NCBI RefSeq assembly: GCF_021869535.1
Contig: NW_026262581.1
Coordinates: 112,778,001-112,842,000 of the forward strand
Reading direction: 5' to 3'
Length of the DNA: 64,000 bases
Source: Mytilus californianus
Taxonomy: Eukaryota
The position numbers and the translations under genes are program-made. The notes beneath the pieces are model-generated. The model saw only the letters and a list, made by a program, of their open reading frames with translations. It did no database searches and was not told where the DNA came from. Of this stretch, positions 1 through 64,000 are shown one piece after another (position 1 is the stretch's first letter; the number at the start of each line of letters is the position of its first letter).

Positions 1-1566
1 TAATCTTCAAAACATCACTTGAAACTGGCATAACACCAACAGACTGGAAACATGCCAACGTGGCACCAGTATTTAAAAAAGGGGAAAAATACAAGCCAGT
101 AAATTACTGCCCAATATCATTGACATGTATTTCCTGTAAACTTATGGAGCATATCATCACCAAACACATCATCAACCACCTTGAAAAGAACAATATACTG
201 TATGACCTCCAGCATGGCTTCCGTCAGTCACGATCATGTGAAACCCAACTCATTTCATTCCAAGAGCTTGCAGCAAATAACAAAAACAACACACAAACAG
301 ACTTAATTATAATGGACTTTGCCAAAGCATTTGACAAAGTCCCTCATAAAAGACTTCTCTATAAACTGAACTATTATGGTATTCAAAATGAAACACTAAA
401 CTGGGTCTCTGCCTTCTTAAATGAAAGAACACAAACAGTTGTCCTGGATGGAGAGTCATCTGACCTGGCTCCAGTCACCTCAGGTGTCCCTCAAGGCACA
501 GTTCTGGGCCCAGTATTATTCTTGGTATACATCAACGACCTACCAGAATACTTACAATCCAGTAAGCTCAGACTGTTTGCCGATGACAGTATCATCTACA
601 AAACCATCAAATCTCAAAGTAACAGTGATGAACTCCAGTTAGATTTAGATGCAGCTGCTAGGTGGGAACAAGACTGGTTGATGGCTTTCCATCCAGACAA
701 ATGCACAGTCCTTACAGTATCACAAAAGAAAAAACAGTTTAAACATGACTATATCCTTCACAATCACAAACTAGAACTAGTCTCTTCAGTTAAATATCTG
801 GGCATTACACTACAAGCAAACTTAATATGGTCAAAACATACAGACAACATCATAGCTAATGGAAACAAATCTTTGGGCTTCTTAAAAAGAAATTTAAAAA
901 CATCATGTCAGAACATCAAAACCCAGGCATATCTGGCACTAGTTAGTCCTAAGCTTGAATATTCATGTTCAGTATGGGACCCTCACACAGCAGAACAAAC
1001 CTCTAAAATTGAGATGGTCCAAAGACGAGCTGCCAGATATGTCTGTAACAGGTACCATAACATCAGTAGTCCTACAGACATGATAAACTCACTAAACTGG
1101 CCCATGCTACAAGAAAGAAGACTACGCACAAAATTGATAATGTTCTACAAAATAGTACATCAAATCGTAGCAATCCCATCTGCTATTCTCATACCATCAG
1201 ACAGTAGAACCCGCAAAAATCATAGTTTCACTTTCAGACACATTTCTACCAAAAGAGATACATATAAATTTTCATTTTTTCCGTACACCATTACTCAGTG
1301 GAATTTACTACCAGTCCACACAGTCGCTGTAACCTCAGTCGACACTTTCAGAGAACAGCTTACACCAACTGTTCTCCACAAATTCATTTAACTCATTATT
1401 AGCCTATGTACATAGTTTTAATCACAATCTAAAATTCTTACGATGCACTTCAAATTCATTTTCAATTATTTTTGTGTTTTTGTAAATATATATATAGGCC
1501 ATGCAGCGCAAAACAGTATATAATCTTCAGATAATGAAGGACTACTGAAAACCGAAAGAAGAAGAA
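1..1566 (+). mobile_element. Non-LTR retrotransposon (LINE) 3' end with (GAA)n tail
   Basis: RT ORF, about 160 nt of 3'UTR, then GAAAGAAGAAGAA at 1554-1566. Confidence 0.88.
3..1391 (+). CDS. LINE ORF2 reverse transcriptase, CR1/L2-type; 5' part lies outside the window
   Basis: The frame is open from position 3 (IFKTSLETGITPTDWKHANVAP), so the track start at 60 is only a GTG. RT motifs QHGFR, DFAKAFDKV, GVPQGTVLGP, FADD and KYLG are present, with a C-terminal FSFFPYTITQWNLLP. No stop before 1389. Confidence 0.93.
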   Translation: MFKTSLETGITPTDWKHANVAPVFKKGEKYKPVNYCPISLTCISCKLMEHIITKHIINHLEKNNILYDLQHGFRQSRSCETQLISFQELAANNKNNTQTDLIIMDFAKAFDKVPHKRLLYKLNYYGIQNETLNWVSAFLNERTQTVVLDGESSDLAPVTSGVPQGTVLGPVLFLVYINDLPEYLQSSKLRLFADDSIIYKTIKSQSNSDELQLDLDAAARWEQDWLMAFHPDKCTVLTVSQKKKQFKHDYILHNHKLELVSSVKYLGITLQANLIWSKHTDNIIANGNKSLGFLKRNLKTSCQNIKTQAYLALVSPKLEYSCSVWDPHTAEQTSKIEMVQRRAARYVCNRYHNISSPTDMINSLNWPMLQERRLRTKLIMFYKIVHQIVAIPSAILIPSDSRTRKNHSFTFRHISTKRDTYKFSFFPYTITQWNLLPVHTVAVTSVDTFREQLTPTVLHKFI

Positions 1567-1849
1567 CAACCTTTACAATACATAAAACCTTGTGCTGAAT
1601 TATTTAAGTCGAGTGCATCCTTGAAGGTGTACTTCAATTGTCAATATTTGTACTTGTTTTAACTAATATCTTTGTTTTAAAATTTTGTTTTAGGGAAAGC
1701 ATTGCTAGCAATGCATACAGTAATTCCCTTTGTATTAGTAAATAATTGTCAAATGATCTCAAATACATGTATAAGAGTACACGGGGAAAGGCTGTGGATA
1801 TTTATAAAATTTCCATATGATTAGCATTGACACAGCAAAAGGGTACATA

Positions 1850-2185
1850 AACCTTAATGAAGTTTAGCTTTTGTGTGGCTGAAGCTGTAATATTATTGGC
1901 ATGTTTGTTCCATTTAAGTTGGTTTGTATTGATATGCCAAGATGTTTTGTGGATGTTTCTTTTAGCAGTACATGTTGGACTTGTGTTGGGGAAGAGTCTG
2001 GTCAAAGTTTATTGGGTTTTTCTTAGTGATCTAGAAGGACTGAGCTCTTGTCTGTGTGCAACATGAGCCAGTCCTTCTCCCAATTTGGTGCTAACACGAT
2101 AGGACCAAAACTATTCCTTGAGGAACACCAGATTTCCAGATGTCACATTAATTTTGTCTGATTGTACACCATCACTGGGAATCAG
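1850..2185 (-). pseudogene. Decayed, internally deleted LINE RT fragment
   Basis: The minus strand reads DGVQSDKINVTSG..VPQG, jumps to WEKDWLM, then KHLGISIQTNL/KWNKHANNITASATQKLNFIK across frameshifts. These are homologous to the intact ORF at 3-1391. Confidence 0.7.
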
Positions 2186-3769
2186 GCATCAATAATCATA
2201 ATGACTTTTTAATAGTACGTGTGATACATGTGAGGCAATCTTCTATTTATTTGAAGGATTTCAATACCATAATTTAGTTTGGAGAGAATTCTTTCGCGAG
2301 GCACAGTAGTTACATCTGCCTCATATTATTAATCAAAAACATACTTCCATTCAATGTATTGATGCTCATAAAACTAGCCGGTATAATTTATAAGTTATTA
2401 TAAAGTGTGTTTAAAATTAATATAATTTTAAAATGACAATCTACCATCAGATTTGGCGCGTTCTTTCATTACCTCCCTTCCCAAATTTCCGGTTTACTCT
2501 CGGCTCATTTCGTACCAACATTTCGCCACTTACTTTTCTGAAATATATTTGTTTAAAGTGCAAGAATTAGGTTGGTGACATTATCTATTTGGTTACTTTA
2601 TCTGGGATATTAAGTAATTTGTCTACCAAGAATCAAATGTCATAAGCTCACTGATTAAATAATCTGATCAACACTTAGCCCATTAAGCTGTTAATATGTT
2701 TTTCTTCTCAGTCACCCAGTGTGTGTAAAAATTTATCATCAATCAAGTCAATGACATTAAATACTTTGCATACTTTGACTCAGAGATTAAGAATGGGAAT
2801 CCGACAATTGTGTTTTTGTTAATAATTTTTCATTGGATATGTAAGTCACATAACTTCTATTTCCTTTTAATATTTTTTTCATGTGATGGATCATGTTCAA
2901 TCCGGATCCATGAATAAAAAGAAGATAGATGGCATATTTATATCAAATGTTGTAGATCTGGTTGTTGACGAACAACTATGCAAATCTTTTGTTTCACGCT
3001 TTCTTTACAGGAAAGGGGAAATCTTTAAATTGGGAACAATTCCACTAAATATTCCTCCCGGACAAGATACTGACATCAATCATCTTTCTTTTTCGACCCT
3101 TTGAAGCTAATTACTTAATGATGATTTAAATATCACCAAACTAGCTTTATATTTCCGTCTACAAAAAAAAATACATCGGTGACTATTCCAGTATATATAG
3201 CTGCTAATCTCTTGCTGTGTTCGCCGTTACGTGGCCTCAACGTGGTATTCCCTTTTTGTGTTGGTTTAATCATCGGTTTGATTTCTATACAATGCTACAG
3301 TATCCTTAGATTGTGCACGGTTGAGTTATTTGATATTTAAGTCCACTTATAAAATAAACCGGCTGAGACTACTATAGTAGTTTCAGAAAAAAAAAGTTTG
3401 AAAGCAAAAGGCTCTCACCACAATATTTACGAAACTTTAACATGTTCAAATTTAAAATCCTTATAGGAGTATTTATTTCCGTTAAATGCTGATTTTTACA
3501 AATTTTGTTTTTGTTTTGCCTATTATCTATAAGCCTAGTATAGATAGGGACAAACTTTAAACGCAAATTTGTTCAGCTACACAAAATCTACAAATAGTTA
3601 AACACTGCCGAAATTGTCCGTCGACTCCCTATAGGAGTTATTGCCCTTACATGGAGATGTTTTACCCTTTTTGTCTTGGGCAAAAACTATGTATAGAAGA
3701 TACAGAGAAACTGTAAACAGCAAAAAAGATTTGCAAGACAAGATCTACAAATTGGTCAATTTAATTAAA

Positions 3770-4222
3770 ATATAGATCTCCGATTTCGTTATACATCGGG
3801 TATCCCAATCCGAAACGGCGGAGGAATCCAAATCACGAGGAGCAATTAATGAAAAGTTTGTAACGCTATGTAAGTAAAATCTGGATCCGATTCCCATGGA
3901 GGAATTGTGCTCCGTGGGAATCAGCTCCAGATTTTACCTACCCACCGTTACAATTTTCATTAATTGCTCCCTGGGATTCGGATCCCTTTGCGGATTTCGG
4001 ATCGGGATACCCGGTGTGGTTATGCTCATATCGACGAGTTGCTATGTAAGTAAAATCTGGATCCGATTCCCATGGAGGAATTGTGCTCCGTGGGAATCAG
4101 CTCCAGATTTTACCTACCCACCGTTACAATTTTCATTAATTGCTCCCTGGGATTCGGATCCCTTTGCGGATTTCGGATCGGGATACCCGGTGTGGTTATG
4201 CTCATATCGACGAGTTGCTATA
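3770..4222. repeat. Long foldback (about 250 bp hairpin) plus exact 176-bp tandem duplication
   Basis: Nested arms surround loop GAATTGTG (~3901-3908): GATTCCCATGGAG/CTCCGTGGGAATC, GTAAGTAAAATCTGGA/TCCAGATTTTACCTAC, and an outer ~75-bp diverged arm pair. 3865-4040 is repeated identically at 4041-4216. Confidence 0.85.
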
Positions 4223-4892
4223 CATGTATATCTAAATTTTAATCAGTTTTCAAATTAGTCAACAAAGAAGAAATTGTCATTAAATTTCATATAAGATTTA
4301 AATGGCCTTGAATGATGATTTTTACCTTTTTCAAGTAGTGCTGGATTATAGTCTAGTTTACTGTGTGGGAAAGTTGTCGTTGTCATGAGTAGATGCACAT
4401 AGATGCAAGGGAATGGCATTTTCATAAGAACTTGTCCTCACATTTTATTTCGAAATTCTCTAATTTAGCTCTCTTTCTAGTCATCAGTAGAATTCTTACT
4501 ATTATAGTGCTTTTGTGATGTAAAATCTTTACAAAACATGTGAATTTTGCATAATCTCAGGGGCGGATTTATATTTTTTCCTTCAAAATCCTCATCCGTA
4601 CCCGAAGCAGTAGCTTGATAAAAAGTTGCGTGACCTATAGTTTTTATCATATTTCGTAAAATACGATATAACTGCAAATTTTCGAAAAGTATAAACAAAT
4701 CTATAATTGGTGTTAATACTACCTGCCTTATGAATTAAACGCTCATATTATTTTTATCTTCCTAACATTATATTGCTAAGATACCTTCTATCCGCGTTTT
4801 GTATTAGGATAAACTAGGTCTTGCAGACATATGCAGTTTATGGAGTTAAGTTAAGAATAGTCCAGTCCAATCGATGTTCAACAATATTTAGA

Positions 4893-4934
4893 CTCTTTCT
4901 GAAATTTGTGTGTGGCTCTAAAAAGAGCCTTTTT
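4893..4934 (-). terminator. Histone-type 3' processing signal: stem-loop plus histone downstream element
   Basis: Minus strand AAAAA-GGCTCT-TTTT-AGAGCC-ACACA-CAAATTTC-AGAAAGAG. The stem-loop is at 4914-4929 and the HDE-like purine box at 4893-4900. Confidence 0.8.
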
Positions 4935-4969
4935 AATTATCACTGCATGGGACAATAAGTGTGCACTCA

Positions 4970-5248
4970 TCAACATGTATGCTGATAAATGCGATTTTTC
5001 AATTCTTCTGTTTCTTTTGCCTTTCTCAGGGCAAATTCGTAATAAACTTCACGGAGACCATCAGCGACAGCAATCCGAAGTCTTAGCGTGTATCGGAATG
5101 AACGGTTTCCTTCTTGTTTTGCTTTTGTGTATCTCTGATCAAGGTTGGAAAGTCGATGGTTAAGATGAACAATTTGCTGACAGGCTCTGCGAAAGTGGCG
5201 CTCGGTCACTATAAGGAGTTCTTTAACAGCAGTAGCTTCCATGGTCAT
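4970..5248 (-). CDS. Intronless orphan 92-aa protein, predicted helical hairpin
   Basis: ATG in good context (aaccATGaccATGg), TGA at 4970-4972 and helix-like amphipathic composition. A TATA/Inr lies upstream and a histone stem-loop 40 nt after the stop. I cannot assign a family. Confidence 0.7.
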   Translation of the reverse strand: MTMEATAVKELLIVTERHFRRACQQIVHLNHRLSNLDQRYTKAKQEGNRSFRYTLRLRIAVADGLREVYYEFALRKAKETEELKNRIYQHTC

Positions 5249-5290
5249 GGTTACAGTCTTCTACTATGTCGCTTAAGACATAAAATTATA

Positions 5291-5326
5291 GAATGAAATT
5301 GTCACAGAGAAACATTGTGTTTTATA
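5291..5326 (-). promoter_or_regulatory. TATA box and initiator for the 92-aa ORF
   Basis: Minus-strand TATAAAA at 5326-5320 and TCATTC at 5296-5291 (A at 5294). The first T of TATA is 32 nt upstream of the putative +1, and the 5'UTR is about 46 nt. Confidence 0.65.
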
Positions 5327-6107
5327 GTCAATTTTGATAAGAATCATCAAAGAAGAATTATTTTACCTTTGATTATGTTGAAAAATATTTAAGATATGCT
5401 TTTGTTCTTTCTTATTTCAATCCTCAGGAATGTTTGGGTAATTTTTTATCTTTGTAAAAAAAATCCCTATTATAATACTTAGCTACCTGTAAGCACATGG
5501 CTTCATTTTCACACCCTTTGATGTGTTTATACCTTAATTTGTTAATGATATTGGCTTCAATTCGACGCCGTCACAAATTATATTGCAATTGTTATATTGT
5601 AACATTTGAATATTGAGCTAAGAAATAACCCAAGTTCTCAAAAAAGTAAGAATTTAGAATTTTTCAATCAGGATTTAACTATGTTTAAAATTACCATGAT
5701 TACTCACGATCATAATAATAATAAACTTATCACGACAATCAATCCTATAAGATAACTTGCATTATGATCAAATTGATAATTAGAAACATATTTTGCTATC
5801 CAAATATGCTCAATAGCATGGTATAACCAAAATTATTTATTAATTGGTTTAAATTCACAAATTTCCTGTAAAATTATATGAAATTCATTAACTTGGCAGT
5901 TATGTTATGAAAAGTAATAAATGAATTATTTATAAACAGATCATTAAATTATGAATGCATAAAGATTGTCCAAAACCGATATTTTGGCAAGTTTTCAATA
6001 TCTATCCCCAAAAATGTAGAAAAGATCGTCGTAAACAGGCACAAAACCAAAATTCCGTTAAAAGTAAAGCTATGTGTTGTCTTTCGGATAAAAATTAGTT
6101 AATTATG

Positions 6108-6192
6108 CACAGGCACTTGTCTCTAAAAAAAAATGTCCAATATGTCTTAATATAAAACATATAGGAATTTTTTTCAGAGACAAGTGCCTGTG
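6108..6192. mobile_element. ~85-bp hairpin mini-MITE
   Basis: CACAGGCACTTGTCTCT ... AGAGACAAGTGCCTGTG followed by TA. One arm recurs at ~22934-22985. Confidence 0.6.
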
Positions 6193-6525
6193 TAATTATA
6201 GTAAGCGACGTCTTTCGATGCAAAATGTGACCGTGAAAAACATGTAAAAATTGCATAGTTTGTACTAAAATACTTCAACAGCAACGTCATGTAACATGCA
6301 GTGCTGAATAGCATTTCGAATTTATGGAAATATGTAAAATTGTTAACAAATATTTAATGTATGTGATCAGAGACATATGTATATATTTCTCTGATGTGAT
6401 ATATATAGGCTCTATTATTTTCAAATTCCAGTAAGATTTGACAACTTTTAGATTTTGATCCTGCGAGTGAAACAAAGTGGAAATTGGTCCTTCCTCTTTA
6501 TTTCCGAAAAGATAAGTACTATATA

Positions 6526-7507
6526 TGTAAGACTCAAATCGACGTCCGGTCTCTAATCGACGTCCGTTCCTCAAAACGACGTCCAAATCTGACGTCACAA
6601 TAATAGTCAATTTTATGCCCCTCTAATCGACGTCTTTTTTGTTGTTCTCAAATCGACGTCCAATTTTTGGCTTCTCTAATCGACGTCCGTTTTGTGGACT
6701 TATCGCAGTGAAATCACAACTTTATTAAAGGGTGGGTTGAACCTAAAACTTAAAAAGTTGTTGAAAAATATGAGTCCAAACATAATACTTTTCAAAAATT
6801 GTCCGAATGTTATTATTCTTTCTATTGTTTGAGTCTGTGTACTGCCCTCTAGATGCCTTTTGATTATCTTTGTTTTTGGGTTGTTGTCTCATTGTCGTAC
6901 AATGTATACCCACATGTCATTTATTTATATGAAAAAGAAAGGAAAGCGACAACGTAGGTCTAGAATATGAAAGTCTTTCTACAAAATATTAATATGCATG
7001 AACATGTAATAGTAATAGTAATAGTAATAGTAATAGTAATAGTAATAGTAATAGTAATAGTAATAGGATGTTGGTGATTGTCTTATTGTCATTTTCTGAT
7101 GTTTGTCCTTCAAGTTATATTTTGATAACAATACAAGAAAACAGTTATAGTTTCTGTAAGCTATTTCACAAAAAGACAAAACGATACAGATAATATAAAC
7201 AAACTAAGATCAATTTAAAAATAAATGATTCAATGAAATTCGACATCGTTATGAGAGTCTCCTCATCGATCGGACTTAGTTTTTGTGATTTATTACGTCA
7301 CATTGGACGTCAATTACAGGGTTAACACTGATTTGAGAACGTGACGTCAGATTTGGACGTTAAAATATTGGACACTAATTTGAGAACGTGCCGTCAGATT
7401 TGGACGTTAAAATATTGGACACTGATTTGAGAACGTGACGTCAGATTTGGAAGTCGATTTGAGGAACGGACGTAGATTAGAGACCGGACGTCGATCTGAG
7501 TCTAACA
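6526..7507. mobile_element. Non-autonomous DNA transposon with ~75-bp TIRs, TGT..ACA ends and TATA flanks (Ginger-like, inferred)
   Basis: TGTAAGACTCAAATCGACGTCCGGTCTCTAATC... matches the reverse complement of ...GATTAGAGACCGGACGTCGATCTGAGTCTAACA. TATA is present on both sides and there are many subterminal GACGTC motifs. Confidence 0.8.
7006..7066. repeat. (GTAATA)n microsatellite, about 10 copies
   Basis: Read directly; the source of the poly-Tyr pseudo-ORF at 6979-7179. Confidence 0.95.
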
Positions 7508-7763
7508 TATATACCATGGTTCTTACGAGTTAACATATTTAAACAAACGAATCCGAAGGATGAGTTTTTTTAAATATGTTAATGAGTAAGACATATGATG
7601 ATTGTCAGCTTGAACTAATACAAGACACTGATCACGTTACCGATTTACCCAATGAGATGGTTGCTCGCGGAATGCAGTATTGCATTGGACTTACACATGT
7701 TACAATGGTGGTTTGACACACATGCAGATTTGTAACAAGCAGACGCGGATCCAAGATTTTGAA

Positions 7764-9566
7764 AACTAGAAGCTCTCAAGAGCCTGTGTCGCTCACCTGT
7801 ATCTACTGTGGTTTTGGAAATCATGTAAAATACGGTTAAAATCATATAGATACCCTAATAATGATAGAGGCCAAGTTTGGTTTAATTTGGCCCAGTAGTT
7901 AAATTAAAAGCAGAAGATTTTTGAAAATATTTACAAAAATTACCAATAAATCGCAGAAAATAACTTTAAAGGACAATAACTCCAAGAAGATGTCAATTTC
8001 CAATTGGTCATGTTAACTAATTTGTAGATCTTTCTTTGCTTGATATTTTTGCTGTTTACAGTATATATCTCAATCTATAACGATATTCAAGATAATTAAC
8101 AAAAAATAAAAAATTTCCTTTCCTCCGCTCCAAAATTTATTTCACCCAGGGCCTGTATAATGCTGAAAATGCCTTTATTAAAATGTTTTTATGGAACACC
8201 CTTCAAAAAAATTTGGGCAGGTCTGGGGGGGGGGGGGGGGGGTTGGTATTAACCCAATATAAGTATGCTGAAAGAAAAAAAAGAATAATGGTTTAAAGAA
8301 AAAGTAACACTGAATAATTCTGAAAATGGAACATATCAAGGAGAAATTATTAGAACCCCCCCCCCCCCCGAAAAAATTGGAACCACTGGAAATAAAATCA
8401 AGTCATCCCATTGTAGTCTTACAATAGTTACTGAAGACCCCTTATCATTATTTAAATTAGTTTTCAAGTTGTGACCATTTGAAATTGTTTTTTACATTTT
8501 TCCCATAGACTTCTATAGTAAACCCCTATGTTCTATTTTTACCAATGGGGTCATGTTGGTTGTAGGGCAGGGTCATCGGGTACATTTTTCAATCAAGATA
8601 CTCTAATAATTATTGTGGCTAAGTTTAATTCCATTTGGTCAAGTAGATTAAGATGAGAAGATTTTTGTAAAAGATTCAAAAAAATTACGATAAATAGTGA
8701 AAAATTGACTTTAAAGGGCAATAACTGCTTAAGGGGTCAATTGACAATATTGGTCATGTTGACCTGATGAACATTTTAACCCCGTTAGATTTGCTGTAAA
8801 TGAATATAAGAAGTTGTGGCATGAGTGCCAATGAGACAAATCTCCATCCAAGTCACAATTTGTAAAAGTAAATCAAATGCTTTAGTTTTAGAGATATAAG
8901 CCAAAAACTGCATTTTACCTCTATGTTCAATTTTTAGCCATAGCGGCCATCGGATACATTTTTTAAACTAGATACCCTTATAATGATTTAAGCCAAGTAT
9001 GGTTTAACTTGGTCCAGTAATTTCAGAGAAGATTTTTGTAAAAGATTACAAAAATTTACAAAAAATTGTGAAAAATTGACAGTTTTGGTTATGTTGACCT
9101 ATTTGTAGATCTTACTTTGCTGAACATTTTTGCTGTTAACAGTTTATCTCTATCTATTTTAATATTCAAGATATAAACCAAAAACTGAAAAATTTCCTTA
9201 AAATTACCAATTCAGGGCCAGCAACCCAACAACGGGTCGTCTAAAAATTCCAGGGCAGACAGTTCTTGACCTGATATACATTTTTACCCCTGTCAGATTT
9301 GCTCTAAATGCTTTAGTTTCAGAGATATAAGCCAAAAACTGCATTTTACCCCCATGTTCCATTTTTAGCCATGGAGGCCATGTTGGTTGATTGGCGGGGT
9401 CATTTGATACATTTTTAAACTAGATACCCTAAGGATGATTTAGGCCAAGTTTAGTTTTATTTAGCCCAGTAGTTCAGAGGAGAAGATTTTTGTAAAAGTT
9501 AACGGACGACGTATGCCAAGTGATGATGATAAAAGCTCACTTGACCCTTTTGGGTCAGGTGAGCAA
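7764..9566 (-). mobile_element. Helentron/HINE-like element family A
   Basis: 5' palindrome GCTCACCTGACCCAAAAGGGTCAAGTGAGC (minus strand, ~9535-9564) and 3' GGTGAGCGACACAGGCTCTTGAGAGCTTCTAGT. Homologous to 25825-29037. Confidence 0.8.
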
Positions 9567-11214
9567 AAAAAGGGGGGAATAAGGCAACATTAGGAGTGGA
9601 ACATGTAAAAAGTCTTGCATTAACCATATATGTATTTCCATAAAGGGGGGGGGGCTAGGGCCCCTTCCCCTCTCTAAATCCGCATCTGACAAGGATATTA
9701 AATCTTATTTTAATGACGGTAAATTTTGTTATATTGATAATTTTCAAGATATTGTACAAATATTTTTTATTTTACAGGTTGTTCATTTCATTTTACCTTT
9801 TAGCTTTTTGTACAAACTACTTCGTTATTTAGCAGGCCTTTAGTGAGCATAAAATAAAAAAAAAACATGAACATTACAACTATGTTTATGTATTATGAAG
9901 AATAAAAACATTAATCGATGTTTTTCCCTTATTTTTAGGATTTGTTAATGGTTCTCATTGAAATTATATTTATAAAGATTCTTGAGAAACGATAATACTG
10001 ATTACTACCAAACACTTAAGTTTCTTTGTTTAGTTTCCTAAATAGTTGAAAGGCGGATATATTTCAGAAAATGAGGTGGAGCTTCAGCCATAGAATAACA
10101 TCAAAATAAACATGTTGTACCATAGCTAAGCTCCGCCTACTTTCCTTTAAGATTCTAGTTGGGTTCGTGTTTAGTTATCAAAGTATGGTACAACATCAAA
10201 TTGAAGATAATAGACCATGGTTTTCCATCAACACTCTTTTTAAGCAAATTATTTCATTAAAACATCAAAAGAAAAATGCAATTTATATTACATTATTAAA
10301 TTTACTTCCGACAGTATGTTGTTTTGGTTAAAAATGTCCTGCTTAATCATTTTGAATAAAAAATACTCATAATTTGTCAAAATTGCAATTTTAATGGGCA
10401 ACTTTTAAGCATTTATAATTTGATATGTTCAGAAATACGACATAATGTTGTTACAACCGTAAAGTATACACATTTTTTATTGTTTCACTGTAATTTTTGT
10501 AAAGATTTGAACGCTATGACTTAAAAATTTTGTTGACAAAGAGGGGTCGCTATTCAAATGCATCATCAGCTCTCAAGCATTTAAAAAAAGTTTTCAAGTT
10601 TGTACCTTTTCTAAAATTATGCTATTAGCATCACTTTTTTCACAGTGTATTGGTTTAAAATGTAAATTACTGGTTTACATTCTATATGTTGTAATTACCA
10701 CTACCAACTACATGTAGAATTAAAAACGTAAACGGTCCGTGAACATCTTTTTTCAGACCTAAATGTTCCCACACACATGTAAATATACTGACAAGATTCA
10801 AAATAATAGCACTTGTGTAAACATTGTACTCTGAAAACTACCCCAGTATAAAGGAGTTGGGCATAGAGAACGTGGAAAACCGATCAACAAGCATACATCA
10901 ATGATACAAAGTAAGTTTTCGGACAATCATATAACTAATGTTCCATTGAAATTTCAACCAAAGAAGAAGAACCTGACCTTCTTTCAAACCTTGGTATATA
11001 TGGACCTGCACACCTTACAATAATTCTTTAGATTGAGTTTGAATATCCCTTTGGTATTTTTCGCCTCTTTTTTTTTTATAGTTGATCTACGTCTTTACGG
11101 TACTTGTGAAACTGAGCTTATAAGGACCTTATAGATTAAACTAAGCCGACCTAGTACTAATATTACTTGCAAAAAAATAATACCTTTTTCCGGAAAGCCC
11201 AGCTTTCATCATGA

Positions 11215-13420
11215 AACTATGAAAACGAGGTCAAGGTCACACAAACACTGCCAAGCAGACATGTGCATCTTTATGAATATTCTTTAGACAACGTAAATTT
11301 CAAATATTATTCAAATAAAAGAGTTGAGAAGCACATTTTGTTCTCTCTGTTTTATTAATTGTTAACCAAACCTTATGTTTTCAATAGTTGGCACACTTTT
11401 TGTTCATCCGTCATATGCATGGTTACCGAAAATTGAATTTTTAGATTAGTTTAATGATTCAATTCCAGATAAAAATACTTCAATAAATGAAAATTGGCAA
11501 ACATTGAATGTACAAAGTTATCCTAAAAAGGCTATTGTTGATAATTTCATCCTGATGTTATAGCATACTGATCGATCACTGCACTTTTGACAATTTCCGT
11601 GCTGATATGAATATGCATTAAAGCAAGGCCATTGAGTCTCTCGCTTGTCATGGTTGCTATACATATCAACACTAGGTACAGATGTGGAAATAAAGTTTGC
11701 AATATAATTAGATTCAGCAGGTGTCGCAGCAGTATCAGAATTTAAAAAAAAATAATAAAAAAAATCTTGTGGATATTATAGAGTGAGAAAGTATTTTTCT
11801 TCAAATCAAGCTATCAGAAAACCAAAAAACGTTGTTTTAATTATTAAACCAACAAAGTAATAAAATATAGGATAGCAGCCTTGGATGGTCTAAATTAAAT
11901 CCTTTGATCCTCTAATTATTCCCAGGCCAATGTAATTATGACATGTGTGTATTTAACGGAGTGTAGCGACAACGTGTCACCCAATTAAGTGCTCACTGAA
12001 TATTCAATTTTTAATAAAGATAACATAAAAAAAAAAAGAAATGGTTAAGTGATTGTATGCTTTTTGCTCACAAAAAATATTTCAAGATTTTCAAGCGGGG
12101 GGGGATGTTCCCGAACCCCCCTAAATCCGCTAGTGGAATTACAATAATTGAGAGAATGACACATTCACAAAAACGTAACATTGACAGCTAAACCATAATA
12201 ATAAATTGCTTCGCCGAGCGCAGCTGGATACGACCGCAAAGGTCCAACCCTGAACAGTTGGGGCAAAAATGGACACAATATTCGCGCTTGATACAGGTCT
12301 GAATTTGGAATGTAATTAAATATTTGACACATAATAGGTTTCTGACACAGAATAACTGTAGTCAAAGAACTTAGAATTGGTTATATGATTGGAATTTATA
12401 TTTAATTTTTTGCTTTTGTGTATTACACTATGATGTTGCGAATTGATCCCCCCCCCCCCAAAAAAAAAAATTACCTCCCCTTTTTTTTTTGCTTTTGTGC
12501 AATACACTATGCTGTTGCGAATTGATCCCCCCAATTTTTTTTTCACCTCCCCCCCTTTTTTCCAAAAAAAACATTCTTTCCCTCAGGATATGGTCATAAT
12601 CTCAATTCAAATTTCCAATGGAGTTTGCAACCATAATTACACTTTTAAATGCATCATAAAAGTCTTAAAATAGAAAATGACATACATAATCATGGCTAAA
12701 ATTAATATTCCTTAATCAGCATTTTTAATAGTAACTTGTTGTCTCTTTGACAAAATCCCCTATTTCCATTCTCAATTTTATTCTAAACTTAAAATTGACA
12801 GCTAATCACCTAAATTTGCTAAAGACAATACAACATTTCTTTAGACATAATTTAAAAGCAGTGTAAGGGAGGTAATCCAAACATAACATTGTACTTTTAA
12901 GTAATTGTCCATTAACCAGGAAACCCTTGTTTTTCCCCCTTTTTCCTAAATGGTTTGAGCCATAACCCCCCAAAGCCAATCCTTGCCATCCCTTTGTGGT
13001 ATGGAAACTTGTGATATAATTTCAAAGAGATCCATACACCTTTCCACAAATTATTGTCTGGAAACTAGAAAAATGCTTATTTAAATGTCTTGGGACAACG
13101 CTAACGACGACGACGTGATACCAATATACGACCGCAAATTTTGTTGCGGTCCTATAAAAATGAGGTCAAGGTTAAATGAACTGTGACAGATGAACATGTA
13201 CACTTTACAATTGTTACATAGACAAAAGACATTGACCTACAGAATCAGAACAGATCTTATCACAAGCACTTAATATTACTACTCTACCATGAAATTAGGT
13301 CTAGTTAAGGTGAAACAATTCTGACAGACATGAATATTTTACCAATTGAAAGATCGAGCTTAAGTTTTCTTCAATAAGACAATGAGGTCAAGGACAATTG
13401 ACATATATGCCAGGTAAGGA
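11215..13420 (-). mobile_element. Remnant of family C-like repeats (GAGGTCAAGG units) interrupted by other sequence and a family B copy
   Basis: GAGGTCAAGG units at ~11228, ~13162 and ~13383 match the reverse of the 56800 family C unit. Continuity between the pieces is inferred. Confidence 0.45.
12200..13156 (-). mobile_element. Helentron/HINE-like family B copy
   Basis: Terminal palindrome ATACGACCGC..GCGGTCCTAT at ~13125-13156, (GTC)n, and the 3' subTIR plus hairpin at 12200-12240. Confidence 0.85.
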
Positions 13421-15046
13421 CTTCAGCACATAAGACATCTGGATACAAGAACTAAGTTATAAAGCTTTATACAAATAGTTTATGCTGCCTTTATTTCAAT
13501 TTAATGTGACCACAACCTCATAGTAAACCACCTTGAAGTCAAGTAACAGTAAATGGACTATGTCACAGATTTTAGTAAAATTTTGCATACAACTTTGACT
13601 CGTTGAACTATAACTATCAATCAAAAAAATAATGAATTTCTCTCTTTTATTATCTGAAGTATCACTGATCGAATTCTCTCAAAATAGGTGAACATTGTAT
13701 AGAAAGCACATAAAATCAGCGAAAAACATTCTGAAATTTGTCTTCAAATCATCAAATCTCTATTTTTAAATCATTTCAAAAGGAGCCTTACTGCCTTAAA
13801 GTTTCACTTTGTTCAGAGAATCTGAAAGTGAAGATCGATCATTCATTTATTTAGTAACACTTAAGAAATGAATCTGCCAAAATTGTACTTATGCATGAAT
13901 TATGTTTTAAAAGTTCATATCAAATTTCCTTGGATTATTAAGAAATTTCAAAAAAATGGAAACACATTTTGTAAAGATCTTAAGGTTTCTCAACTATGTA
14001 TGAAAATAAAATGAAGAATTGCAGTGCTAGTATTCATATTTCTTGAAATCATCAAATCCTATACTGTTACTGTTTTTTTTTCTTCATTTGAATTAGATTT
14101 TTCAATTTGAATTCATATGTAAAAGCAATTATAACCATGACATTGACAATGGGATTGATAAGTTCAGAGGCTCTTGTTGGCTTGCTGTAATGTATAATGA
14201 TGCCCTAAATAAAGTTATTCCTTCTAAACTGACCTAAGTATCAAACTATAACTCACTTATTGATGGAAATAAGTTTTAGATTAGGTGACATATACAGACT
14301 AGTGCCTTGAATCTAAAAAAAAGTCATTTGGTATTCATATTACATTTACATGTTCTCGTCCTTTTATATGCATATTAATTTGTTGCTGGACATTAAGCAG
14401 CCATCCATCCATCATCATCAGCATTAACTTATAAAAAGCCATTTGGTTATTCACATTTACTGGAAAACTGACCGACCTAACAAGCATTTTGATGTGAAAC
14501 ATTTAGACAATAAAAATGAAGCCAAGAGTAGCTTTCTCATGTTGAACTGGCAAGCACTACTTACAACCACCACATATATATATATTATATATAAATCTAT
14601 ATATAACCTATTAATCACAACTATAATGACATAATCATCATAACTGGATGCAAATATTTTTCAGTCCACAAACAAAATGAACGTGTGGTAATGTAACATT
14701 TATCAATCATGTGTACCTTTAATAGTATATATAGACTGTTGGATTTAGGTATGCTGTTTTGTTATACCCAGTTGAGTAATACAATTGTCATGCAAATTGT
14801 CTTGTCATTGAAATTTGAAGTCAATGACGCCTGAGCCTGAGTGACCTGCAAGACAAAAACTTCACAACATAAGGAACATATGAACAAAGCATTGTTATCC
14901 TTCTGAAATACAATCATCATACAAAGTTTTATACATTAATTACCATTTAATGTAATTTTCAGCTGATTAAAGACATTTGTATCACCTTTGTAACATTCAT
15001 CATAGGCATCAAAATAACAAGAAAACTGCTACTCAGATATTTTTAA

Positions 15047-18000
15047 TCAAATATTAGAATCTGAAAAATCTTGCTTCCATAAAAACTCCTTATGATAATT
15101 ATTTCCAATCTCACAAGATCCAGAACAGGTATAAACACATAGAGTTCCCCAGTCTATACTATCTCCTAAACTGTCTACTTCTAAATAGGTCAGCAACTGT
15201 GGCATAATCTGTAAATAAACACAATATACCATTAATTCCAAACCATCTACATCAATTAAACAAATGTGTCATAACATGTAAAACAAAAGCAAAACAAGTG
15301 TCATAACATGTAATACAAAGGCAAAAAAAATGCAATGTCTGTATTCAATAATATACTATGCTGTGATCTTAACTAGAGGCTCCAAGGAACCTGAATTGTA
15401 CAATAAAATAGAATAAAAGTTTCAAGAGTTTTTATAATATTAGCTATCCAGAGATTATAATTTTAGTGCTTTCATACCAACTACAAAAATGTACTTAACT
15501 TCCGAAGAAAAGATTTAGGATGTATATGTTTCAAAAATGACTTACTGTGGATTCATTATTATTCGTGGGATACCAATTTTAATGGATTTTGAGTTTAACA
15601 CCTTTGGTTAAAACACGGAATCAAATATCCATGATCTACAATTTTTCCTCAATCCACAAAACTTGGTACCAACGTTAATAAATGAATCCCCAGTACCTAA
15701 CAGTTGCTTATGAATACAACAAGGTTCCCACTATGTATTACCTCCTTAATTACACAAGCAACCTTACAAGTTCACTTTTATATATGCATCAAATAAAACT
15801 ATTTGAAGTTAGAACTTAGTACAGAATATGTTGTAAAGTTGTATATATTTTTTTTCTGTGTTTTGGATTGCCTGTTTTCAAAACTGTCTTCAATGTTATG
15901 TAGGTTATATATGCAAGTTAAGAAAGTAAAGTTTTTGATATCTGCAAATTCACCTGAAACTCAAATGTTCTTGGTAAACCACATGAGCAATTAGGGATAT
16001 CACCATCTTTTGGCATATGGCATTCAGAAACCCACAAGGGCTTTCCATTTCTCTGGTATCTCAAGACCTGAAGAACAATGATTTATATATTAAACATTTT
16101 TAAACAGAAAAAAACATCTTATTTTGGCAGCAAAATAAAAAAGACTTTTCAAAAGTTTGACCAATTTATTACATCCACATGGACAGAATTTAGGGAATGA
16201 CAGACACTAATTAATGGCAACAGCTTATGTGACCTAAAAAGGGGATTAAGTGTCATAATAATTTAATTTTTTTATGAGAATGATACCTAGAAGTTACATA
16301 TCAAAAATAAAAGTAGATAGAACTTTTTGTTTTTTTCCTTGGTAAATAATCTGCTTTTAATTGAACATGCAATTGTATGAAAACTAGTACAAAAAAATGT
16401 ACTGCAAAGCAACTATTTTTTGTGACTTTGCAAGTATAAAAATAAAACAAATATAAATGGTTGTGAATATGTCAAAATTATGATCTTATGAATACATCAA
16501 CAAACTTAAAAATCATTAAAAAAATCTTTGTGAAGTAGCTGGAAAAGGATAACACAAAAATAAGGATCCATGAAAATAAATTGGTTTACAGTACGACTGA
16601 TTGTTTTTAAATGCTATGATAGGAGATAAATTTGTAACTTACAATTTATGTGTACATTTGGAATGATTTGCAATTGATAGCTCTAACAGCTATTTACATT
16701 TGTATATGTATGTATGCTGATTTCTTACTGTTAATTTATTCATAATGTCTAATATAAGACTACATAAACCATTTTGCTTTCATGGAAAATACTCACTTGC
16801 TCTTGTTCATCTTGTATCCTTTCTTTAAATTTCATGAAAACTTGATCTTGACTGTTGTCAGATACTGCCATCTTTTCTAAATCTTTTGCTGCACTATCAG
16901 GTAAAACTGATTCAGCTGCCTTTGACTTCATAAATTCTTCATATTCCTTTAGCTTTTCTTCTTCACTTTTCTCCTTTTCAGTTTCATTAGGTAATATCTC
17001 AGGTTCAGTTATAAGTTCATATTCAGGAAAATTGCAGTCAGGATAAACTTTAATTCTACTCACTGTTTTTGCTATAAACAATATAAATAATAATAATAAT
17101 AATAATAATAAATTCTTTATTTAAAGAGGGTAAACTCAGTTAGTTACAATAAACTAATCTTCCCTGAGGCCCTCACATACAAATTACAATACAATAAAAA
17201 AACAGATATTTACACATAGTTAATTTACAGTCAATTAGTTCAATGTAATATTACTAACATGATAAGATATAAGGCTGTTCAAGATGTACATGTAGTCAAA
17301 AAATCAAATACAAATATAAATAAAAGAATATACAAATACATTGTACAAAACATAATCTAAAATAAGCATTTTTACACTGTCACTCAATGTGGTTTTGACA
17401 TGGCAATAATGTTGATTGAATGAAAAATATGCAATTGTATATACATTTATACACGAATTACTTGTTTTAAGCAACAAAACTGTACCAAACTGTAAAGTCA
17501 CTATTACCATAGATCGGGAACTCTGATGTTCGATGGTTACATGTATTATAAAACCACTTTTACCTTTAACAATTGATTAAAAAAAGATTCATATTGATAA
17601 AATAACACATCAAAAACAATATGTTATTTTTATTAACACAAATAAACCAGTTTTAGACTACCAGACTCTACCATACACTTACAGACTTCTACAGACACAG
17701 TATGACTAATATATATAATCACCCTTTTATCATTGTTTATGAATATTCTTATAAAGTACATAAATTTTTACAAATTCTTTACAATGAATATAATTTTATG
17801 ATTAAAATATATTTTCCATTTTTTGTAAACGTCCGCAGTGGCGGATCCAGATATTTTCATAAGGGGGCCCACTGACTGCCATAGAGGGGGCCCCCTCCAG
17901 TCATGCTTCAGTGATTCCCTAAATAATCAACCAAATTTTTCCCACAAAAGGGGGGGGGGGCCTGGGCACCCTGTGCTCCCCTAAATCCGCCTCTGGTCTG

Positions 18001-21000
18001 TTTGTAGCTGGGACTAATATATGATTTAATAATTATTGGTTCCTGTTTGTAGGAAAAGAACAATTAATTTTCCCTCCCTTTATACCGAAGTTACCAAACG
18101 GCTGAAAAACCATGGCCAAACAGGAACTGGCAGTATGGCTGAGTCGACTGTGACCGAACTGGCAGTTAAACTTAATTAGTTCAATAAATGGCTGAAAGGC
18201 CTTGCATCAAGTTAAATATAATGAACATTTTGTAACAGTACCCAAATTGCACCGAGTACTCAAATTGCACCGAGTACTCAAATTGCACAGAGTACCCAAT
18301 TTGCACCCATTTTACATAAAAAGTGACGGATATCTTATATGTTTTCTTAGTGACTAAACAATTCGTTTTTTTATCATTTATCATTTACATGATGATGTAC
18401 GTGCTTCAACATAGCTAAATATCCAGTCACATCATATATCCACAGATGAAGTCTTCAGTTTAAAAAGTAAAATTTAAGGAAACGTTGCATGCAAAGTCTA
18501 CAAAAGTCTACTTTTAATAAACTGTTGTCACAGAAATATGTCTCACATGTCTGCAAATCTGATGGACAGCAACATCGCAAAAATTCAAAGTTTCTGGACC
18601 ATGAACTAGGGGGCAGGGCCTTGATATAGTAATCAAACTGATTTGTACTGATAGTAATGCAACTTTATACAAAATATCATTGATCTGTCACAAGTAGTTC
18701 CTATCAAACTAACTTAAGCAGAAAACTTAACATTGAAAATTGCTTATTAATTGAAAGTCTCTGGACCTTGACCTAGGGGGCAGGGCCTCGAAAATAGCTA
18801 TCAAACTGATGTGTGCTGGTAGTACCCGGTAATGCAACTTAATAGAAAACATCATTGATCTATCACAAGTAGTTCCTATCAAACTAACTTACATGTAAGC
18901 AGAAAACTTAACATTGAAAACTGCTTAATAATTGAAAGTCGCTGGACCTTAACCTAGGGGGCATGGCCTCGAAATAGCCTTCAAACTGATGTGTACTGAT
19001 AGTAATGCAACTTAATAGAAAACATCATTGATCTATCACAAGTAGTTCCTATCAAACTAACTTACATGTAAGCAGAAAACTTAACATTGAAAATTGCTTA
19101 TTAATTGAAAGTCGCTGGACCTTAACCTAGGGGGCAGGGCCTCGAAATAGCCTTCAAACTATGTGTACTGATAGTAATGCAACTTAATAGAAAACATCAT
19201 TGATCTATCACAAGTAGTTCCTATCAAACTAACTTACATGTAAGCAGAAAACTTAACATTGAAAATTGCTTATTAATAAAAAGTCACTGGACCTTGACCG
19301 AGGGGGGAAGGCCTCGAAATAGATGTCAAACTGATTTGTACTGATAGTAATGCAACTTTATACAAAATATCATTGATCTGTCACAAGTAGTTCCTATCAA
19401 ACTAACTTAAGCAGAAAACTTAACATTGAAAATTGCTTATTAATTGAAAGTCTCTGGACCTTGACCTAGGAGGCAGGGCCTTGAAAAGAGCTATCAAACT
19501 GATATGTACTGGTAGTAATGCAACCTAATAGAAAAAATCATTGATCTATCACAAGTAGTTCCTATCAAACTAACTTACATGTAAGCAGAAAACTTAACAT
19601 TGAAAATTGCTTATTAATTGAAAGTCGCTGGACCTTAACCTAGGAGGCAGGGTCTCGAAATAGTCTTCAAACTGATGTGTAATGATAGTAATGCAACTTA
19701 ATAGAAAACATCATTGATCTATCACAAGTAGTTCCTATCAAACTAACTTACATGTAAGCAGAAAACTTAATATTGAAAATTGCTTATTAATAGAAAGTCA
19801 CTGGACCTTGACCAAGGGGGGAAGGCCTCGAAATAGATGTCAAACTGATATGTACTGATAGTAATGCAACTTTATATAACAACAAATGCAGGAACTATAT
19901 CAATTGGACCTGCTTTGATACGATAACTGCACTTGAATTTTTACTAGATAACATTTTTGTTTGCTATGGAGATTCCGTATATCTTCAAGTTATCGGAATT
20001 CCAATGGGGACTTACTGTGCACCACTTATTGTGGACCTGTTTCTGTGTTGTTATGAGTTACAATTAATGACTAAAATCAGTAAAGACCCATCAAACAACA
20101 TCTGATACAAAAATTTCATAACACTTTTAGATATTTGGATGATATATTGGCTCTCAATAATGACGACTTCAGTGTGTACACTAAAGAGATTTATCCTTCT
20201 GAACTGACTTTAAATAACGCTAATACTAAAAATGAACAGTGCCTTTTCCTGGATCTTGATATTTTTATCTTTAACAGTGCCTTTTCCTTTTTTTTTAATT
20301 AAACCCCATTACTAGTAAACTTAAAATCTGAAATTTATAAAAATTGAAAAGGAGCTTACGTCAATAGATATAAACAATTCACCAAAATTTCAGGAAAACT
20401 CCTCAAAGCATTTTTGAGTTATTGTCCAAAAACTGGAAAATCCCCCTTTTTGTAATGAATAAAACCCCATAACTCGAAAACATAAAATCTAAAATTTATA
20501 AAAATCGAAAGGGAGCTCATGTCAATATATATATACAATTCACCAAAGTATCTTGCAAATTGGTGAAAGTATTTTTGAGTTTTTGTCCAAAAACCTGAAA
20601 ATCCCCCTTTTTGTAATGAATAAAACCCCAAAACTCGGAAATGTAAAATCTAAAATTTATAATAAACAAAAGGGAGCTCATGTCAATAGATATAAACAAT
20701 TCACCAAAGTTTCATTCAAATTGGTTAAAGCGTTTTTGAGTTAATGTCCGACATGTTGACGACGGATGGACGGACAGACATGTTGTAACGGACAGACAGA
20801 TGGACAATGGTATACCTTATACGTCCCGTAAACGGGCATATAAAAAATAATTAGCAAACCAGAAAAATTCTGTTTAGGAATGTTTTGACCTCCCAAAACT
20901 TGAGAATTTTTTTGGGGTTGTAAAAAAAATTACATGTATAAGTTAATTTTTGGATAATTAATTTAAGGGAAGATAATTCTAACCATGAAAATAAAATAAA

Positions 21001-22058
21001 AATCGTGCAAACTTGCTTATACAAGTAAATATTACTCACATCTTAAATAAAAATGACTTGTATAAAAATGTTATCCCTGACTGACAGATGTGTAGTTAGT
21101 CTATGGTCTGCAAATTGTCAAAAAATATCATAAGGACTTATGAGCTACATGTAAGGTTCCTCAGCTACATTTTCAATTCAACATGCTTTCAAAAATTAAT
21201 TTGCGGATGTAAATAGTAAATAAGATTGTACAATGTATCTATAAAATAAACACACAATGGAAATTTTTGTCTGTTTCTTCAATAAATCAAGGCGAAAAAA
21301 ACTGTCAAAATAGATGCATCATGTTAGTATTTCAAACATAATTTTTGAAAAGATATTACAAAAATAAATCATTATTTCCAAATTTGGTAGTAATTAGTTC
21401 AACGAATGATTTTTGAGGTATCTTAATTATTTTGTCAAATCATTATTCTTACGAAGACCAAATCATAAAATCGCTCAGGACACAAAATCCAAAAAGGGAT
21501 TAGAATTACTGTAGACATACCTGAGGCTGAGGCAGGTGTTGGTACATTACTTTTGCACACTGCCTTATGTCCTGTTTTCCAGTCTGCTTCTTGATGTTCT
21601 TTACTACAGTATGTTGCACTCTGGCATCTTGCACATCTTTTCGACCCTCTAAGTCCGCACACTACACACAAATCCTGATAAAATTTTGCAGAGGGTCCAT
21701 CGGTCTCTTTCTTTGGTGGCTCTGGACTGTAAAAGTCATTGTTGCGAGGCAATTGGGATCTTAATGCACAAAAGTTTTCATTGTTATTCTTACTACAGCA
21801 TACGACATTTCTACAAACAAAAACAAACAACGCTCTGTGAAAAGCTTTCGGACTCTCTTCAAACGGACAGTACACTTGCATCAAAAATGATAGTATCTTT
21901 CCACATTTTGAACATTCAAGATCTTTGTTTGAAGGTATCGGTGAAAGAGATAGCCAAGCTGGTTTTCCTCCAACTTTACTTGGGAAATGAAAGCTACATA
22001 GCAAATGAGAGTCTGTTCTTTCTACAAAACCCAATTCCACGTTGTTGCTGTCCACCAT
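15047..22058 (-). CDS. PDCD2: Programmed cell death protein 2 (MYND finger, uS5 chaperone), 362 aa, 4 exons
   Basis: Exons 22058-21521, 17071-16797, 16067-15954 and 15208-15047, all GT-AG with consistent phases 1,0,0 (1089 nt). Motifs SKVGGKPAWL, MQVYCP, MYND CVVC..CARC..YCSKEHQ..W..GHK..C, QVLRY, FEFQIMPQLL and DWGTLCVYTC. Confidence 0.95.
16402..16591. mobile_element. TA-flanked ~190-bp MITE (family of 54989-55185), diverged
   Basis: TA-CTGCAAAGCAACTATTTTT ... AAAATAAATTGGTTTACAG-TA. Confidence 0.55.
17836..17995. mobile_element. 160-bp MITE with CAG..CTG ends (hAT-like)
   Basis: CAGTGGCGGATCCAG / CTAAATCCGCCTCTG, flanked by GTCCG and GTCTG (possible 5-bp TSD). End fragments occur at ~4558, ~9675 and ~12120. 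Confidence 0.7.
18236..18308. repeat. 18-bp minisatellite, about 4 copies
   Basis: GAGTACTCAAATTGCACC units. Confidence 0.9.
18600..19872. repeat. ~173-bp satellite array, about 7.5 units, in PDCD2 intron 1
   Basis: The anchor GTAATGC occurs at 18654, 18829, 19002, 19174, 19347, 19515, 19688 and 19861 (spacings 175,173,172,173,168,173,173). Confidence 0.95.
19878..20275 (+). pseudogene. Penelope-like retroelement RT fragment with one frameshift
   Basis: Hand translation gives FLLDNIFVCYGDSVYLQVIGIPMGTYCAPLIVDLFLCCYE, a frameshift near 20095, then FRYLDDILALNNDDF..IYPSELTLN..FLDLDI. These are PLE RT motifs. The ORF track missed it. Confidence 0.85.
20300..20848 (-). mobile_element. HINE/Pearl-like element (family F) with (GTCC/GTCT)n and ~185-bp internal repeats
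   Basis: Terminal palindrome TATACGTCCCGT-AA-ACGGGCATATA at ~20817-20842, (GGAC/AGAC)n at 20760-20805 and repeated AAATCCCCCTTTTTGTAATGAATAAAACCCC. Confidence 0.7.
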
Positions 22059-22204
22059 ATTGCTTCCGTTTCACTCTATGTCTTTTCGACGTTTATTAAA
22101 GGTATAATTTCACACAGGTTTCAAATACAGTAACGACGGTGATTTAAAGTACTCGACACTAATTCCATATTTGAAATATCTAAATACCAAAAAGAAATAA
22201 AAAG
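22059..22204. promoter_or_regulatory. Bidirectional promoter region PDCD2/PITHD1
   Basis: Only 146 nt separate the divergent ATGs. It contains an ETS-like GCTTCCG (22062-22068) and retains CpGs. Confidence 0.75.
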
Positions 22205-25200
22205 ATGCCAGGCCACGGACACAGTCATGGTGAAGGGGGCTGTGAACATGATCATGACCATGCCCCTGAATCAGATCTGGCTTCATCATACAGCCTTTAC
22301 TTAAAGATAGATACAGAAAGAGTTACATGTTTAAATGAATCAACCGAAGATTCTGGAAAGCATGTATTTAAACCATGGGACAAAAGGATGGATAAAGAAA
22401 AGGTACACATGCAAGATTTAAAAAATAATTAATTTGATATGAGGCAGGTGCTGCTTGATCAGCTCCCGAAAGATAATTGGTGCATTTTTGTTTTCATCAA
22501 ACATCATCATACTGTTATCGCTAGTCAAGTATCCAAATTTACAGGACTTAGGCTATTTCTCAAATCATGTCTTTCACCGGAAAAGATCGTCAATTACCCA
22601 CTCCTTTATGACGTCATTTACCAGGTAGAAGGCACGCCTGTATCCCTGCACTATTAAAGTTTCAAGCATTTTCAGGATCGTCGTTCTGCAGGGTAGTCTA
22701 GAAATAATTTATGTTCCGTAAGTACGTAACCTCAATTCCCGTACAACGGAAGGGAGGGTGACAAACCAAATAGATCTTAATTTCTCGAATATTTTGTGCA
22801 GTTTAGCATCGAACTTTTTCACCCGTTCGCTCAACAGGTGTTGGAAGTGATGATGCTATATTATGGTCAAGTGGTGATGGAAGTCACATGACAGATTGAA
22901 CTAACTACCGTATCCCGGAACTGGTGTATTGTTACACAGGCACTTGTCTCTGAAAAAAATGTTCCTATATACCTTAATATAAGCATGTCAGAGCTCAGAC
23001 ATATATAAGTCTAAATCTGTGTTTGACTCGTAGAAGTCTAAATTTGTAGGTTTCAAGATTTGTCTCCCTTTAATTTAAGACAAACTATGACTTCAATAAG
23101 TCAATTGGTGTTAAGCAAGAAATATTTGACCTGAATTAAAAAGTTGCAAGTATTGACCCCTATAAGTCGATAAGTTACCAAAATTGGTCAACTTCAAGAC
23201 CCAAGCATATTTATAAAAAGGTCAAGCATCTACATGGATGAAATTATGACAACATTGAAAGACAATGCTTTGTCTTCTAAAGAAAAATATGCATGAGGGC
23301 CTAAAAAAACGGAGATAATGTTTATTTACTTTACAATGCAACCATCTATAACCACACAAAATGAGGAAAATAATCTTATGTTAAGTAAAAATGTTCAATT
23401 AGATAATTAAATATAGATAGCTCAGGTCCTTGTGAACTCTCAGACAGGTTTATGATGTCATAGGTGGTGCACTTTGGCTACTAATTAAAATCAAGTCTTT
23501 TCATAAACATAAATAGACCTAAACAAGTCTGTTATTTTCTGACTTAAATAAGTCTGAAAATGAAAACACATTTTTATAATAAATACATTTTTTGACTTCT
23601 GTAAGTCAAAAACAAAAAACGACTTGTTTATGTCTGAGCTCTGACTGATAAGTGGCAATGTATATTTGTTCAGCCTAACAGAAGTTCCACTGGAAAATTT
23701 GTTATAAATTTTGCCATAATATCTGCTCCTGTTGGCACAAATATTCTATAACCTTAAGGAACAAATACTGTAATAGTTGTTCCAGTGGAAATAATATTAC
23801 AGAATATTTTTTTCCACATGGAACTTATATTACGAAGGAACTTCTATTTCATGACAACACAAGGTACCTAACTCGCATTTATGAGAAATAACACCCGGTC
23901 TCGAACTCCCGTTATAATTCCATTCTGCGGTTGTTCTATCCCACTGAAATTTTGATGTCATAAATCTTCATTGAATTATCTACAAAAAGGTGTATAACAT
24001 GCATAACATGCCTTTTTTGTTATCGGAATCATTCGTAGCAGTCCTTCCAAGTAGGTAATCCCTATATTATTTCGACTTCTCACAGTCATGTGGCAATGTT
24101 AATCTGGCGTATAGCATGGAACACAAAGTAAAAACTGCACATCTGTTGCAAAAAAAATATCTTACATTGCAACTTCATCTTGTCCCTTATTTAATAAGTG
24201 GCATCAACATCGCACTAGGAGTACTTTTCAGTACTCAGATAAACAAATTTGCTCCTTTTTAATGATTTAGGGGAAGAAACGAAATACCTGATAGGGTTTT
24301 ATATCTGACATTGGAAAAGTATGATAATAACATGATAATCCATATGATTGATCGATTGTTGGTGTAAAACTGTAAATGCCACTTTCAGCTCTCTTGGCTA
24401 TATCATGGCTTCAAGTTTTTTTTTTGGTGAAGGAAGCTGGAGTACCTAGAGAGAACTACAGACCTTTGCAAGGAAAACTTGTAATCCTTGTCAATTAAGA
24501 GTCCAATGCACCTTGCCAAAAGTGTGGTTCAAATTTGGAATAAATAATGTGTATATCTTACAATTAATTGGAATTTTAAAATCCTATTTCTATCTAAATT
24601 AACTTGGATCATAGAAATTTTGATAAAATCAGCATGAAAAAAAAAACAAAGCTTAAAGTAGACAACATTGTAGAAAGGCAGAACTTTTACATGTTATTAC
24701 ATATAGTACACTGTTACATTTGTAAATAGGTTTAACAACAGCTTCAATTACTCCTAAAGACTTTAATAGTTTCATTTTGATATATGAAAAATTAAACTTA
24801 TATCTTTTGTTTATTTTAGTTTGTTGAGAGTGATGCTGATGAAGAACTGCTGTTTAATATTCCGTAAGTATTATGAATGTACTTATTTCCTCTTGCCAGA
24901 GAAGCAACAGGTATATGTTTATTTAGCTGAGAGAGTAAAAATGAATATTGGATTTTCTACCAATGTAAGCTGAATTAAACATTTCTGATGTTTTATTATG
25001 TGGAGTAGTTACAGGTAACTTAAACATGTAAAAAAAAAAACAACGGGAAAATAAATTGGAAGTGTAATCTATACTCATTAACAAAAAAAATGCACCACCT
25101 CCATTGATTTCTTTGGAATAACAATTCCTATTGCTTATAGCCTTTTAAAAAAGTTTTGAAATAAGACAAAATTTTGAGACAATTCCGAAATCTGGTTTTT

Positions 25201-28200
25201 GACTTCTCAAAAAACCACAATGTAAAGTTTTCATCCCAAAACAAAAAATGTTGCCAAATTTGTGAAAACTGATGTCCCATGCATTTTTTTCCTCCTAAAA
25301 ACATTTGAAAAATGACTTTGAAGTTCAAATATTTTATGGAATTTTTTTCTAGTCACCTATTTGAAATTGCCAAATCTCAGTTTAGTGTATGCTTCTATCA
25401 CAAATTCCTTCAGAAATCAACCAAATTTAACTATTGGTAGTTCTACTAATCACTAGACTTTAGATAAAACTTTAAGAACATTTTTCCTTTGTTTGTTTTA
25501 TTTTTCATCAAGAATCAGACTTGCTTGTACCCCATGTTTAAATTTGGCTTAGTCAAATAAGAAAATAAATCAGTTTGACCTCCAACAGGGTGGAAAAGGG
25601 AAATGACTCCAACTCAAATAATGTCAGTGGAAACTATTACCGGTACAGAAGTGAGTGAATGAAATTTGATAAATCAACATGATCAACAATTAATATAATG
25701 TGGTTAATTTGTTTTTGATAATTTATATACATTGTATGGGTGAGAAAACAGAACTACTGCTAAATATTTACTATCCTCTGGGAAAAACATTTATTTATCA
25801 TATCATTTGCAAATTTATATCTTTTAAGCTCACCTGGCCCAAAGGGCCAAGTGAGCTTTTCTCATCACTTGGCGTCCGTCGTCGTCTTCCGTTAACTTTT
25901 ACAAAAATCGTCTCCTCTGAAACTACTAGGCCAAATTTAACCAAACTTGGCCACAATCATCATTAGGGTATCTAGTTTAAAAAATGTGTCTGATGACCCC
26001 GCCTGCCAACCAACATGGCCGACATGGCTAAAAATAGAACATAGGGGTAAAATGCAGTTTTTGGCTTATATCTCTGAAACCAAAGCATTTAGAGCAAATC
26101 TGACATGGGGGGTAAAATGTTCATCAGGTCAAGATCTATATGCCCTGAAATTTTCAGATGAATCAGACAACCCGTTGTTGGATTGCTGCCCCTGAATTGG
26201 TAATTTTAAGGCAATTTTTCCGTTTTTATACGACCGCAAAAAAATTTTGCGGTTGTATATTGGTATGACGTTGGCGTCATCGACGTTGTCATCGTCTCCG
26301 GCGTTGTCGTCCGAAGACACATTGGTTTTCGCACTCTAACTTTAGTTTAAGTGAATGGATCTCTTTGAAATTTTACCATAAGGTTCAATACCACAAAAGG
26401 AAGGTGGGGATTGATTTTGGGGGTTATGGTACCAACAGTTAAGGAATTAGGGGCCAAAAAGGGGCTAAAAATAAGCATTTTCTAGTTTCCAGACAATAAC
26501 TGTGGAACGGTGTATGGATCTCTCTGAAATTATACTACAAGTTTCCATACCACAAAGGGATGGTTAGGATTTGCTTTGGGGGGGTTATGGCTCAAACCGT
26601 TTAGGAATTAGGGGCAAAAAAGGGGGAAAAACAAGGTTGTCCTGGTTAATGGACAAATACTTTAGTACAAAACATAATTTAAAGCAGTGTAAGGAAGATA
26701 AATCAAATACATCATTGAAATTATCTCCCTTACACTGCTTTTAAATTATGTATAAAGTAATGATTAATGAACAATTAAGATAATTTAAAACAGTGTAAGG
26801 GAGGTAATCCAAATACAATGTTTTGGTTACTTCCCTTACACTGCTTTTAAATTATGTTTAAAGAAATGTATATTTATAAAGGAAGACCAGTAAAAATATC
26901 TGCAAAAAATTCCATATGAAAGATTTGACACTATATTTTAAATTCTATTATAAAATAGATTAAGTTAGCACTATGGTAAATTTAAATGGGTAATTATGGT
27001 TGCAAACTCCATTGGAAATTTGAATTGAGATTATGACCATATCTTGATGCACAGTATGGCGCATTAGATTTGTAAAATCTTTGACCACATTTATTTATTT
27101 GTTATGCCGAATCTAACCGTGTATTTAGATTTTTAATTTTGGGTCCAGGTTTCAAATTGGTCTACATTAAGGTCCAAAGGGTCCAAAATTAAACTTTGTT
27201 TGATTTTAACAAAAATTGAATATATGGGGTTCTTTGATATGCTGAATCTAAACATGCATTTAGATTTTTGATTTTTGGCCCAGTTTTCAAGTTGGTCCAA
27301 ATTGGGGTCCAAAATTAAACTTTGTTTGATTTCAACAAAAATTGAATATATGGGGTTCTTTGATATGCTGAATCTAACCATGTATTTAGATTTTTTATTT
27401 GTGGGCCCCGCTATCAAATTGGTTCATATTGAGGTCAAAAGGGTCCAAAATTAAACTTTGTTTGATTTCATCAAAAATTGAATGATTGTGGTTCTTTGAT
27501 ATGCCAAATCTAACCGTGTTTTTAGATTTTTAATTTTGGGTCCCGTTTTTTTAAATTGGTCTACATTAAGGTCCAAAGGGTCCAAAATTAACTTAGTTTG
27601 ATTTTAACAAAAATTGAATTCTTGGGGTTCTTTGATATGCTGAATCTAAACATGTGTTTAGATTTTTGATTATGGGCCCAGTTTTCAAGTTGGTCCAAGT
27701 TGGGGTCCAAAATTAAACTTTTTTTGATTTCAACAAAAATTGAATATATGGGGTGCTTTGATATGCTGAATCTAACCATGTATTTAGATTTTTTATTTGT
27801 GGGCCCCGCTATCAAATTGGTTCATATTGAGGTCAAAAGGGTCCAAAATTAAACTTAGTTTGATTTTAACAAAAATTGAATTCTTGGGATTCTTTGATAT
27901 GCTGAATCTAAACATGTGTTTAGATTTTTGATTATGGGCCCAGTTTTCAAGTTTGTCCAAGTTGGGGTCCAAAATTAAACTTCTTAGACCACATTCTTTC
28001 TGTGTCAGAAACCTATGCTGTGTCAAATATTTAATCACAATCCAAATTCAGAGCTGTATCAAGCTTGAATGTTGTGTCCATACTTGCCCCAACTGTTCAG
28101 GGTTTGACCTCTGCGGTCGTATCAAGCTGCGCCCAGCGAAGCATTTTATTGGTTATTATCCTGAATATTATTATAGATAGAGATAAACTGTAAACAGCAA

Positions 28201-31200
28201 TAATGTTCAGCAAAGTAAGATCTACAAATAAGTCAACTTGACCAAAATGGTCAGTTGACCCCTTAAGGAGTTATTGCCCTTTATAGTCAATTTTTAACCA
28301 TTTTTCGTAAATTTTTGTAATCTTTTACAAAAATCTTCTTCTCTGAAACTACTGAGACAAATTTAACCAAACTTGTCCACAATCATCATTAGGGTATCTA
28401 GTTTAAAAAATGTGTCCGATGACCCCGCCCGCCAACCAAGATGGCCAACATGGCTAAAAAATAGTACATAGGGTAAAATGCAGTTTTTGGCTCATATCTC
28501 TGAAACCAAAGCATTTAGAGCAAATCTGATGAGTATAAAATTGTTCATTAGGTCAAGATCTATCTGCCCTGAAATTTCAGACCAATCAGGCAACCCGTTG
28601 TTGGGTTGCTGCCCCTGAATTGGTAATTTTAAGGAAATTTTGCCGTTTTTGGTTATTATCTTGAATATTATTATAGATACAGATAAACTGTAAACAGCAA
28701 TAATGTACAGCAAAGTTAGATCTACAAATAAGGCAACATGACCAAAATTGTCAATTGACCCCTTAAGGAGTTATTGCCCTTTATAGTTAATTTTTTACAA
28801 TTTTCATAAATTTTGTAAATTTTTGTAAATTTTTACAAAGTATTTTCCACTGTAACTACCGGGCCAAGTTCATTATAGATAGAGATAATAGTAAGGAGCA
28901 AGAATGTTCAGTAAAGTAAGATCTACAAACACATCACCATCACCAAAACACAATTTTGTCATGAATCCATCTGTGTCCTTTGTTTAATATGCACATAGAC
29001 CAAGGTGAGCGACACAGGCTCTTTAGAGCCTCTAGTTATAATTTCATAAATTGTTTCAAATTTGATTTGATTAGAAGATTTAATATTTGCTTTTAGATTT
29101 ACAGGCAATGTGAAATTAAAGGGAATAATTTTGATTGGAGGAGAAGATGACACACACCCTAACAAAATGAGACTGTGAGTTGATAATGCTGATGTGTATG
29201 TTTAATGACTTGATAATAACTCTTTGTATGATGTATTTGTCAAATAAGCTTAGATATCGTATCTTTTGCTTATTAAGAACAGTGTTTGATATTCTTTTTT
29301 TAGATATCATAAGTATGATGTTTTGTTTTTTTTTATCAGAATACAAGGAGATATACAGAGTTCTCGAAAGTGGTGGTCCGAATGTTTTGAACACCAAAAT
29401 TTGGCATAGGACCGACACAATTTTGGTATTTTGCAATAGAAATAATAGTGAGGACCAGCAGATTTTCTTTAAGGACCACCACGATAAAAAAGATTTCGAG
29501 AACTCTGGATGTAGGGTACATATGTTAATGAGACAGCAACCCAAGGATACACACAAAAAAATTAACATCTGTAGGTCAACTACAATCTTTAACAATAGAC
29601 AAGTGTCAAGTTATAAATTGTCTTGAGCCGAGTAAAGTGACTATATTTAAAATGACATCAGCATATTGATTGCTAAAGGACATCTCTTCCAAAATCTTCT
29701 GTGAGACTATTGCTTAATATCTTTGTTACAGATGTTCATTGATATTCCATTTATCATAGCCATAATTTGTACCTCATTTTCTAAATCAGGACTTTTCACC
29801 TGATTTTTTACTTGTTGTGCAGAACTCAACATGTGCCATCAGTTCAATTAAGTTGAAGCAGAACTGTATACCTTTCTGGAGCACCTTTGTTTACTAGTTT
29901 ATTGTGAGGTTTGTGTTGCCCAATCTTTAGTTTTCTCTGCAATTTTTTGTGGATTATTGTTTGTCTGTTTTGTTTACTTTTGTTTGGCCAATAGTGTTTT
30001 ATGTCCTTCTATGACACGATTTGTAATGCCTCCTTGGTACTTCTTAATTTTTTTGCATCTTTTTCACAATATTTTTCTCATGTAAATTTTGAACATGAAG
30101 GGTTGTATATGTCACTAAGAAAGAAGCAATAATAATTAAAACCTGCATTGTAGTGCAAAAAAGGTATGGGTGGAGGGACAAGAATAAGATTACTTGTACA
30201 GTACCTGTTGTATAAGCTGGCTGTGAAAGTTTTATAAAGGGAAATGTAAATTTTTTTAAAAATTTTATAAGATTGCACATTTCATATGTCATGAATCTTC
30301 ATTTGAAAACATTATACCCTGAAAAACAAGCTTCATTTGTATTTCTTTGTGGGAAGTAATGTTGCTAAGCCTTTTATTTTTCCGTTTATGTGTTTTGAGA
30401 GGACAGAGAGACATTCAAAACTTCAGCTACATGTTTATGCTTCCTGAAATTTTTTGTAGCACTCACTTTTCATGTTTCACTCCCCCTATTGGAATTCTTT
30501 AAAATTCTGACACAATCGCAATTGGTTTGATAAAATCAAACTGTACAAACAATTTTACAAACTGCTCAAGGATAGCCAAAGTCTATTGTCATCAAATTTA
30601 GCAGTGCTAGTCCAAGAAAATAGACTACATACAATCCTATTAGATTTGATTTCCACTACATCTTAACTATCACAGTACAAATTAATACCTTACATTATCA
30701 ATTGTAAAAGTAAAAACATATGAGCATGACAAAAAGAAGGGTAGTCATTTTTGAATTGAGATCTTTTTGACAAATTTAAGCTTTCATACTATTGTTGAAT
30801 GAACTGCAATATGTGGAGAGCAACACTAACAGTCAAGTCACAGTAATTCCTTAATAATATGGTACATATCATTAATACAACAACCTTTGACAGATTTATT
30901 AACATGTAAACATGATGAAGCAGGGTTAAATAAGACTGTAGATTAACCCATCCCCCCCCCCCCCCTTTGCTTAGATCATAGACTGAACAAATAATCAATT
31001 TGTCACATGACAAGTATAATAGCTAAACTATTATTACACATTCCCATGCATATGTTTCCTCTTCATTGGTTTTGAACTTAAAATAATAATGTTACCTGAT
31101 GATATTTCATAAAGGTTTACTGTATTTATATTTTAGATTTAAAAATCGTGCTAATATGACATTTGATGATGTTAGTGTTGATGCAGACCAGGAATTTGAA

Positions 31201-34141
31201 GTTCATCCAGATACACAAGGAGTTGTGGAATATAATCCTAAGTATGTACAATAAGTTCTTGAGTTATTAAAGAAGAAAGATTTTCCTTTAACTCTTTAAT
31301 TAATTTTTAGCAAATCTGGGACAAAGAACTCCCATTGACTTCAATTGGCATCTGTTGTAATTCTCAACATACATTATCATAAATTAAAATCTTTTCCAAA
31401 ATTTCTTCTAAGAAATTACTCTCAACAGATTGAAGTACTTTAGCAATGAAAAAGGCTGAATTATTTTGGTGTTCAGGCGGTAAAGAGTTATTTACATCGT
31501 TTTATTGGTTTTATAAGGTTAACTCATTTATCTTAACTAAACTATTGTTAAAACTGGCAGTGAATATGAATGTATATTTACTGTAAACCAACTAATTATG
31601 GGAGAGATTTTATTGTGCAACTTTTGTGAGTTAAAATATTGTGAAAATGAATCTTCATGAAGATGTTAACTTTCTTATATGAATAAAAAACAATGTTTAA
31701 AACTGAAAAAAAACCATAAATAAAAGAGGGCTGAATAGGAAAAATACAGTATCTGTGAAAATAAGTTTACAGTATATGAATTAATGGAGAGATGGGGTTA
31801 AAGTCATAGACACAGCAACACATCAACATATTTAAACCAAAAAGATGGTAAGGTCTTCAATGATACACAGGTGTTCATACCTTATGTTATGATCCTTATT
31901 GACCACAAAATCAAGAGATTGTGAAAGAATTCCACAAAGTCCATGATGATCCAACACAGATCTATCTACAACAATTTTCTTTATGGACAAAAAGATTTTG
32001 GATCTTTATCTGTCATATTTTTTACTCACATATAGTCTTAGAAGGGAAATTCTATCTGTGTGGATTTTTAATACATTTATGATATTTTAATATGAAAATA
32101 TCAAGGACTATACATAAGATAGAAAAAATTTAGACAAAGCAAAATGTAAGATAACATACTATTTTATATGGATATACATCTATATTTGATATCTTTAACA
32201 GAATGTGAAAAAAAAATAACAACTGTAAAATTATAATATATGTATCTGTGATGGATAATATAGGAAGATGTGGTATGAGTGCCAATGAGACAACTCTCCA
32301 TCCAAGTAACAATTTATAAAAGTAAACCATTATAGGTCAAGGTACGGCCTTCAACACGGAGCATTGGCTCACACCGAACAGCAAGCTATAAAGGGCCCCA
32401 AAAATTACTAGTGTAAAACCATTCAAACGGAAAAACCAACGGTCTAAACTATATAAAAACAAGAAACGAGAAACACGTATGAACTACATAAACAGACGAC
32501 AACTACTGCACATCAGATTCCTGACTTAGGACAGGTGCAAGCATTTGCAGCGGGATTAAACGTTTTAATGGTACCAAACCTTCTCCCTTTTCTAAAACAA
32601 TAGTATAACATCACAACATAGAAAGACACACTATAAAATATCAATTGGAAGGCTTAACTCAATCAAAAAACGTAAATTAACACACAATGAACGAATAAAT
32701 TTGATCTGTGATACCTGAATGCAAATACATAGTTAATAAAAATTATAAGGGATAAACAATTAAGGTCAAAAGTAAATAAACAGGTTTAAACAAAGTTAAA
32801 GTATGATACCACTGTGAAATGTTAAACAATATTGTATATATATATATTCTTTTGATGTTTTAGGGTCGTTAGATTCAGTTCTGTCCATCATCTGACAATA
32901 CATTTTCCAAGCAACTTTGGTGCAGATAATACAAAAGTATACTATATAGGTTTGAAAGGAGATTTTACAGAGGTATTTCTTCTTTGATATTAACAATTAA
33001 AAATGATCAAAACTTTTATACCAGTTAATTAAAAGGAATATTAACCAACACATTTCTTATTGATACTTTTTATACCAAAACATTGAATGAGATTTAACAG
33101 AGTTATTACTTGTTGAAATTTTGAAGTGAAAATGATAAATAGTTTTTTTACAACCTCAAATTTTTAAAATCATATATTTTATAAAATTCTATCATCATGG
33201 TAACATCTGCTAGTACATAATTTCCTTAAGGTACACTTCATCTGATTGTTGAAACATGGATACAGTCTTATTTATGACAAAATGATTGATTGAGGTCTGT
33301 CTCCTGTTATTAGAGAACTTGGTTCTAAAATTCAAATAACTGTGCATATTTTCATTTCTCCTTTGACTAATACCAGTAATTGAATAATTGGATACTAGCA
33401 GTTGGTGCTAATTTATACAAAATACAGACAAAAGTTAAAATGATTTTGGTAATGTACCCTCAAGCTTCAGAATAAAAGATGCCGAAATATACATTGGCGT
33501 TTAGCTGAATTCTTTATAGACATTCGTTCATTGTTGAAGACCCTACATCAACTGTCAAGAATAAAAGCCCGGTTTATTGATAATTTTCTATTCTATGTAT
33601 TGTGTGCGATTTTGTCCCATGTACATTTACTCCATATCCTTTCATTTTCTATGCAATTGCTGAAAAAGTAAGAACATAAATAGAATATTTGAAGTGTATT
33701 AGGAGAAAAATGTGTAATTGTGTAAAATATTGGTCTGTTTTTGGTATTTCAGACCAAAATAACACTATTCAAAGATTAAGATAAGGTTTTAGTAAAAAAG
33801 TTTATAAAAATATGTAAGTGACAGTTATGCTAATCAAATTATTTATACTGTTTAACCATACTGTACATATTTTATTAAGATCTGGAATCGAACATTCAAT
33901 TTATGTTATTACGTCTTAACTTTTCAGATAATCAGTTTGATGAATATTTATATGTCGTTCAAAAAGACCCTATCACAAAGAAATGAACTGATCAACCTTT
34001 ATGTCAAGTGAAGTAACACATGTTATTTATTTATTTAAGGCACACAGACATGAAGTGACAATTTGTACATATGAAGCCAGAGCAATGCCACAGGACCACA
34101 AGGCTAATGCATTTGATGGTGTTAATCATCAAATCTCATAA
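22205..34141 (+). CDS. PITHD1: PITH domain-containing protein 1, 211 aa, 6 exons
   Basis: Exons 22205-22402, 24820-24863, 29097-29174, 31137-31241, 32864-32972 and 34040-34141 (636 nt, GT-AG, phases consistent). His-rich N-terminus, FVESDADEELLFNIPFTGNVKLKGI, NFGADNTKVYYIGLKG and HEVTICTYEA. Confidence 0.97.
22989..23643. mobile_element. 655-bp MITE with 23-bp TIRs (hAT-like ends)
   Basis: CAGAGCTCAGACATATATAAGTC / GACTTGTTTATGTCTGAGCTCTG with repeated subterminal AAGTC/GACTT. No clear TSD. Confidence 0.75.
24345..24520 (-). mobile_element. SINE-like 3' fragment
   Basis: A GATTGATCGATTG tail-like end and a body resembling a common bivalve SINE (recalled, not searched). Confidence 0.4.
25825..29037 (+). 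mobile_element. Helentron/HINE-like family A with nested family B
   Basis: 5' AGCTCACCTGGCCC-AAA-GGGCCAAGTGAGCT, (GTC)n and ~490-bp internal repeat units. 3' GGTGAGC subTIR, hairpin AGGCTCTTTAGAGCCT and a CTAGTT end. Confidence 0.85.
26227..28150 (+). mobile_element. Family B HINE-like element carrying a ~130-bp satellite array (27100-27980)
   Basis: TATACGACCGC..GCGGTTGTATA start and a GCGGTCGTAT plus GCTGCGCCCAGC hairpin end. The (G)CTGAATCTA-type anchor occurs at ~27241, 27368, 27502, 27639, 27767 and 27901. Confidence 0.9.
29356..29507. mobile_element. 152-bp MITE with perfect 14-bp TIRs
   Basis: CAGAGTTCTCGAAA / TTTCGAGAACTCTG, flanked by GATATA and GATGTA (possible 6-bp TSD). Confidence 0.75.
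31581..31772. mobile_element. TA-flanked ~190-bp MITE, diverged
   Basis: TA-CTGTAAACCAACTAATT ... AAAATAAGTTTACAG-TA. Confidence 0.6.
32262..32720 (+). repeat. Abundant dispersed repeat of unassigned class
   Basis: The start GGAAGATGTGGTATGAGTGCCAATGAGACAACTCTCCATCC recurs at ~8806-8870 (+) and ~43535-43655 (-). A related element sharing CCTGACTT.GGACAGG lies at ~47440-47857 (-). Confidence 0.75.
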
Positions 34142-34205
34142 CAAACTATGGAGACTTATTTTTATTATTATTTTATAAATAATTATTGCTGCAATATGTA
34201 TTTTG

Positions 34206-34211
34206 AATAAA
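34206..34211 (+). promoter_or_regulatory. Probable PITHD1 polyadenylation signal
   Basis: AATAAA 65 nt after the stop, followed by T-rich sequence. Confidence 0.5.
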
Positions 34212-36324
34212 TATTCTTTTGACATTTATTTTATACTATCTCAAAAACTGTGTATGGAAAACAATTTTGAAACAAATGAGAGAAATCATCGATAAGAAGA
34301 TAAGTTATTATATTTGTGTACTATTTCACCTTATCAGTTGACCTGAATGTTCAAAATGAAGGAAGATATTGATTTTTATCATTTACATGTATTAATGATG
34401 GGGGGATTGTAACAATGCAATCATCTATATATTTTCTATGGGTAAACATCCCCCTGTCGACATCATAGAGACCAAACAGAAAGTTAGTGTTCCTTTAAAT
34501 TGGTACATTTAATAACCCCCAGCAGTTATTTAACCAGATTTATGTTCCAATCCCCACCTCCATCAACTTGTCCTGCTCTGCAGATTTAATCAGCAGTTCA
34601 AAAAGAACAATGTCATTTTAAGAGGGATTTGCTGGATTTTTCCTGCTGGCACTTATGACACAGGTCTGAGATATCCCATAACAATCCAGACTTGCAGTAA
34701 GATAACTTCTGTATGTGTTAACAATTAATTTACAGCTATGGAACTTCTACATAGGAGGCATGATGTTATAATAAAGGTAATCTAAAAATACCAAATTTGC
34801 CTCCATTCCAGAATTTTCTTTATAAATCTCATATAGTCATTGAAACTTACGGAACAAATAAGGTAAAAGAAATGAAATAAAGGCTACAAAAGATGATTTA
34901 ATCTTGTCATATTTAATTGCATTATCAAAATCCTGAATCTCATTAGACATGGTTCCTTTGTATAAAGTTGCTAATGTCAACCCTGTTTCTTTCACATTCT
35001 ATCTTATATCAATATGTTCAAGATATTTTAAACGTGTGGATTTTCAAATATTTTTCAACTACAAAATGGTCATTTCTCAAAATGGCTAATTAAGAGCATC
35101 AAGATGAGGCTTATTGACTAATACAAACAAGTGGTACTCATCGATACAAAATTCTCCAAAATGGATAAACTATAGACTGTTCAAGAATATGTAAGACTTT
35201 GAGAGTTATCTAAACATTCTAGATGACAAAAATATTTTTATTTTATATAAATTTAGGGCAGGTAACCATGCATTACCTATAGAAAAAGTAAATTTTCACA
35301 TAGTCCAAATATAATGTCAATATTCTTACTGTTTAATACTAAATAACAATCAGTTTTAAGAAAACTATGTTCATTTATTAAGTGTATTAATAAAAAGGTT
35401 AGTCCCTCCATGTAAATGTATAACACCAGACTGTCATATTTAGTTGAAACGTTTATTATACATGTCATAAAGTTGTACTTCATTTTACATTATCGTACTG
35501 CATCTGTTTACCCTAAATTATTGTATTTGTATTTATATTGTACTTTCTCTGTAAACTTGTATATAGTTTTTAGAGAATAAAGTATCTATCTAAACTTAGG
35601 GCAATTAAGAACTTACCATATATTTGATAGTTTGATTTGCCCTAGCCCAAAATAAGTCCTAAAAAGGCTTTCAGATAACAGTGCTTGCCTGTTGTTAAAG
35701 GCTTTATTTTGCCATCTGTAAAGTAATTTTGTTGGGTTGTTGTCATATTGATATATACTCCAAATTTTCCCTTTCTTCATATTTGATATTTTGACATCAA
35801 CCCAAAGATAAATGCGAATACCTAGATTACAGGATTCTAATCCCCCAAAAAAATACAGAAAAAATCAATAGAAATACTGTAGAAATTTTAATCAAAGTTC
35901 CAAATTAAATATTTCTTTCAAAATATCAAATATGAGTCAAAGTACATTACTATAGTATTATTATGATAACCATAAGCAACAATTTACATCTGTGTCAACC
36001 GAGGGTAATATATAAATACATTTCTGGAATATAGGTACCTTAATTCCAAACTTGAATAGGACTAAAATGATACATTCTGTTCATATACATGTATATACTT
36101 TATACTGCAGTTTTTTCATCAGATACTATTTCTTGAGTTAGTTTGAATACTGAGAAATTGTATAAGAGCCATAATGTTACCTCTATGATTGTGTTTGCTA
36201 TTTGTAATAGTTACTCTGTATTTGGTAGAACATGGATGCATAGCATTTTATCTTTGACATAAAAATCTCTCAAGACCTCAAAGAGTAGTGGTATAGCATT
36301 GGAGAATTTCATCTAATCAGACTG

Positions 36325-36685
36325 ACTTGTTGGTCTCTAAGAAGTGTGCTTGCCTCAAGTGCAGGAGAACCTGGGTTTCACTTCCCCCGACGGTTCAACC
36401 CAACGACATGAAAATTAATATTTTCTACTTCTCTGCTAGGCATGCAGCATTTAGGAGTAAGAGCAAAGACTGGTCAGCCTAGAGAGTTAAAAGAATGTGT
36501 CTGTGTAGGGTTACATGTCTTTATTGCAGACTGTTTCATTGTAAACTAGCATGTGAAAAATCCAGCTCAGCCTTTCTGAATTCTAGTACAAACCAGGGTT
36601 CATTTTCCTATCACATTAACATGTTCTCGTTCTGAATATCTATTTAATTTGCTACTGGATGTTTAAAAGCCATCCATCATCATCA
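36325..36685 (+). mobile_element. tRNA-derived SINE (MetaSINE-like, inferred)
   Basis: Eroded tRNA-like head, central GCAGCATTTAGGAGTAAGAGCAAAGACTGG and a CCATCCATCATCATCA tail. The 3' end also occurs at ~14345-14420. Confidence 0.6.
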
Positions 36686-39451
36686 AAATAGACCAAATCT
36701 AGGAAGATCTTTAAAGAGCAGTTAAATAACCTTAAGAGTATTTTGTGTATAAACGAGACAACATCTTGGAAGATCTAAATTTATTCTGAAAACTAAGTTG
36801 TAAATTAATGTCCTTTTAAACATATTGCATTAGGTAAACAAGACTAACTTATACATATTAATATAAAGAAAAAGGTTAATATGAAATATTTGAATATAAA
36901 GTTTTCTTCTATATATAAAAAAATAATGCATAAACTGGTAAAATATAATGGCAGTATTTACTTAACACACGTTAAAATAAAATACCTGGTTTAATTGGAG
37001 ACAACTTATAAAAAATAATAAAAAAAAAATGTATCTTTATTACACAGCAATTAGAAGTTACAAACTTTGCCATTTATGTCACCAACATGTTTTTTTTTAT
37101 CCAAATTGAGCAAGTGGTTTAGTAACTTCTCCCCAGAAAGACTGACATATGAGTTTCAAATAATTTTCTTAAATATTTTATCTAAAGATTTTTATTTCTG
37201 AATATATCAATTTTAATCAAATTTTATATTTAAAAATAGTTGTTTCCATCATTAAAAAAATGAACAAAAATTGTTTTTTTTATTCTTCAAAGTAAAATTC
37301 AAATACAGCTTACATTAACAATAATGTTTGGAGTAAATGTGTATGTGAATTGTAGTAAATACAATTATCGTTTCATTTAAAAACTTTGGAAGTACAAAAA
37401 AGTAGTGATGTACATGAACACTTTGTTTGAGGTAGTTTTCTACAACATTATTTGTGTTGCACAATGCTTTATTTCTCCTTAAACAATACATATTACGTGT
37501 ATATAATTCAATAATCTTTTCTTATGAATAACTTCGAAGTCCTAAAATATTTTTTGACATATTTATCTAATAACCTCACTGTAGTTGCATGAATGTGTAT
37601 ATGTATATGTTGACTGAGACATTCACTGAATAACTTCCATGAAACTAGTTTAACCAATGTAACCTTGTCAAGGGCAATAACTCTAAAACCCTAAACCGGA
37701 TTACCAAAAATCAAAATCTTTTCTTTATCAAGATAAGAAACTGAAAATGAATTAGATGATCATATCAGCCTTCTATATCTTCAAGGATAGTCATTTTCTT
37801 AATAAAAATTCATCAGTTTATACAGATACTGTAAAAAATATTCTTCATAAAAGAAGTTAAATACATTTGTTCGACATTGAGACTGAAATATTTCATTTAA
37901 AGGCACAATTAAAAAACCTCAAACCAGCAGAAAGTGATAACAACATTCATTTAGTTGAACTATGTAACAATGTATATAAAGTACAAAAAATTCATACATA
38001 TGAAGAATATATTAACTTTTATTAGAAAAAAAAATGTAAAATTTGTTTGAAATTACAACGTAAAAAGGTACAAAACAGGTGAACTTGAACAACAATTTTA
38101 TTATTATTATCACATTGTGACTTTGTATATATTAAATGAACATTTCATTAAAGTCCAAGTCTATTTTGAAATCTTCTAGGGAAAACTTTGACCTATTACT
38201 GCTATTAGATAATTTCACATACTTATCCTATTGCAAGAAAAGTCAAGAAATTGGAGGTTGGTTGTTTTTTGGTATTGTTGTGCAGTCATGAAACTGACCA
38301 TTGTTGTCAGAATTGCAGCATTGTATCTGACAAAAATAAAGTTCAAAAGAAAAATATCAAAGTAAAATCCAAAATTTCTGCTTTAATCAGCATTCAGGAA
38401 AAGAAAAAGATAAAGCTGTTAAAATCTATAAATAATCAAATATAGCAGAAATATTCTGCATATTATGCAATTATTGTTAGGTTAAATTAAGTTAACACCC
38501 ATTATTGAAAATGTCATGGAAGTTGCGTAGGATGATCAGTATAATTGGTAAATCATTGAATTAAGCACTTTAACATAGGAAAACTTAAAATATTACTTAA
38601 AATAGAAAAGACAATGATATCAGATAATTTTAATTTCCTAACCAAGAGGATCAGGCCAACCTTCTTGGATAAGTACAGTAAAGAAAAAAAATACTACAAA
38701 ACATATGAACACTTCATAAATTAACAATTGTGGTATACTTAAATAATCTCAAATAATAACAAGAAGCCCTGGGGACCCTGTTTCGCTCACCTGTCTTCCA
38801 TGCATAATACTGACAATGAATTTCAATATCTGGCAGGGGGCATCCAATACCATTCCAAAGGGGACAATCATATCATATAGTGTTGTCAAATTGAACAGTT
38901 TTCACTAACCGGTTACTCAGATAATGTTTTAACTGATTAATCGGTTAACCATAATGAAAGTTGACATTCTAACTCGTTCAAAGACTATGTATGCAGTTCT
39001 TGATTACGAATGTATGGTTATTAAAGATGATGTATTGATGTTCATTATCACATCCTAACAAAATCGTATGTATTGTTTGATCTGCATGCTACTGGTACAA
39101 CCAGTATTCATTACAATTGCATTTCACATTGTAAATAAACAAATGACAGATGCTAAGTGATGTCAATAGCTAACACTGGCTGTTCATGCCAGCTAAGCTA
39201 AAAAATAAAGTTAACTGTGAAAGGCAAGCTATATGATTTCAAGGCAAGAAGTATTACTGTTCTAAAAAAATAAATCATTCATCAGAAGAATTATGTGCAC
39301 TGTGTGAAAAAAAAAATTGTTGAACTGACATCCACAACAGTCAATTTCAAATTATATTTGGACGGAAATATAATTATAAATGAAGTTTTAAAGATCTTAC
39401 TATTGCTATAAAATAGATGCTTCTAATATTTAATATCTAATTAAAACAGTA

Positions 39452-42400
39452 CTAGTACATTCTTGCTGCAGCAATATATGCTGTGCCTATATAGTTCTTA
39501 GCAAAAGGTTTGACATCTATCTCTACTTCATATTCCCCTAACTGAACATCGGTTTTACACAGTCTTCCAAGTAAGAAACAAATGGTGTAGGCTGCTATTT
39601 CAAATTCAGGACTGGTTCCCAGAAAACAGCTACTAATAGGTTTTCCTTTTTCTTCCCTCCAGTCGAACTGTAGAGCAATCAGTCTGAAGTGTTCATCATC
39701 TTGTACCTAAATAAATAACATAATAACATATAATTGTTGTAGTGTCATGGTTCTAATGATGATAACTTTGAATAAAGGCATTGCAGATTATACATCAATG
39801 AGAAAGCAGGCCAAACGAACAGCTGAATTAAGAGCACAAGATACATCAATTTTACCTTGCAACAGGTTAAATATGGATTTCAAAAAGAATTGTTTTAAGG
39901 GTTCTTCAATGTGGAAAAATCATGGCACTCGTCCTACACAAGGCATTGGATTTAAAGCCCCAATGCAGACAAAATGGACACCCCTCTTTAAGCATGGGTT
40001 TTACTGCCAGATTGGAGAAATCCTGGGATGGCCACACTTCTTTAGTTTAGTCAACCCTTGCTGTCTGTAAATAAAGTAGACTGAAGAAAGTCAGTTATGG
40101 TAAAAGAAAGTGTGTGTTTCCTATATAATAAAAACAAGTAATCTATAAAGTGTTTCATGATCTGTTATAAAACACACAGAGTGACATTATAAAAAACAAT
40201 AAATTTTAAGAAAAACTTTGTGTGAAGGGTAGATGTTGCTGAATAACTAAATATTGCAGTCAACTGTTGCATTTGAAACTGGACTTCCAAAGGGTTTACA
40301 TCAAACATTTATATCATAGCTTACAGTTGAATGTCTGAAGTAACCATGATAGTCAATATTTCCAGCTTTCTCTTGGAGGTAAAACTGAATCCAATTATGA
40401 AGTCCGATAAATTGATCATCTCTACCTTCTCCAACAAACACATGTTCAAAACTGCTTGAATCTTGGTCTCTGTTAAATAAATTATTAGTTATATAAATAA
40501 TGTGATCAAGTTTTTAGTCACTGGTTTAAAAATCTGCCTTTATCTTCTAAATATAATGTATGAGTCTTCCCTAAGAAAATGTGTGTTTTGACTGCCATCT
40601 CCAAATAATATAAACAAATATTGTGTGTTTTGTTACTATATATTCATTATTAATCATTGGATACAAATTGTCTTGGATTTCATGGGTAAAGGTTAACCAC
40701 AATTTTAAATGTTCAATGAGGTACAAATATTCTATAGGCTTGTATTGCAGAAGTCAAATGACCACAAAAATTCAATTTTTCCTCTGTCCAAGAAAATTGA
40801 TACCCACGAAAGTAAATGAATCAACAGTATTGGAAACCCAAAATTCATTCAGATCAAAAATTAAAATAGTAGGTGCACAACTTCAACGTATTGGAATAAG
40901 GTTTTGGATTTTTCAATTTATGGATTACATATATTTTGGCTGGGAGCATCACGGAAGAGTCATAAATTGTTAAAATGACTATCTGGTGCAGTCAAATTGG
41001 ACCTCTTAATTTCATTACAACCAGTATGTACTGTCACTGGTTTGATACCTCTGCTGTTGGACTGTTAGTCCCTGAGGGTATTAACAAGCCGAGTAGCCAG
41101 TATTTTGGTAATGGCATGAAATACGGATATTGTTTTATTGAAATTTGCTGTTAAAAAATTTGAAAATCATTTAAATACTAAATTAAGAATGCATCTCCCT
41201 CATGCATAGCCCAGAAGGTGTTTCCTGGTTGGCTACTTTGGTCCTTTTTAGATTTATCAGCTCTTCAATATCTATTTGTATTTTGAGTTGATGAAAATGT
41301 CAAAATGTGCATCTGGTGCAGTAAAATTGATACCATTAAAGTTATTATTTCAAGTATCTATGCACTATAACAGGTTTAGTACAAGTAAAAAAATAATACA
41401 TATTGTAATTAATTCAATCACATAGAATATCAATTTTACCTGTCTCCCCTTGTTCTTCGTACTAAACTGAACCAAATTTTATAAAGTTGCCATTTAAACT
41501 GGCCAACATGTTCTGGTGATTTTCCTTTAGATACAAGGTATTTATGTGCCTCTTGCATCACATCAGTTTCCATTATGGCATCCACAAAAGCAACATTTTC
41601 CTTCTTTTCTTCTGGAGTGACAACCTCTGCTTCACCACACTCAAGTTCATAGTTATCCAGTAAATCTTTAAATGCTGTGAAACAAGGTATAATTCATTAT
41701 GTCATATCTCATGTTACATAGGGCTATTCCACTTCTATAAAGCACACCATAAGGCAATCTGACATCATCTCTATGTGTCTTGCCTTTATTTATAACTTAA
41801 GATAAGTCTACAACAAGTTATCTATTGATGGTTTAAAAAAAAATTGTTTGCCTGCCTATGGTATAAATTACATGTATGAATAATGGAATAACCCTGACTT
41901 ATTTTGATGGTTCTTTAACCATTTATGTATACTGCCTTTTCCCCCTGCAATTACATAAGAAGAATAACAAGCATTCTGAGAGTATTGTATGACAATACAT
42001 ACTACATAGTCCCCTACCAGTTTAAAATTCTTTGTATTAAAACAAAATGCTAACTTGATCTATAAGTTGTCATGGTGTAAACAATATAACAAATATCAAG
42101 TCAATATCTTCAAGCATGACTAAAAAGGGTTTAAAAATGATTATTTAAGTGAATCTTCTAAGTCCAAGGACCATAACTCTACACAAAATCATCAGGCCAT
42201 AACAAAATTTGAACTTGATCTGTAATTTGTCATAATAAAACTATATACCAATTATCAAATCAATATCTTCAAGCATGATGGAAAAAAGTGTGGAAAAACG
42301 ATTATTTGAGTGAATTTTCTATGTCCAAGGACCATAATTCTGCACAAAATCATCATTCCGGAACAAAATTCAAACTTGATTGGTAACTTGTCATGATAAA

Positions 42401-45400
42401 GCAATACACCAAATATCAAATCAATATCTTCAAGCACGAAGAAAAAAGTGTGGAAAACTGATTTGACAGACAGACAGACAGAGTGCAAGCCTAAAGTCCC
42501 CTTCGATGAAGTCGGTAGGGGACTAATAACCGCAGCAAAGCTGAACACATTTAGCAAATCTGTGATCACATGCATATATAAACAATATACATATATTGTT
42601 GGAAAATTGTGAGGACCATCTTCAGAAACTGCAAGAAAAGCACAGCTCATCAAGATCTTGTCATTTATATTCAAATTTCAAAATATGAGCCAAGGTCCTA
42701 TAGTACTCTTGCCCCAAAAATAACTATTGGTACAAGATGTATAATATGAATTCTTTAATGTGGGTTAAGGATAATGTACCCTTTTGTTGTTTCAATGCTT
42801 AACATATGGAAATTTTATAAACAAGAATGTGTCCATAGTACACGGATGCCCCACTCGCACTATCATTTTCTATGTTCAGTGGACCGTGAAATTGTGGTCA
42901 AAACTCTAATTTGGCATTAAAATTAGAAAGATCATATCATAGGGAACATGTGTACTAAGACAGACGAACGGACGGACGAACGAACGACCGCACAGACCGA
43001 AAAACATAATACCGAAAAACATAATGCCCCTTCCTATCGTAGGTGGGGCATAAAAAATCCACAGCCTTTCCAATGGTACTCCTTTATTTGACAATTCAGT
43101 GCTTTATAGATAAAGGATTATTACATGCAGTGCTAGCAATGATATCCCTCAAACAAGTATATAAATAAAGACATTGGTTAAAACAAGTCTAAAAAGGGAC
43201 TTATTCCCATACAACTTCTAGGACTCCCTCGACTTTAGTGGCTCAACATGAGGTTTTTTTGGACTGTAACGGTTGTTTAGGACTTTTTTAGACATTAAAC
43301 GCAAGCACATCATGGAAAAACAAGTGATTTATCTATGTTTACAATTTTAAAACAAAAATCTCTGTAATAAAGTCTGTGGGTTTTTTGCAAAAATCTTGGC
43401 TTTATTTGCCACCAAATCCCCATTTTATACTAAATGCAATGCAATATTTAACAGTATTGCTTTGAACAACGTTTCCCTTTGGTATATGTACAAAATGGTA
43501 TGTGACTTTTTTCTGAAGTTTTACTGTTTTGACCTACAGAAGGGGTCATATCATTGTTGAAGGCTGTACTGTTGCCTATATTGCTTACATCCACTTCATT
43601 TGAACTTGGGTGGATAGTTGTCTCATTGGCAATCATACCACATCTCATTATTTTTATATAAACCTTAAATATCTTTTTGGGTAAAGCCTTGGCTCATCTC
43701 TTATATTGCCAAAATCTATGTGTAAAGGTCAAATATACAATATATGTAGAATTTCTGTTGCCAGATAAAGGGTCTTATCATACCTCTTCCTTTGAATGAA
43801 ACTTATCCATTTTTTTAAGTATTTGAAATTTTCATGGATTCTATATGATTGTTCATTCTTAGAAATTTTACCATCTTTATGTCATAAAAGAATTACCTTT
43901 AAAGTTTAAAACCATCCATGTTTGATAGTATGTCCATAATAAAATTAAAGTCTTTACATGGCATTTTGATTTAGAAATGGTGGTAATTTTGGTTGCATTT
44001 CAAGGTAACTGGATATAACTTTATTAAGGACTGTTTAAGTAATATGTTAAGTGTATATACAATATGAGTTTTGTTTACATATAACTGTTGTTTAAAGAAT
44101 AAAAAACGATCAAATAGTTTAGTTCTATAAGAAATATAAAACTTTTTATTACCTTTTTTGTTAAAATGCATATTTGTGAATATGAAATATGATTGGTGGA
44201 AAACTTGTCTTATCACAATCTGAAAAATTATTAGCAAACAGTTAGAACATGTCCAACCTGTCTAACTGAATTTAGCGTTTAATTTGTTCTTGTTCTGAAT
44301 ATGTGTGAAACATTTGCCACTGGACATATTAAAGGGTTAACAGTATATACAATGTATTATCAACCTACTTGTTTTTCTGTTTGTTAGTGTTATGGGTTTT
44401 AAAATGATAATATTCATCTGAACTGGTCAGATTTTATATTGTGTTTTTTACTTGTACGACATATGGTCTAAGATATATGCAAAGTGCATTTCTTTGGATT
44501 AGTCGGTGTTGGTGTGTTTTATTGAACTGTTCAATATTTTTGATGATTCCCGGATTGAGTGAGTGAGTGAGTGTTATATTATTTCTGTATTCTTTAACAT
44601 AACCTTATTTTAAATTTACTTACTTTTATATGTTTTCCTTCCAAAAACCTTTTCATCATTCACCCATTCAAACAAGTTGTAGCGTGCCCTGTCTCTCTCT
44701 AAATGCCTACCACTCTTGACATACCCTACAAAAAAAGCAGTACATGTATATGGTAGGTTAAATTGTGTTCAACTTATTATAAATGTAATATTAGATACTA
44801 GTAATTATGATCCAGTGCCATTACTACTACTGAAAACTGTTTACAGTGAAGCAACAATAAACTTTCGACTACCAGATGTTTATGTGCCTTCAAAATCATG
44901 AACCTTGACAGTTGTCATCATTGTTGCTTTTTGTCTTCTGTCCATTTATGAAGTTGATACTAATTTCTGTTACTTGCAGTCAAAAGTAAACTTGAGTTAA
45001 TTTATCATCAATGGGATATTTTATCTAAGGCATTATATTACTAATCTGAGAACAATGTTTGGACAAGTTTATCTGCAATTATATTTACATTTAGTAATTG
45101 CTTGATAGGCATATGAAATATTTGAAATATAACAATTGAGTTTGAAGAAACATCATACTGGTCAAGGACCAGTTACCATTTACCATCACCTGATATTTTA
45201 TTTAATAATGGAAATGTTCCATAAAACAATAGACTGCTGATATCTTCAGACAAATAATTTTACTTCGTTTGTAAAAACTCTGTTTTGTTTGATCCAATTA
45301 AGATAGGGAAATGTTGAATTTTCTATAAATAAAACGGGTCGCATGAAGATACATGTGTGGGGACATGACGTCGTTGCTTTATATTTATAATTTTAAATTA

Positions 45401-48400
45401 AAGTCTATAGTCACTTCAATACAAGTAAGTAGTTGATATCAAGTGACATATATAAAGTTCACATTAAGGGCAGAAAGGAGACCTTCAAAATTAATGGTCC
45501 AATTAACAAAAGTTCTTCATTAAATGTAAATTCAATCATTTAATGACAAGTTCAAAAGTGATAGTAACTGGTCATTAAGTACTTTTAAAATTTTCCGCTA
45601 AAATTAGTATACCAGTAATGTGTTTTTTTTCGTTGTTAAAAAGAGAAATTAAAGTCTAAGTCTATGGGGCTCAACCTAACTTTTGGTAACCCTTTTTTGT
45701 TCAAAGAATATTTCCCTACAGACTTCTTGTTGACAATTATTTAAGAAAACTGTGAATTTCTGACAGTAACTGGTACTGGACCAGTATTGTTGCATTTGTA
45801 CAAGATGCAAAGGTTGGATTTTTTTTACAATATGTAAGCAAAGCAACTCTGACAATATTTTATTGTGATCTGCCAAAAATGTTTTTTTTTGTGTTACACC
45901 ATCAAATATTGTCATATATTTTTCATAGTGTAACAAAAGGTAAGCAAATTACATTAAAAAACAAATGCACAAACAGTCATTAAATTTTAAATCTACTAAG
46001 AAGCACTGTCTGTAGATACTATATTTATTTACACATACAGTAAATCCTAAATGTTTGTGCTGTAATGATGAGTTTGAAATTTTACCTACATCCCCTGGTA
46101 TTCATACATACCCTGCAAATCAACTTGAAAATCATCTCCAGGGTAACATTTATTTGTATCTAGTTCCCATAATTTGGTTAAAATCTCAGATAATTCTGGA
46201 TCTGGATCAAACCTGCAATATGACATACAACAACACTGTAGTAAAAGATATAAATTCAGAACACTGCACAGAATAACAATGTGTCTTCTCACAAACCCAC
46301 TTACAGATAGTTTAAAGGGGCACTAGCTACGAGATACATAAAAAATTAAAATTAGGATTTTTTTGGTTCAATCATTTATGAAAGTGAAATAGTGAAATAA
46401 TAACTCGCTTTTAACTACCAGTATGGTTTAATTTTGTCAAAATAAGCTAAGAAACATTGATGATGAATTATTCACTTGCAAGTGAATAATTCAACCTCAT
46501 TGAATCCTTTTCATGTGAACTTCAATTTAACCCCTTAGCTAGAGATGGATTACACATGATTTATGCGTGTTGAGTTATTTAAAGGAAAAAAATGTCAACA
46601 TTGAAAGTGAAACAAAGGTAAATCATTTGATTGACTGATTTGATCCACAAAATATCATTCTTATACAGGTAAAAAAGATGATTAACATATATTTTTAATC
46701 TATAATATGAAATTAAACAGACCTAGAAAAATCCAAATGCACAAGTTCGTTTCTATTTATATCTATATTTATGTTTATATCGCTTATATGACCGTCGGAG
46801 GTTTCCGGAGGTCAACGCGATAGTTAATTAGATGGCGTCTAGACTTAAATACACACGAAACAAAGTTACATATTCTCGAGCCCATGCCCTGTAAATTGTT
46901 TATTTTAGACTTTTTATAATATGGATAAATGTTTTACATTGTTATAAATAAAATATGAGAATTTGAGTCAAATTGGTGAACATGAATTTGACAGCTAGTG
47001 CCCCTTTTATCCCTTATTAATTATTATAATCCTGATTTATCAACCTTGATCTTGAAAATCAAGACAGGACATTTGTGCTTGATGCTGATAACTTTGTATA
47101 ATCAATTTGCAAAAAAAGTTACTTTTATCTAAGATGGAATCTATCACAAGTCAACACTTAACTTCAATATGGGTATGATTTTTTTCAAAATCAAACACAA
47201 ACTGTATATTGGTTCAAATTCCTAGGTCAGAGCTGATTCAATATTTAATCAATGTAAACCTTCGGCTTTCAGACTTATTGAATGATTGTTTTAATGGCTT
47301 ATTGGCTAAACACCAAGTGTTGCAAAAGCAGACACTCATCCGATGTATACATAATGAATTGAGGTCTGGAGCAGGCATGTCAGTAACTGCTAGTAGACCT
47401 TTGTTAATTTATGTTGATTATTGTCATTTTGCTTAGTTTCTTCTGTTACCTATTCTAACATCGGACTCTGACTTCTTTTGAACAGAATTTTACTGTGCGT
47501 ATTGCTGTGTGTTTGTTTATTCCACATTGGCTAGAGGTATAGGGGGAGGGTTGAGATATCACAAAACATGTTTAGCCCCACATGCATTTTTGCGCCTGTC
47601 CCAAGTCAGGAACCTCTGGCCTTTGTTAAGTCTTGTATGTTTTTTTAATTTTTGTTCATTTATTAGTTTCGGAGTTTAGTGTGACATCCATTTTCGCTGC
47701 ACTAGTATACATAATTGTTTAGAAGCCAGCTGAAGCCCGCCTCCGAGTGCGGGATTTTCTCAATGTGTTGAAGACCCATTGGTGGCCTTGGGCTGTTTTC
47801 TGTTCTTTGGTCGGGTTGTTGTCTATTTGACGCATTCCCTGTTTCCATTCTCAATTTTGTAATGAAGCCTTGCAAACCATGGTAAATACAATTGCTTTAC
47901 CCCTTGCTTAATGAAGTTATATGGATTAAGGGTCATCTCATATTATCACATTTTTTTACAAGGTATATGATTTTTCAAAAAAAAAAGAGTACATGTTGTC
48001 ATCAATGGAGACCATAGTGCCTTTGTTACATTCCCTGAATAAATAAAATATAGTAACAGACTGAAATAAATTAATCTCCCACAGTGTATAAGGTCTAAAA
48101 GATCTTTTAGCACAGGTTGTTGTCAGGTTCTAGTACTCTACAACATGCAAAGTGTGTGGCATTTTCCCAACAAGTGTCTTGGATTTAACATCTTAATCAA
48201 AACAGATGTGACAGAGTATATAAAATAAAATCATAATGATCATAATAATAATGTTATTGAACAAAGGTAAATCATTCAACAATTATAACATGTAAATCTT
48301 CCATGAGATTATCTAAAGAAGTACAAATGTAGTATCTTGTGATAAAACATATAAACTTTCATTGCAGTTTTCCAGTTTTCTTTCTGATCCGTTACAAGGC

Positions 48401-49295
48401 TCAAGCATACATTTTGTCTTCTTGTTATTATCCATCATATCATTTTCTTTATACCATTTAATAGCATTGTCTAAGTTTTTATTTAACATGTGTTTAAATT
48501 TACAATAGATTTAGAAGACAAACGCAATTTTATAGATCAGACTCTGTATCCTATATATAGATTGTAAAGTTAATTGTAAGTCATTAACAGTTCAGTTTAA
48601 ATTTTTCAACAAATATCTCATTTTTAGGAAATACAATACAATACAATACAAAATTTTCATTGTCAATCAAGGACGCCCGAAGAGGGCAGTATAATTACAA
48701 ACAATTTATTACAATGATTATTATTAATTCTTAATGATATATAATGACAAAATATAGAATAGAAAAAAAAATAAACACAAAAGAAAAAGCAAAACTCTAG
48801 ATATGTATATATATATAACATATAGAAATGTTGAGGCATATATTCAACTGTCTATGGATATAGTGCCATAAATTTATTCCAAAATTTGGCCTATGAATGA
48901 TTCACTGGTTCAGTAAACTGGCATCGTTTACTTTTTTAACATAATATCCCTTTCAGTCCAGAGACTGATTATTAAATTACATAGGCATTTTAGAACTTCT
49001 AGATCACAACCCATTCATTAGCCATGATAATATAAACATATTTTTGGTGCTACATTTCTTAAGCATCCGTTATTCATATCACATATTTTGCCATGGTCTT
49101 AACAGTTTGTTTTTAACAGTGATTCAAAGAATAACTTTAAAGCACCCACACAGGAATGTTGTATTCAGACACACCCAACCAAGCAATTGTCAATTTATTT
49201 GCAGTTTGATACAATGATAGTCATTTTGCCAATTAAAATTGTTTTCAAGGGTGCATAGAAAAATAAAATATGTTTACTTACCCTCTATTTGCCAT
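39452..49295 (-). CDS. ENDOU: Poly(U)-specific endoribonuclease (XendoU-type EndoU), 283 aa, 6 exons, no signal peptide
   Basis: Exons 49295-49282, 46212-46112, 44725-44624, 41674-41440, 40469-40325 and 39706-39452 (852 nt, GT-AG, phases consistent). MANRGFDPDPELSEILTKLWELD, LLDNYE, catalytic His in FEHVFVGE and GLHNWIQFY, Lys in KPISS, SPEFE and YIGTAY. Confidence 0.93.
40946..41320 (+). mobile_element. Fossil hammerhead-ribozyme retrozyme monomer
   Basis: GCATCA-CGGAAGA-GTCATAAATTGTT-AAAA-TGACTA-TC-TGGTGC (40946-40989) has type I hammerhead layout. The ATCTGGTGCAGT.AAATTG block recurs 330 nt later with an eroded second core. Confidence 0.65.
42008..42527 (-). mobile_element. HINE-like element (family E) with (GTCT)n and ~160-bp repeats
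   Basis: TAGTCCCCTACC (42008) and GGTAGGGGACTA (~42514) are inverted, with a terminal palindrome, (GACA)n and AATATC..TCAATATCTTCAAGCA x3. Confidence 0.7.
42820..43055 (-). mobile_element. Short HINE/Pearl-like element (family D)
   Basis: ATGCCCC..GGGGCAT terminal palindrome, (GACG/GAAC)n and an AACAAGA end. Confidence 0.7.
46316..47005. mobile_element. 690-bp MITE, Kolobok-like (inferred from TTAA flank and AG start)
   Basis: TTAA-AGGGGCACTAGCT ... AGCTAGTGCCCCT-TTTA. Confidence 0.75.
48290..48600 (-). pseudogene. Highly decayed LINE RT remnant in ENDOU intron 1
   Basis: The minus strand contains NLDNAIKWYKENDMMDNNKKTKCML, resembling the post-FADD region of RTs. The flanks are frameshifted. 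Confidence 0.4.
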
Positions 49296-49540
49296 AATTA
49301 AACAGTTTTTTTATAATATATAATAGTGTATTTTTTCCACGTCAACAGCTTATTCAACTTTGACAGCACTTGACAGGTTTATTTAGCCCTTAGGCGACAA
49401 TGAATAGTCAAAAGGTATTCCGAATCGTGAAATGCAGACGAAAAATTGCCGATGAAACACAAGTTTTGATTGGATAAGATATTTAGAGCGACCAATTAAA
49501 GTTAATTTTATGAATAAAAATGCATTCATCCTAGAACACC
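49296..49540. promoter_or_regulatory. Bidirectional promoter ENDOU/SELENOI with opposed CCAAT boxes
   Basis: 245 nt lie between the ATGs, with ATTGG at 49468-49472, CCAAT at 49491-49495 and locally retained CpGs. Confidence 0.75.
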
Positions 49541-52500
49541 ATGGGTATGGCAAAGTTTACTTATTTGTCAGAGGAAGTTTTAAAAGGCTTTGATAATTAT
49601 AAGGTAATCATCAAGACATTTTACATTTTCTCATGATTAAACAAAATGTTAGAAAACTGTGTTTGCATTTTTGGATCATAAACGCAAAAGATAACGGTAA
49701 AACGCAACAAAACATAATGCCATTAATGGATGTTAAATATAGACTCAAGAGGATGTTGGATGTTTGAAAAATTGTGGAGCAAAGATACAAACTATTAGTA
49801 TATACATATGAAACCAATCTCACTGCACACAACATGTGTTCTTTCTTAAGTTTGCTTGACGTCTCTTATTTTAGTAAAATGTGTCATTTGAAGATGCACA
49901 TTTTTGTTTGATAATTTTTATTGGTTTATACTAAGATTACTATAACATATTGTTAAAATAGTCTCAGGTTTATAAAGTTTTTGGATTTTTTTTATCAAAA
50001 ATGCAAAAGATAACGGTAAAACGCAACAAAACATAATGTCATAAATGGATGTTAAATATAGACTCAAGAGGATGTTGGATGTTTGAAAAATTGTGGAGCA
50101 AAGATACAAACTATTATTATACTTCACGTTAAAATGCCATATTTTGATTGGCTAATACCAGGGTGTTAATTTACTCTATTACCCTTCATGGAGACGCTTG
50201 ATCAAGTGTGCGCTTTATTAAATACAACTCTATCCTATGGCAAATACTCTATTACCCTTCACGGAGACGCTTGATCAAGTGTGCACTTTATTAAATATGA
50301 CTCTATCCTATGGCAAATACTCTATTACCCTTCACGGAGACACTTGATCAAGTGTTTGCTTTATTAAATACGGATGGTTCTTATGTACAAGACGTCATAG
50401 TTTATTACTTTGAATTTGAAATTTAATCGACAGTAATAAGTTATACAAATTGGGGTTTTTACCCACCATTTTTTTATGTACACATGTAATTGGGTGATAA
50501 AGTTTTTTAATTGCGTTATCAATTCCAATTCACCCCTCAAGCAAATATCAAATTGGGTTTTTCACCACCAAGCTCCTTAATGTATTGGGTTTTTTCATCA
50601 ACACAATATTGAATATTTAGGCATGTTATAATCACATTATATCAACCCCAGATGTGTTTCCATCTTAAATGTGTTTCTTTCTTAATATGTGCTAGCTGTT
50701 TTATTTGGTTTATATACTGAGCAATTGTACATTTAATTTGTGTCCCGTTTTAAACGTTCTGTCAGTTTTGTATTTTCTCAAAACTTATGTAAACTGCAGC
50801 TGGTGTCACTAGTTGGACAGGAACTAATTGCCTTTCTAGATCCCATATGATCACCCTACAGTTTAATTATAGTTGGGGTAGGTGTGGCTAAGTGTTTAGA
50901 TTTTTGTGTAATATATGTGAAATTTAGGTGCTGTAAGAAAGTTTTTGCCAGTCCTTTCACCTATTTGCCAGATCTACTTTTTAATAAAAATAAAAAGTAG
51001 TTTCCAAATTTAAGATATACCCCAAAACCTTGAGGTTTATAGGGTGGTTTATAATGACGGAGACCACATTCAACTTAAATTTACAAATAATTCTGCAACA
51101 TCAAGTAAATAAATGACAATGTTATACTGCACTTGCCAATAAGACAACTATCTTAAGCATCTAGAATAATTAGACCAAAACAAAGAAAGTGTCAAGCTGC
51201 ATTGACGTAAAAAACAGATATGTGTATTCACTCATCAACTAAAATGAAAAAAATAATATATAAACTGTTTTCGTTTAATTCAATTTACATAAATCTGGGT
51301 TAAGTTGTCCCTTATCAGAACTTTTGGTTTCCGATGCTTTCAAACTACATATCATGTCATAATTGATTTGGCCTTTCACTTTTTCCAAGTGATTTCGTTT
51401 TTGACGGAACCCCGTGTTTATCGCTCTAGCAATGTTCTCGTTATGGTACGCAAACACGCCCGTGCGTTCAATGGCCCCTTCCTAAAATCACTAGCTGAGT
51501 CTTGTTATCATCATAACTTTCCCTCAGCTATCAAAAAGAAGCCGAAAACATGCTTCTGTTCAATATTTTTACCGGACATTTACTTTTGTTTTTTAAAATT
51601 CATTGTATGTTATGATAAATCCCGAGCAATCTGAAAAAATATGACAGCATGTCACACGCTAATTGGATAAACGCAGAGAAGATCAAAATGTTTTCATAAA
51701 CATATGTACCTTTTGAGCAACGGAAAATTCCAACAGGGACCCATTACAGCTACTTGATGCAGGGCTCTATTTTTAGAACGAAAGGACATTTCCAATTATA
51801 AATATTATAAAAATAGATTTACGCGACGACTGTAATCAAGTAAGGGTAAATAACGCAAACGATAGCGAATAAAAGCGTTAAGAACCCATGTTTTTGGCAT
51901 ATAATTGGGTTTTCCTTTGAATTAATTGGGTTATTGAACCCTGCAATGGGCAATTGCATTGGGTTTTTAATTATTTTTATTGCGTGATCACGCAAATACG
52001 CAGCTTATCTGGAGCTCTGCACTGGTACTTGAGATAAAGAATATTTTGCAAATATTGCTTAACAAAGCCTGAACCTTTAGGAGCCAATCGACAGTATATC
52101 AAAATATATACATGTATTAAGCTATTTTTATATGACCGCAAAAAAATTTGCGGTCGTATATCATGTATATTGGTACGACGTTGGCGTCGTCGTCCGAAGA
52201 CACATAGGTTTTCGCACTCTAACTTTAGTTTAAGTGAATGGATCTCTATGAAATTTTACCATAAGGTTCAATACCACAAAAGGAAGGTTGGGATTGATTT
52301 TGGGGGTTATGGTACATTGTTTGTACCAACAGTTAAAAGGAATTAGTGGCCAAAAATAAGCATTTTTCTGGTTTCCAGACAATAACTTGTGTTCAAGTGT
52401 ATGGATCTCTCTGAAATTGTACTGTAAGGTATCATACCACAAAAGGAAGGCTGGGATTGATTTTGGGGGTAATTGCTTCAAAATTTTAGGAATCAGGGGG

Positions 52501-55500
52501 CAAAAAAAGGGGCAAAAAACAAGCATTTTTCTAGTTTCAGGACAATAACTTGTGTGTAAGTGTATGGATCTTTATGAAATTGTACTACAAGGTTCCATAT
52601 CACAAAGGGAAAGCTGGGTTTGAGTTTGGGGGTAATTGCCCTAAACGTTTAGGAATTTGGGGCCAAAAAACAAGCATTTTTCTAGTTTCCAGACAATAAC
52701 TTTTGTTCAAGTGTATGGATCTCTCTGAAATTGTACTGCAGGTACCATACCACAAAGGGAAGGCTGGGATTGAGTTTGGGGGTGATGAATAATAAGGGGG
52801 TTCAAAAAATTTGGGGGGGGGGGATTTTTTTTTCTTTAAAATTTTCCATTTTAAATTGGTTATTTCTGATTTATATATAAAAGCTAATAATAATGATATG
52901 GTTTGAATAGGTAAATTAAAATTTTTTAAGTTCTTAGACCACATTCATTCTGTGTCAGAAACATATGTTGTGTCAAATATTTAATCACAATCCAAATTCA
53001 GTGCTGTATCAAGCTTGAATGTTGTGTCCATACTTGCCCCAACTGTTCAGGGTTCGACCTCTGCGGTCGTATCAAGCTGCGCCCAGCGGAGCATTTTATT
53101 AAAGTATATAATTTTTAAGAGAAAGTAAAATATATTGAAATGTATTAAAATATATCAGTTTCAGCTGAAATATGAAGCCTTTTCATAAGATTAAAAAAAA
53201 TAGATAGCCTAATTCACTTTGTATATCTATATATAAAAGATTTGTTTATGAAGAAAAAGTACCCTTTTCATTTTTATAAGAAACATAAACTACATATGAA
53301 TTATCCAGTTGTATTCATTTCTAGATTTTATATCATATCAATATCTTTATTACTGTATACATATGGGTGTAGTAAATTTATTTTATTAATCCATAAGCAG
53401 GCCAATTTTCATTCATTGATACATGTATGGCTACAACTTAAAGAAAAACAAGATAATTTGCAAATCTGGGACAGTGGTCCTGAAATGCTAAAATGAGGTT
53501 GATCATAGATTTTCTTGTATATATATATATATACAATGTATCATGCATTAACATATATACATACTATAGTTAGAAGTTTAAAAAGAAAGTTCATGCATTC
53601 TAAAAAAAGTGTCTAAAATTTGAAAAACATAATCATTAAGTTATAATGTGTAACAGTCTCGTTTAAACAATGCTTTGGATGATATATCATCCTGTGATAC
53701 TCAACTCTGCAAATCATATTTCTTGCATGATTCTTGAGCAAACTCCAAATTTGTATGCATCCAAATTGGTTTTTTTTGGAATAAGGTTTAAAACTCTAAA
53801 TGATTGGGAAAATATTTTTGCATTTATAAGAAAATATTTTTGCATTTATCATTTTGTTTATAAGAGACACCTTTTCCCTCTGCCACTAACAAATGAAAAG
53901 AAGCATCTTGATGTTCAGAGAGATCTGAGGTACATTGTTGAGTGTTGCACAGACTTATCCACTGGACACTGCAGATATAACCAAACAATTATCTGTCTTT
54001 GTGGTGTTGTATAACTTGTGTTCTTTAAATTTGGCTACATCAAATATTGATTCCTTTTAATGGAGTGCTTTAGTGACATAATCATATACATATAATTCAG
54101 ACATCAAAATCCCATGAGAAGTTAAAAATAGAGCACTTCCAGTGACAAATATGACTGTTATTTTATCAGTAATATGTCATTATAATGTCACCTATGGGCA
54201 TGCTAACATCTTCATTGACCATGACAAGTTTTAAAAAGAGAATTCCTGCACCTTCCATCATAAATAACATTCTGAAAGCATTTTTTTTAAAATTCTTTAA
54301 ACAACATGAAAATGAAAGTAAAAATAAAAACACAATCACACATGTCACATTGAAGTGTTCTAAAAAGGTCTTGCATTAATTATTTTAATTGCAAAGATAT
54401 AAATTTAATGTTTGAAATATTTGACACATAATGAGGAATGCTGAAAACATTTTTCTAGTTTCCAGACAAGAACTTGTGTTCAAGTGTATGGATCTCTCTG
54501 AAATTGTACTGCAAGGTACCATACCACAAAGGGAAGGCTGGGATTGAGTTTGGGGGTGATGAATCATTTTTTTTTCTTTAAAATTTTTCATTTTGAATTA
54601 ATTATTTCTGATTTATATATAAATAATAAACATGATAAAGATATGGTTTGAATAGGTAAATTAAAATTTTTTTTAAGTTCTTAGACCACATTCATTCTGT
54701 GTCAGAAACCTATGCTGTGTCAAATATTTAATCACAATCCAAATTCAGTGCTGTATCAAGCTTGAATGTTGTGTCCATACTTGCCCCAACTGTACAGGGT
54801 TCGACCTCTGCGGTCGTATCAAGCTGCGCCCAGCGGAGTATTTTATTAGTTTCTGTTCTCTACTTAAGTTAGCCTCAACCAAATGTTATGAGACTTACAC
54901 GCAATGCTTATTACCACAAAACTCAGATCAAGTTCAAATTTGGGTAGCGTCACTTTTACCGTTCTTTAGTTATGTCCCTTTATAACTACTGTAAATCAAC
55001 TTATTTTCGCGGTTACTTTATTTCGTATTTAGCCCATTCTATCCCTATTCCCGGCGATTTAATTTCGCAATTTTCAAATTCACTTGATGTAGTTATACAA
55101 TGAAAGGTCCCAGTTTTAAATTTTCGCGACGATTTAAATTCTACACGCAAAAATAAATCGCTCGCGAAAATTAGTTGGTTTACAGTATATGATATGCAAG
55201 CGGGCATTATCTGTGTCCACATGTGGACACTATCCACATGTGGACACTATCCACATTTTTTTATTATACATTAAGTCTAGTAAATATATCTTAACTTTAC
55301 TGGTAAGAAATTAAAAGCCTCTTACTGGTTTTGACTGTCTGAAATGTTTCCTTATAACTTTTTTTTTGGTCTAAAGCCCAGTTGTCACTATCAAAGTTAA
55401 ATTGGTCAAAGAAAAATTTGACCAGGTAAACTTGGTCCAAGTCATCATGATGTCAATTGTCACAAAATAAGTTTTTCATCAAAAACTTGGTCAAACAAAA

Positions 55501-58500
55501 AACTGCATTGTGAATGGATAAATCCAGTCCAAGTCCATCCAAATTTCAAGAAAAATAGGATGAGATTCTATTCCATCCAAGTGTTTGATCAAGTTTCTTT
55601 TTTGACATTGTGGCATATTATCACTATAAAAAAATCCATCAAATATTTTGACCAAGAAAACTTGTACAAGAAAACTTTGATAGTGACAATGGCCTTAAAA
55701 CCAAATTAGTTTGGGCATTAATCATTGTCATGATTGTTAATTGTTGTAACAAATATTTATTAACAAGTCAAAATATAACACTTCCTTGTAATGTTTCTTT
55801 TTTATTTTAGTACAGTTCAGTTGATACTAGTCCCATCAGTAAATATGTTACACATCCTTTCTGGAACTGGGTAGTTGAGGTAAGTAAAGTTTATATTTTT
55901 TATATCCTTTGATCAGGAAAGCTTAAATGCCAGTTTTGGTAAATATACCCAAATTCATTGATTATTGTAGCTATAGGTAGCTTAACTGGAATTACTTGGA
56001 TAAAGTTCAGAGTTAGAAGATGATTATGAAATTCTTCAAAATTCTTCAAAATACATGAAAATAAAAGTTTACAAAAAAAAAGACACATTGAAAATTGAGA
56101 AAATACTGCTGGGTGACTTTTTGGGTCACATCAAATAAGCTGTACTGTGCAATATGGGAAGTTTTGCAATTAAAGGCTCCATACACACAAATTTTCTGTT
56201 TTTTTTTCTTTTGTAAAATCACGGCTAAACAGATTTGTATGAGGATTTGGTTAAATGTAAGATTTTTATGCAGCAAAAGAAAAGACTAGAAAACTGAAAT
56301 CCAAATAGGACTAAATTTAAAAATAATAATGAGTATTTTATTGCATCATCATATTGACAATGTAATCACAAAATGTATTGCAACATAGTCTAATTGTGCA
56401 AAAGTCATGCCAGAGAAGGTTTGACTCCTGGCACAGTAGCTTCAACATGCTGCTTGCAGGTACAATACATGTGTCAAGCCTGACTGAAGAAAAGCTGAGA
56501 TATACACAGATGTTTTACATAATCCCAATGCCACTAAGTATATATAAGCTGGCAGGGTATAAAGTGTAATCCATGTCCTTTCATCGTTCTGTCGATCTGT
56601 TGTCCAGACTTTTTTACTTCCTGCAGATCTGAGTTTGGTTCTTTAGTGTATAATAATGACTTGCATGTCAAGTATGTTTTTTGTTCAGGTTTTGTCTACT
56701 TTTGACAGAATTATGGCCCTTCAACTTAGAAAATTTCATGAAAACTGTACTTGTCTGAACATTTTATTTTATAATGCCTGTAGATCTTGATCTCATTTTT
56801 GTCGAGCCTGCGACTTTTGTCGCAGAAAGCTCGACATAGGGATAGTGATCCGGCGGCGGCGGCGTTAGCTAACTTCTTAAAAGCTTTATATTTTAGAAGC
56901 TAGAAGACCTGGATGCTTCATACTTTGTATATAGATGCCTTATGTTACGAAGTTTCCGTCTGTTATATGTCCATTGTCCTTGACCTCATTTTCATGGTTC
57001 AGTGACTACTTGAAAAAAAAGTCAACATTTTTTGTAATATTTCTTTCTTATTATGAGTAATAGGATAACTATATTTAGTATGTGCGTACCTTGCAAGGTC
57101 CTCATGCCCGTCAGACAATTTTCATTTGACCTCGACCTCATTTCATGGATCAGTGAACAAGGTTAAGTTTTCGTGGTCAAGTCCATATATCAGATACTAT
57201 AAGCAGTAGGTCTACTATATTTGGTATATGGAATGATTGTAAGGTGTACATGTCCAACTGGTAGGTGTCATCTGACCTTGACCTCATTTTCATGGTTCAG
57301 TGGTCAAAGTTAAGTTTTTGAGTTTTTGTCTTTTTTTCTAATACTATATGCAATAGGTCAACTATAAATGCTGTATGAAAATATTTTATGATGTACATGT
57401 CAGTCTCACAGGTTTTATTTGACCTTGATCTCATTTTCACGGTTCATTTCTCAGTGTTAAGTTTTTGTGTTTTGGTCTGTTTTTCTTCAACTATAAGCAA
57501 TAGATCAACTATATTTGATGTATGGAAGGATTTTAAGGTGTATATGTCTGTCTGGCAGGTATCATCTGACCTTGAACTCATTTTCATGGTTCATTGGTCA
57601 ATGTTAAGTTTTCATGGTTAAGTTTGTTTCTTAGATACTATAAGCAATAGGTCAACTATATTTAATGCCTAAATTGATTGTAAGGTGTACATGTTTGTCT
57701 GGCATGGTTCATCTGACCTTGACCTCATTTTCATGGTTCATTGGTCAATGTTAGTTTTCTTGTTTAAGACTGTTTCTTAGAAACAATAAGCCATAGTTCA
57801 ACTATGTTTGGTTTATTGAATGATTGTAAGGTGTACATGTATTTCTCGTTTGGTTTATCTGACCTTGACCTCATTTTCTTGGATCATGTTAAGTTTATGT
57901 GTTACTTGTAGTAAAGCTTTGTATTTAGGACTATCAACATAAAATCAATGGTTAGTAAAGAAGGCGAGACATTTCAGCGTGTGCACTCTTGTTTACATAA
58001 GTGTATATGATAAATACAGATCTAGTTTACATTTGGTTCAGGTTGAGTACAATGATGACTGCAGATCTAGTTTGCATTTGGTTCAGGTCGAGTACAATGA
58101 TGACTGGCAGATCTAGTTTGCATTTGGTTCAGGTCGAGTACAATGATGATTGGCAGATCTAGTTTGCATCTCGTTCAGGTCGAGTACAATGATGACTGCA
58201 GATCTAGTTTGCATTTGGTTCAGGTCGACTCAAGTACAATGATGATTTCAGGTCTAGTTTACATTTGGTTCAGGGCGAGTAAAATGATGATTGCAGATTG
58301 AGATACATGTAGTTGTCATTATAGCACTCACCTTGAATGTTGGAGCATCACTGAAGCAAGACTGCAAAGAACAGGTATGCATTTGTTACTAGTATATATG
58401 TTTACAGGTAAACAAGATTTTAAATCAAATTAGTTTCACAAACAACCAAAAATATTTAAATTATTAATGTTTTCTTTCAGTTTTATCCAAGATGGATAGC

Positions 58501-61500
58501 ACCAAATCTGCTGACACTGACAGGTTTCCTACAACTTGTGGCTAACTTTTTCTTATTAACATATTATGACTGCAGTTTTTATGCTGCTAGTAAAGACCAT
58601 CCTGAGAGTCCTCCTGTTCCAAACTGGGTGTGGTTAGTGTGTGGATTGAATATGTTTATTTCACATACATTAGGTAATACTTTATACTTAAGGAAAATAT
58701 TGTTTTGTTCATATAATCTATTTTTATACACCGCAAAAAATTTGTGTTCGTATAATGCTATCATGTCGGCTGCGAAGGCACATTTGGTTTCCGAACAATG
58801 ACTTTAGTTTAAGTGAATGGATCTCTATGAAATTTTACCAGAAGGTTCAATATCACAAAGAGAAGGCTAGGATTGAGTTTGGGGGTAATTGCCCCAAACA
58901 TTCAGGAATTAGGGGCAAAAAAGGGGCCAAAAACAAGCATTTTTCTAGTTTCCAGACAATAACTGGTGTTAAATTTTATGGAACTCTCTGAAATTGTACA
59001 TTTTTCCTGAAAAGAAAATAATCTTCAAAATTTCAAAAAATTGGGGGGGGGGGGGGGGGGGATTTTTTTTTCAAATATTTTTTGGGGCTTCATATGTTTT
59101 TCTTGAAAAATTTTGAAATTTCAAATTTTTTTCCATTTTTAGTGGGGGGATATTTTGGGGGGGGGGGGGGATTTTTTTTTTCATAATTTTTTGGTTTTTT
59201 TTTTACATTGATTATTTCTGATTTATATATAAAAGCAACAAATACTGATATGGCAGGAGATACACACCAAACAGGGTGTGAAAACTATTATATACAGTCC
59301 GCCAAAAGTTAAGCACCACCTATCTTTGTTGCATCGAAATTTTTTTCATTTAAAAAAAACCAGTTAACCCTCGAAAAAGAGAAAATATTCATGTAGCAAT
59401 TTTGCTAACATATGCCATAAACATACCATCAACTTAAGTTTGGTCACTGATACAGATTTTATGCATTTGAATTTTGCGTTCATAGAAATAGTGAAAATTA
59501 CACAAACCAGAAACAGAATTTAAGTTTTACTTTGATTTTATTTTTTTACAACAATTAATCACCCAAATTCATTAAAAGTCTCTACAAATAATCTTTGGTA
59601 TGTTCGGCAAATTTAATTTCAATATTTAAGTCAATAGGATGTGTAACCACCTCTCTTCCGGTACAGTTCCATAACACGGCGTCTCATACTCTGTACAAGC
59701 CTGCTGAACTTCAGTTGAGCAAATTTATTCCTTTCATCAACAATTGTCCCTCTTAAATCGCCAAGATTTTGCAAAGGTGGATCTCTGCAATTGAGATTTC
59801 TGCCAATGGCATCCCAGACATGTTCGATATGGTTCAGGTCTGGAGACATGGAAGGCCAAAAGATAGTGTCAATGGCTTCTTGATCTTTGTAATCGGTTAC
59901 AATCCTTGCCTTGTGTGATCTAGCGTTGTCGTCCATGTACGAGAATCTTGACGCAAGTTGGGGATTCTCAAAATGAGGGACTACAATGTTTCTAAGCACC
60001 AAATCCCTGTATGTCTGTCTGTTCATGTTACCCTGCAAAATATGCATACCCAGCTTACAACAGTATGAAAAGAAACCCCATACTGTAACACCACCACCAA
60101 CGATTGCTGTCGTTGGGCAATTGTTGTTTTGGTGATAGGCAGTTTTATTTCCCCGCCAAACTCCTATTTTGCCGTCTATTGGTCGCACCAGAAACCAACT
60201 CTCATCTGACCAATGAATATTTTGCCAGGTTCTCATGTTCCATCGTCGATGGTCATTTGCACTTTGAAACCTGAATATACGGTGCCTGTCTTTTAGGGCA
60301 AGTCTTTTGACAACACGACGTGCTCTTATGTAGCCTCTATGAAGTCGACGGACCAATGTTCAAACACTAACACGACCACCTGGAGGTCAGTGGTGTCTAA
60401 GCTATGGGGCAGGAGTAAATGGGTTGGCTTTAGCACGACCAATAAGTAGTCTGTCATCACAATAGGTAGTTAAACAGGGTCTTCCGGACCTTGGTCTATC
60501 ATTTACAGTTCCTGTGTCAATATGACGTTGTAAAAATCTGACAATGACGGTGCGATTAACATTGAAATGGTTACCAATGCTCCTAGTGCTCCTACCGGCA
60601 TTTGACATGTCAATTGCTTGTCAACGTCCAGTCACAGATAACTTACCGCTTGCCATATTTCACAGTGACTTGGTGAAAGTCAAATTTAACCTGTACGCGG
60701 GACAGAAGGAAGATGATTTAAAGGCATCAAAACAGTGTATTTGTAAAAGTGCAGATGACCTTTAATAAAAGGTTGCTTGGCGGGTATATCGGAGTTTAAT
60801 TTTTTTGGTCGTAATGAATTTTCTTAGTGAATGCTATAGGCAATTCATAACACCAAACATAAATATTTTTTTCGCAATAGTTAAAAAAATATTGACAGTT
60901 ATATTTAGGTGGTGCTTAACTTTTGGCAGACTGTATATATAACAGATTAACTAAGTACTGTGCAACAGGACAGTATTGCGCAATAGCAAGAAATCTTCAA
61001 TTGAAAATAAATACAAATCTTTTAACCAACTTCAATGGGATTAAATAAAGTCTTTAATTTTGGGGGTTCTAACCTTGTATTACTATTTTGAATATATATT
61101 GGGCCCCATTTTTAAATTGGTCTACATTGAGGTCCAAAGGGTTCAAAATTAAACTTTGTTTGATTTCATCAAAAACTGAGTTATTGCGGCTCTATGATAT
61201 GCTGAACATTTAGATTTTTTATTTTGAGCCCTGTTTTCAAATTAGTCCGTATTAAGGTTTGAAGGGTCCAAAATTAAACTTTGTTTGATTCCAACTAAAA
61301 TTAAATTTTTGATGTTTTTTTATATGCTGAATCTAACCATGTTGTTAGATTTTGGATATCAGACCATACTAGGTAAATTAAATGTCCCATTTCAAATTTT
61401 TAAGATCTTTGTGTCAGAAACCTTAATTATGTCAAAAATTTGATCACAATCCAAATTCAGACAGTATCAAGCTTGAATATTGTGTCCAAACTTGCCCCAA

Positions 61501-63336
61501 CTGCTCAGGGTTCAACCTCTGCGGCCCTATCAGGCTGCGCTTGGGCGAAGCAATTTATTTGTACATGAAATTGTATAAGTTGTTGACATCTGTATCTGTA
61601 GAAAGCATTACAGTATTTCTTCTTGTAATTATATGTTAATGTCTCCTCCCTGAAAAGTCACTGAATGACAGAAACAAAATCTGACATGTTGAACTAAGAT
61701 TGCCGCATTTGGCCAGGTTGCACATAGTGTTAAGACAACAAAAGTGCTATGAAGTATTTTTCTTTCTCCAAAAAAAGATTATAAATTATAGTATAGAAAA
61801 AAATATATATTTTTTTACAGATGGGACAGATGGAAAGCAAGCCAGAAGAACCAAAACAAGTAGCCCATTGGGTGAACTTTTTGACCATGGTTTAGATAGC
61901 TGGGTAACATTATTTATGCCAGTGGCGATGTACTCTGTGTATGGTCGTGGAGAGAGTGGTGTCAATGTATTCAGAGTGTTCTTAATAACTGTTGGAGTAC
62001 AGTTTTGTTTCATGCTATCACATTGGGAGAAATACATTACAAATGTTTTGTTCCTGCCTTGGGGTTACGATTTAAGTCAGCTTGTGAGTATATACCTAAG
62101 TAAAGTTCTGTATTGTTTAAAGAATTTTGATTAGGTTGATAAAATTATGTAACCATTAGCCAGTTTAAGAAGGATAAGGTGAATTGGAAGCCCATGTGTT
62201 TTTGTACCCCTTCCTAACTGTTGAAGTTGGGGGCTTTATTGCAATCACCTTGTAGGTCCGTTCGTCCAATGAATATTTTGGTCACATTTTTCTGAGAAAC
62301 TACTGAACAGAATGACTTCATATTTGGTAAGCAGCTTGACAGTGATGAATTGTAAAATGGGAGTAGTTATTGGATCTGCCAGCTACCTTCTTCCTGTTCG
62401 CCAATACTATGAATTTTATAATATTGGTGTGCTTAGCAGAACAAGGCATGTATTCATGTTTGAGCAAGAATAACTTTTAAAAAATGGGGGAAAAGTATTT
62501 ATAATTAAACTGGTAAAGAAATTTTGGTGAATAATTGTAATAGGATAAATGTTTATGATTTTTGTATGTATTTCTGAATGACATTCATGTCTTTATATAA
62601 TTATAGGTTTTTATTCTATTTAAAGGTATACTTGATATGCTAAGGTATCAGTTTATGTTGCATTCCATTATGCTGTTTTTTTAATTGACAATTGATATTT
62701 AGAAGTGGTTTCAGTTTCTTAATCTTAATATATTATTGATAATAGAATTATTGATGTTTTTTTTCAGGGTTTGACATTCATATATCTGTTAACTTCCATG
62801 GGTGGACATGATATGTGGAAATTTAAAGTACCTATAGTTGATATGTTTATGTCAGAAGTATTTGAAATTATATGTTATGGTATGTACTGATTGGTTCATA
62901 ATTTATGTAGTTATATAACAAGTCATAACAGGTAGGAATTTGGGAATATAATATAGTCTAGTGATCATGTAGTCAAGTAATTTTAATTTAGTTTTTTAAG
63001 GATATAAATATATTTTAGAATATTTAGAATTATTTCTTACGCAAAAACGGGAATTGTAATTTTACTTTGTTGTTTTGTTTAAACTTTTTTTCGCAGAGTG
63101 AAAGTCACTTCATTTTTGTTGATTTTAATTTTGAAAACTTCTGTTAGAAAACACAAGCTTTGAGATAGAAATTCTGAATACTAATTTTTAACCTTATTTA
63201 AATTTTGTGATTATTTCAATAAGACAGCAACCCAACAACACAATAAATTAGAAAATGTTGTTTAATTTGTTATATTGTTTATTTCAGTTGGATTTTTTGG
63301 ATTAACCATGCCATTTACTCTGTGGAATATTTATGA
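49541..63336 (+). CDS. SELENOI: Ethanolaminephosphotransferase 1 (SELENOI/EPT1), first 6 coding exons; 3' part lies beyond the window
   Basis: Exons 49541-49603, 55811-55879, 58481-58673, 61821-62083, 62768-62879 and 63288-63336 (GT-AG, phases consistent). CDP-alcohol phosphotransferase motif [26 protein letters not shown], plus EPT1-type SHWEKY and LPWGYD. Confidence 0.9.
49680..50120. repeat. ~120-bp direct repeat pair about 318 bp apart
   Basis: GCAAAAGATAACGGTAAAACGCAACAAAACATAATG...GATACAAACTATTA at ~49685 and ~50003. Confidence 0.9.
50172..50372. repeat. 73-bp tandem repeat, about 2.7 copies
   Basis: TACTCTATTACCCTTCA at 50172, 50245 and 50318. Confidence 0.9.
52129..53100 (+). mobile_element. 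Family B HINE-like copy with ~157-bp internal tandem units
   Basis: Both termini are present. TGGATCT.T..GAAATT units occur at ~52240, 52400, 52560 and 52715. Confidence 0.88.
54440..54847 (+). mobile_element. 5'-truncated family B copy
   Basis: Matches 52680-53100, including the 3' subTIR and hairpin. Confidence 0.85.
54989..55185. mobile_element. 197-bp MITE with TA TSD (Tc1/mariner-type ends)
   Basis: TA-CTGTAAATCAACTTATTTTCGCG ... CGCGAAAATTAGTTGGTTTACAG-TA. Confidence 0.8.
55372..55697. mobile_element. ~320-bp MITE, PIF/Harbinger-like
   Basis: Perfect inverted core TTGTCACTATCAAAGTT / AACTTTGATAGTGACAA, with TAA on the left and GGCC-TTA on the right. Confidence 0.65.
56800..57993 (+). 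mobile_element. HINE-like family C with ~147-bp tandem array (7 units)
   Basis: 5' palindrome GTCGAGCCTGCGAC-TTTT-GTCGCAGAAAGCTCGAC, (GGC)n, TGACCTTGACCTCATTT-type units every ~147 bp and a 3' AGGCGAGACA..GTGTGCACTCTTGTT. Confidence 0.85.
58017..58298. repeat. 45-46-bp minisatellite, 6 units
   Basis: CAG(A/G)TCTAG at 58017, 58062, 58108, 58154, 58199 and 58249. Confidence 0.93.
58725..61559 (+). mobile_element. Family B copy split by a Tc1 insertion
   Basis: 5' TATACACCGCAAAAAATTTGTG at 58725. Eroded ~130-bp units lie at 61050-61350 and the 3' hairpin at ~61520-61559. Confidence 0.8.
59295..60933 (-). mobile_element. Full-length Tc1-family transposon (DD34E) with disrupted transposase
   Basis: 28-bp TIRs CAGTCC/TGCCAAAAGTTAAGCACCACCTA (27/28 identical) and TA TSDs at 59293-94 and 60934-35. 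WSDES, MDDN-34 aa-E (SPDLNHIE) and HTH region DRPRSGRP are present, with stops 5' of 60356. Confidence 0.95.
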
Positions 63337-63581
63337 GTAAGTGCCATTATATATAAGTATGTAAAGAAAAATTTACTGTTAAAAAAAAATACAGTGCATT
63401 ACTGTATTTTACAAAAAGAAAATCAAATATTTCTTATCAAAAGTATTTCCATTACTTAAAAATAATTTCTAAGCACTTTATTGTTGAGAATTCCTTTATA
63501 AAATAATGTATGTTAGTAAATTTAGACTTTTTATGATATAATAACATGTTTTCGGTTGTAATAATATAATACTAACATTTT

Positions 63582-63830
63582 TATACGACCGCAAACAAAT
63601 TTTGTGGTCGTATATTGGTATGACATTGGCTTCGTCATCGTCCGAAGACACATTGGTTTTTCGCACTCATAACTTCATTCTGTGTCAGAAACCTATGCTG
63701 TGTCAAATATTTAATCACAATCCAAATTCACTGCTGTATCAAGCTTGAATGTTGTGTCCATACTTGCCCCAACTGTTCAGGGTTCGACCTCTGCGGTCGT
63801 ATCAAGCTGCGACCAGCGGAGCATTTTATT
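63582..63830 (+). mobile_element. Minimal (~250 bp) internally deleted family B element
   Basis: The 5' ~85 nt (palindrome, GTC, CGAAGACACATTGG) is fused directly to the 3' ~155 nt. Confidence 0.88.
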
Positions 63831-64000
63831 GTAATTCATGTCACAGAAATTAGTATACTACAACAGTTGATACTTTTACAGTACTTAATTAACAGACAAA
63901 TAAAGAATGCATGATTTACTCATTTCTCAGTGCTATAACTGCAATATAAAATAAAAGGTTTTAAACACAATTAGCCATGTTTTATTAAAAGTGCATTCAT

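Follow-up and report, generated by a model that had tools for sequence, protein, structure and literature searches.

A histone-type 3'-processing signal apparently maintained on a family of non-histone genes in mussels

Results

A compact gene unit with a histone-type stem-loop

The window, that is, the whole stretch of DNA analysed here, comprises 64,000 nucleotides of the Mytilus californianus genome (NCBI RefSeq assembly GCF_021869535.1, contig NW_026262581.1, positions 112,778,001 to 112,842,000). On its minus strand, positions 5326-4879 form, as far as the sequence can be read, a compact, TATA/initiator-driven, intronless gene unit (Table 1). The TATA box lies 32 nt upstream of the initiator A, and most of the family promoters that were read, together with the histone genes of locus L023 described below, have TCATTC, TCAGAA or TCAGT 25-32 nt after the TATA box. 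A 5' UTR of about 46 nt separates the predicted +1 from a 92-aa ORF whose homologues begin at the second ATG (5242), and the predicted mature RNA is about 386 nt long, from 5294 to approximately 4909.

Table 1. Features of the 64-kb window and stem-loops at homologous loci. Positions are those of the window; for homologous loci the source of the sequence is given instead.
Feature	Position or source	Strand	Evidence or remark
TATA box TATAAAA	5326-5320	-	Sequence read; similarly placed TATA-like box in homologues
Initiator-like TCATTC	5296-5291	-	Predicted +1 at A 5294, an unmapped prediction
Intronless ORF, 92 aa	5248-4970	-	ORF list; stop TGA 4972-4970
3' UTR spacer, 40 nt	4969-4930	-	Unconserved save for its A-rich 3' end, the stem-loop 5' flank
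ATTAAA	4937-4932	-	Adjoins stem; in A-rich flank
Histone-type stem-loop GGCTCT-TTTT-AGAGCC	4929-4914	-	Rfam RF00032
Stem, 5' arm GGCTCT	4929-4924	-	
Loop TTTT	4923-4920	-	
Stem, 3' arm AGAGCC	4919-4914	-	
3' flank ACACA	4913-4909	-	Sequence read
HDE block ATTTCAGAAAGAGTCTAAATATTGTTG	4905-4879	-	Conserved columns, likeness to histone flanks
Purine core AGAAAGAG	4900-4893	-	Starts at 14th nt after stem
443-aa ORF	60-1391	+	RVT_1 reverse-transcriptase domain, E 1.5e-31
207-aa ORF	21435-22058	-	MYND zinc finger, E 3.6e-11
Perfect 181-bp tandem duplication within palindromic repeat	3793-4221		3865-4045 = 4041-4221
Dispersed repeat family	7847-9570 and 25822-28957		Copies 73-84% identical
Stem-loop, L001	M. 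galloprovincialis UYJE01007034.1		RF00032 30.1 bits
Stem-loop, L002	ENA assembly		RF00032 39.9 bits, over gathering
Stem-loop, L003	ENA assembly		RF00032 29.2 bits
Stem-loop, L006	ENA assembly		RF00032 31.7 bits
Stem-loop, L008	Metagenome contig		RF00032 33.6 bits
Stem-loop, L009, two copies	Metagenome contig		RF00032 32.4 and 32.9 bits
Stem-loop, L018	Logan assembly		RF00032 32.0 bits
Stem-loop, L019/L020 (same gene as L021, L022)	ENA assemblies		RF00032 27.3 bits
Stem-loop, L030	Second M. galloprovincialis paralogue, UYJE01006865.1		RF00032 39.6 bits, over gathering

The stem-loop is preceded directly by AAAAA, at the end of the spacer. All the elements named in the original prediction (ORF, 40-nt spacer, AAAAA-GGCTCT-TTTT-AGAGCC-ACACA, purine core and ATTAAA) are read on the minus strand as described there, and scoring with the Rfam Histone3 model (RF00032), which it had proposed, gave a match of 37.2 bits (E 3e-7; gathering score 34) at 4934-4890 (minus strand), the sole Rfam match in the 64-kb window. 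The hairpin has the form of the SLBP signal: a 6-bp stem starting with GG, a 4-nt loop whose first and third positions are U, and A-rich and AC flanks. A single occurrence of AAAGGYYYTTTTNARRRCCAC was counted in the window, and none in 100 dinucleotide-preserving shuffles even when one mismatch is allowed; the folding energy of the RNA hairpin is -10.1 kcal/mol (z = -5.2). The ATTAAA that adjoins the stem was rejected as a conserved poly(A) signal because L001 alone shares it with the window in that position, and it seems to be a by-product of the A-rich flank.

Within the window the gene unit is single-copy, and homology to all other loci is confined to 4874-5248. No histone gene, ORF remnant or second Histone3 match was found in the 64 kb. 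Elsewhere in the window lie a retroelement fragment (the 443-aa ORF), 3.5 kb from the gene and connected to it by no repeat; a MYND zinc-finger ORF that is probably a host-gene exon; and a tandem duplication and dispersed repeats that are likely to be MITE- or satellite-like elements.

The product is a predicted two-helix hairpin from a large uncharacterized family

What does the ORF encode? No Pfam family was matched by the 92-aa ORF at E<=1, nor was any histone, and its AlphaFold2 (AF2) model is an antiparallel two-helix hairpin of high confidence (pLDDT 94.5) with helices at residues 3-46 and 49-91. As modeled, the product is a basic two-helix hairpin and not a histone fold, and the histone fold or H15 domain that a replication-dependent histone gene encodes was not found in it. 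Comparisons of structure did little to suggest a function. Foldseek against the PDB returned generic hairpins alone (p85 iSH2, ING4, ESCRT-III/PspA; all E>0.2), Swiss-Prot structure comparison gave an uninformative SerRS arm and ING5 (E>0.1), and the AFDB fold search found uncharacterized mollusc proteins and nothing else; an ESM atlas search with the protein (scores of 0.82 or less) and a comparison of the family profile with the PDB (BAP31 at E 0.09) were likewise uninformative.

A word-indexed search with the protein returned a hypothetical protein of Mytilus galloprovincialis (63% identity) together with two ENA-assembly proteins. A profile of the four sequences then found 798 cluster representatives at E<=1e-3, 317 of them at E<=1e-10. 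By this similarity the ORF belongs to a large uncharacterized lophotrochozoan protein family, with members in the bivalves Mytilus edulis, M. galloprovincialis, Pinctada, Ostrea, Ruditapes, Mercenaria, Mya, Mactra and Dreissena, the gastropods Patella, Littorina and Nucella, and the annelid tubeworm Lamellibrachia. All named members are annotated as uncharacterized. Three metagenomic entries (P0255, P0274 and P0267) bear the JGI names 'mitochondrial fission protein ELM1' and 'glyoxalase superfamily protein PhnB', which look like spurious automatic annotation of eukaryotic host genes in metagenomes. The core motif of the family is ER.FR..C.QIV...RY..AK...SFRY.LRLR.AV..G.RN.YY.YA (elsewhere with ER.FR.aC), and the window protein has this core in common with, for example, Ostrea edulis LOC125679921, Nucella lapillus KAL8578164.1, Patella caerulea SNE40_012698 and Lamellibrachia satsuma LSAT2_008627. 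The Patella and Lamellibrachia members examined are single-exon, like the window gene, whereas the Ostrea protein is multi-exon and carries a SWIM zinc finger. Many members, unlike the window protein, have long acidic tails and are net acidic; the proteins encoded by stem-loop-carrying genes are net basic (pI 8.9-10.1), and annelid-type proteins encoded by genes lacking it are strongly acidic through their long tails.

Pairwise dN/dS is 0.135 between the window and L018, 0.136 between the window and L001 and 0.077 between L008 and L009 (0.08-0.17 overall), and dS is 1.5-2.0 in those pairs, so that synonymous sites are saturated. From these ratios the ORF is evidently real and its protein under purifying selection. 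The description of the gene as non-histone stands on the absence of a Pfam or histone match, the hairpin model and membership of a large uncharacterized family under purifying selection. The original prediction had also allowed that the unit might be either a host gene or a selfish element that had co-opted the histone pathway; of these the host gene is favored, being single-copy and free of repeat overlap, with conserved paralogues.

Could a mobile or selfish element nevertheless have acquired a histone 3' end and carry this gene as cargo? The size of the family (798 cluster representatives), the presence of one member (P0006) in tandem on a single contig, and the reverse-transcriptase ORF in the window would fit such an origin. 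However, the unit has neither a second copy nor any repeat overlap (4400-5400) in the window, its similarity to other loci extends no further than 4874-5248, and no transposase, reverse transcriptase, TIR or LTR is associated with the gene at any locus examined. Selection on the protein is strongly purifying, divergence is orthologue-like, and the tandem-array copies (L004/L005) are among the members that lack a stem-loop. Neither the dispersed copies nor the terminal repeats or element enzymes expected of a transposable element were found, and transposon cargo was rejected as an explanation; we regard it as very improbable. The P0006 array itself (L004/L005, ENA ERZ25067879 ctg67492) repeats about every 6.3 kb, lies between low-complexity C/T-rich and G-rich repeats, and either lost its stem-loop or never had one.

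The stem-loop is conserved downstream of homologous genes

DNA of homologues was fetched and every locus scanned with Rfam, and the matches lie on the sense strand after the homologous stop codon (Table 1). In sequence terms, the stem-loop is kept in ten independent homologous loci. The window, L002 and L030 score over the RF00032 gathering threshold, and the other homologues score 27-34 bits, below it. The distance from the stop codon is 24-119 nt (24-48 nt, with 119 nt in L030). In the two M. galloprovincialis paralogues the gene occupies 4838-5110 of L001, with the stem at 5159, and 2501-2830 of L030, with the stem at 2950.

When the copies are aligned by their stems, per-column identity is 70-100% in the A-rich 5' flank, stem, loop (U-rich) and AC 3' flank, and equally in a block of about 27 nt at a fixed distance from the stem with the consensus ATTTCAAAAAGAGTCTAAATTG; column identity over the first 24 nt after the stop codon is about 40% (9 loci). 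In 11 family copies all stem cells are paired (66/66), and the loops are TTTT, TTTA or TTTC. Base pair 4 shows a two-sided compensatory change (U-A in 9 copies, C-G in 2), and base pair 3 is C-G in 4 copies and U.G in 7. On the opposite strand the U.G wobble would read as C.A, a mismatch, so the constraint appears to act on the sense-strand RNA. With synonymous sites saturated, the conservation cannot be put down to recent common ancestry, and on this comparative evidence the cassette is selectively maintained.

Two of the homologous loci contain further structures. In L009 the stem-loop and HDE are duplicated in tandem about 255 nt apart (645-698 and 900-953) downstream of one family gene, an arrangement that gives two successive histone-type processing signals. 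In L019 a near-perfect hairpin of about 67 nt (1480-1570) has sub-threshold matches to several miRNA families on both strands, and is probably a MITE-type palindrome and not a miRNA.

The stem-loop is restricted to part of the family

The presence of the stem-loop was mapped on a protein tree of 22 loci. It is clustered, requiring a minimum of 3 changes, a number as low as which was reached in none of 500 label shuffles. The window's short subfamily comprises six loci, all six with the stem-loop (support 100/99). The further carriers are L008/L009 (proteins of about 110 aa with an acidic tail), L030 in a third subgroup, and L006. In mussel-type genomes the cassette thus occurs in no fewer than three paralogous subgroups.

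No stem-loop was found in the fetched flanks of L004/L005, the tandem-array copies close to L008/L009; of the multi-exon Ostrea gene L007; of the Patella gene L031, in which AATAAA lies 54 nt after the stop codon; of the Lamellibrachia gene L032 and its metagenomic relatives L010, L012 and L013, the last with a weak 21-bit Histone3 match; or of L011 and L014-L017. The gastropod, annelid and oyster members examined are unlike the window gene in this respect. The hairpin is present in ten loci, two M. galloprovincialis paralogues among them, and missing from the oyster gene and some others. The cassette appears from this distribution to be restricted to mussel-type members and the taxon of L006, and the family as a whole does not have it. 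The existence of relatives without it (L004/L005 and the gastropods and annelids examined) implies that the protein does not need the stem-loop.

The downstream element resembles that of bivalve histone genes

A pattern scan for the stem-loop and downstream element in a bacterial/archaeal genome collection matched low-coverage host-contaminant contigs in symbiont 'MAGs', and a pattern scan of viral_contigs gave 0 matches. The contigs CBDDTI010000007.1 and CBDDTI010000488.1 (the L023-L029 group) and FXLX01000038.1 and FXLX01000338.1 (L026-L027) are animal histone clusters deposited in bacterial MAGs, labeled as an unnamed 'bacterium' bin and as an 'uncultured SUP05 cluster bacterium isolate CRYPA' bin, and represent host DNA contamination. 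L023 and its relatives contain a tandem H1-H3-H4-H2B-H2A quintet of about 6.6 kb, and L026 and L027, from the SUP05 symbiont bin, contain H2B, H2A, H3 and H4. Every histone gene on those contigs has a Histone3 match, of 34-41 bits, and these mussel-type host-contaminant contigs served as our histone comparison set.

The histone 3' flanks of L026/L027 read ACC..(T)TTTTTCAAAAAGAATCTnAATTGTTGTT, and the family genes have this element too, equally far from the stem. At 22-32 of 36 positions their flanks are identical to H2A/H2B/H3/H4 flanks, where the 95th percentile of the null is 17-18. Against the L026 H3 flank, the window matches at 25 of the 36 positions after the stem (null 95th percentile 17), L018 and L008 at 29 each and L009 at 32; L008 equals that flank across the first 25 nt after the stem. 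L006 has a downstream sequence of its own (17/36, no match), is GC-richer and evidently comes from a different organism, and its mismatch is what a different U7 in that organism would lead one to expect. By blastn, the window's stem-loop and HDE segment is found in L008 and L009 at 84-86% identity, and the window's ORF DNA gives a weak match in L009 (71% over 86 nt) and none in L008. Co-variation of the element with lineage, L001 and the L023 cluster having TTTCGAAAAG and the others TTTCAAAAAG, was considered and rejected, since L030 has TTCAAAAAGAG.

Judged by this likeness, the purine-rich downstream element is an authentic histone HDE. The claim of a canonical SLBP/U7 cassette is upheld by the Rfam score over gathering, the ten homologous loci and the match to bivalve histone genes.

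A match this close to histone flanks could in principle be produced by recent copying, and some family members lack the stem-loop altogether; might the hairpin then be a passive relic, a chance match or a gene-conversion copy of a histone 3' end without function for the ORF? Chance expectation is approximately zero by both Rfam score and shuffles, and the window contains no histone ORF remnant or second Histone3 match. In 10 loci, which come from several species and represent three paralogue groups, and whose dS is saturated, the stem-loop stands in the same position and on the same strand after a homologous ORF. Moreover, conversion of the whole segment is unlikely, since most family stems (GGYTCT) and their 5' flanks are unlike those of histone genes: the stems are GGYTCT/AGAGCC in 9 of 11 copies, and those found in histone genes are GGCCCT, GGCCTT and GGCCGT. 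These differences indicate that the family cassette has been maintained independently and not refreshed by histone-gene conversion, and we find a functionless hairpin scarcely credible. Seven of the 11 family stems combine a U.G wobble at the third base pair with A-U at the fourth; they are weaker than those found in the histone genes, and their affinity for SLBP could be lower.

Discussion

How would the pre-mRNA of such a gene be processed? In histone pre-mRNA, SLBP binds the stem-loop, U7 pairs with the HDE, and CPSF73 cuts 4-5 nt after the stem, after an A. We think it probable that the window holds a complete and maintained histone-type 3'-processing signal on a non-histone gene, and that this signal is handled by the SLBP/U7 pathway. 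SLBP would bind the stem-loop at 4929-4914, and the 5' end of U7 snRNA would pair with the downstream element at 4905-4879, as in histone genes; the 5' end of mussel U7 is predicted to be complementary to TTTCAAAAAGAGTCT / TTTCAAAAAGAGTCTAAATTG. CPSF73 associated with the U7 snRNP would cut about 5 nt after the stem, cleavage after approximately 4909 being predicted from the histone rule. This would yield an mRNA of about 386 nt that lacks a poly(A) tail and is treated like histone mRNAs in export, translation and decay. SLBP and U7 binding, the cleavage site, the absence of poly(A) and the cell-cycle or maternal coupling are all what we infer for this gene.

Because pairing with U7 snRNA is, to our knowledge, the sole role of the HDE, its conservation is the strongest argument that the family pre-mRNAs would be cleaved by the histone machinery. 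No U7 (RF00066) match was found in the window or in any fetched locus, and the U7 survey that we found covers vertebrates (PMC5054213). Pairing of the HDE with U7 is supported by proxy, through its identity with histone HDEs.

The cassette might instead be functional and conserved while the main 3' ends are polyadenylated, the stem-loop then being an internal SLBP regulatory element or an alternative or backup site. Backup or alternative use of a stem-loop is a feature of some histone variants and of the polyadenylated histone mRNAs of differentiated cells. Polyadenylated mRNAs can come from replication-dependent histone genes themselves (PMC5100578), and Mytilus H1 'orphon' genes are reported to have a polyadenylation signal (PMC6210712). 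Within the family, ATTAAA adjoins the stem in the window and L001, and AATAAA or ATTAAA occurs downstream of the stem-loop in L018, L019, L002 and L009, where dual processing is possible; predicted family proteins are also included in sets of gene models, for instance in the annotation of M. galloprovincialis. However, an internal SLBP site would have no use for the HDE, whose conservation equals that of the stem and whose spacing from it is constant. Poly(A) signals vary among loci in both position and presence, and the window has no AATAAA or ATTAAA within 400 nt after the stop codon other than the one upstream of the stem. We consider predominant polyadenylation unlikely, and processing by the SLBP/U7 pathway remains our preferred reading.

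Comparison with replication-dependent histone genes brings out both the likeness and its limits. Like them, the window gene has a 6-bp GG stem, a 4-nt U-rich loop, A-rich 5' and AC-rich 3' flanks, a stem close to the stop codon, and an HDE at fixed spacing that matches the bivalve histone HDE. It is also intronless, with a TATA box and TCATTC-type initiator, a predicted mRNA of about 400 nt and a net basic product. Unlike them, it encodes a modeled two-helix hairpin with no histone-fold Pfam match and lies, as far as the 64-kb window extends, outside a histone cluster, and the family stems are mostly GGYTCT with U.G where histone stems found are GGCCCT. Nor do the promoters have 8-mers in common. 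No 8-mer was found in at least 4 of 9 family promoters together with at least 3 of 7 histone promoters, for which reason shared S-phase promoter elements were rejected, and the octamer ATTTGCAT occurs in the L030 promoter alone. Histone variants and orphons with dual signals offer a second comparison, as a stem-loop is combined with AAUAAA-type hexamers in the window, L001, L018 and L019, and alternative processing is conceivable in the hexamer-bearing loci; those are histone genes, however, and in the family the hexamers are unconserved and the HDE is conserved.

From its presence in at least three paralogous subgroups, the arrangement looks like a case in which a non-histone gene family of one lineage recruited the pathway that forms histone 3' ends. 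We see about an even chance that mussels, and perhaps other bivalves, possess a multi-paralogue family of SLBP/U7-client mRNAs that are non-polyadenylated and either track histone mRNAs (S phase) or are maternally stored.

As far as we know, replication-dependent histone mRNAs are the sole cellular mRNAs with a stem-loop 3' end. SLBP CLIP in human cells has reportedly revealed no credible non-histone client. A 2026 evolutionary survey covered only the regions downstream of histone genes, with no genome-wide detection in metazoans, and in the full-text literature (the survey of Lopez & Samuelsson 2008 excluded) we found no description of a non-histone family with the histone cassette. In the light of the sequence comparisons, the mRNAs of the mussel family may be the first cellular mRNAs outside the histones to be produced by the histone-specific SLBP/U7 pathway. 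If so, they would constitute the first natural exception to the histone-only rule of 3'-end formation, and a family in which stem-loop and HDE have been kept through saturating divergence would be a natural second class of client, showing the histone 3'-end pathway to be open to recruitment by other genes. This would also suggest that the basic hairpin protein is needed at a dose tied to histone supply, for example as a chromatin-assembly or DNA/RNA-binding partner, and the family would give a handle on further needs for histone-like S-phase or maternal control. The mussel stem-loop paralogues and the gastropod and annelid poly(A) orthologues would together make a comparative system for the effect of a histone 3' end on an mRNA, and the cassette would be the first functional clue for a widespread uncharacterized lophotrochozoan family.

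Follow-up and report, generated by a model that had tools for sequence, protein, structure and literature searches.

A non-histone helical-hairpin gene of Mytilus californianus with a histone-type 3' end, and its unnamed lophotrochozoan family

Histone pre-mRNAs are cleaved at an ACCCA sequence that follows a stem-loop. This structure is read by SLBP, which recognizes the A-rich stretch on its 5' side, the G that forms the second base of the stem, the U residues in the first and third positions of the loop and the AC-rich stretch on its 3' side, while a purine-rich downstream element, some 10-15 nt past the cleavage site, is complementary to the 5' end of U7 snRNA. To our knowledge, textbooks treat this stem-loop pathway as exclusive to replication-dependent histone mRNAs. 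One published account names these as the only known non-polyadenylated cellular mRNAs (PMC4604434), and in bivalves, too, histone mRNAs bear the stem-loop together with purine-rich elements (PMC6210712). The searchable literature yielded no account of a conserved gene family outside the histones that has this signal.

Here we describe a gene that has such a 3' end and encodes a different kind of protein. It lies on the minus strand of a 64-kb stretch of Mytilus californianus DNA, referred to as the window throughout, and forms a single intronless unit of about 440 bp that can be read directly from the sequence. Its open reading frame, the selection acting on it, its family, its predicted fold and the conservation of its promoter, stem-loop and downstream element were established by computation. 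The features of the gene and of its immediate surroundings are as follows.

5320..5326, minus strand: TATA box TATAAAA, ahead of the predicted start by 32 nt, read directly
5291..5296, minus strand: initiator-like TCATTC, with the predicted transcription start placed by inference at A 5294
5249..5294, minus strand: predicted 5' leader of 46 nt, read directly
5281-5273, minus strand: upstream open reading frame of two codons (ATG TCT TAA) within the 5' leader, read directly
4970..5248, minus strand: intronless coding sequence of 92 aa, stop codon 4972-4970 included, from the list of open reading frames
5248 and 5242, minus strand: first and second ATG, the second in the context ACCATGG, read directly
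4930..4969, minus strand: 3' UTR from the stop codon to the stem, 40 nt, read directly
~4940-4935, minus strand: ATTAAA hexamer just before the stem, read directly
4934-4930, minus strand: A-rich 5' flank of the stem-loop, AAAAA, read directly
4914..4929, minus strand: histone-type stem-loop GGCUCU-UUUU-AGAGCC (6-bp stem, 4-nt loop), within the match to Rfam RF00032
4909..4913, minus strand: 3' flank ACACA, read directly, with cleavage predicted at its end by analogy with ACCCA
4890..4900, minus strand: core resembling a purine-rich downstream element, AGAAAGAGUCU, 9 nt past the predicted cleavage, a putative U7 snRNA site
3865-4216: 176-nt tandem dimer repeat, high-copy
6108-6192: small palindromic element, high-copy

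Like a replication-dependent histone gene, this is an intronless, compact unit with a TATA promoter. An earlier note on the same DNA had described it in these terms, with TATAAAA at -32, an initiator TCATTC, a 5' UTR of about 46 nt, a good Kozak context, no intron and a layout as compact as that of a histone gene. This description proves accurate to the base: TATAAAA lies at 5326-5320, TCATTC at 5296-5291 around A 5294, and the reading frame is uninterrupted from the ATG at 5248 to the stop codon at 4972-4970. It is the second ATG, at 5242, that coincides with the start conserved among the relatives, from which a product of 90 aa would be made. The promoter arrangement recurs outside the window. 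A TATA-like box and a TCATTC, spaced by 31-33 nt, are found in a paralogue from M. galloprovincialis (L001) and in a further related locus (L002), and a TATA-like box precedes the ATG by 60-95 nt in 20 of 27 related loci. Every related coding sequence that was read is uninterrupted. In the window gene the TATA box, the initiator, the stem-loop and the downstream element are all intact, and all are conserved with L001.

The histone-like 3' end, likewise claimed at first sight, is confirmed by the Rfam model for Histone3 (RF00032), which matches positions 4890-4934 of the minus strand with 37.2 bits (E = 3e-07), above its gathering score of 34. Histone3 is the sole Rfam family matched within the 64-kb window; the stem-loop pattern occurs once there, against 0.02 occurrences expected by chance, and the window contains neither a second stem-loop nor a histone gene. 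The whole element reads AAAAA-GGCTCT-TTTT-AGAGCC-ACACA (4934-4909), followed by nine bases and then by AGAAAGAGTCT (4900-4890). The bases that SLBP contacts are present in the order AAAAA-GG...-UUUU-...-ACACA. The putative U7-pairing core AGAAAGAG (4893-4900), whose first base is 9 nt from the predicted cut, recurs in the relatives as GAAAGA/AAAAGA. Because an ATTAAA hexamer stands just ahead of the stem, a polyadenylated form of the mRNA is possible as well.

Which protein is encoded by this transcription unit? It had been called an orphan, a view that did not survive a search for homologues, which do exist. A word-based search retrieved three relatives at 60-63% identity (MAFFT), one of them a hypothetical protein of M. 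galloprovincialis, and a profile search of 1.84 billion cluster representatives yielded 798 matches at E<=1e-3, with relatives in molluscs, annelids and nemerteans. The lowest-ranking of these matches may be no more than generic coiled coils, and a safer count is that of the 317 at E<=1e-10. The family is defined by a domain of about 80 aa with the consensus FRRACxQIVxLN...RY..A...N.RSFRYxLRLRLAVxEGVRNMYYxYA and the core motif F-R-R-A-C-x-Q-I-V ... R-S-F-R-Y-S-L-R-L-R-L-A-V-x-E-G-x-R-N-x-Y-Y-x-Y-A. The window protein has both family motifs (F-R-x-A-C-x-Q-I-V and R-S-F-R-Y-x-L-R-L-R) and is thus a member of this RSFRY family. Compared with 47 other members it is 33-64% identical; Y40, R52 and Y53 are invariant throughout the family, and F19, C23, N30, R39, R56, L57, G64 and R66 are nearly so. 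In a phylogenetic tree it falls into one clade with the Mytilus-type copies (support 100/99).

Named members come from bivalves (M. galloprovincialis, hypothetical protein on UYJE01007034.1; Magallana gigas, K1PRP6; Mya arenaria, WAR19793.1; Ostrea edulis, XP_048777949.2), from gastropods (Littorina saxatilis, XP_070194631.1; Nucella lapillus, KAL8578164.1), from the nemertean Tubulanus polymorphus (XP_074640406.1) and from the annelid Lamellibrachia satsuma (LSAT2_008627). They are annotated merely as hypothetical, except that the Littorina copy bears the name 'nucleolar transcription factor 1-B-like', which probably reflects its acidic tail. A literature search on the oyster accession K1PRP6 returned nothing relevant. 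What these proteins share with the window protein is the hairpin domain of about 80 aa, beyond which many extend into an acidic tail. Of the top 150 members, about 40% are short and basic like the window protein, and a similar share is acidic-tailed, the median D+E content of the tails being 32%. A motif of the type V-x-I-V-S-x-S-D-S-E, similar to phospho-regulated SUMO-interaction motifs, follows the domain in 22 of 141 members, against 3.4 expected from shuffled tails; the window protein has neither the acidic tail nor this motif. In one member from Ostrea edulis, the domain is fused to a SWIM zinc finger.

The open reading frame is under purifying selection. Relative to the M. galloprovincialis homologue, dN is 0.28 and dS is saturated at about 2.0, which gives a dN/dS of 0.14, and for the unsaturated pair L002/L003 dN/dS is 0.29; the range of 0.14-0.29 is not neutral, neutrality having been named in the earlier note as a result that would speak against the gene. 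All 40 columns that are invariant in the four closest homologues are retained by the window protein. Two coding differences appear in DNA sequencing runs, with codons read by hand: one is synonymous (5108), the other is the conservative replacement L74M (5029). If the species is indeed the California mussel, the M. galloprovincialis protein, 63% identical, is a paralogue of the window protein, whose true orthologue would then have no annotation. The searched collections contain no protein more than 64% identical to the window protein, and the window gene is therefore unannotated everywhere we searched, which implies that genome annotation overlooks such short genes. No neighboring gene is common to the window and the loci of the relatives; the Tubulanus and Littorina copies each lie inside an ankyrin plus CAP-Gly gene. 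In L008, the annotated open reading frames ahead of the family gene fail to translate cleanly under table 11 and were set aside.

The structure prediction bears out the earlier reading of the protein as two long helices. AlphaFold2, run with a four-sequence alignment, yields two helices (residues 3-46 and 49-91) that are folded back on each other, with a mean pLDDT of 94.5. The protein is also rich in arginine and lysine, as noted before, with 12 Arg, 6 Lys and a pI of 9.8. That it lacks a recognizable histone fold is upheld by Pfam, by the AlphaFold2 model and by structure searches. Pfam gives no match to the window protein at E<=10 and nothing over the shared domain in 48 + 8 family members, the sole match being the SWIM fusion of Ostrea edulis. 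Sequence searches of the PDB, with the single sequence as well as with a profile, returned only weak coiled-coil noise (E>=0.046), and the structure searches, by Foldseek in the PDB and by VIA-align over 48,161 chains, ranked generic hairpins at nearly level scores, with no specific relative and no histone among them. The N-terminal dimerization hairpin of ING4, ING5 and ING3 is, like the window protein, a long antiparallel two-helix hairpin of about 90 residues, and the same long antiparallel shape is seen in p85 iSH2, in α1-α2 of ESCRT-III, in prefoldin and in ROP. Foldseek TM-scores for the hairpin matches are 0.74-0.89, and VIA-align gives Z of 10-12 with an rmsd of 1-3 Å, in a range where, for long helices, Z below about 13 denotes a common arrangement and not kinship. 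With Foldseek E values all above 0.2 and sequence identities of 4-20%, the modeled likeness to ING, p85 iSH2, ESCRT-III, prefoldin and ROP is an analogy of shape only.

How widely is the histone-type 3' end distributed in the family? DNA of the relatives was taken from assemblies and metagenomes, using an 11-row alignment for the search of loci. Most of the 40-odd relatives with readable DNA carry a histone-type stem-loop. It lies on the coding strand, 16-135 nt past the stop codon, in 34 relatives, or in 35 genes once that of the window is counted. Among the relatives, the carriers comprise the Mytilus-type copies (L001-L007), a clade of 13 loci (L015, L017, L018, L021, L024, L026, L028, L031-L034, L036 and L038), a clade of seven (L016, L019, L022, L023, L025, L027 and L029), the loci L010, L012, L013 and L039, and two head-to-head paralogues of Mya arenaria (CP111022.1; 35.1 and 31.6 bits). 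Rfam scores of the related stem-loops lie between 19 and 40 bits, most of them under the gathering threshold; every match is nonetheless on the gene's own strand and in the same position, and the RF00032 model has no match on the opposite strand in about 120 kb of related loci. Unlike the window gene, the copies read in oyster, in the snail Littorina, in the nemertean Tubulanus and in the annelid Lamellibrachia are without a stem-loop, as are L008/L009, L020 and L030. Many of the metagenome loci are near-copies of each other, such that the 34 genes are not 34 independent observations; the evidence amounts to about six deep clades and two named bivalve genera.

An alignment of 31 elements shows no variation in the AAA of the 5' flank, in the GG at the base of the stem, at the first and third positions of the loop or in the A that comes next to the stem, and 12-16 nt further on lies a GAAAGA/AAAAGA core. 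Judged by what is established about SLBP-RNA recognition, the invariant positions correspond to the bases that SLBP would read, and the purine core resembles the downstream element that pairs with U7. In 28 distinct related elements, stem pairing is kept in 92% of cells, with pair 4 being U-A, C-G or, in one clade (13 distinct sequences), a C.A mismatch. Covariation in the stem is weak and not above that in shuffles, as expected, since the stem is nearly invariant and read by a protein. Homology among paralogous loci stops directly after the purine core. In a maximum-likelihood tree of 42 domains, genes with a stem-loop occur in every major clade. Their distribution requires three or more changes of state, and the simpler history is therefore one in which the stem-loop was present early and later lost.

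A gene that looks like this may still be silent or decaying in the window, either as a recent duplicate or with a relic stem-loop in whose place the upstream ATTAAA is used. We consider this unlikely. In its favor, a single RNA-seq run with the same species label (about 6% sampled) has zero reads on the gene; the missing annotation, the hexamer at ~4940-4935 and the clear loss of the stem-loop in some relatives would fit as well. None of the indexed RNA runs contains the sequence, and three further runs behave as genomic DNA. However, the RNA sample is small and of unknown library type, so that a message of this sort may have been lost through poly(A) selection. Few libraries would hold much of an mRNA that is coupled to replication and has no poly(A) tail, and the zero count thus neither supports nor refutes expression. 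The divergence from the nearest known relative, moreover, is old, as seen from the saturated dS, yet dN/dS is low and every one of the 40 invariant columns has been kept; the promoter and 3' signals are intact and conserved with L001, and the coding differences in the DNA runs are limited to a silent and a conservative one. Far less probable still, to the point of being very improbable, is that the protein is a highly divergent histone or histone-fold protein in a gene frame derived from a histone ancestor. Such a descent would account for the TATA box, the lack of an intron, the stem-loop, the downstream element and the length of about 440 bp, all as in histone genes, and for a product that is small and basic. 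The protein itself contradicts it: there is no Pfam histone match for the window protein at E<=10 or for 48 members at E<=0.01, the two predicted helices of 43-44 residues do not correspond to a short-long-short three-helix fold, and the structure searches find generic long hairpins instead of histones. Descent from a histone gene by a change of frame was also considered and rejected, for the other reading frames of the coding sequence translate into nothing histone-like.

A further question is whether the gene is the cargo or remnant of a mobile element that has borrowed the histone stem-loop for expression in dividing or germ-line cells, in which case the size of the family would reflect spread by transposition. 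The family is indeed large and many-copied (798 representatives), one metagenome has units of about 790 bp that are nearly identical from contig to contig, on several contigs, and tandem or inverted copies are found in L024, in L013/L014 and in Mya. The SWIM zinc finger, to which the Ostrea edulis domain is fused, is common in transposase-derived proteins, and the window copy lies amid repeats and reverse-transcriptase and DDE fragments. Against this, DNA depth is flat and single-copy over 4224-6086 (14-25x), whereas the flanking repeats reach 100-6,500x; these two repeats are mutually unrelated, no terminal repeats, inverted or direct, bound the gene, and homology to other loci is confined to 4879-5248, that is, to the coding sequence and the 3' signal, and ends with the transcription unit. 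The window copy is thus neither multi-copy nor bounded nor furnished with the defined ends of transposable-element cargo. In none of the loci read is the family accompanied by a transposase, integrase or capsid domain, purifying selection extends across deep paralogues, and an ankyrin plus CAP-Gly gene encloses both the nemertean and the gastropod copy, a neighborhood shared across phyla that suggests a host locus both old and fixed. We hold an origin as mobile cargo or remnant to be improbable, and the viral or transposon derivation that the earlier note had entertained finds no support for this copy. As a reading of the window copy in particular, a transposon was ruled out by its depth, the lack of bounding repeats and the limits of its homology.

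The interpretation that we favor, and regard as somewhat more probable than its negation, is that the locus holds a genuine protein-coding gene, intronless and present in one copy, from a lophotrochozoan family of hairpin proteins that has no name, a gene whose mRNA 3' end is formed by the histone route and whose product is a nuclear adaptor. From the elements described, we infer transcription, SLBP/U7 processing, S-phase coupling and a nuclear role along the following lines. RNA polymerase II would start about 30 nt past the TATA box, and the pre-mRNA would fold the 16-nt stem-loop, to be bound by SLBP. The U7 snRNP would pair with the GAAAGAG element, and a cut a few bases past the stem would release an mRNA that lacks a poly(A) tail and measures about 385 nt. 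Most sampled copies, including all named bivalve ones except those of oysters, would accordingly be predicted to take the histone 3'-end route and not that of polyadenylation. If SLBP/U7 processing holds, the protein would probably be made together with the histones during DNA replication. The protein itself would most likely be a nuclear adaptor that pairs through its antiparallel hairpin, the Arg/Tyr-rich tip of which most likely contacts nucleic acid or an acidic partner. That it probably acts in the nucleus is argued by the basic, Arg/Tyr-rich tip, by the acidic and SUMO-interaction-like tails of its paralogues and by its presumed co-regulation with histones. For a possible role in chromatin or replication, the pointers are the histone-like end of the mRNA, the basic character of the hairpin and the acidic tails of the paralogues with their likeness to SUMO-interaction motifs.

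We put forward a broader version of this proposal more tentatively, as somewhat short of an even chance: the whole non-histone family may have been part of the SLBP/U7 regulon since before the split of mytilids and myids, providing the first such cellular non-histone mRNAs and a group of unrecognized, replication-coupled small chromatin proteins, of which some would have tails that bind SUMO. The split between mytilid mussels and myid clams dates back roughly 500 million years. If the mRNAs of the family do end in the stem-loop, the SLBP/U7 regulon would be wider than thought in a major clade of animals. A small intronless open reading frame followed by a stem-loop would then be a simple rule for finding new S-phase proteins, and an unnamed family of hundreds would gain its first functional handle in being co-produced with histones.

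The closest known counterparts of the window gene are the replication-dependent histone genes, from which it is set apart by its product: it encodes no core histone, and the protein has neither the histone fold nor the globular domain of H1. The regulatory frame is the same. Both are TATA-driven, compact and without an intron; both have a stem-loop of 6 bp and 4 nt, located here 40 nt past the stop codon, in which an AAA flank adjoins a stem with GG at its base and the first and third loop bases are U; and a purine-rich element, in the window gene a putative partner of U7, follows at the usual distance. Histone genes, finally, are arranged in tandem or divergent pairs, and so are some of the relatives of the window gene.

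How does the histone-type 3' end behave among the relatives of the intronless hairpin gene? One clade of the RSFRY family, comprising the loci L015, L017, L018, L021, L024, L026, L028, L031-L034, L036 and L038, carries a variant stem, GGCCCU-UUUC-AGAGCC, at all 13 of its loci. The second loop position of these elements is U, C or G, and their fourth pair sets C against A, again in 13 of 13. SLBP may tolerate this C/A pair, or the elements of this clade may be weakened.

The family locus L013 has a second, near-identical stem-loop with downstream element 255 nt past the first (648-693 and 903-948), with no ORF preceding this second stem-loop, in the locus L014 a stem-loop (at 57-101) lies upstream of the family gene, and L024, a member of the variant-stem clade, holds two gene copies, at 320-621 and 1818-2044. 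Taken together, these three cases point to some species having genes in tandem arrays or 3' ends that were duplicated. A paired arrangement is also seen in the bivalve Mya arenaria (L053, CP111022.1), where two paralogues lie head to head, each with a separate histone-type stem-loop:

Family paralogues in the Mya arenaria locus
557-961, first family paralogue
3796-4217, second family paralogue, about 2.8 kb from the first

In the public annotation, the plus-strand copy is fused to a far upstream exon, and the two together make up a 165-aa model; the gene is probably intronless and the model wrong. The stem-loop is missing from the family copy of the metagenome contig L008; L013, its closest relative, has one. 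This L008 copy is present two or more times, encoding the identical protein each time. The contig's source-called genes (557-1786 and 2424-2990) contain many stop codons when read in table 11.

Within the window, the hairpin gene lies near several repeats, some of them present in many copies as judged from the three read sets that behave as genomic DNA:

Repeats near the window gene
3865-4216, tandem dimer of a 176-nt unit, copies exact, many inverted repeats inside the unit
6108-6192, small palindromic element, arms of 25 nt, 96% complementary, spacing 35 nt
6533-6598 and 7435-7500, inverted repeats of 66 nt, 94% complementary, about 840 bp between them
7325-7465, tandem repeats of 47 nt, within the 6533-7500 inverted-repeat unit

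DNA depth reaches about 780 over the tandem dimer, versus a baseline near 20, and the dimer is the only place in the read-mapped stretch where RNA reads were found. These reads include joints between opposite strands. The dimer is possibly a satellite or MITE that is transcribed and forms hairpins. The palindrome, of very high copy number with a DNA depth of 2,000-6,500, looks like a MITE, and the 6533-7500 unit has the look of a MITE-type element whose repeats are subterminal. The window further holds other coding fragments:

Other coding fragments in the window
60-1391, reverse transcriptase fragment (RVT_1, E 1.5e-31)
21435-22058, MYND zinc-finger ORF
59631-60356, DDE_3 transposase fragment
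61700-62134, CDP-alcohol phosphatidyltransferase exon

At the protein level, a single domain fusion was seen across the family: in a 401-aa isoform from Ostrea edulis (P0051, XP_048777949.2), the hairpin domain (residues 307-380) comes after a SWIM zinc finger at residues 100-117 and a linker rich in lysine. At the genomic level, a gene encoding ankyrin repeats and a CAP-Gly domain encloses the family gene both in the nemertean Tubulanus polymorphus (L052, OZ123227.1) and in the gastropod Littorina saxatilis (L054, CM074563.1), and the stem-loop is absent from both of these copies. The family gene lies on the strand opposite to its host in one of the two and on the same strand in the other. 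The nesting is a neighbourhood conserved across two phyla.
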